A DNA stretch of 32,000 nt from Allobaculum fili (GTDB lineage: Bacteria; Bacillota_I; Bacilli_A; Erysipelotrichales; Erysipelotrichaceae): positions 30,001 through 62,000 of the forward strand of contig NZ_JAHDSX010000007.1 in the NCBI RefSeq assembly GCF_020969955.1. The letters run 5' to 3'. The notes under the pieces were generated by a model, which made no database searches, was not told the origin of the DNA, and was given only the letters and a program-made list of their open reading frames with translations. Shown one piece after another: positions 1 to 32,000 of the stretch (position 1 is its first letter; each line of letters starts with the position of its first letter). The position numbers and the translations under genes are program-made.

Positions 1-21
1 GCGCGCAGGCATTTGAGTGAA

Positions 22-456
22 TTACTTCGCTGCTGCTTCGTCAACGGCTTCCATGATGGCGGAAAGGTTAATGGTGCATCCGCTCTTCACGTCTTCGTCT
101 TCTGCGTAGCCGTCTGCATCGAGTTTAACGGCTTCTGGTCCGTTTTCAACGATGTATTTTTCAAGGAATTCAACCTGTTCGTTCCATTCCTTGCCGATGC
201 CGGAAGCACTCTTCATGCCGTACTCGGCACCGAGTTCTTTTTTTGTTTTTCCATCTTCGGTGGTTTCGTCGATGGTTACGCCCGTGATTTTTCCGTCTTT
301 CTTCGTAACGGTTGCGGATACGTCCTGACCGTCGTGGTCTACGTAAGCGGTGTTGCTGGTTTCACCGGCTGCGCTGGAGCTGTTTGCACTTCCAGATGTG
401 CAGCCTGCGAAAAGGAGAGTCGCAGCGGTGAGAGCCGCAAATGCTTTTTTGTTCAT
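22..456 (-). CDS. Lipoprotein with FMN-binding (FMN_bind-like) domain
   Basis: 144-aa ORF. Signal peptide ends in the lipobox LLFAGC. GGAGG lies 8 nt upstream of the ATG. The C-terminal DVKSGCTINLSA resembles the SGxT flavinylation-motif region of FMN_bind domains. Confidence 0.7.
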   Translation of the reverse strand: MNKKAFAALTAATLLFAGCTSGSANSSSAAGETSNTAYVDHDGQDVSATVTKKDGKITGVTIDETTEDGKTKKELGAEYGMKSASGIGKEWNEQVEFLEKYIVENGPEAVKLDADGYAEDEDVKSGCTINLSAIMEAVDEAAAK

Positions 457-550
457 TTGTCTGTCCTCCAGACGGCATACAGCCGTCGTTAATCCGATTT
501 TTCACAAACGATTGCCCAAAAAGGACATCATCTGCCGGAATTCAATCGTG

Positions 551-559
551 ATTATAACA
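551..559 (-). promoter_or_regulatory. Putative extended -10 element (TGTTATAAT) for the lipoprotein gene
   Basis: The minus strand reads TGTTATAAT about 95 nt upstream of ATG 456. No good -35 was found. Confidence 0.35.
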
Positions 560-883
560 AATGAAATGAAAAAGGCGAACAAATTGATTCGTAAAAAATG
601 AATTTAATTTTATCACCATAATGTTCATCCGGCGAAAAAAACAAGAACCGTGACCGGAAAAGTAACGTTTTGAACAGGAAATGCAAAGAAATTCGCGAAA
701 ATCAACCTCACTTTGCATACGGTATGCGAGTGTTCCGGCAGTGACGGCAAAAAGCGGCGTCCGTCTGGATTCACCCTGCGGGTACATTCTGTATACGATG
801 CGGACTGGCCTGAAAATCACATGCGTTTACAGCGTCATCGAATACCGGACATACGGAGGGGCTTTCTGGATCCTATTGGAAGA

Positions 884-911
884 CAGAGAAAAAGCCGTCA
901 CAAAGACGGCT
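884..911 (-). terminator. Rho-independent terminator downstream of pyrG
   Basis: On the minus strand the stem AGCCGTC/GACGGCT (893-899 / 905-911) is followed by TTTTTCTCT, about 40 nt after the pyrG stop. Confidence 0.75.
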
Positions 912-951
912 GAAATTACAATTATTCTTACGCTTGCTCTTACCCCTGTTC

Positions 952-2571
952 CTACTCCTGTTCCTGCTCTTCGGATTTCATTCTGGCGTTTTTCACAGCG
1001 GCCTGAATCAGTCCGTCAAAGAGCGGATGTACGCGGGTAGGGCGGGATTTGAATTCGGGATGGTACTGCACGCCGATATAAAATGGATGATCGGTATACT
1101 CGATGGCTTCTACCAGAGAATTGTCCGGACTCGTTCCGGCGATCGTCATTTTGTTTTCTTCAAAGCGGCTGCGGTAGAGATTGTTGAATTCATAGCGATG
1201 ACGGTGTCTTTCGCTCGTACGGTCCGCCTGATACAGATCATGCAGGCGGGTACCGTCATGGATGTAGCACGGATAGGCGCCAAGCCGCATCGTTCCGCCT
1301 TTGCGAATGTCATTGGACTGATCGGCCATGAAATCGATAATCGCATCGGGCGTGTTTTCATCAAATTCAAAGGAATTCGCCTGCTCGAGTCCGAGGACGT
1401 CCCGGGCAAAGGAAATGGCTGCGATCTGCATGCCCAGACAAATGCCCAGGTAAGGAATCTTATGCTCTCTGGCATAGCCCGCCGCAGCAATCATGCCTTC
1501 AATGCCGCGGCCGCCAAAGCCGCCGGGAACGATAATGCCGTCGACATCCGAGAAAACTTCGTCAAAATTGTCGAGATGTTCGGAATCGATCCATTTGATG
1601 TTCAGGCGGACTCCGTTTTTGAAGGCGCCGTGATGGAGCGCTTCCGCAACAGAAAGATACGCGTCATGCAGGGCGACGTATTTCCCGACAAGACCGATCG
1701 TGACTTCCTGATCGGCTTTGTGAATGGAATCGACCATGGCTTTCCAGTTTTCCAGATCCGGCGTTCGGTTTTCGAGACCGAGCTTTTTGCAGATGACGTC
1801 TGCAATATGCTGCTCTTCCAGCATCAATGGCACTTCATACAGAGAATCGAGCGTGCGGTTTTCGAAGACCGACTCGGGTTCGACGTTGCAGAAAAGGGAA
1901 ATCTTGTCTAGAACCGAAGAGGGAATCGATTCATCGCAACGGGCAATGATGAGATCGGGGTGAATGCCAAAGCTCATCAGTTCCTTGACAGAATGCTGGG
2001 TCGGCTTGGACTTGAATTCCTTGCTTCCCGAAATATAGGGAATGTAGGTGACGTGAACGAACAGACAGTTGTTTCGTCCGGCTTCGGCTGCGACCTGTCG
2101 AATCGATTCGAGAAACGGCTGGGATTCAATGTCGCCGATCGTACCGCCGATTTCGGTAATGATGACATCGGCATCCGCATAACGTCCCGCCTGCATGACG
2201 AAGTTTTTGATTTCGTCGGTAATGTGCGGAATGACCTGAACCGTCTGTCCGAGGTATTTGCCTTCGCGCTCTTTGTTAAGCACATTCCAGTACACTTTTC
2301 CAGTCGTCAGATTGGAGTACTGGTGAAGGTTTTCATCGATAAAGCGTTCATAATGCCCGAGATCGAGGTCGGCTTCGAGGCCGTCGTCGGTGACGAACAC
2401 TTCGCCATGCTGGAACGGCGACATCGTGCCCGGGTCCACATTAATATAAGGATCCAGTTTCTGCGCCGTGACCTTGTAGCCGCGTGCTTTAAGAAGGCGT
2501 CCGATCGAGGCAGCGCTGATGCCTTTGCCAAGCCCGGATACGACGCCCCCGGTAACGAAAATGTATTTCAT
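952..2571 (-). CDS. pyrG: CTP synthase
   Basis: The track ORF runs 952-2589. The likely true start is ATG 2571, with AGGAGG 8 nt upstream. N-terminus is [17 protein letters not shown]. The glutamine amidotransferase motifs GICLGMQ and HRHRYE are present. Full length. Confidence 0.97.
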
Positions 2572-2648
2572 AGGCAGATCCTCCTGCAAAAAAATAATTA
2601 CCTGCCAATTTTACGCCTTGAAAATAACAGAAGAATTGGCGGAACCCG

Positions 2649-2693
2649 AAAAAGCAAAATGAGAGAAAAATGAGCGGGTTTCCAAACCTCATC
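2649..2693 (-). promoter_or_regulatory. Hairpin plus U-tract in the pyrG 5' leader (possible attenuator)
   Basis: The minus strand reads ATGAGGTTTggAAACccgCTCAT followed by TTTTTCTCTCATTTTGCTTTTT, about 80-120 nt upstream of the pyrG ATG. Confidence 0.35.
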
Positions 2694-2844
2694 AAGCCCT
2701 TACATAATCGCTTAAAACAGCCATATATTCTGTGAATCCTGTAAATGCTTTTGTTGTCACTATTTGTGCACGTATTATACACAAAGTCTAGTCCTATCTT
2801 TTGCTTATGCGTGTTATGTATGGACAACTTGACGAAGATGTTAC

Positions 2845-3145
2845 TTTTTACGCACTTTAAAAAGAAGAAATTTGTTAACTTGCGTAAAAAGAACGCGAAA
2901 ATTCGTTCGGAAACTAGTTGAAATCCTAAGGAGTTCGATATACTGAAATTAAGTGAAAAGCAGTTTCTTTTTTGGAAAAAGTTTACGAATCTGCTTTTCG
3001 GACGGTATGCTTACCTGTCGGATCCAGGCGTTTTTTTAAACGGATTTTCGCTGAAAACCTGACGTTCTTCTTTCGCTTTTTTGACGAATATGCAAAAAGA
3101 AGAACGTTTGAAAAGAAAACCGTTTTGAGTGTTCTGTTCTTCTTT
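2845..3145. repeat. Cluster of long-spaced inverted repeats in the pyrG/WYL intergenic region
   Basis: TTTTTACGCA (2845-2854) pairs with TGCGTAAAAA (2881-2890). GAAAAGCAG (2955-2963) pairs with CTGCTTTTC (2991-2999). ACGTTCTTCTTT (3062-3073) pairs with AAAGAAGAACGT (3096-3107). A second GTTCTTCTTT copy sits at 3136-3145. Confidence 0.6.
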
Positions 3146-3200
3146 AAGGATCATTTCATGGATTTGAGCAAAATGAGATGCACAGAAAAAAGCCATAGAG

Positions 3201-3255
3201 TCGACACCTGCGATCAAACGTGTAAAATACGGAATTCAGAACACAAGATTCTGAA
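3201..3255 (+). promoter_or_regulatory. Putative promoter and operator of the WYL regulator gene
   Basis: TCGACA (3201-3206), 16-nt spacer, TAAAAT (3223-3228). The inverted repeat TTCAGAA-N7-TTCTGAA (3235-3255) sits at the predicted transcription start. Confidence 0.35.
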
Positions 3256-3327
3256 CGCCAGACAAAGCCAGCCGCCAAGGTGCGCGGCTGATGCAACTTT
3301 GGAAAAACAGAATGAGGAGGAAACAGA

Positions 3328-4281
3328 ATGAACCGAACTGCCCGCTGCATCCGAATGCTTATGATCTTGAAAAGCCGACAGACGGTCTGTACCTCTGAAC
3401 TTGCAGAGCTTCTCGAGACCAATCCAAGAAACATTCGTGAATACAAGAAAGAACTGGAACAAGCCGGCTATACCATTAAAACGGTACGCGGTGCCGGAGG
3501 CGGCTATGAGCTTGAAGGCGGAGCCGTCCTGCCTCTGCCTTTATATAACGATGAATCGATCGATATTCTGACCACGATCCGAGACAGTCTGCTGTCCACG
3601 CCCAATCAGCCGTATGCGGCCAAGGGTGCGGAACTGCTTGATGAAATTATCGCGTCCAACCCGGTCAGCGATCCGGAAAAGCCGATTTACTTTACCCCGA
3701 GCCGGATTAACGATTTCTCTGAATCCGCAAAGGACGATTTAAGCCGGATCCGCAAAGCGGTGTTCCGTCGCCAGCAGATCTCGATTCTGTACCATTCCCG
3801 CGAAAGCAAGGATCCCATCCGTCGTGTCGTTGATCCGTACGATGTCGTCTGCTCGGACGGCAACTGGTACTTTGTCGGCTTTGACCATTATCGTCAGGCT
3901 GTCCGAACGTTTCGGATTTCGCCGGCGCGCCTTTTAAAGCTCGAACTTCTCGATACGACATTCGAACGGCAGGCAGATTTCAAGCTCAAGGATTATCTGG
4001 GTACTTCTGCCCTTACACGCGCCGACAAGGAAATTTATCTGATTGAAGTGCGCAAGGAACAGTGCCGCTTCTTTGAAGAAATTCGCTGGGGCCAGAGCTT
4101 TGCAAAAATCGGCGAACAGCGCGAAGGCTGGGTGACCTATTCTTTCTTCTGCGACGATCCGGCGCATATCGAACGCAATCTGTTCCGTTTTGGAAACGAT
4201 GTGATTTTGCTGGCCCCCAAATGGCTGGCTAAGGAATATACGGACAAGCTTGCTTCCATCCTGGATCTTTACAGGGATTAA
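3328..4281 (+). CDS. WYL domain-containing transcriptional regulator (HTH + WYL + C-terminal extension)
   Basis: 317 aa, with GAGGAGG 7 nt upstream. N-terminal HTH: CTSELAELLETNPRNIREYKKELEQAGY. WYL core: VVDPYDVVCSDGNWYFVGFDHYRQAVRTFRISP. Confidence 0.9.
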   Translation: MNRTARCIRMLMILKSRQTVCTSELAELLETNPRNIREYKKELEQAGYTIKTVRGAGGGYELEGGAVLPLPLYNDESIDILTTIRDSLLSTPNQPYAAKGAELLDEIIASNPVSDPEKPIYFTPSRINDFSESAKDDLSRIRKAVFRRQQISILYHSRESKDPIRRVVDPYDVVCSDGNWYFVGFDHYRQAVRTFRISPARLLKLELLDTTFERQADFKLKDYLGTSALTRADKEIYLIEVRKEQCRFFEEIRWGQSFAKIGEQREGWVTYSFFCDDPAHIERNLFRFGNDVILLAPKWLAKEYTDKLASILDLYRD

Positions 4282-4323
4282 GCAAACTTTTCCCGCTGAA
4301 TTTTTACTGCTGTTTATTTCTCG

Positions 4324-4357
4324 ATCAGGCGGACGTGTATCCGCCTGATTTATTTTT
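4324..4357 (+). terminator. Rho-independent terminator after the WYL gene
   Basis: A perfect 10-bp stem ATCAGGCGGA/TCCGCCTGAT with a 6-nt loop, followed by TTATTTTT. Confidence 0.75.
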
Positions 4358-4485
4358 GAGTATGATAGTCAGAAGAGGGTCCTTTTGCCTGACCAGACCG
4401 CCCGCCGTTCGCATACGTTTGGACAAGGACGGAATGCTTCGCTTTCATTCCAGTCCATCCGCATCAGGCAAGAGGAAATGAGGAG

Positions 4486-6045
4486 ATGGTGCCTATGAGC
4501 GAGAAACGACGAATGATTCACACCAATGAAGCGGCAGGCGCCCTGAACTGTCTGCGCAAGGTAGTTTTAATACGGCATCAGAATGGGGCAGTCGATGATT
4601 TTGCACTGCCCGACGGTCACGAATTTCGCCGCCGCCTGGAAGAGCTTTTTGAAAACGATCCGCTCCCCTGTGGACAAAAGGGAGATTCAAGCGAGCGTTC
4701 CTTTGATATTTTGCGACATCACGACAAGGCGCGAAATCTTCGCTTTGAAAGCCGGGGCATTTGCACGACGATTCCGGTTCTGGAATTTGATCGGGAAGGC
4801 TCCATCGAACAGGGTAAGCCGCTCTGGATCGTCTGGTATCCCGTGTATGGAACAAACCCAAAAGATACGATGCTGCATCGGCTGTACGCGGACTGTGCCG
4901 TTCTGGCGGCCAATGGAATCGATGTGTCGTCCATTCGCTTCATCTGTCTGCGCAGCGATCTGATCAGCGATCCAGATTTAAAAGCGGACGAGATTTTTAC
5001 CGTCTACGATCATCTGCGCAAACCGCGCGGGGGATTTCGCAAGCCGACAGCCATTGAAATGGTTCGAGATCTCGAACAGAAAGAACCTTTCGGCAAGTTT
5101 CTCAATCTGGCGGCAGAAGCGCTGGATCAGGCGCTTGATCTTTCACTCGATGAAATCGCCGTACGCAAAACCAAACTTTGTTCGAGCGCCCACTGTCCCT
5201 TTTATGAAGAGTGCTATCAGAAGAGAACGCTGCCAAATGATTCCGTCGCACTTCTTTCTTCCTGCGCTGCTGCCGGCCAGATGATGGAAAAAGGCATTGT
5301 TACGCTCGATCAGGTTCCGGGTGAAGCGGTCGAGGGCAGTCCTTTTCAGTACGCGCAGATCATGGCGGCCAGAAATCCAAAAGGCTATTTTCTGGATGCG
5401 GGCGGGGTGGAAGAATGGTTTTCCAAACTGACGTTTCCGCTTTCCTATCTGGATTTTGAATGGGACACGTACGTTCTCTCCCCCTATGCCGGCATGCGGC
5501 CGTTTGATGTGCTGTGCTTTCAGTATTCTTTGCATGTCGAGACCAGAGAGGGAAAGCTAAGCCATACTGCCTTTTTTGAAACGGGAGACTGCCGGGAAGC
5601 GTTTATTCGATCGCTGCTGCGCGATCTGCCAAAGACGGGAAGCATTCTTGTCTTCAATATGGAAGGCGCGGAAAAGCTGCGTCTGCGTCAGCTGGCCGAG
5701 CAGTTTCCAGAGTATCGAGAACAGCTGGAATCGGTCTGCGAGCGGATGATCGATCTTGCGCTGCCCTTTGAAAGCGGCTGCTTTTATAATCTTGCTCAGC
5801 GTTCGCACAGTTCTCTGAAAACGCTGCTGCCGCTCTTTGCCCAGGATGTCAGCTATCACGATCTGGACGTATCCAACGGCGTACAGGCGGTCAACGTATA
5901 CCGCCAGGCACAAAATGAACGCGGATTGCAGCAGCTGCAGCTGGCCAGAGATATCAGCGAATACTGCTCGCTCGATACGCTGGCCGAAAAGAAACTGGCC
6001 GATGGCCTGAAACAGAAACTGGAGGAAGAAGAATGCCAAATCTGA
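4486..6045 (+). CDS. DUF2779 family protein (Cas4-like Cys-cluster N-domain plus exonuclease-like C-domain)
   Basis: 519 aa. The C-terminal block is YLDFEWDTYVLSPYAGMRPFDVLCFQYSLH...ILVFNMEGAEKLRL...SLKTLLP, as I recall it for DUF2779. Cysteines are C22 plus C-x4-C-x5-C (CSSAHCPFYEEC). The start could instead be ATG 4495. Confidence 0.8.
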   Translation: MVPMSEKRRMIHTNEAAGALNCLRKVVLIRHQNGAVDDFALPDGHEFRRRLEELFENDPLPCGQKGDSSERSFDILRHHDKARNLRFESRGICTTIPVLEFDREGSIEQGKPLWIVWYPVYGTNPKDTMLHRLYADCAVLAANGIDVSSIRFICLRSDLISDPDLKADEIFTVYDHLRKPRGGFRKPTAIEMVRDLEQKEPFGKFLNLAAEALDQALDLSLDEIAVRKTKLCSSAHCPFYEECYQKRTLPNDSVALLSSCAAAGQMMEKGIVTLDQVPGEAVEGSPFQYAQIMAARNPKGYFLDAGGVEEWFSKLTFPLSYLDFEWDTYVLSPYAGMRPFDVLCFQYSLHVETREGKLSHTAFFETGDCREAFIRSLLRDLPKTGSILVFNMEGAEKLRLRQLAEQFPEYREQLESVCERMIDLALPFESGCFYNLAQRSHSSLKTLLPLFAQDVSYHDLDVSNGVQAVNVYRQAQNERGLQQLQLARDISEYCSLDTLAEKKLADGLKQKLEEEECQI

Positions 6046-7019
6046 TTACGCATGCCCTGTTTGCGGACGATGTGCTCGAACGCTTGAACAATCCTTTGTG
6101 TAACGCGAAGCGAAAGATGTTTCTGACAGGAAGCCAGGGACCGGATTTTCTGTTTTTTCATCACAGCGATCCTTTTTACGATATTCTCAAGCCTTCCGAT
6201 ATCCGCAAATACGGCAGACTCTTTCATAACGAGCACGTCAATGACTTTTACTTAAGCGCGCTGCATTCGATTGAAAACGAAAAAAACAAGGACATTCAGG
6301 ACGATCTGATCGTCTACGTGTGCGGCCATCTTTGCCACTGGGCGCTCGATTCCACGATGCATCCGCTGATTTATTCGAAAACAGGCAACTGCAAAGGCGA
6401 CAGTTCCTGGCGCCACCATCAGTTTGAATCGATGCTGGACGCGGCCATGCTCAAATACCGGAAAAATCTCACGATTGCCGACTATGACTTTTCGAAGGAA
6501 TGCTTTTCCACATCGCCGCAGACCGCACGCGCCATGGCGCGGATTTACGTTCCGGCGATTGCCGAAATTTATGGCGAACACGTTGCGCCTTCGAGCTTTC
6601 TGGAGGTACTGAAAGACTGGCGGCGCATTGAACGCCATTTCCGGGATCCGAAAGATCTTAAGAAAAAGCTGCTGCGCCCGCTGGAAAAAATGACGCGTCT
6701 GGAGTTTCTGATGACCGGCTTTTCCATTCCGGCCCATTACGAAGACAATGTCGACATATGCAATCTGCTGCACAGTCCATGGCGCCATCCGGTATCCGGA
6801 GAAGCGACCACGGCATCGGTCTTTGATCTGATGGAAACCGCGCTGCAGAAAGCTTTGCGGACCATTGATCTTTTCGAAACCTGTCTGGCTCATCCAGGCA
6901 GCCCGGAAGACGAACAGGCGTTCCTCGATTTTCTGGGCGATCGCAACTACGAAATGGATATGCCCCCTGGATTTCTTCCGACCTATTTTGAACTGGCCGA
7001 TCTGGATCAGAAAATCTGA
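6033..7019 (+). CDS. Zinc-dependent phospholipase C-like family protein, cytoplasmic
   Basis: 328 aa. His/Asp motifs are ITHALFADD, GSQGPDFLFFHH and GHLCHWALDSTMHP. No signal peptide. The ATG overlaps the upstream gene by 13 nt. Confidence 0.75.
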   Translation: MPNLITHALFADDVLERLNNPLCNAKRKMFLTGSQGPDFLFFHHSDPFYDILKPSDIRKYGRLFHNEHVNDFYLSALHSIENEKNKDIQDDLIVYVCGHLCHWALDSTMHPLIYSKTGNCKGDSSWRHHQFESMLDAAMLKYRKNLTIADYDFSKECFSTSPQTARAMARIYVPAIAEIYGEHVAPSSFLEVLKDWRRIERHFRDPKDLKKKLLRPLEKMTRLEFLMTGFSIPAHYEDNVDICNLLHSPWRHPVSGEATTASVFDLMETALQKALRTIDLFETCLAHPGSPEDEQAFLDFLGDRNYEMDMPPGFLPTYFELADLDQKI

Positions 7020-7237
7020 CGGGAACGTATAGGCCGTTTCCGGGTACTTTGCCGATACGATTGCTACGGCTTTTCGCCATTTCAACCGAAAGACTCTGTT
7101 TTTGATGGCTTTGTCCAGCGAAAGAACGCGGTAAATGCGGCATTGGATCTGGTAAAGCGCCCGACTGGGCACAGGCTTATCTTTTTTGTGTGAGAAAATC
7201 CGACGGGCGTACGCGAACCGTCTGGATGGATCAAAAG

Positions 7238-7257
7238 TTTTCATGAATTTTCATGAA
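7238..7257. promoter_or_regulatory. Perfect tandem repeat TTTTCATGAA x2 upstream of nfnA
   Basis: Copies at 7238-7247 and 7248-7257. Each contains the palindrome TTCATGAA. Together they read as the inverted repeat TCATGAA-tt-TTCATGA. The site is about 60-85 bp upstream of a TATAAT at 7318-7323. Confidence 0.3.
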
Positions 7258-7351
7258 AAAAGAGCCTGCGCGGCTTCGTTTTGAAGAGCCTGTGTAGAAG
7301 AGAAAACACAATTTGCTTATAATTAGACCACATTAGCGAAGGGAAAAGATT

Positions 7352-8194
7352 ATGTACAAAATTCTGGAAAAGAAGGTGCTCAATCCGACCGTCGTTCAGA
7401 TTACGGTCGATGCGCCTCACGCTGCCCGGCACGCGAAAGCCGGTCAGTTCATTATTCTTCGTGCAGACCAGGACGGTGAACGCGTTCCGTTTACCATCGC
7501 TGCCGCCGATCCCGAAAAGGGAACGGTAACGATCATCTATCAGGTGGTCGGCGCCTCCACAAGAAAGCTCATGGCTTTGGAAGAAGGCGATGAACTCGCG
7601 GACTTTGCCGGTCCATTAGGCCGTCCTTCGGAAATTGAAGGCGAAAACGTCGTGATCATCGGCGGCGGTGTCGGCTGCGCAATCGCTCTGCCGACGGCCA
7701 AGGCATTCCACGATGCCGGTAAAAACGTCACAACGATCGTCGGCTTCCGCAATAAGGATCTTGTCATTCTCGAAGACGAGTTCAAAGCCGTTTCGGATAC
7801 GTACTATCTGATGAGCGACGACGGTTCGGTTGGCGAAAAAGGTCTGGTTACCGCCAAACTGAAAGAGCTGATCGAAAACGGACAGAAAATCGATAAAGTC
7901 ATCGCGATCGGACCGCTGATCATGATGAAATTTGTCTGCGCTCTGACCAAGGAATATGACATTCCTACCGTTGTCTCCATGAACCCGATCATGATCGACG
8001 GTACCGGCATGTGCGGCGGCTGCCGCCTCGTTGTCGATGGCCAGATGCGTTTTGCCTGCGTCGACGGTCCAGATTTTGACGGACATAAAGTCGACTTTGA
8101 TTCGGCGATGAGCCGCAATGGTGCCTATAAGGAAAAAGAGCATCACGACTATGAAGAAGCCTGCCGGCTTCTGAACAGGAAGGAGGGGGACTGA
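7352..8194 (+). CDS. nfnA: NfnA-like FAD/NAD-binding, 2Fe-2S oxidoreductase subunit (sulfide/dihydroorotate dehydrogenase-like)
   Basis: 280 aa with an MYKILEKKVLNP N-terminus. Ferredoxin-reductase-type fold. The C-terminal cluster motif is DGTGMCGGCRLVVDG...FACVDGP. It lies immediately upstream of the partner subunit. Confidence 0.88.
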   Translation: MYKILEKKVLNPTVVQITVDAPHAARHAKAGQFIILRADQDGERVPFTIAAADPEKGTVTIIYQVVGASTRKLMALEEGDELADFAGPLGRPSEIEGENVVIIGGGVGCAIALPTAKAFHDAGKNVTTIVGFRNKDLVILEDEFKAVSDTYYLMSDDGSVGEKGLVTAKLKELIENGQKIDKVIAIGPLIMMKFVCALTKEYDIPTVVSMNPIMIDGTGMCGGCRLVVDGQMRFACVDGPDFDGHKVDFDSAMSRNGAYKEKEHHDYEEACRLLNRKEGD

Positions 8195-8196
8195 AC

Positions 8197-9582
8197 ATGC
8201 CGAACATGCAGATGAACAAGCATCCGATGCCCGTTCAGGAACCGGATATCCGTATTACCAACGTCGAAGAAGTCGCTTTAGGCTATACGCCGGAAACGGC
8301 AATCGAAGAAGCCAAGCGCTGCCTCAACTGCAAGCACAAGCCCTGCATCGGCGGCTGCCCGGTCAATATTCATATTCCGGACTTTATCGCGAAAGTTGCC
8401 GAAGGCGATTTTGAAGGCGCTTATCGCATCATTTCGCTGACCAGCTCGCTGCCGGCCATCTGCGGCCGTGTCTGCCCGCAGGAGTCGCAGTGCGAATCCA
8501 AATGCGTACGCGGCATTAAAGGCGAACCGGTGGCCATCGGCCGCCTCGAGCGCTTTGTTGCCGACTATATGCGCGAAAAAGGCGAAGGCAAGCCGGAAAA
8601 ACCGCAGCCAAACGGTCATAAAGTTGCAGTGGTCGGTGCCGGTCCAGCCGGACTTTCCGCAGCCGGCGATCTGGCCGGCATGGGCTATGAAGTTACCGTA
8701 TTTGAAGCCCTGCATACGCCGGGCGGCGTACTCATGTACGGGATTCCGGAATTCCGTCTGCCCAAAGCCATCGTTCAGCACGAAATTTCCAAGCTGAAAG
8801 ATCTCGGCGTTGAATTTGTGACCAACTTCGTAGTCGGCCGCTCCGAAACGATCGAAGAGCTGATGAACGAAGGCTATGAAGCCGTCTTTGTCGGCTCCGG
8901 CGCCGGTCTGCCTAACTTCATGAATCTGCCCGGTGAAGAGCTCAAGGGCGTATTCTCCGCCAATGAATTTCTGACCCGCTTCAATTTAATGAAAGCGTAC
9001 CGTGAAGATTCGCCGACCCCGATCCAGCATCCGAAAAAGACGGTCGTTGTCGGCGGCGGAAACGTCGCCATGGATGCGGCGCGCTGCGCAAGACGTCTTG
9101 GCAGCGAGGTGTACATCGTCTACCGCCGTTCGCTCGAAGAACTGCCGGCCCGTAAGGAAGAAGTTGAACACGCCATGGAAGAGGGAATCATCTTCAAACT
9201 GCTCAACAACCCAGTTGCCGTCCACGGCGATGAAAACGGCTGCGTGAATGCGGTGGAATGCATCGAAATGGAACTCGGCGAACCGGACGCTTCCGGAAGA
9301 AGACGCCCGATTGCCAAAGAAGGAAGCAGCTTCATGATCGATGCCGACTGCATGATCATGGCGATCGGTACTTCGCCAAACCCGCTGATCCGCTCGACGA
9401 CCGAAGGTCTGGAAACCAACCGCAAGGGCTGTCTGATCGTTGACGAAAACGAAATGACGACCCGCGAAGGCATTTACGCCGGCGGGGATGCCGTTACGGG
9501 TGCCGCTACGGTTATTTCCGCGATGGGTGCCGGCAAGAAAGCCGCCGCAGCCATCGACAAGGCGCTGCTCAAAGACGCCTGA
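8197..9582 (+). CDS. nfnB: NfnB-like / homotetrameric-type NADPH-dependent glutamate synthase small-chain-like oxidoreductase
   Basis: 461 aa. Two 4Fe-4S cysteine motifs: CLNCKHKPCIGGCP and CGRVCPQESQCESKC. Dinucleotide-binding motifs: VAVVGAGPAGLSAA and VVVGGGNVAMDAA. Starts 2 nt after nfnA. Confidence 0.9.
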   Translation: MPNMQMNKHPMPVQEPDIRITNVEEVALGYTPETAIEEAKRCLNCKHKPCIGGCPVNIHIPDFIAKVAEGDFEGAYRIISLTSSLPAICGRVCPQESQCESKCVRGIKGEPVAIGRLERFVADYMREKGEGKPEKPQPNGHKVAVVGAGPAGLSAAGDLAGMGYEVTVFEALHTPGGVLMYGIPEFRLPKAIVQHEISKLKDLGVEFVTNFVVGRSETIEELMNEGYEAVFVGSGAGLPNFMNLPGEELKGVFSANEFLTRFNLMKAYREDSPTPIQHPKKTVVVGGGNVAMDAARCARRLGSEVYIVYRRSLEELPARKEEVEHAMEEGIIFKLLNNPVAVHGDENGCVNAVECIEMELGEPDASGRRRPIAKEGSSFMIDADCMIMAIGTSPNPLIRSTTEGLETNRKGCLIVDENEMTTREGIYAGGDAVTGAATVISAMGAGKKAAAAIDKALLKDA

Positions 9583-9644
9583 GTTTTCCCGATTCTGCTT
9601 TAAACGATTCAAACTGCAGGCAGAAGGCCTGTCCGGATTTTTTG

Positions 9645-9680
9645 CGGACAGACGCTTCTGTCTGTTTTCACGTTTTCTTC
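9645..9680 (+). terminator. Terminator after nfnB
   Basis: Stem GACAGA-cgct-TCTGTC, extendable, followed by TGTTTTCACGTTTTCTTC. It overlaps an alternative hairpin CTGTCCG/CGGACAG at 9629-9651. Confidence 0.55.
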
Positions 9681-9891
9681 CCGATTCTTTTGTATCTTTT
9701 GTCGCAGCACAAATACGGGTGCATGATTTTTACTGATCCAGTCTTGCTTTACTGAACGGATGAACCGGTTTGGTATTAAACCCGTTTTCTGCCTTGTGAA
9801 AGAGACGAAAAAGCGCAGGAGAAACGAATCGCCTTTGTCTATCGGCAATTCAAATATTTGCCAATCAAATTCATGCAGGCAGGATGCAAAG

Positions 9892-9919
9892 TTGACAAGG
9901 GGCAGGAATTCTTTAAAAT
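9892..9919 (+). promoter_or_regulatory. Putative sigma-A promoter of efp
   Basis: TTGACA (9892-9897), 16-nt spacer, TAAAAT (9914-9919), about 40 nt upstream of the efp ATG. Confidence 0.5.
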
Positions 9920-9956
9920 AAAACCGAAATTCAATCACAAAGGAGCCATAACCGAC

Positions 9957-10520
9957 ATGATCAGTTCGAACGATTTAAAACCAGGACAGACAATTCGCGT
10001 TGGAGATGATATCTTCGTAGTTCTGGACACCCTTCAGAATAAGACAGCCCGTTCTGCAATGGTTGTCAAAGCCAAAGTCCGCAACCTGCGTACAGGAAGC
10101 AACGTAGAGCTTTCCTGGGGCGGCGGTGAAAAAGTAGAGCCTGCCATGATCGACAAGCGCGAAATGCAGTACCTGTACGATACAGACGATGCCATGGTTT
10201 TCATGGATAACGAAACTTACGAACAGATTGAGATCCCGACAGTTCGCCTGGAATGGGAACGCAAATTTGTTAAGCCAAACGATAACGTAAACGTAACCAG
10301 CTACGAAGGCGAAATCATCGGTGTTTCTCTTCCGGACAAAGCAACTCTCCAGGTTGTTGAATGTGAACCAGCTGTAAAAGGCGATACCACCAGTGCTGCG
10401 CAGAAAAATGCAAAACTGGAAACCGGCCTTGAGCTGAAAGTTCCTCTGTTCATCAACGAAGGCGAAATGATCGTTGTTTCGACTGCAGACGGAAAATATT
10501 CCGGACGCGCGAAAAACTAG
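9957..10520 (+). CDS. efp: Translation elongation factor P
   Basis: The track ORF starts at 9858. The real start is ATG 9957, with AAAGGAG upstream. MISSNDLKPGQ aligns residue-for-residue with Bacillus EF-P as recalled. 187 aa. Confidence 0.95.
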   Translation: MISSNDLKPGQTIRVGDDIFVVLDTLQNKTARSAMVVKAKVRNLRTGSNVELSWGGGEKVEPAMIDKREMQYLYDTDDAMVFMDNETYEQIEIPTVRLEWERKFVKPNDNVNVTSYEGEIIGVSLPDKATLQVVECEPAVKGDTTSAAQKNAKLETGLELKVPLFINEGEMIVVSTADGKYSGRAKN

Positions 10521-10529
10521 TCTTCTTCC

Positions 10530-10560
10530 AAGCCGCATACCGCGGCTTTTCTTTTTGGTT
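10530..10560 (+). terminator. Rho-independent terminator after efp
   Basis: Stem AAGCCGC-atacc-GCGGCTT followed by TTCTTTTTGGTTTTTT. Confidence 0.8.
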
Positions 10561-10641
10561 TTTTGCCTTTATTTAAAGGCTTGTTTTAATTATTTTGCTA
10601 TGAATTTGTTATAATGAAAACCGTGCTTAAGGAGGAAATGA

Positions 10642-11746
10642 ATGACCAGACTGTCCCGTAAAGACCGTTACCAGGATCTGCGTCAGACGATCAGCGACCA
10701 GAATGGCGAAGCGAAAACTTCCGCGCCAAGTGCGCAAAAAAAATGAAAAGACCGTTCGCCTGGCCGCACCGGATGTCAAAAGCGAAAGCCGTGCCAAAGC
10801 GGCTCCGGTAAACAGTCGTGCACAATCGACAAACCCTGTTCTTGAAGATCTGCTTGGAGAAGTAAAACAGTACAACCTCTCCAACGGCGATCTTGTCAGT
10901 GACGATACACAAATGCAGATTCTGCATACCATTAACAGCGACCGAAACCCCGAAGCGGATAAGCGAAACCGTCATCTTGAAGAGATGGAAACCGCCGCTC
11001 CAGGTTCCACGACGCTCAATCTCTACAGCTCCGATCTCATGGATCTGGCTGCCAGAAGCAAGAGCCAGAAAGAAGAAGCGGCCCAAAAAGCAGCCGCCCA
11101 GGAAGATCAAGAGCCAGTAGAGCGCGAAATTGAAGTGGATTTAAGCGTACTCGAGTCCGCTTCAAAAAAGCATTCTGCCCGCGATGACTTCTTCGCAAAA
11201 CCCGAATCCGAACCAGAAGAGGAAACGACAGAAGCATTCGAAGAAGAATACGAAGAGAAGCCTAAAAGCCGGCGCAAAAGAAAACCGTTCTTTAAGTCCC
11301 GCAGAAAATCCAGAGACGATGAAGACGAATATGTCGAAATCGATGAGGAAGAAGAGGTGCCTGGCGCCTTTGATGACGACGCTCTCGTCGAAGAGGATGT
11401 CATTATCGCCGCCCCTGCAAAACGCTCCGAATTTTCCTACGACGATCAGGATCGCCTCTTTGATGAAGACTATAACGATCTCGATGCAGAAGACGAAGTC
11501 GAAGAAAAGCGTCCGACACACCGCAAAAAACACGCCCGCAAAGCCAGAGCAAAAAAGCCGGAACTGCATACGCAGGATGAAGAAGACGAAAGTGAAGAAT
11601 ATTCCCGTCCTCGCGCTTCCGTTTACGATCAGGAAGATCAGCCTGTTTCCAAAGGCGCAGCCATTTTCATGATCGTCTGTGTCATCCTTCTCGTCATTCT
11701 GATTATTCTTACGATTTTCTGGATGTCCAAACTCGGTATTTTCTAG
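10642..11746 (+). CDS. Highly acidic, low-complexity, C-terminally membrane-anchored protein with an apparent frameshift at an A8 tract
   Basis: The intact ORF is 10703-11746 (347 aa). It is D/E/K-rich and has a C-terminal TM helix, AAIFMIVCVILLVILIILTIFW. The only strong RBS (AAGGAGG, 10629-10635) serves ATG 10642. That 34-codon frame stops right after A8 (10736-10743). Confidence 0.55.
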
Positions 11747-11797
11747 ATTTTAAAGGAGGAGATCCAGACGTAAAAAGCGTTCTGGATTGAATAGCTG

Positions 11798-12487
11798 ATG
11801 CAAAAATTCAATGTGGCCCTCGATGGGCCAAGCGGAGCCGGCAAATCCTCTGTTGCCGATGAAATCGCCCGGATCTATGATCTGATCCATCTCGATACCG
11901 GAGCCATGTACCGGGCTCTGGCCTGGAAGCTGCACGCGATGCAGATGGAGCCGAAAAGCTCGAAAGAACTCGAAGACGCGCTTAGTTCCATCGATCTGAA
12001 AGTGAATCCGGCCGATCAGAGCATTTCCGTCAACGGTGAAAATGTCTCCCAGATCATACGTACGCCCGAAGTCAGCCGTCTGGCATCGATTTATTCCGCA
12101 CTGCCGGAAGTTCGAATACGGCTGGTGGCCCTGCAGCAGGAAATCGCCCGTTCCAAAGGCTATATTCTGGACGGACGCGACATCTGCGATGTCGTGCTGC
12201 CCGATGCGGACGTCAAAATCTATCTGGACGCTGCGCCGGAAGCCCGTGCAAAGCGGCGTATGCTTCAAAATGAAGAAAAGGGAATTGAAGAGCCGTACGA
12301 AGAGGTGCTGGCGGCCATCATCGAGCGCGACGCGCGCGATAAAAACCGCAAGGAAGCCCCGCTTCGCGTTTCCAAAGACGCGCGTGTTCTTGATTCCAGC
12401 AGCCTGAATTTCCAGGAAACCGTAGACGTTGTCTGCGAATGGATTAATCAGGCACTCTCTGCGCAAAAAGCAGAGGCTCACGCATAA
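11798..12487 (+). CDS. cmk: Cytidylate kinase
   Basis: 229 aa. P-loop is ALDGPSGAGKSS, followed by LDTGAMYRA. An in-frame TAG two codons upstream (a CTG codon lies between) makes ATG 11798 the only plausible start. Confidence 0.93.
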   Translation: MQKFNVALDGPSGAGKSSVADEIARIYDLIHLDTGAMYRALAWKLHAMQMEPKSSKELEDALSSIDLKVNPADQSISVNGENVSQIIRTPEVSRLASIYSALPEVRIRLVALQQEIARSKGYILDGRDICDVVLPDADVKIYLDAAPEARAKRRMLQNEEKGIEEPYEEVLAAIIERDARDKNRKEAPLRVSKDARVLDSSSLNFQETVDVVCEWINQALSAQKAEAHA

Positions 12488-12531
12488 TGAATGCATAAAG
12501 TCTGCGAGGCAGACAGAAAGAAGTGTTTTTT

Positions 12532-13836
12532 ATGATGAAAGGTACAGTGGCTGTAGTCGGCCGGCCAAACGTCGGCAAGTCTACCGTCTTCAACCGCATC
12601 ATCGGCGAGCGCAAGTCGATTGTCGATGATACGCCGGGCGTTACCCGTGACCGCATTTATGGACAGACGGAGTGGCTGACACAGCCGTTTTATTTAATTG
12701 ATACCGGCGGGATCCAGCTGGAAGATCAGGCGTTTGCGGATGAGATCGGCATGCAGGTCGATATCGCGATTGAAGAAGCAGATGTCATTCTGTTTCTGGT
12801 CAACGCCATCGAAGGCGTTACCGATGACGATATCGCCATTGCCCGCAAGCTGCAGAAATCGAAGAAACCGGTTGTTTTAGCGGTAAATAAAGCCGATAAT
12901 GAAAACCTGCGCATGTCGATTTACGATTTCTATACGCTCGGTCTTTCCGATCCGATTCCCATGTCCGCTGAACATGGAACCGGAGTTGCCGAAGTCCTCG
13001 ATGAAATTGTAAAATACCTGCCGGATAAAAAACTGAAAGTCTACGACGGCATGACGACCTTCTGTGTCATCGGCCGTCCAAACGTCGGCAAAAGCTCGCT
13101 CGTCAACGCGATTCTCAAAGAAGACCGCGCCATCGTCTCCAATGTGGAAGGCACAACGCGCGATGCCGTCGATACGCCGTTTCGCTACGAGGGCCGCGAC
13201 TATGTCATTATCGACACCGCAGGCATGCGCAAGCGCGGAAAAGTCTGGGAGAACATCGAGAAGTATTCCGTTCTCCGTGCCGTTTCCGCGATTGAGCGCG
13301 CCGATGTCGTCCTGTTTCTGATTGACGGAGAAAAAGGAATCCGCGATCAGGATAAGCACGTCGCCGGACTGGCCCATGATGAAGGAAAAGGCGTCATCAT
13401 CGTCTACAACAAGTGGGATACCGTAGAAAAAGACGAAAGAACGATGAACGAAATCTCGAAAAAGATCCGCGAAGAGTTCAAGTATCTTTCCTACGCGCCG
13501 ATTGCGTTTGTCTCCGCGAAAACCGGAGCCCGCGTCAATACGCTGCTCCCGCTGATCGATCAGGTCCATGATGCCTGCACGATGCGCGTTCCGACTAACG
13601 TACTGAACGACGTTATTATGGACGCCCAGATGATGAACCCGCCAAAACCGCATAACGGCAAGCAGCTGCGGATTTACTACGCTTCGCAGGTTTCTGTATC
13701 GCCTCCGACGATTCTGATATTCGTCAACGAACCGGAACTGTTCCATTTCTCGTACAAGAGATACCTGGAAAACAAGCTCCGTGAGGCTTTCGGATTTATC
13801 GGAACCCCGATTCGAATTCACGCAAGGAAGAGATAA
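12532..13836 (+). CDS. der: Ribosome-biogenesis GTPase Der (EngA)
   Basis: Two tandem G domains (GRPNVGKSTVFN and GRPNVGKSSLVN, with DTGG/DTAG and NKAD/NKWD) plus a KH-like C-terminus. The start could be ATG 12532 or 12535; the track gives GTG 12523. Confidence 0.95.
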   Translation: MMKGTVAVVGRPNVGKSTVFNRIIGERKSIVDDTPGVTRDRIYGQTEWLTQPFYLIDTGGIQLEDQAFADEIGMQVDIAIEEADVILFLVNAIEGVTDDDIAIARKLQKSKKPVVLAVNKADNENLRMSIYDFYTLGLSDPIPMSAEHGTGVAEVLDEIVKYLPDKKLKVYDGMTTFCVIGRPNVGKSSLVNAILKEDRAIVSNVEGTTRDAVDTPFRYEGRDYVIIDTAGMRKRGKVWENIEKYSVLRAVSAIERADVVLFLIDGEKGIRDQDKHVAGLAHDEGKGVIIVYNKWDTVEKDERTMNEISKKIREEFKYLSYAPIAFVSAKTGARVNTLLPLIDQVHDACTMRVPTNVLNDVIMDAQMMNPPKPHNGKQLRIYYASQVSVSPPTILIFVNEPELFHFSYKRYLENKLREAFGFIGTPIRIHARKR

Positions 13837-13838
13837 AA

Positions 13839-14834
13839 ATGAAAACTGTTGTGATTGGCAGCGGAAGCTGGGGCACAGCGCTGGCTCAGGTTCTCTGTGA
13901 CAACCATCAGCCTGTCGAACTGATCGGCGTCGACGATGCCGAAATTCAGGACATTAACCAAAACCATAAAAACTCGAAATACTTCAGGGACGTCGATCTC
14001 AATCCGGCCCTTCACGCCACAAAGGACTGGAACGTTTTAAACGACGCGGACGTCGTCCTCTTTGCGGTACCGACTGCAGCCATTGAATCGGTTGCTTCAA
14101 AAGCCGCAGAGCATGTAACGAAACCCGTCATTGCGGTCAATGTTTCCAAGGGCTTCAACCCGGGAAGCGATGAGCGCATGAGCCAGGTCATCCGGCGCGT
14201 CATGCCGGCGGACCGTCTTTCCTCGGTCGTTTCTCTGATTGGACCTTCCCACGCGGAAGAAGTCATTGAGCGTCAGCTGACCAGCATTGATGCGGTCAGC
14301 CTGAAGGAAGACGACGCGAAAGCCGTTCAGCTGCTGTTTTCCAACCAGTATCTGCGTATTTATACTGGCGACGATGAAATCGGCAGCGAACTTGGCGCCG
14401 CCGTTAAAAACGTCATGGCGATCGCCTCGGGCATCATTGCCGGTCTCGGGTACAAGGACAATACCCGTGCAGCGCTCATTACCCGCGGCCTGCAGGAAAT
14501 GATCCGCTTTGGCACGCGCTTTGGCGGCCGTCCAGAAACGTTTGTTGGTCTGACCGGCATCGGCGATCTGATCGTTACCTGTTCCTCTATCAATTCCCGC
14601 AACTTCCAGGCCGGTCTTCAGATCGGCAAAGAAAATGACGTCACACATTTTCTTCAGACGAACAAGAAAACGACCGAAGGCATTCGTACTGCAAAAGTCG
14701 TTCATGATATCGCCGCAGAAACCGGAATTGACATGCCGATCTGCGAAGAGGTCTACCAGATCCTTTTCGAAGGCAAGGAACCGAAAAACTGTGCCTGTGA
14801 TCTTATGCTTAGAGATTTAAAGAAGGAGTTTTAA
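13839..14834 (+). CDS. gpsA: NAD(P)H-dependent glycerol-3-phosphate dehydrogenase
   Basis: 331 aa with the Rossmann motif VIGSGSWGTALA. Starts 2 nt after der. Confidence 0.93.
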   Translation: MKTVVIGSGSWGTALAQVLCDNHQPVELIGVDDAEIQDINQNHKNSKYFRDVDLNPALHATKDWNVLNDADVVLFAVPTAAIESVASKAAEHVTKPVIAVNVSKGFNPGSDERMSQVIRRVMPADRLSSVVSLIGPSHAEEVIERQLTSIDAVSLKEDDAKAVQLLFSNQYLRIYTGDDEIGSELGAAVKNVMAIASGIIAGLGYKDNTRAALITRGLQEMIRFGTRFGGRPETFVGLTGIGDLIVTCSSINSRNFQAGLQIGKENDVTHFLQTNKKTTEGIRTAKVVHDIAAETGIDMPICEEVYQILFEGKEPKNCACDLMLRDLKKEF

Positions 14835-14837
14835 TTC

Positions 14838-15134
14838 ATGCCTAAGTACGTAAACAAGGATTCTCTTACAGACAGCCTTTCTTCTGCATTCAACCTGAAG
14901 AAAAAAGACTCTGCGGAGATCGTGAACCTGCTTTTTGAAGAAATGTCGGAGGCTCTGATTTCCGAAGGAACCGTTGAAATTACCGGCTTTGGAAAATTCG
15001 TTATTTTTGATCGCAAGAAACGAATGGGCATCAACCCAGTTACGAAAGAACGTATGGAAATCCCAGCGACCAAACTTCCTAAATTCAAACCCAGTCAGAC
15101 ACTGAAAAATCGCTGCAACAACCGGGAGGACTAA
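14838..15134 (+). CDS. hup: HU family DNA-binding protein
   Basis: 98 aa. GFGKFVIFDRKKRMGINPVTKERMEIPATKLPKFKPS is the HU/IHF beta-arm signature. AAGGAG lies upstream. Confidence 0.9.
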   Translation: MPKYVNKDSLTDSLSSAFNLKKKDSAEIVNLLFEEMSEALISEGTVEITGFGKFVIFDRKKRMGINPVTKERMEIPATKLPKFKPSQTLKNRCNNRED

Positions 15135-15149
15135 TCCCGGTTTTTCTTT
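15121..15149 (+). terminator. Terminator of the cmk-der-gpsA-hup operon
   Basis: Stem ACCGGGA/TCCCGGT. The loop contains the hup stop codon. It is followed by TTTTTCTTT. Confidence 0.75.
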
Positions 15150-15405
15150 GTCTGCGCAAGCCTGTATGGTAAATGTAAATTTTCTTTGAATGGGCGACCC
15201 ATCGGTGAAAAAGTGTTAAAGGATGATAATATCAACCAACTAGTATAATAAGAAGTGGAAAAACATCATAGAACACCATCAGAAGGCGATTTGGAAAGAA
15301 ATTTTTGACCGTTAGATACGAACGTATCTGCCCCGATCCGTTTACGTATCGAGGCAAAAAAATTTCGGTATTTAGATCGCCTGCTGGAAAAGAGGAATAT
15401 TTATC

Positions 15406-15969
15406 ATGCATTCTATCGTTTTGGCCGGAGGCTGTTTCTGGGGCGTAGAAGCCTTCTTTCGCCAGTTTCGCCCGCTGCACACGCAAGTCGGGTATGTAAA
15501 CGGTCCTGGAGAACATCCAATCTACCGGGATGTCTGCGAGGGAAGCGGACATACCGAAGGCATTCGCATTGAATACCCGGACTGTATTGAGCTGCCTCAG
15601 ATTCTGGCTTCCTATTTTTCCATTGTCGATCCGGTCAGTCTGAACCGGCAGGGAAACGATATCGGCATCAACTACCGTACCGGCATTTATACGAACGATC
15701 CAAAGGAAGCGGCAATCGCGAAGGGCATGCTGGAAGACTTGCAGAGGCATTATTCCAAACCCATTCAGATTGAGGTAGAACCGCTCAATAACTTCTGCCC
15801 GGCAGAAGAGGAACACCAGAATTATCTCGGTCGCAATCCCGGCGGCTATTGCCATATTCCTAGATCGCTTTTGCATGGATGCAGACTGTTTACCATGCGC
15901 GAGCTTCGCGAGGAATATCCATCGCTGGCAAAAACGATGCCTGCACCAGAGGAAGATGAAATTTTCTAA
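15406..15969 (+). CDS. msrA: Peptide-methionine (S)-S-oxide reductase
   Basis: 187 aa. The catalytic GGCFWG motif is at the N-terminus, followed by GHTEGIRIEY. Confidence 0.93.
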   Translation: MHSIVLAGGCFWGVEAFFRQFRPLHTQVGYVNGPGEHPIYRDVCEGSGHTEGIRIEYPDCIELPQILASYFSIVDPVSLNRQGNDIGINYRTGIYTNDPKEAAIAKGMLEDLQRHYSKPIQIEVEPLNNFCPAEEEHQNYLGRNPGGYCHIPRSLLHGCRLFTMRELREEYPSLAKTMPAPEEDEIF

Positions 15970-16001
15970 ACAGCCTGACCAGATTTAGATTTTATGCGAA
16001 G

Positions 16002-16055
16002 AAAAAGCGGATCTGCACAAGAAGGAAATGCCTTCAACGCAGATCGCGCTTTTTT
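16002..16055. terminator. Bidirectional terminator between convergent msrA and the ABC operon
   Basis: AAAAA-GCGGATCTGC...GCAGATCgCGC-TTTTTT, a roughly 10-bp stem with one bulge. It is flanked by an A-run on one side and a T-run on the other. Confidence 0.7.
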
Positions 16056-16087
16056 ACTTTATCCAGGGAATACAGCCGGCTTGCCGC

Positions 16088-16876
16088 TTAAGAAGAAAGC
16101 TTGCCGATAAATTCCTGTACGCGGGTTTTGGATGAAGAGAACAGCTCTTCGGGCGTTCCTTCTTCGAGAATCACGCCGTGTTCCAGAAAAATGATGCGAT
16201 CGGAAACTTCTCTGGCAAAGCCAAGTTCGTGGGTGACAATGACCATTGTGATGTGTTCGCTGGCCAGCTGTTTTAAAACTTTCAGCACTTCGCCAGTCAG
16301 CTCCGGGTCCAGTGCGGAAGTCGGTTCATCCAGAAAGAGAATTTCCGGCTTCATCGCCAGAGCACGGGCAACGCCTACGCGCTGCTGCTGCCCGCCGGAA
16401 AGCTGGCAGGGATAGGCATCGGCTTTATCGGCCAGACCAAACTGCGCCAGCAGATCCAGAGCCGTCTGTTTCGCCTGGTCTTTTGGCGCCTTGAGCACGC
16501 GCGTCTGGGGATCCGTAATGTTCTTTAAGACGGTGTAATGCGGGAACAGATTGAAGTTCTGAAAGACGAGTCCGAAATACCGGTGGAGCCTTGCCAGCGT
16601 CTTTTTATCGACATACTGGGAAGGTCCGTTTTCTGTGCCCTGAGCTTTGCAGACGGGATCGCTGCCGTAATAAAGGGAACCGTGGTCCATCGTCTCTAAC
16701 AGCGTGGAGCAGCGAAGCAGGGTGGATTTGCCGGATCCGGACGGTCCGATAATCGAGACGATTTCGCCGGGCATGACCTGAAGCGAAACGTCCTTGAGCA
16801 CTTCGTTTTCGCCAAACGATTTGGAAAGATGCGAAATTTTCAGTACGGGCATCGAGGCGTTTTCATTCGAATTCAT
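16088..16876 (-). CDS. Amino-acid ABC transporter ATP-binding protein
   Basis: 262 aa. Walker A is GPSGSGKST, the signature is LSGGQQQRV, and Walker B is [19 protein letters not shown] lies upstream. Confidence 0.93.
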
Positions 16877-16890
16877 AAAAGCGCTCCTTT

Positions 16891-17541
16891 CTATACCCGG
16901 TAATAGGCGTAATGCTTTTCAATCCGCTCACAGACAAAGCTGACGATCAGGTTGAACACGTAGTAGTACAGACCGGCAATCATCAGCGGCATAATCGTCG
17001 CCTGCGCTGCGGCAAGCTGTTTGGCCATTGTAAACATTTCCGCTACCGCAATGACGAAGGCCAGAGACGTATCCTTAACGAGCGTGATGATTTCGTTGGT
17101 AATCGCCGGCATGACCTGCTTGATCAGCTGCGGCAGCAGGATATGAAAGAACGTCTGGGTTCTCGAATAGCCAAGGACTTTCGCGGCTTCTTCCTGGCCT
17201 TTGGGAAGGGCCTGCAGACCGCTTCGATAAATTTCCGCAAAGTAGGCAGCGTAATTGATCGAGAACGCGATAATGACGGCAATAAAGCGATAGTCCGCGC
17301 CGACTTTCATACGGAACAGATAGTACGGGCCAAAATATACGACGATCAGCTGCAGCATCAGCGGGGTGCCGCGCATAATGGAAATGTAGATGCGGGTAAT
17401 TGTACTTATAATTTTGTTTTTGGACATTCGGCCAAAAGCCACAATCATGCCAAGCGGCAAGGAAAAGATCAGGGTCAGCGCGAAGATTTCAATGGTGACC
17501 AGAAGGCTTTTGCCGATTTCCAGAAATGTATACCAGTCCAT
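16891..17541 (-). CDS. Amino-acid ABC transporter permease
   Basis: 216 aa, multi-TM. The EAA-like loop is EAAKVLGYSRTQTFFHILLPQ, typical of polar amino-acid permeases. Confidence 0.9.
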   Translation of the reverse strand: MDWYTFLEIGKSLLVTIEIFALTLIFSLPLGMIVAFGRMSKNKIISTITRIYISIMRGTPLMLQLIVVYFGPYYLFRMKVGADYRFIAVIIAFSINYAAYFAEIYRSGLQALPKGQEEAAKVLGYSRTQTFFHILLPQLIKQVMPAITNEIITLVKDTSLAFVIAVAEMFTMAKQLAAAQATIMPLMIAGLYYYVFNLIVSFVCERIEKHYAYYRV

Positions 17542-17550
17542 CGCAAAGCC

Positions 17551-18387
17551 TTATTTCTTATAATCCTCAATGACAAGGAAGTCCGTCAGACCGTATTTCT
17601 CGGCAATTTCCTGAACCTTGCCTTCGTCATACAGCGTGTAGACATCGGCCTGTACTGTGTCACGCAGATCGGTATTTCCTTTCAGGAAGCCGATGGCGTA
17701 CACTTCGGAAGCCAGCGGCTCATCCAGCTTGCGGAATGCACCGTCTCCACGGTTGGCGATCTGGTAATCCGCGACGCCGACATCGAGGGCAACCGCGTCA
17801 ATTCCTCCGGCTTCAAGATCCATGAAGGCGGTGTTGTAGTCGCCGTACTGCGTCAGGTTGGCGAAGGAACTTGCCAGATCGGCGTTATCTTCGCTTTCCA
17901 AAGCCGCAAGCGCGGAAGAGTCTTTCTGTACGCCGACGTTTTTGCCGGCCAGATCGGCCGCGCTTTGAATATCGGAGTCTGCCGGTACGACGAATACTTG
18001 CGAGTTATCAATATACGGATCGCTGAAGGTGTAATCGTCTTCACGTCCGTCCATGGTGAAGCCGTTCCAGATGCAGTCGATCGTGCCGTTGGAAAGTTCC
18101 ATATCCTTGGAATCCCAGTCAATCGGCTGTTTTACGAGCGTCCAGCCTTCCATTTCAGCGACCGCTTCGGCCAGTTCCAGATCAAATCCGGTGTATTCGC
18201 CGTTCTCGTCTTTATAGCCGTATGGCGGGAATTCGGCGTCGAAGCCTACCGTAAACGTTTTCGCCGAAGCGTCGCTTCCGCTCTGGCTGGAAGCTTTTGC
18301 GCTCTCACCAGCATTCGAATTGCCGGAGCAGCCGGCAAGCAGGGAACCGGCGACCAGAGCCGATAAAAGCAGGTTGGTTTTTTTCAT
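17551..18387 (-). CDS. Amino-acid ABC transporter substrate-binding lipoprotein
   Basis: 278 aa with the lipobox LLAGCSG. It has a family-3 SBP-like core: FTVGFDAEFPPYGYKDENGEYTGFDLEL. Confidence 0.9.
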   Translation of the reverse strand: MKKTNLLLSALVAGSLLAGCSGNSNAGESAKASSQSGSDASAKTFTVGFDAEFPPYGYKDENGEYTGFDLELAEAVAEMEGWTLVKQPIDWDSKDMELSNGTIDCIWNGFTMDGREDDYTFSDPYIDNSQVFVVPADSDIQSAADLAGKNVGVQKDSSALAALESEDNADLASSFANLTQYGDYNTAFMDLEAGGIDAVALDVGVADYQIANRGDGAFRKLDEPLASEVYAIGFLKGNTDLRDTVQADVYTLYDEGKVQEIAEKYGLTDFLVIEDYKK

Positions 18388-18390
18388 AAT

Positions 18391-18461
18391 TTTTCTCCTG
18401 TCCTAATGAAAAGGAACAGGCTGTGCAAAGGGACAAATGTCCGAAGATTTTGACAGGCTGT
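18391..18461 (-). promoter_or_regulatory. Structured 5' leader of the ABC operon with SD-sequestering potential
   Basis: On the minus strand, GGACAGG abutting the SD (plus 18397-18403) can pair with CCTGTTCC (plus 18413-18420). A 9-bp direct repeat ACAGGCTGT (18416-18424 and 18453-18461) flanks the palindrome GGACAAATGTCC (18431-18442). Confidence 0.3.
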
Positions 18462-18868
18462 TCACAATATTTGAAAGTTTATCACACTTGAAAACGACAA
18501 TCCCGCGTCTTTCCAGAAACTGTAAATGTTTTCAGGATTATGACGGAAACGCAATCAAAATGCAATGCGTGTCCAGAAGTACGCCTGCCCACGATAACAA
18601 ACTTCTTCTCGTTCTCCATATCTCTTGCCCAAAGGGGACGGATTTTTTTAAGGAAGAATCTCCCTGTCCAAAACCGTTCTCTCTGCGCCAGAGTGAGGCG
18701 GATTATCGAGCCCGCTTTGCTGATCCGGCAAAATACAGACATCTGGATTTTCAGAGATCGATTGTGAAATTCGATTTCAAGCGTAAATTCTGACATCGAT
18801 CATTGGGCAGGCATCGTTTGGTTTTATCATCCGAAAAGTATAATGGTATTGCCGATTAGGAAGGGCTG

Positions 18869-19891
18869 ATGCCGATGAAATATATGACGGTACAGAAGGC
18901 ATCAAGAAAATGGGACATCTCCGATCGCCGCGTGCGCTATCTCTGTTCCAATGGCCGAATCCGCGGAATTCTGCAGCAGGGAAGGCGCTATCTGATTCCG
19001 GAAAACGCAGAAAAGCCTAAAGATGAGAGGGTAAGCCGCAATAAAGCGGCTAAAGAGCGTAAATACAACGACTTTACCCGGCTCGATCTGCTCAAGAAGC
19101 TGGTTAAGGAACTTCCGCAGGAAGATCCTCTGACCCAGGCGGTCGGCAGGAAAAACTTTATTTGTGAATTTGCCAGTTCCATCTGCGCCCAGCAGGGAGC
19201 GGATCTCAGTTTTGAACAGGCTTCGCATATGGTCGACGGTCAGGTCGAACCAGTTTTTTCCCTTGCCGAACATCTCGACGTTCGAGGCGTTCACGATGCC
19301 TGGATTTATTTGTTCAGCTGTCTGAAGGAAAAGAAAACGCTCAGCCAGAACATGATTCGCGCGGTCCATTCGCTGGCCGATCTCAATCATTCCTTTTCGC
19401 GCGGAAAGTATCGGAAAGTGCATGTCCGCATCTGTGCGGGTGCCGATCGTTCCATATCCCTCGATCTGATCGAACCCAAACTCAGTGAACTGCTCAATCT
19501 GAACTCGCGCTGGAAAAAGGAAATGCATCCTATTGAACGGGCTACGCGCTTTTATCTCGAGTTTCTGGCGATTCATCCCTTTGAAAATGCCGACAAAAGT
19601 GTTGCGCAGCTGCTTCTCTGCTACGATCTGATGCAAAACGGCTATCCGCCTTTGGTCTTCATACAGGAGGATCTGGACGAATGGCAGCAGGCCGTAGAAG
19701 AATACGAAAGCGACCGCAATGCTAAGCGGATGGTTCGTCTGGTCCGCCGCAAGATGGAAGAGAAGATGGAAGCCGTTCTTGCCGCAAACCGGGCCAAACG
19801 AAAACGCAAGGCGGCCCGAAGAAAAAAGATTGCCCAGACGCTGCAGAGGCAGCTGCCGTCCTTTGAACAGACGGAAAGTCTGCGCTCCTGA
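18869..19891 (+). CDS. HTH domain plus Fic-fold protein with a degenerate Fic motif
   Basis: 340 aa. The N-terminal HTH-like segment is MTVQKASRKWDISDRRVRYLCSNGRIRG. The Fic core reads HPFENADKSVAQ instead of HPFx(D/E)GNGRxxR. The C-terminal tail is basic. Confidence 0.8.
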   Translation: MPMKYMTVQKASRKWDISDRRVRYLCSNGRIRGILQQGRRYLIPENAEKPKDERVSRNKAAKERKYNDFTRLDLLKKLVKELPQEDPLTQAVGRKNFICEFASSICAQQGADLSFEQASHMVDGQVEPVFSLAEHLDVRGVHDAWIYLFSCLKEKKTLSQNMIRAVHSLADLNHSFSRGKYRKVHVRICAGADRSISLDLIEPKLSELLNLNSRWKKEMHPIERATRFYLEFLAIHPFENADKSVAQLLLCYDLMQNGYPPLVFIQEDLDEWQQAVEEYESDRNAKRMVRLVRRKMEEKMEAVLAANRAKRKRKAARRKKIAQTLQRQLPSFEQTESLRS

Positions 19892-20112
19892 TGCATATGC
19901 AGCAGTAAAACCGGAAGAAATAAGAATCCACAGATACGGATGCTTTTGTCTTCTGGTTTTGTTTCTTAACGAATCCTGAATCCTCTATTAAGCTTCTTTA
20001 CAGCCGTCTTTTGAAATGTTGATCCGTGCTATAGTACAAATATCGAAAATCCTGTGTTCCTTTCGTCTGAACTGGACTGAACGTGAACCGGATTCCTTAT
20101 GGAGGAAACAGA

Positions 20113-21318
20113 ATGGGAATTCTCAGATGGGGAATTGACGCAGCCGCTTCAGCGTATGCGGATCAGCCCAAAGAAGTATTATTTGCGGAAGGATTAAACA
20201 ACGATGTCCTGGCCGTTCCCGCAACGGCAAAAGGAAAAAAAGGCACGCCAAACGTCTTAACTGACGGCTCCGTCTTTAACGTTGGAATCAACCAGGCCGC
20301 ACTGCTCATTGAAAATGGTCAGGTTCATGATTTCGTCATTGCGGACGATGAAAAAATGACCGGTCAGTATATTTACGATACGTCCCGTGAGCCGTCCTTA
20401 TTAAACGGCGGAACCCGCGAATGGAAAAATGTCTGGAATCTGGTGAAGAGCCGTTTCCAGTACGGCGGCCAGTCTCCAAACCGCATGCAGCTGGTGTATA
20501 TCAACCTGAAGGAAATCACCGAAAACCCGGTTGGTGTCGGCAAAGTACCCTTTATCGATACATATCTCGGTACACGTCTTCTTTTAGGCGTTCATGGCTA
20601 CTATACATTCCGGATTTCCAACCCGGCAGCGTTCTATGAAAATCTGCTGATGGATCCGTCGAAAAAATACCGTAAGGAAGAAATTACTGAACAGCTGCGC
20701 GTGGAAATGATGCCGAAAATTTCCGGTGCGCTGACCCGCATTGCGCCTGCCTGCGTAAATGGCTATCAGGATATTTACGTTCACGATACCGATCTTGCCA
20801 ACGCGCTCAACGAAGCGCTCGGTCAGGAATGGCTCGACAAACGCGGCATTGAACTCGTGAAAGTCGCTCTGAACCCGGAAGTTGCCCCAGCAGATCTGGA
20901 ACGCGTCATGCAGCTGGAAAATGCGCGCACGCTCTCCAACTCCCAGATGGCGTTCGGTTCCATGGTCAATGCGCAGAACAATGCGATGCAAAACGCTGCA
21001 GCCAATGCCAATGGGGCAGTAAACGGCTTTATGGGAATGAATATGGCCGGTGGCAATTCGCAGACCGCCTCGCTCCTTGCCCAGAAAATGGAACAGGAAA
21101 AGGCAGCGCAGGAAGCAGCAGCCAAAGCAGCGGCTGCGCCTGCACCGAGCAGTGATAGCCAGACCTGGGTTTGCGCGAACTGCGGCGAAACCGCAACTGG
21201 CCGATTCTGCGCAAACTGCGGGACGTCAAAACCTGAAGTGAAATTCTGCCCGAACTGCGGAGCGAAAACGACTCCAGGTTCCAAATTCTGCACCAACTGC
21301 GGAACGAAACTCAGTTAA
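20113..21318 (+). CDS. SPFH (band-7)-like protein with C-terminal double zinc ribbons (YdjI-like)
   Basis: The track start is GTG 20083. ATG 20113 has GGAGGAAACAGA upstream. The C-terminus reads CANCG...CANCG...CPNCG...CTNCG. An Ala/Gln-rich linker precedes it. Confidence 0.75.
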   Translation: MGILRWGIDAAASAYADQPKEVLFAEGLNNDVLAVPATAKGKKGTPNVLTDGSVFNVGINQAALLIENGQVHDFVIADDEKMTGQYIYDTSREPSLLNGGTREWKNVWNLVKSRFQYGGQSPNRMQLVYINLKEITENPVGVGKVPFIDTYLGTRLLLGVHGYYTFRISNPAAFYENLLMDPSKKYRKEEITEQLRVEMMPKISGALTRIAPACVNGYQDIYVHDTDLANALNEALGQEWLDKRGIELVKVALNPEVAPADLERVMQLENARTLSNSQMAFGSMVNAQNNAMQNAAANANGAVNGFMGMNMAGGNSQTASLLAQKMEQEKAAQEAAAKAAAAPAPSSDSQTWVCANCGETATGRFCANCGTSKPEVKFCPNCGAKTTPGSKFCTNCGTKLS

Positions 21319-21523
21319 GCGTCCAATCGCCTGGTTCATCACATTCAAAACCGAAACGAAAGGCTCAGTCCCGTACAGGAGGCTGAGCCTTGTCTCGTTA
21401 TGGGTATTAGAAAGAGGAGTCTTCTTCACACCAAAGCAGATCAGTTCCCAAACAATATTGTTTTTTAACACTTAGAAGCCGTACATAATGTTCTTAGATT
21501 CATGCTCCCAAGGAGGTCATGTG

Positions 21524-21730
21524 ATGGATGAATTGATTAAAGACGTCGTGATAAGGATATTGGAAAACAACCGTGAACTGGGATCCTTGTCTGGCGATTT
21601 CGCTAAAGGAAAGAGGTTAGCCTATTACGAGATTTTAGATTTAATTAATAGCAGATTAGAGATCCTCGGGAATAATCCTTCTTCTTTTGGCATTAAAGAC
21701 GATCCGTTCAAATTGATCAATTTAAATTAG
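21524..21730 (+). CDS. Small hypothetical protein (68 aa)
   Basis: AAGGAGG lies 7 nt upstream of ATG 21524. The sequence looks helical and sits in an AT-richer patch. It overlaps the convergent flavodoxin gene end by 14 nt. No family was recognised. Confidence 0.4.
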   Translation: MDELIKDVVIRILENNRELGSLSGDFAKGKRLAYYEILDLINSRLEILGNNPSSFGIKDDPFKLINLN

Positions 21731-22331
21731 CACATGCAGGCGAGTCGCCTGCTCCGAAAGAACAGACAATGAAAACCGGCTTATTAATCCGGAGTGTTTC
21801 TGGATGTTTTAAAGCGTCAAGGGCTTGAAAAAGCGGTTCGATAATCGAAGGATCGGTGAAATCACAGGACTGACTCAACAATCTGGACATGGCCTCTTCC
21901 TGCTCTGATTTGTCCTTCTTCTTTTTGAGCATGCTGGCAAGCATTTTCAACATCAGCCGGCTCGCCAGAGACATCTTTGAATAATTCAGACCGCCTGGAA
22001 AATAGAAAACACGCTCCGGGGCAGTATTCAGTGCTTTTCCAGCTTCATCGAGCGCCAGGAGCGTATCCGGAAAAGGAGAAGAAGCGGCTCCGGTTACAAA
22101 AAGAAAGACGGGCTGATCTGGATTATTTTTTCGGATTTTGGCAAAGTCGGCAAGGGCATGAAGGTTTCCCGCCTGCATCCAGGTCCCAAAGATCAGTACG
22201 TCAAAAGTCGACAAATCCATAGTTCGGCTTTTGGAGAGCGGGAAGCATTCGCCATCAATCCGGCTTGCAATCCATTGGGCGTACCGCTCTGTAAAGCCGG
22301 TCTGGGAATGGCAGAGGACAGCTGTTTTCAT
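21717..22331 (-). CDS. Flavodoxin-like protein
   Basis: 204 aa. The N-terminal MKTAVLCHSQTGFTERYAQ is an SxTGxT FMN phosphate-binding loop. Starts 2 nt after the MarR gene. Confidence 0.8.
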   Translation of the reverse strand: MKTAVLCHSQTGFTERYAQWIASRIDGECFPLSKSRTMDLSTFDVLIFGTWMQAGNLHALADFAKIRKNNPDQPVFLFVTGAASSPFPDTLLALDEAGKALNTAPERVFYFPGGLNYSKMSLASRLMLKMLASMLKKKKDKSEQEEAMSRLLSQSCDFTDPSIIEPLFQALDALKHPETLRINKPVFIVCSFGAGDSPACANLN

Positions 22332-22333
22332 CC

Positions 22334-22921
22334 TTATTCTCCTTTGTCTGCGGAAAGTCGGGTTTCCGGCAGTTTGTCTTTTTTGTTTTCTGCGCGCTTT
22401 TCTTCGATTTTTGCAGGAACAGGGGACTCTTCATCAGGTGCTTTCATTGCGGCTTTTTCCAGAAGATCTGCCCCGTTTAACAGGCTGAGAAGCATTTCAA
22501 AAAGCGCGAGCGTCTGATCCTCATTCAAGCCGGTGAACAGTTCGCCAAGCTGCTCGCGATACGGAGCGAAAGCTCCGTCAAAACAGGCATCCGCTTTATC
22601 AGTCAGAAGAATCATTAAAGCGCGCGGCCGATCCGGGTTTGTTTCTATATGGACGAAGCCCTTCTTTTCTAAAGAAAGCGCGAGCTTTTTAACATTCTGC
22701 CTTGAACAGCCGAGCATCTTGCCGCATTCTCCCAGGCTGAGCGGCTGCTCAAGGTCATGCAAAGTCGACAGCAGCATGAACTGGCGAAGTGTAACCTCCG
22801 GAATACCTGCATCAAAGAGATTCTGGATCCGATTTGTCAGCATGAACAGAAGATTGAAGATGGCTCTTTGCGCAAGTTCCGGATTTTGAGAGGACTTCTC
22901 GATTCGATCTTTGAGTTCCAT
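22334..22921 (-). CDS. MarR family transcriptional regulator
   Basis: 195 aa. The winged helix is LSLGECGKMLGCSRQNVKKLALSLEKKGFVHIETNPDRPRA. The C-terminal tail is acidic/basic. Confidence 0.85.
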   Translation of the reverse strand: MELKDRIEKSSQNPELAQRAIFNLLFMLTNRIQNLFDAGIPEVTLRQFMLLSTLHDLEQPLSLGECGKMLGCSRQNVKKLALSLEKKGFVHIETNPDRPRALMILLTDKADACFDGAFAPYREQLGELFTGLNEDQTLALFEMLLSLLNGADLLEKAAMKAPDEESPVPAKIEEKRAENKKDKLPETRLSADKGE

Positions 22922-22999
22922 GAGATTTCTGTACCTTTCCTTCCTGTAAAAATGCTCGACTTCCTGTATTGAATTAGAAAAGCTGGCTTTTAACCCGCT

Positions 23000-23023
23000 A
23001 TATGTAACTGGTTACCTATTATA
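23000..23023. promoter_or_regulatory. Putative MarR operator overlapping the -10 of the MarR-flavodoxin promoter
   Basis: Inverted repeat ATATGTAAC-tg-GTTACCTAT (23000-23019, one mismatch). The minus-strand TGGTATATAAT overlaps its right arm. Confidence 0.45.
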
Positions 23024-23088
23024 TACCATCCCATCGTTCTGCTCTCCATCTTTTTTTCGGGTAATATTTTCAGTGGCGAAAAATTTCA

Positions 23089-23122
23089 GAAAAAAGGCCC
23101 GAAATCCATATAAGATTTCAGG
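23089..23122 (-). terminator. Terminator after the 442-aa gene
   Basis: On the minus strand, CCTGAAATC-ttatatg-GATTTCGGG (one mismatch) is followed by CCTTTTTTCT. Confidence 0.6.
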
Positions 23123-23155
23123 CTGTAGGATATGCAGTGATCTTGTGCGTGCGGA

Positions 23156-24484
23156 TCAGCCGAGTTTCTTACGGCGAAGCGTTTTCGAATTCAGAATGAC
23201 TGCGTCTTCAAAATGGTCATAAATTGCATCTCTATGTAGATCAGTGAGTCTGCGTCTGGCTGTCGGATTTTCTGGGTCTTCGATGTTGATTTTATAAGTC
23301 AATACCGTATAGCTGTCCTGAGGAATTTCCCAGAAGGAAACGCAGTAGTATGGCTCGCTGCCCTCCTCTTCTTGCCAGAACGAAAGGGAGGAGCGGATTT
23401 TGGTCTGCTTTCCGGATTTCAGCAGGACGTCCAGTTCTACAGTTCGGATGGCTTCCCAATACGTTTCAACGATAAATCGGTTTATAGTTCCTTCATTTGC
23501 CGGGGTCTCCGATTCGATCTTGGAATTGTTTTTCGCATCGATCAGTTCGTTTCTGAATTGGGTCATATGGGAAATAAAAATTCGGTCATACACATTTAAG
23601 GATCCTATTTCCGGACTTTTCTCAGGAATGACGGATTGCTCATCGATTTTAAGAGATACATCAAGCACAGTGAATTTTTTACACCACGGATCCATCTTCT
23701 GGTCTTTATCACTTGTCTGATAAAGCAGCGATCCCTGGCCGAGCTCAAAATATTCAAGCTGATATCTTCGAAATGTTAAATAGGCCATTGATCCCGCATC
23801 GTCCTGCAGATTCACGTAACAGCCGCCCTTCGAAACGCGTTTTCCAAGCCATTGCAGTCGAGGCTTTATTTCCTTTATATAGCTTCGTACCCGATCGAGA
23901 ACAGGAAGAAAATCCTGAACTTTACGATCGTAAAGCCATTCATTAAAAAGATTTACGCCTAGGACACAATCAAACTGCATCAGATCGCATTCTCCTTCAC
24001 TTATCATCGTAATCTTTCGAAAGGATTTTTCCCTGGAAACAAGCCGTTCAAAAGGGATAGCCGATGAGGAAGTATCGAGTACATAAATGGGCGATTGAGG
24101 AAATCTCTTCACAGCAGCCCCGGCATAAAGCAGCGCCTCTGGTCCCCATACGAGAATGGACTGTCCATTGACCGATGGCATATGTTTCATAAGCAGATTC
24201 AAATTTAAGATCAGACGCATAAAGCGCAAATATGAGGATTCCGACTGCCAGTTTCTCCTTTTCAGAACAAAACTGTCCAGATGAATTTCGCCAAAATGCG
24301 CATATCCATTTTGATCACATGTGTAATCTTTCATTACATCCGCAAGACCAAGGCGGTCAGCATAAGCGATAACGGATGGATTCTCATCCCGAATTTTTGG
24401 AACGATAGAGCTCCAGGAGGGTAATTTCGCACTTTTCTTTTTCTTTTTGGAAGACTTTGCGGAAGACTTTTTCTTTTGACTCAT
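23156..24484 (-). CDS. Hypothetical protein: poly-Lys N-terminus, methyltransferase-fold-like middle region, unknown C-terminal half
   Basis: 442 aa with GAGGAG 5 nt upstream. The blocks ILVWGPEALLYAGAAV...IYVLDTS...FDCVLGVNLFNEW...SKGGCYVNL follow the order of class-I SAM-MTase motifs I, II, IV and post-IV, but the Gly-rich loop is degenerate. About 43-45% GC. Confidence 0.7.
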   Translation of the reverse strand: MSQKKKSSAKSSKKKKKSAKLPSWSSIVPKIRDENPSVIAYADRLGLADVMKDYTCDQNGYAHFGEIHLDSFVLKRRNWQSESSYLRFMRLILNLNLLMKHMPSVNGQSILVWGPEALLYAGAAVKRFPQSPIYVLDTSSSAIPFERLVSREKSFRKITMISEGECDLMQFDCVLGVNLFNEWLYDRKVQDFLPVLDRVRSYIKEIKPRLQWLGKRVSKGGCYVNLQDDAGSMAYLTFRRYQLEYFELGQGSLLYQTSDKDQKMDPWCKKFTVLDVSLKIDEQSVIPEKSPEIGSLNVYDRIFISHMTQFRNELIDAKNNSKIESETPANEGTINRFIVETYWEAIRTVELDVLLKSGKQTKIRSSLSFWQEEEGSEPYYCVSFWEIPQDSYTVLTYKINIEDPENPTARRRLTDLHRDAIYDHFEDAVILNSKTLRRKKLG

Positions 24485-24728
24485 ATGGACTCCTCGTATA
24501 AATCCTGATCAGTTTCAGCAATTTCCCTTACTTGACGAACTTCGAGGTGCGTTAACATCTTGAACAGGTCAGGATACTTTTCATTTGATAAACGATCCGC
24601 GTTCTGAACCTGGACCAGCCTTTACTTTCTATAAAAAACTGGTAAGGCCCTGAAAACTCTATTCTTTCTGAGATACAGACGGTAAGGAGTTCGGCAGAAC
24701 GGGCTTTCAAATCCATAGTTTAACAGAC

Positions 24729-24774
24729 AAAAAGCTGAAAAGAGTGAATGGGCTGATTCGCTTTTCAGCTTTTT
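24729..24774 (-). terminator. Terminator after the 176-aa gene
   Basis: A perfect 10-bp stem AGCTGAAAAG/CTTTTCAGCT (24733-24742 / 24761-24770), flanked by an A-run and a T-run. Confidence 0.75.
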
Positions 24775-24791
24775 GGCGTATCCGAATCGAT

Positions 24792-25322
24792 TTATAAAGC
24801 CGGCAGCTCTGGAGCAGTGGAAATATCCGCGTCAATTGAAATTTCTGTCTCAGCGGCCCGTACAAACACGAGCTGCGGTCCAAGTTCTTCAATTTCCTCA
24901 GCGGTGATAGTATCAAAGTCAATATCCGCCATTCGATGAATCCGGACAATATAGGCGCCCTGTGCGTATTTGAGCAGACCGACATTGATTCCTGAGGTAT
25001 ACACAATTTTTCCTTTTACATCTTTTGGTCTTGCTGTGGCTACAATCGGGGCATCCACAATGCCTTTGTACTTTCGAAACCATTCCACAATTCCGGGATG
25101 GCGGGAAACAATCACTTTGGAAGAATCAAAAGGAAGTCGAATGTAATAAATCGCCCGCTCATCGCTGGGAAGATCGCTGTCATACGGCTTTTTGTACTGA
25201 CAGGCAATCCGGCCTGTGAGAACCTCAATTTCAAAATCTTCTTCAAATGCGGCCTGTGCATGTTCATAACCGACTTGCTGCAGCCGCATAAATCGTAAAG
25301 CACTTTTCGGAATTGTTTTCAT
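24792..25322 (-). CDS. Hypothetical protein with a C-terminal Csx16/DUF1874-like domain (tentative)
   Basis: 176 aa with AAAGGAG upstream. The segment VIVSRHPGIVEW...GKIVYTSGINVGLL...GAYIV...ITAEEIEELG matches the order of blocks I recall for Csx16 (xTRHxGAxEW...GDxVIGTLPxxLA...GARY...LSxEEL). This has not been HMM-verified. Confidence 0.7.
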   Translation of the reverse strand: MKTIPKSALRFMRLQQVGYEHAQAAFEEDFEIEVLTGRIACQYKKPYDSDLPSDERAIYYIRLPFDSSKVIVSRHPGIVEWFRKYKGIVDAPIVATARPKDVKGKIVYTSGINVGLLKYAQGAYIVRIHRMADIDFDTITAEEIEELGPQLVFVRAAETEISIDADISTAPELPAL

Positions 25323-25620
25323 TGTTCCATTCTCCTTTGATCTCGATCAGCCTGCGATGTCTGAAAGGACTTGCGTCTTCAAAAATCGGGTAGCAGACAT
25401 GTCGAATTATATATGGAGGATTGGAGGTCTTTCGATCCGTGCCGGAATGTACACAAAACAGGGCAATTTTGTACAGACGAATGGAAGGTCTACAGGCGTT
25501 CCGGCGAATCAGGATGACTGCTTCTCTTTCCATTCATGATCGAAATCTGCGCAAATCCATTGGATGACGCCCTCGTAACCCGCCTGGAGGAAGGGGATCC
25601 CCTGTTCGCTTGTCACGAAA

Positions 25621-25662
25621 GAACGCCGCAGACAAACGGAATTCCGTTTGTTCTGCGGCGTT
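25621..25662. other. Long near-perfect hairpin in the gap between the GH2 gene end and the islet
   Basis: GAACGCCGCAGA-CAAACGG aatt CCGTTTGTTCTGCGGCGTT, about 18 bp with one bulge. No clear U-tract on either strand. Confidence 0.5.
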
Positions 25663-25814
25663 ACTCTTTAGAAATACTGGGTAAATCCATATTCTGGATG
25701 GCTTAGTCCACCCGCGTTCAGACAGAAGTTTTAAACCATCTGCTCAAGCCGTTCAAAAACCGATCAGAATCGGAAACGGCTGTTTTGAATCCTGAGCGAA
25801 CGTTGCAAGAGAGA

Positions 25815-28800
25815 CTAGAACAAAGAATTATTCGAATTCGGGACTTTGCGCAGACTCAGCAGCAGGCGGTTCATGTGTTGGGCCTGTTCATCGATCTGGA
25901 TCTGACTTTGCGGTGCAGAAAGAATGGATCTGGCCTTAGAGAGTTCCTCTTCCAGTTTATCCATCGAAGACTCTGGGAATTCCGTACGGTTCTCAAGCAG
26001 GCTTTCTGCTTTAGTAACAGTCATTTCCAGGGCGTCCAGAACAAAGTCGATTTTGGGATACTGAATAGCCGCAATACCGGCAAGAAGGGCTGAATTTAAA
26101 GTCTTGGCCTGGGTGGCATTGTCTTCCAACAGACCCGCAACGGCTTCATTAAAGCCTGGGTAAACTGCGCTTTATGCGTCGAATCTGGATCGTAGTCTTT
26201 GGTGCGCAAAACGGTAATTGCCTTTACGACACTGTTTCCAAGATCCGATCCAAAAAGGGAAGACGGTCTGCGCAAAGCCTCAATAGCCGCATTGAGCGTA
26301 TCGGTCAGTTCATCAATTTCTGACTGAGAGAAGCTGTAAGAGCGCAGCGCGAAGTCGGCTTCACTCAGGGCTTCCTGCAGGGAATTCCAGCCGCTTACAT
26401 AATCGCTTTCCTTGAGGTTTTTCGCAGCTTCAACGGCTTTGGAAAGCGCGCTGCGATCTTCAAGCGTTCCATACGTTGTGGTAATCGTTTTGAAACCGAA
26501 TTTGCCGGTGGTAACCAGACGGACCGTGTGAGTTCCCAAAGGCAGAGACTGAATATCGATTCCTTTGCGATAGGCATCTGTACTGTCTGTGCAGTTTACA
26601 ACGCCATAGTCCTTGTCATCGATGTAAATATGGGCACCGGTTTTGCCGCCGTCAAACTTGGTCATCATGGAAATGCCGGTACCGGTAAAGGCGTAGCTCA
26701 GCGTCGCATTGGCGCTGTTATTGTACGTTTCGTAATCGCCGGCCGCTTCATCTTTCCACTGCCCCCATCCGCTGCTCTTTTGAATCTGATCGGAAGAGCC
26801 ATACAGGGTCGTATCGGGCGTACCTTCCACATATTCCGGTTTGGGAACGAGGCCGCTTTGACGAATTTCAAGGGCGTCAAAGCCAAATTTGCCGGTAGGG
26901 ACAAGTCTTACGGTATGTTCGGCTTCTTCTTCTAATGAATGGGAGAAAACCGCTTCATACGTATTTTGTCCGTCGTTTCGCTTTGTGCTCACTGTTCCAA
27001 GCGACTGATCGTCTACGAAGACTTCACAGCCGCTCTGGCTGCCGTCTTTTTTCGCATAGAGAGTAAAGCGGCTTCCTGTGAAGGTATAGGAGAGGGAAGT
27101 GTTCTGCCAGTTATTCGATTCGACATACGTTTCGTAGCCGGAAAGCGTTCCTGCCTGCGTGCCAGAAGCCGGCCAGCGGCCCCAGGTTCCGGTTTTCTCC
27201 ATTTCATCGCCAGGAACAACGACCGTTTGCGCTGGACGTTCCAGGGCGGTTTTGCGCTGTGGATATTTGCCGGCTTCGGCATCCTGTCCCTGATCGTCTT
27301 TGAGCGTAGTCGTAAAGACGCAGTCGCCCCCACAAGCAAGGGTATCCGTGTTCCAGATCATAAGCCGTAAAACGCTGCCGTCTTTGAGATCTTCTGGAAT
27401 CGACATGGACACGGGAAGGGAGACTTTTTCTTTGGCTTTGAGCGTGAGCGGTTTGCTCTGGACATCGACAAGAGTATTGTCGGGGGCAATCAGAGATGTG
27501 GTGATCATCAGATTCTGAGCCGTTTTGGACGTCAGATCCAGCTCACCTTCATACACAGTGCCTGGTACAAGCGATTCATAAGCGGCCATAAACTGGGCAC
27601 TCAGGTCAGTTTTACCATCCTGTGTCAGCTTGCGTCGTACGCCGGAAAGACGGGCATTGCCTAAGGAAATCGAACCGTGCCCTTCGGTTTCCAGCTTCAC
27701 ATCGGGGCACCGATAAACAGAAACACGGATAGCGGCTGATTCGCCCGGTTCAAACGTCTTTTCATAAATCGTCTGATTTTTCGCGATCAGGCGCAGAAGG
27801 ACCGTCTGGGAAGAGGGGTTGAAGGCTTCAGCTTCGAAAGCGCCATAGCCGCCGTCTTCTCTGGTGAAGTTATTTACAGTCAGTTCCGTCTGGGCCGGCA
27901 GGGAAACGCCGTTGGAATAGCGGGTGTTTCCGTGCTTGAGCGGCTGACCGTCTGCTGTGCGATTTTTAATGATGGTTTCGGGCAAATCGTCCAGATCGCA
28001 CAGGTACTGATATCCGGTTTTGATCGGTTCATTGACCGACTTGAGCGAATACAGCTTCAGTTCGGAGAACGAGGCGTATTCGTCTTCTGGAATGGAATCA
28101 AACAGAACGCGGATGTTTCGATACGGTCTGGTTTTCAGGAATGTGATTTCATCCGGGGCTGTCTCAATGGTGGAGGCATCGTAGGAAACAAGCGTTTCCC
28201 AGTCGTCTTCGCTGACTGCATCTGCGGTTTTTCCCTGCAGCGTATAGGGCAGCTTTTTGCCGTCAAAGAGTACGGCTGCTTTATAGAGAATGACTTCTCC
28301 ATGTTCCATGGTCGCGTTGACGTACTGGCCAGGCCCGGCTGTGGAAGCTCTCCATGACGTTTTTGGATCCTGATCGAGAACGTTCTGACGATCGGCTTCG
28401 TTGGAAGACGCTTCGCAGGGAACGCCGTTGAGATCGCGCAGTTCGTAGGCAGATGCCTCTTCAATATCGGTCAGAATAATGCCGTCATTGTTCATGAAGG
28501 AACCGTACAGTGTGGAAATATCCGCCTCGCTTTCTCCTGTGGAGTCGCCCGTGGTCCTCAGGGTGATTGCCGCCGATTTGAGACCTTCGCTTTCGGCGAC
28601 GATGCGGGTGATGCCGGCGTAGTAGGAGCGGAATTCAATGGCGCCTTTTCCATCAAGCATGGATTTGTTTTCCGAATCCGGATCGAGAACAAAGGTTTTG
28701 CCGGTCGGGAAAATACCCGGGCCTGCTACGACTTTCAGCGTGATCTTGCGCTTTACGCCGATCCAGTTTCCTTCATCGTCTTTCAAAGTCGCGATGAGAT

Positions 28801-30735
28801 GGGTATCCTGCGTGCCGTCATCGCGAAGAACGGTGTCGGAGGCGGTCAGTTCGATTTTTGTCGGGGTCCGGACTTCGAGAATTCGGGCTCAGGATGATCC
28901 GGATGGAATTCATGGCGATACCAGTACCATTCTTTTAAAGGCAGTCGATAGTAGTCGACGATGCCCATATCGCCATAGCTTCTCGCAGCGACCGTTCCAT
29001 GATGGAACATGCACCAGAGGGAAACGCCGCTTCGCCAGGCGTATTCGATCGGGCGATCGTTCTGGCTTTGTACATGATCGTAATGCGGTGCATAGGTGTC
29101 GCCCTGAGAGCGGTTAGCGGTATGCGAGCCGTATTCCGTAACCATGTTCGGTACGCCTGGATTCTGACAGGCGCCAATCGAAGCGCCGTCGCCGTTATAG
29201 CCGGCGACTTCAACGCCTTCAATTTTGTCATAGCCGTCGCGCTGCGTGCCGCCAAGGCCAACTGCACGGGTCGGATCGAGCTCTTTGCACTTTTTGGCCA
29301 TGCGGGTAATCAGGGCGCGCTTTTTATCATTCGTGCTGGCGCCGGAGTCATCGTTTACACTCTGAAAGAACGTTTCGTTTCCCATGCTCCAGACCATGAT
29401 GGACGGATGATTGCGGTGAATGCGAATCATTTCTTCCAGCATCTGCATGCAGGAGTCTTCAAACGCTGCCTGATCTTTTACATGTGTCGGGTAGCCGTTG
29501 GCGGTATAATCGGACGAACCTGGATTTTCCAGATTTCCTTCGCCGCCGGCGCCGCCGATAAACCAGAAGGCAGCTTCGGACCAGTAGGCAATTCCGAGTT
29601 CATCGCACGCCTGCGTATAGATAGGAGAATGCGGATAATGACTGCCGCGGATAAAGTTGAATCCGCCGTCCTTGACCATTTGAACGTCACGAACCAGAGC
29701 CGAATCGCTGACGGCATTGCACCAGCCGGCGTGATCCTGATGGGCGTTTACGCCGTTGAGCCAGACGTGTTCGCCATTCAGGAAAAAGCCCTGATTGGCT
29801 GTCCATTCGCACCAGCGAAAGCCCATGCTCGTCTGAACGGAGTCGACCAGCGAGTCTGCACTGTAGACTTGGGTAACGACCGTATAAAGGTAGGGATCGG
29901 CCATGCTCCACAGATGAGGCTTGGAAATTCCAGTATACGTGTCATCAAAGATGGCGCTCTGTCCAGCTTCAATCGTTTTGGGGCTGGAAGAAAACTGAGC
30001 GACGGCTTGGCCGTTGGCGTCCAGCAGTGTATGGCGTACACGAACCTCGGCAGCCGTTTCGTTCTGGTTTTCTACCTCCGCCTGCATGCGCAGATCGGAA
30101 GACGATCTGGATACGTTTGGCGTCTGTACAAACGTACCGTACCAGGCGACATGAACCGGGTTTTCATAAATCAGCTTTACATCGCGGTAAATACCGCCGG
30201 TGAAATTATGGTCGCCAGCACGCGGAGCAAGCTGCGGATTCCAGGTGTTGTCAACTTTTGCGGCGAGGACGTTCGTTCCTTCGTGCAGATACTCGCTCAA
30301 GTCGAATTCAAAGCCGGTATAGCCGCCTTGATGACTGCCGACTTTATCGCCGTTGACGTACAGATCGATGGTGTGGAAGACACCGTCAAAATCGATCTTG
30401 ATTTTGTTCTGAAGCGATTCGGCACTGACTTCGAATGTCTTTCGATACCAGCCGATGCCAGTGTAAAACTTCTGTTCCATGAAATAGGGAATGCTGAAAT
30501 CGTGCGGCAGGCTGACGTTATACCAGTTCGCGTCGTTAAAATCGCTCTGGTACGCCTGCGGTTCATCTCTGCGGACAAACTTCCAGCCGCGGTTGAAGTT
30601 TTCCTCTTTGCGTACGCTGGTCTGGGCCGGGGGATCAATGGCTTCTTTTGCCTGCAGCAGGGCAGGAGGCGCCATAAGGCTCAGAAACGTAAGGACAGAA
30701 AGGAGATACATCCATACCTTCTGAATACTTTTCAT
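25815..30735 (-). pseudogene. Secreted multidomain glycoside hydrolase family 2 protein (about 1,640 codons) interrupted by two frameshifts
   Basis: Three collinear ORFs: 30735-28846, 28888-26096 and 26171-25815. Signal peptide is MKSIQKVWMYLLSVLTFLSLMAPPALLQA. GH2 catalytic blocks are NHPSIMVWSMGNE and MVTEYG. These are followed by a DUF4982-like region, a discoidin/CBM32-like domain, two CBM-like repeats, and FIVAR-like helices. The frame changes lie in 28849-28888 and 26099-26171. Confidence 0.8.
26471..27214 (-). repeat. Tandem duplicated beta-sandwich (CBM-like) modules inside the GH2 gene
   Basis: Two roughly 115-aa protein-level repeats. One is GYETYVESNNWQNTSLSYTFTGSRF...HTVRLVPTGKFGFDALEI. 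The other is DYETYNNSANATLSYAFTGTGI...HTVRLVTTGKFGFKTI. Confidence 0.7.
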
Positions 30736-31010
30736 ACTTTTCTCTCTTTCTTCTCCAGGCTGATCGCGAAAATTGCCCGAATATTGTCGGATCGGTCTGT
30801 CTGTTTTCAGTATAGACGACCTGAAAGCGATTCCAGACGCTTTGGAAGATTCAACAATACTCAGATTGCAGACAAAACAGAGAAAGGGAAGAGGCCGCTG
30901 TATTTCGGTCATTGGAGGGATCATCCGAAAAGCGGAACTTTATAATGAAGACTGTAATTAAAGATCGTACAAAGCAAAAAAGATACGTATGATCAGGAGG
31001 TACTCGCTTA

Positions 31011-32000
31011 ATGTGTACAGGTCTTTCCTATTCCAATGGAAACAGCCACTACTTCGGACGCAACCTGGATCTGGAAATCGATTATCCAGTCGATGTCGTC
31101 ATCACACCGCACAACGTCCCCTTTAAATTCCGTCACACCGACGCCATGGAAAGCCATAACGCTATTATCGGTATGGCTATGCCGATTGATAACTACCCTC
31201 TGTACTTCGAGGGAATCAACGATAAAGGACTGGGCATGGCCGGTCTGGCTTTCTGGACCAGCTGCCATTATTTCCCAGTCATGGAAGACAAGCTGAACAT
31301 CGCTTCGTTCGAGCTGATCCCTTATATCCTGGGCAAATGCTCCAGCGTCGATGAAGCCGAAGAAGAATTCAAGAAAATCAACATCTGCAATACCGGTTTC
31401 TCGGAAAAATTCCCGCCAAGCCCGCTGCACTGGATCATTTCCGATGCCAAACGGACGATCGTTGTCGAACAGACCAAAGAACGCGGTCTGAAAGTTTACG
31501 ACAACCCGTATAACGTTCTGACCAACGAACCGGAATTCCCGTTCCACAAGAAAAATCTGCTTTACTACTGCAACGTATCCAACGCCATCCGCGGATTCGA
31601 TTCCACTCGTTTCTCTCCGAATTTCCCGGATTTCGTTAAACTCGGTGCCGGCATGGGATCGGCTGGACTGCCTGGCGGTCTGGATTCCATTTCCCGTTTT
31701 GTCCGCGTTGCCTTTACACGTCTGAATTCGAATATCGAAAAGAATACCGAAGAAGCCAATATCCAGGAATTCTTCCATATCCTTTACAGCGTGTATCAGA
31801 CCAGTGGCTGCGATCAGGTTAAAAAGGGTGAATACGAAGTTACCCTTTATACCTGCGGCGCAAACCTCGAAACTGGCCGTTTCTATTATACGACCTACTG
31901 GAACCAGAACATTACTGCCGTCGATATGCATAACGAAGATCTCGAAGGCGATAAGCTGATCGTTTATCCAGTGGTTCGTGATCTGAACATCCCGGTACAG
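31011..32000 (+). CDS. bsh: Choloylglycine (bile salt) hydrolase, Ntn-hydrolase family, 3' end beyond the window
   Basis: ATG 31011 has AGGAGG upstream. 330 codons remain open to the window edge. Motifs: MCTGLSY (Cys2 nucleophile), FGRNLDLE, AIIGMA, YPLYFEGINDKGLGMAGL, SPLHWIISD, VLTNEPEF, GLPGGLDSISRFVR. It is not in the ORF track, which lists the antisense 31008-31931 ORF. Confidence 0.92.
   Translation, partial: MCTGLSYSNGNSHYFGRNLDLEIDYPVDVVITPHNVPFKFRHTDAMESHNAIIGMAMPIDNYPLYFEGINDKGLGMAGLAFWTSCHYFPVMEDKLNIASFELIPYILGKCSSVDEAEEEFKKINICNTGFSEKFPPSPLHWIISDAKRTIVVEQTKERGLKVYDNPYNVLTNEPEFPFHKKNLLYYCNVSNAIRGFDSTRFSPNFPDFVKLGAGMGSAGLPGGLDSISRFVRVAFTRLNSNIEKNTEEANIQEFFHILYSVYQTSGCDQVKKGEYEVTLYTCGANLETGRFYYTTYWNQNITAVDMHNEDLEGDKLIVYPVVRDLNIPVQ

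Follow-up and report, generated by a model that had tools for sequence, protein, structure and literature searches.

The WYL regulator and the DUF2779 protein encoded in a 32,000-nucleotide stretch of Allobaculum fili DNA (hereafter the window) appear to belong to an operon that is part of the Erysipelotrichales core genome and is passed on by vertical descent. This operon would provide a nuclease responding to ssDNA or DNA damage rather than a mobile defence cassette, a reading to which we give a probability of roughly 0.55. The evidence lies in domain content, conservation, synteny, and residue patterns, and in an operator-like palindrome present in relatives. Regulator and DUF2779 protein would form the functional core, and in most relatives both genes are probably co-transcribed, often with translational coupling. 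In Allobaculum fili, a terminator and a spacer would split the regulator gene from the DUF2779 gene, leaving DUF2779 and a phospholipase C (PLC)-like gene as a separate two-gene unit (Table 1).

Table 1. Genes, domains, and candidate control elements of the locus, in window coordinates
Feature	Position	Strand	Remarks
WYL regulator gene	3328–4281	+	317 aa wHTH-WYL-WCX; ORF and Pfam
DUF2779 gene, preferred start 4495	4495–6045	+	ORF 4486–6045 = 519 aa
DUF2779 N-terminal Cas4-like PD-(D/E)XK domain	4495–5391	+	residues 1–299
DUF2779 C-terminal RNase H-like DEDDy 3′–5′ exonuclease domain	5392–6045	+	residues 300–516 and stop codon
PLC/P1-nuclease-superfamily Zn-dependent phosphodiesterase, cytosolic (predicted)	6033–7019	+	328 aa; ORF and Pfam
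Intrinsic terminator 3′ of WYL gene	4323–4357	+	stem 4323–4350
Inverted repeat GGAATG-N9-CATTCC of the first-pass annotation	4431–4451	.	probably a chance match
Best sigma-70-like promoter match upstream of WYL gene	3201–3228	+	TCGACA-16-TAAAAT, 10/12
Inverted repeat ATTCAGAA-N7-TTCTGAAC	3234–3256	.	just 3′ of the −10 box

A first-pass annotation of this DNA had called WYL, DUF2779, and Zn_dep_PLPC proteins of 317, 519, and 328 aa; all three reading frames are present at these lengths, and a Pfam profile search returned the same domains. The 13-nt overlap claimed for the DUF2779 and PLC-like genes (6033–6045) is borne out, and a GGAGG motif lies 7 nt 5′ of the ATG at 6033. For the DUF2779 gene, the ATG at 4495 has a GAGGAG 9 nt upstream and is also the start given in the gene calls of a near-identical contig, whose WYL–DUF2779 spacer (about 210–216 nt) is 99.5% identical. 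Hence, with this better supported start, the gap between terminator and gene measures 137 nt instead of the 129 nt given before. The terminator itself is present as described: its stem comprises 11 pairs—six of them G–C—and is followed by TTATTTTT up to position 4357. It is specific to Allobaculum fili, the spacer being found only in near-identical contigs, and suggests that the regulator and the DUF2779–PLC pair may now be separate transcripts. A promoter of the latter unit was looked for and none was identified; sigma-70-like consensus sites in the region are no more numerous than in shuffles, and the DUF2779 leader folds no better than shuffles (z = −0.63).

Comparison of 80 species genomes and their loci places the WYL gene directly 5′ of DUF2779 in 59 loci and within ~1 kb of it in four more. 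The junctions range from −53 to +67 nt, mostly overlapping or less than 50 nt apart, and in the nearest relatives (L087, L088) the two genes overlap by 17–26 nt. WYL and DUF2779 are a conserved operon, and an undescribed WYL-linked module, as had been proposed, does exist—no description of it was found in the searchable literature. As a trio, the proposal stands for the WYL–DUF2779 linkage but not for the third gene, which is directly downstream of DUF2779 in only 47 of the 80 loci and is not an obligate partner. In most of these 47 loci, the DUF2779–PLC junction measures −16 to +2 nt, a tight coupling that could reflect a real functional pairing. In 14 others, the PLC-like gene lies 2–6 kb downstream behind unrelated genes; it shares 4 nt with an M19 dipeptidase gene in L090, is followed 3′ by such a gene in L076 and L089, and stands alone in Clostridia. 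Four Dubosiella-like loci carry the DUF2779–PLC pair with the WYL gene absent. The PLC-like gene is probably an old syntenic neighbour that joined the operon in this clade alone, and its function may hence be independent of the nuclease.

The locus sits between pyrG and DHODB-like/GltD-like/efp/cmk in many genera of this family of gut bacteria—Allobaculum, Ileibacterium, Dubosiella, Absicoccus, Floccifex, Holdemanella, Faecalicoccus, and others—and its GC content is ordinary. Sequence identity of the trio tracks that of GltD, EF-P, and PyrG in eight of nine gene–flank comparisons (rho 0.41–0.81); for DUF2779 against pyrG, the correlation is not significant (rho 0.27). The trio evolves much faster than its flanks (median identity 31–41% versus 72–80%), as an arms-race gene would do as well. 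Housekeeping and metabolic genes surround the locus, with an HTH-Fic gene ~12 kb away as sole exception. PADLOC gave no match for the DUF2779 or the PLC-like protein, a phage search matched neither, and IMG/VR yielded essentially nothing; hence, this one core-genome position with its housekeeping flanks is not a defence island. The counter-picture drawn by the first-pass annotation itself, a conserved housekeeping locus without variable context, largely describes what was found, synteny being fixed from pyrG to cmk. Distant DUF2779 genes occur on plasmids; next to one of them lies a PDC-S06 candidate defence system, which includes a NucC-like nuclease as well as a small WYL protein.

The WYL protein matches the Pfam families WYL (1.5e-18), WCX (6.5e-6), and an HTH_11/Rrf2-type HTH. 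Its HTH residues R34, N35, and G55–Y60 and its pocket residues Y155, Y181, R193, and R201 are kept in at least 63 of 65 orthologues, and its closest solved relatives are PafBC (6sj9, 4e-9), PafB/PafC (7p5x), and DriD (7u02/7tzv). PafBC of mycobacteria, DriD of Caulobacter, and SiwR of M. smegmatis are ssDNA-sensing WYL activators of LexA-independent DNA-damage responses. The protein described here has the same HTH-WYL-WCX architecture and a canonical WY(L/F) motif—NWYFV—followed by an R-x-F-R segment, the similarity being limited to the WYL domain. In contrast to these three activators, it comes from a Firmicute and is probably co-transcribed in most species with its presumed target, which would be the DUF2779 exonuclease and not recA, didA, or DinB-like genes. 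PADLOC matches the protein with its generic WYL model (6.9e-38) and with Cas-associated WYL models. BrxR and CapW are wHTH-WYL-WCX repressors whose genes precede the defence operons of the BREX and CBASS systems. They resemble the present case in three-domain architecture, regulator-first layout, and a likely homodimer on a ~20-bp palindrome. However, CapW (7tb6) is a weak match (E = 0.11), the genes downstream match no known defence system in PADLOC, the locus has a syntenic core-genome position and not one in a variable island, and the RWHVR motif of these repressors is missing (PMC11662680). WYL factors have been described as ssDNA sensors (PMC9186387, PMC11804915, PMC10693628, PMC11662680), including CapW (PMC11662680), and SiwR likewise adjoins genes presumably under its control (PMC10693628). 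By analogy to PafBC, DriD, SiwR, and CapW, the regulator would be a homodimer-type wHTH-WYL-WCX factor whose WYL pocket most likely senses ssDNA and which presumably regulates the operon it belongs to.

The DUF2779 protein (Pfam 8.9e-32) would be a 3′–5′ DEDDy exonuclease. Among 120 homologues, the DEDDy residues D320, E322, N388, E393, D420, Y490, and D494 are invariant (120/120), and the DFE and FQYSLH exonuclease-like motifs noticed previously are present and, together with the four cysteines, kept in 112–120 of the 120. The Cas4-like cysteines that had been pointed out are also there, with C19 kept in 112/120 and C229, C234, and C240 in 120/120, but the Cas4-type D…ExK catalytic residues are replaced: aligned to plasmid DUF2779 proteins bearing VDIL…EVKSS, the catalytic D/E/K positions hold P94 (116/120), Y115 (115/120), and a hydrophobic residue at 117. 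The Cas_Cas4 profile matches 4 of 25 members weakly. As catalysis appears lost while the putative Fe–S cysteines are kept, the Cas4-like domain may be a DNA-end-binding or redox-sensing module and not a second nuclease. Foldseek links the AF2 model (pLDDT 87.9) to the exonuclease domain of family B polymerases and to RNase H folds. Mollicutes and Erysipelotrichia are related lineages, and for a fusion of the MMSYN1_0389 type we take Cas4 and MrfB to be the domain prototypes. MMSYN1_0389, a DUF2779 protein, is quasi-essential in JCVI-syn3.0 and was described as a Cas4-like and DEDDh-like fusion with the mitomycin-repair exonuclease MrfB as best match (PMC13621843). It shares Pfam family and two-domain layout with the protein studied here, which has the DEDD acidic residues with a tyrosine replacing the histidine. 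Compared by description, it retains the catalytic D/E/K and only two cysteines (PMC13621843)—the opposite of the Erysipelotrichaceae protein with its four cysteines and the D/E/K changed to P, Y, and a hydrophobic residue. The family has been placed in a 3′–5′ exonuclease clade, together with a DUF83/PD-(D/E)XK domain (PMC3985635), and a transposon-hit DUF2779 gene of M. bovis is tabled beside DnaB, HolA, RecD, and NrnA (PMC7373297).

The PLC-like protein matches Zn_dep_PLPC at residues 6–172 (1.2e-10). Its N-terminus (MPNLITHALFADDV...) has no signal peptide, as the first-pass annotation had stated. M1–P2, H7, D38, H65, H99, H102, D106, H110, H128, H129, E132, and D136 are invariant in 117–118 of 118 homologues, and the AF2 model is all-helical (pLDDT 95.7). 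Zn_dep_PLPC and the S1/P1 nucleases belong to one Pfam clan and have the tri-zinc site in common, and the N-terminal ligands are spaced W1…H6 in P1 nuclease and W1…H14 in B. cereus PLC. In the family at hand—3779 clusters—a Met–Pro start occurs in 121 of the 147 top representatives, and the first histidine follows five residues past the proline, as in P1 nuclease; this start and spacing mark a candidate N-terminal zinc ligand, so that the proline, once Met is removed, probably binds zinc as in P1. With B. cereus PC-PLC, C. perfringens alpha-toxin, and Penicillium P1, the protein has in common the all-helical fold and a complete array of candidate His/Asp/Glu ligands, all of them invariant. It differs by the missing signal peptide and propeptide, by proline instead of tryptophan at the N-terminus, and by an additional C-terminal helical region of ~150 residues, without a PLAT domain. 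Neither sequence profiles nor Foldseek gave solved relatives. The protein is probably a tri-zinc phosphodiesterase that works in the cytosol and belongs to a large family of Firmicutes.

Upstream of the operon, relatives carry the palindrome [GT]T[GT]ACAT-N5-ATGT[CA]A[CA] (GTNACAT-N5-ATGTNAC), with 43 matches scoring 17 bits or more across 1.06 Mb versus two in shuffles. Of 63 loci with WYL, 33 have it no further than 650 nt upstream of that gene, whereas 12 loci without WYL all lack it. As a candidate operator, its 7-5-7 core differs from the PafBC and DriD sites, and the WYL protein would be its binder. The palindrome is missing from the window and the whole Allobaculum clade—the best window match reaches 9.2 bits and is located elsewhere—and hence WYL control of the operon in Allobaculum fili is only a candidate. 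The inverted repeat at 3234–3256, of which ~0.17 are expected by chance, is not conserved in L087 and L088 and is a possible autoregulatory operator. The repeat GGAATG-N9-CATTCC, noticed earlier ahead of the gene pair, exists, but as an operator it is at chance level: ~0.4 repeats with 6-nt arms and a spacer of up to 12 nt are expected in the WYL–DUF2779 spacer, no counterpart occurs upstream of the WYL gene, and GGAAT…ATTCC matches in other genera fall inside coding sequence.

Among the alternatives, the three genes might be functionally unrelated and held together by synteny in compact genomes, the regulator serving other, palindrome-bearing targets such as an AI-2E-family transporter or an ankyrin-like gene. 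The palindrome indeed also precedes the transporter gene (L033, L046; probably L016, L022), follows the ankyrin-like gene as closely as it does WYL (L075, L064), and stays with it 5.6 kb from WYL in L075; moreover, the PLC-like gene is clearly separable and a terminator follows WYL in Allobaculum fili. We consider this improbable, however, as most of the 59 WYL–DUF2779 junctions, across distant genera, are overlapping or abutting and far tighter than the links of the two genes to any other neighbour, and as the WYL-less loci are devoid of the palindrome, which lies 35–76 nt 5′ of WYL in the WYL-first loci L055, L073, and L042 (DUF2779 being immediately 3′ of WYL in L055 and L042, and ~1 kb further on in L073). 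About equally doubtful is a two-enzyme nucleic-acid end-processing pair under WYL control, with the PLC-like protein as P1/S1-like Zn ssDNA nuclease or 3′-phosphoesterase ahead of resection by the DEDDy exonuclease. The overlapping or abutting junctions, the shared clan and invariant ligand candidates, the P1-like M-P-x4-H start, and a cytosolic location where characterised PLCs are secreted would agree with it. Yet the pairing is confined to one clade, the gene elsewhere accompanying an M19 dipeptidase, standing alone, or lying near cell-wall genes (PG_binding, Mur ligase, Ddl, Alr); Pfam matches the PLC and not the S1–P1 model, and profile and fold searches link the protein to no solved nuclease.

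The least probable of these readings, and an unlikely one, is a WYL-repressed anti-phage or abortive-infection system, in which ssDNA from infection releases the regulator, and nuclease and membrane-attacking phospholipase kill or protect. A regulator-first wHTH-WYL-WCX arrangement is a known defence layout (PMC11662680), and the Cas-associated PADLOC matches, the fast evolution, the plasmid copy beside PDC-S06, and the loss of WYL while effector genes remain—as fits a repressor—point the same way. Against this stand the fixed core-genome position and vertical descent, ordinary GC, effectors without PADLOC match, no phage copies and almost none on viral contigs, a PLC-like gene that is no obligate partner, NWYFV in place of RWHVR (PMC11662680), the quasi-essential family member in a phage-free minimal cell (PMC13621843), and a Cas4-type site that looks dead. 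The abortive-infection logic of nuclease plus membrane lipase, put forward in the first-pass annotation, finds no support: the active site of the Cas4-like domain is degenerate, and there is no sign of lipid action by the PLC-like protein.

The damage-responsive half of that proposal is still the best hypothesis, and a role in DNA damage is more likely than one against phage. In the core-genome operon favoured here, the DUF2779 nuclease would likely process ssDNA, or DNA 3′ ends that are damaged or aberrant, as part of a LexA-independent damage response.

Pfam profiles bear out the three domains that the first-pass annotation had assigned to the trio of WYL regulator, DUF2779 and phospholipase C (PLC)-like genes (WYL, 1.5e-18; DUF2779, 8.9e-32; Zn_dep_PLPC, 1.2e-10). 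All three genes lie on the same strand and show an ordinary GC content. A strong terminator indeed stands behind the WYL gene, and the proposed 13-nt overlap of the DUF2779 stop with the PLC-like start is confirmed, with GGAGG placed 7 nt ahead of the PLC-like ATG at 6033. The DUF2779 frame proposed from 4486 is present as well, yet its better start is the ATG at 4495, which is preferred for the GAGGAG placed 9 nt ahead of it and for its choice by the gene caller on a near-identical contig.

Features of the trio locus and its upstream region in the window
Feature	Position	Strand	Length	Remarks
Promoter-like site	3201-3228			best local candidate; not significant
7-of-8 inverted repeat	3234-3256			best local candidate; not significant
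WYL regulator ORF	3328-4281	+	317 aa	Pfam HTH + WYL + WCX
Intrinsic terminator	4323-4357			11-bp stem + T-run, strong
DUF2779 ORF	4486-6045	+	519 aa	Pfam DUF2779, C-terminal third; better start 4495
PLC-like ORF	6033-7019	+	328 aa	Pfam Zn_dep_PLPC, residues 6-172

Scanning one genome per species yielded a comparison set of 80 loci, which was annotated by phmmer with the window proteins as queries. The WYL gene lies directly upstream of DUF2779 in 59 of these 80 loci and within about 1 kb in four more. The junctions range from -53 to +67 nt, most being shorter than 50 nt, and such short or overlapping junctions mark the pair as an operon, in many cases with translational coupling. The window itself carries a 210-nt spacer between both genes. 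This is a species-specific split by terminator and spacer, since the genes overlap by 17-26 nt in the two nearest relatives and the spacer finds matches only in near-identical contigs. Ileibacterium valens (locus L032) has a similar gap without the terminator, and an independent origin of the split was rejected. The WYL gene is missing from four Dubosiella-like loci (L001, L023, L031, L044) that keep the DUF2779-PLC pair at the same position; in L001, DUF2779 directly adjoins an AI-2E transporter gene. Dubosiella newyorkensis (L018) still has the WYL gene, which makes for a natural loss-of-regulator comparison.

Homologues of the DUF2779 and PLC-like proteins come from Erysipelotrichaceae, with Allobaculum mucilyticum as the closest named genome (53% identity for DUF2779). 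In many genera the cluster sits at one position, between pyrG and the DHODB-like/GltD-like genes, efp and cmk. The housekeeping neighbours in the window are CTP synthase (divergent, upstream), the DHODB-like/GltD-like oxidoreductase pair, efp, cmk, der, gpsA, HU and msrA, and the remainder holds ABC transporter, glycosidase and flavodoxin/MarR genes. Identities of the trio track those of GltD, EF-P and PyrG in eight of nine comparisons (Spearman 0.41-0.81; the exception is DUF2779-pyrG with 0.27, not significant), and vertical descent is hence indicated. The trio diverges much faster than its flanks, at a median identity of 31-41% versus 72-80%.

Further along the window, the slot between efp and cmk (10703-11746) encodes a highly acidic, lysine-rich, low-complexity protein of 347 aa with a C-terminal hydrophobic segment; in relatives, the same slot holds an unannotated gene of 307-387 aa. 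An HTH-Fic protein (18869-19891) adjoins an SPFH/Band-7 protein with double zinc ribbons (20083-21318), and at 23001-25000, where the GC content dips to 43%, lies a 442-aa ORF (23156-24484) without Pfam match. The regions 18869-21318 and 23001-25000 may have been horizontally acquired.

By its three-domain architecture, the first protein of the trio belongs to the wHTH-WYL-WCX regulators: HTH_11/Rrf2 is matched at residues 3-63, WYL at 138-198 and WCX at 240-311 (6.5e-6). The closest solved structures are PafBC (4e-9), PafB/PafC and DriD, with CapW being marginal. At least 63 of 65 orthologues share Y155, Y181, R193 and R201 of the WYL pocket as well as the recognition-helix residues of the HTH. 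A WYL member of L. plantarum has c-di-GMP as its signal, so the ligand of the window protein is not certain. The characterised WYL factors DriD, PafBC, SiwR and CapW sense ssDNA according to the literature (for CapW, PMC11662680). CapW/BrxR defence repressors bear RWHVR around the WYL position (motif definition of PMC11662680), whereas the window protein reads DGNWYFVGF and lacks RWHVR. They also differ in setting: CapW/BrxR repressors precede known defence operons within variable islands, whereas the genes downstream of the window regulator have no PADLOC match and occupy a fixed syntenic housekeeping position.

Among the RNase H-like proteins, PF11074 (DUF2779) has been assigned to the 3'-5' exonuclease clade as family F.17, joined to a DUF83/PD-(D/E)XK domain (PMC3985635). 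MMSYN1_0389, the member of JCVI-syn3.0, is quasi-essential and described as a fusion of Cas4-like and DEDDh-like parts, with MrfB as the best match of the exonuclease half (PMC13621843). The DEDDy residues D320, E322, N388, E393, D420, Y490 and D494 occur in 120 of 120 homologues and answer to the pattern of ExoI D-x-E, ExoII acidic residue and ExoIII (H/Y)-x3-D, reading D320-F-E322, N388...E393, D420 and Y490-x3-D494. Equally invariant are C229, C234 and C240; C19 is shared by 112 of the 120, and seven of the eight homologues without it are N-terminally truncated. Judged from this alignment, the protein carries the four-cysteine (1 + 3) Fe-S pattern of Cas4/RecB-like nucleases.

While the Cas4-like cysteines of the first-pass annotation are thus real, the Cas4-type catalytic residues are replaced. 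In a MAFFT alignment, at about 25% identity, with plasmid DUF2779 proteins carrying a canonical VDIL...EVKSS, the columns of VDIL...EVK are taken in the clade by P94 (116/120), Y115 (115/120) and a hydrophobic residue at 117. By this comparison, the catalytic D ... (D/E)xK triad of Cas4/RecB-like nucleases is absent from the Cas4-like domain of the clade. From sequence and model together we predict a Cas4-like domain that is catalytically dead yet Fe-S-binding, joined to an active DEDDy exonuclease. Consistent with the predicted loss of Cas4 activity, the Pfam Cas_Cas4 profile matches 4 of 25 members weakly (best E = 0.014), and the AF2 model (pLDDT 87.9) agrees in its strand order with the catalytic-column alignment. 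PADLOC Cas4 models gave zero matches to the window protein; the HHpred support for the Cas4-like assignment concerns a Mycoplasma member (PMC13621843). This member reportedly shows the opposite decay—catalytic residues kept and only two cysteines present—whereas in the window clade the cysteines persist and the catalytic residues are gone. An HMM of DUF2779 had zero matches in the PDB. Foldseek with the whole-protein model returned the family B polymerase 5mdn at a probability of 1.00, with a TM of only 0.24 over 212 columns, and RNase H domains at E ~1e-2; RNase H-like/polymerase-exonuclease folds were weakly recovered, and no others.

The third protein is, by profile, a member of the Zn-dependent PLC/P1-nuclease superfamily: its match to PF00882 reaches 42 bits against a cut-off of 26.8, and PF00882 is precomputed for nearly all homologues. 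The AF2 model is all-helical (pLDDT 95.7). H7, D38, H65, H99, H102, D106, H110, H128, H129, E132 and D136 are retained in 117-118 of 118 homologues, likewise the N-terminal Met-Pro. Putative zinc ligands among these residues are H7, D38, H65, H99/H102, D106, H110, H128/H129 and E132; the superfamily has nine zinc ligands including a free N-terminal residue. The claimed lack of a signal peptide holds, as the N-terminus MPNLITHALFADD shows no hydrophobic leader. The secreted enzymes of the superfamily bear a signal peptide and gain their mature N-terminus by cleavage, whereas the window protein is without the leader for either, and almost all of 147 family representatives are aligned with the profile from residue 1 on.

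PLC and P1 nuclease coordinate zinc through the free amino group of their mature N-terminal Trp, with a P1 spacing of W1...H6. The PLC-like family, at least 3779 clusters (50% identity) at E <=1e-3, starts with MP in 121 of the 147 representatives, the others having mostly MS or MA or a mis-called start before an internal MP. The first His always follows five residues past the Pro. By analogy, this near-universal Met-Pro-x4-His N-terminus suggests that Pro2, after methionine removal, acts as the N-terminal zinc ligand in the cytosolic family. Gene callers often place the family start too far upstream of the internal MP (window 6033-6053; family proteins P0241-P0387). Foldseek of the model against PDB and BFVD gave noise only, without a solved PLC or P1 relative; an HMM had zero matches in the PDB, hhalign gave no significant alignment to B. 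cereus PLC or P1 nuclease, and a literature search on PF00882 found nothing.

The repeat GGAATG-N9-CATTCC at 4431-4451, reported ahead of the DUF2779-PLC pair, is present, yet with its 6-nt arms it is at chance level and an operator role finds no support. GGAAT-N10-ATTCC occurs upstream of WYL in at least five genera, yet it was rejected as a shared operator: it is coding sequence, reading GMIIFIP at the C-terminus of the AI-2E transporter and GIGEMIP as the ankyrin-like motif. The only motif common to both upstream regions of the window is the ribosome-binding site AATGAGGAG. A structured leader or riboswitch ahead of DUF2779 was discarded as well, folding no better than shuffles (z = -0.63) and having zero Rfam matches; Rfam gave none across the whole window. 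The pyrG/WYL intergenic region (2590-3327) is unusually long at 738 nt and likewise free of Rfam matches. An ORF at 2972-3331 (119 aa, TTG start) overlaps the WYL start codon with its end as ATGA, and no homologue was found in relatives. Its product does not resemble the ankyrin-like proteins, and a diverged copy of their gene was rejected as an explanation.

A systematic inverted-repeat search recovered a palindrome of 19-23 bp, [GT]T[GT]ACAT-N5-ATGT[CA]A[CA], that is conserved in relatives (for example, L071 5421-5439, L038 785-803, L055 4769-4787). Its matrix, built from 12 sites, has 43 matches of >=17 bits in 1.06 Mb of loci versus two in shuffles, a partly circular test as 12 of the tested loci are the seed source; about 20 loci beyond these share the palindrome at the same position. 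It lies <=650 nt upstream of WYL in 33 of 63 WYL loci versus 0 of 12 loci without WYL, almost always immediately upstream of an ankyrin-like gene preceding WYL or, with this gene missing, 35-76 nt before WYL. Second sites stand ahead of an AI-2E-family transporter gene (L016 4238, L033 69, L046 4234). With a position weight matrix, nothing of >=8 bits was found in either intergenic region of the window, whose best match of 9.2 bits lies elsewhere. The palindrome is absent from the whole Allobaculum clade, as is the ankyrin-like gene, and regulation in the window species is therefore drawn from homology only. In 34 of 67 loci (such as L076 5495-5833, L065 5632-5997, L003 6649-6981), WYL is directly preceded by the gene of the conserved ankyrin-like protein of about 115 aa (LLNAVW...GADPNWIFNGYPILLHAV...ALGFALDRGIGEM...GIVPK), which matches Pfam Ank_2 at 8e-5, under the cut-off. 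The promoter of this gene bears the palindrome, and the protein is a possible fourth member of the module.

A WYL factor beside a nuclease and a "lipase" resembles a defence system, and the first-pass annotation had proposed the trio as a candidate damage- or phage-responsive module with the effector logic of abortive infection. The likeness calls for caution, as the trio here is a core locus. PADLOC gave zero matches for the DUF2779 and PLC-like proteins and only generic WYL models for the regulator, tblastn found no phage copies of either effector, and IMG/VR holds one distant DUF2779 and no PLC-like protein. The window locus shows neither a match to known defence-protein models beyond the generic WYL ones, nor a variable or mobile context, nor a patchy distribution, and the operon lacks the hallmarks of a new defence system; what is found in this clade is largely a conserved housekeeping locus. 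Defence candidates near DUF2779 are confined to distant plasmid copies (~25% identity; Campylobacterota, Salinibacter, others). One of them, L091 (Aliarcobacter cryaerophilus plasmid NZ_CP099557, 1-8144), encodes an AAA ATPase, a 97-aa WYL protein, a PDC-S06 AAA_13 ATPase (3e-275), a DUF6602/NucC-like PD-DExK nuclease and DUF2779 in a defence-like cluster. There, DUF2779 is overlapped by the gene of a 308-aa protein without family match; this coupled downstream gene was rejected as a PLC-like partner, having no Pfam or PADLOC match. For the window, a fixed anti-phage or abortive-infection system is improbable.

Slightly less improbable, and yet unlikely, is a true two-enzyme end-processing pair of DUF2779 and a P1-like protein. 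The overlapping genes of the window would fit such a pair, and the PLC-like gene is directly downstream of DUF2779 in 47 of 80 loci. In 14 more it is 2-6 kb off, with unrelated genes between (PG-binding/SpoIID-like, CorA, radical-SAM, FtsH, LrgB), and in genera with a distant PLC-like gene an M19 dipeptidase gene follows it (4-nt overlap in locus L090). One relative has the PLC-like gene and no DUF2779 within 8 kb; Clostridia members stand alone, with WYL and DUF2779 both absent nearby. Of the linked trio proposed initially, the WYL-DUF2779 pairing stands, and the PLC-like gene as a fixed third member does not. That the locus reflects mere synteny, with the regulator acting on other genes, we hold to be unlikely to the same degree: the palindrome sites ahead of transporter genes could be read this way, and the overlapping WYL-DUF2779 junctions speak against it.

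We favour, at a probability of roughly 0.55, a vertically inherited WYL-DUF2779 operon, in which a regulator of the ssDNA-sensor type would govern a DEDDy 3'-5' exonuclease accompanied by a non-catalytic Fe-S Cas4-like module, probably as part of a response to DNA damage or ssDNA that is independent of LexA. In this view, the PLC-like zinc phosphodiesterase has long been a neighbour by synteny and was fused to the operon late, in this clade. The operon follows a familiar pattern, in which a WYL factor stands next to a target that processes nucleic acids. In the searchable library, literature linking the three genes or describing the operon was not found, nor was any on "WYL domain" with Erysipelotrichaceae. 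A bolder proposal, which we consider doubtful, is that the operon—with its PLC/P1-like partner being clade-specific—forms the core of a DNA-end-processing pathway of the Erysipelotrichia/Mollicutes lineage that is triggered by ssDNA, independent of LexA and so far undescribed, and that its dead Fe-S Cas4 domain targets the exonuclease to DNA ends. If true, this would account for the quasi-essential DUF2779 orthologue in the minimal cell JCVI-syn3.0.

The PLC-like family exposes an uncharacterised cytosolic branch of PLC/P1 zinc enzymes, whose Met-Pro-x4-His start suggests a new, secretion-free assembly of the metal site, and the reciprocal decay of the Cas4-like domain poses a clear structure-function question. 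DUF2779 is widespread in bacteria and among the unexplained quasi-essential genes of JCVI-syn3.0. Its genetic tie to an ssDNA-sensor-type regulator across a gut Firmicute family—with Allobaculum, Holdemanella, Faecalibaculum and Dubosiella as culturable organisms—leads to the testable hypothesis that it might serve these bacteria as a damage-induced 3'-5' exonuclease.
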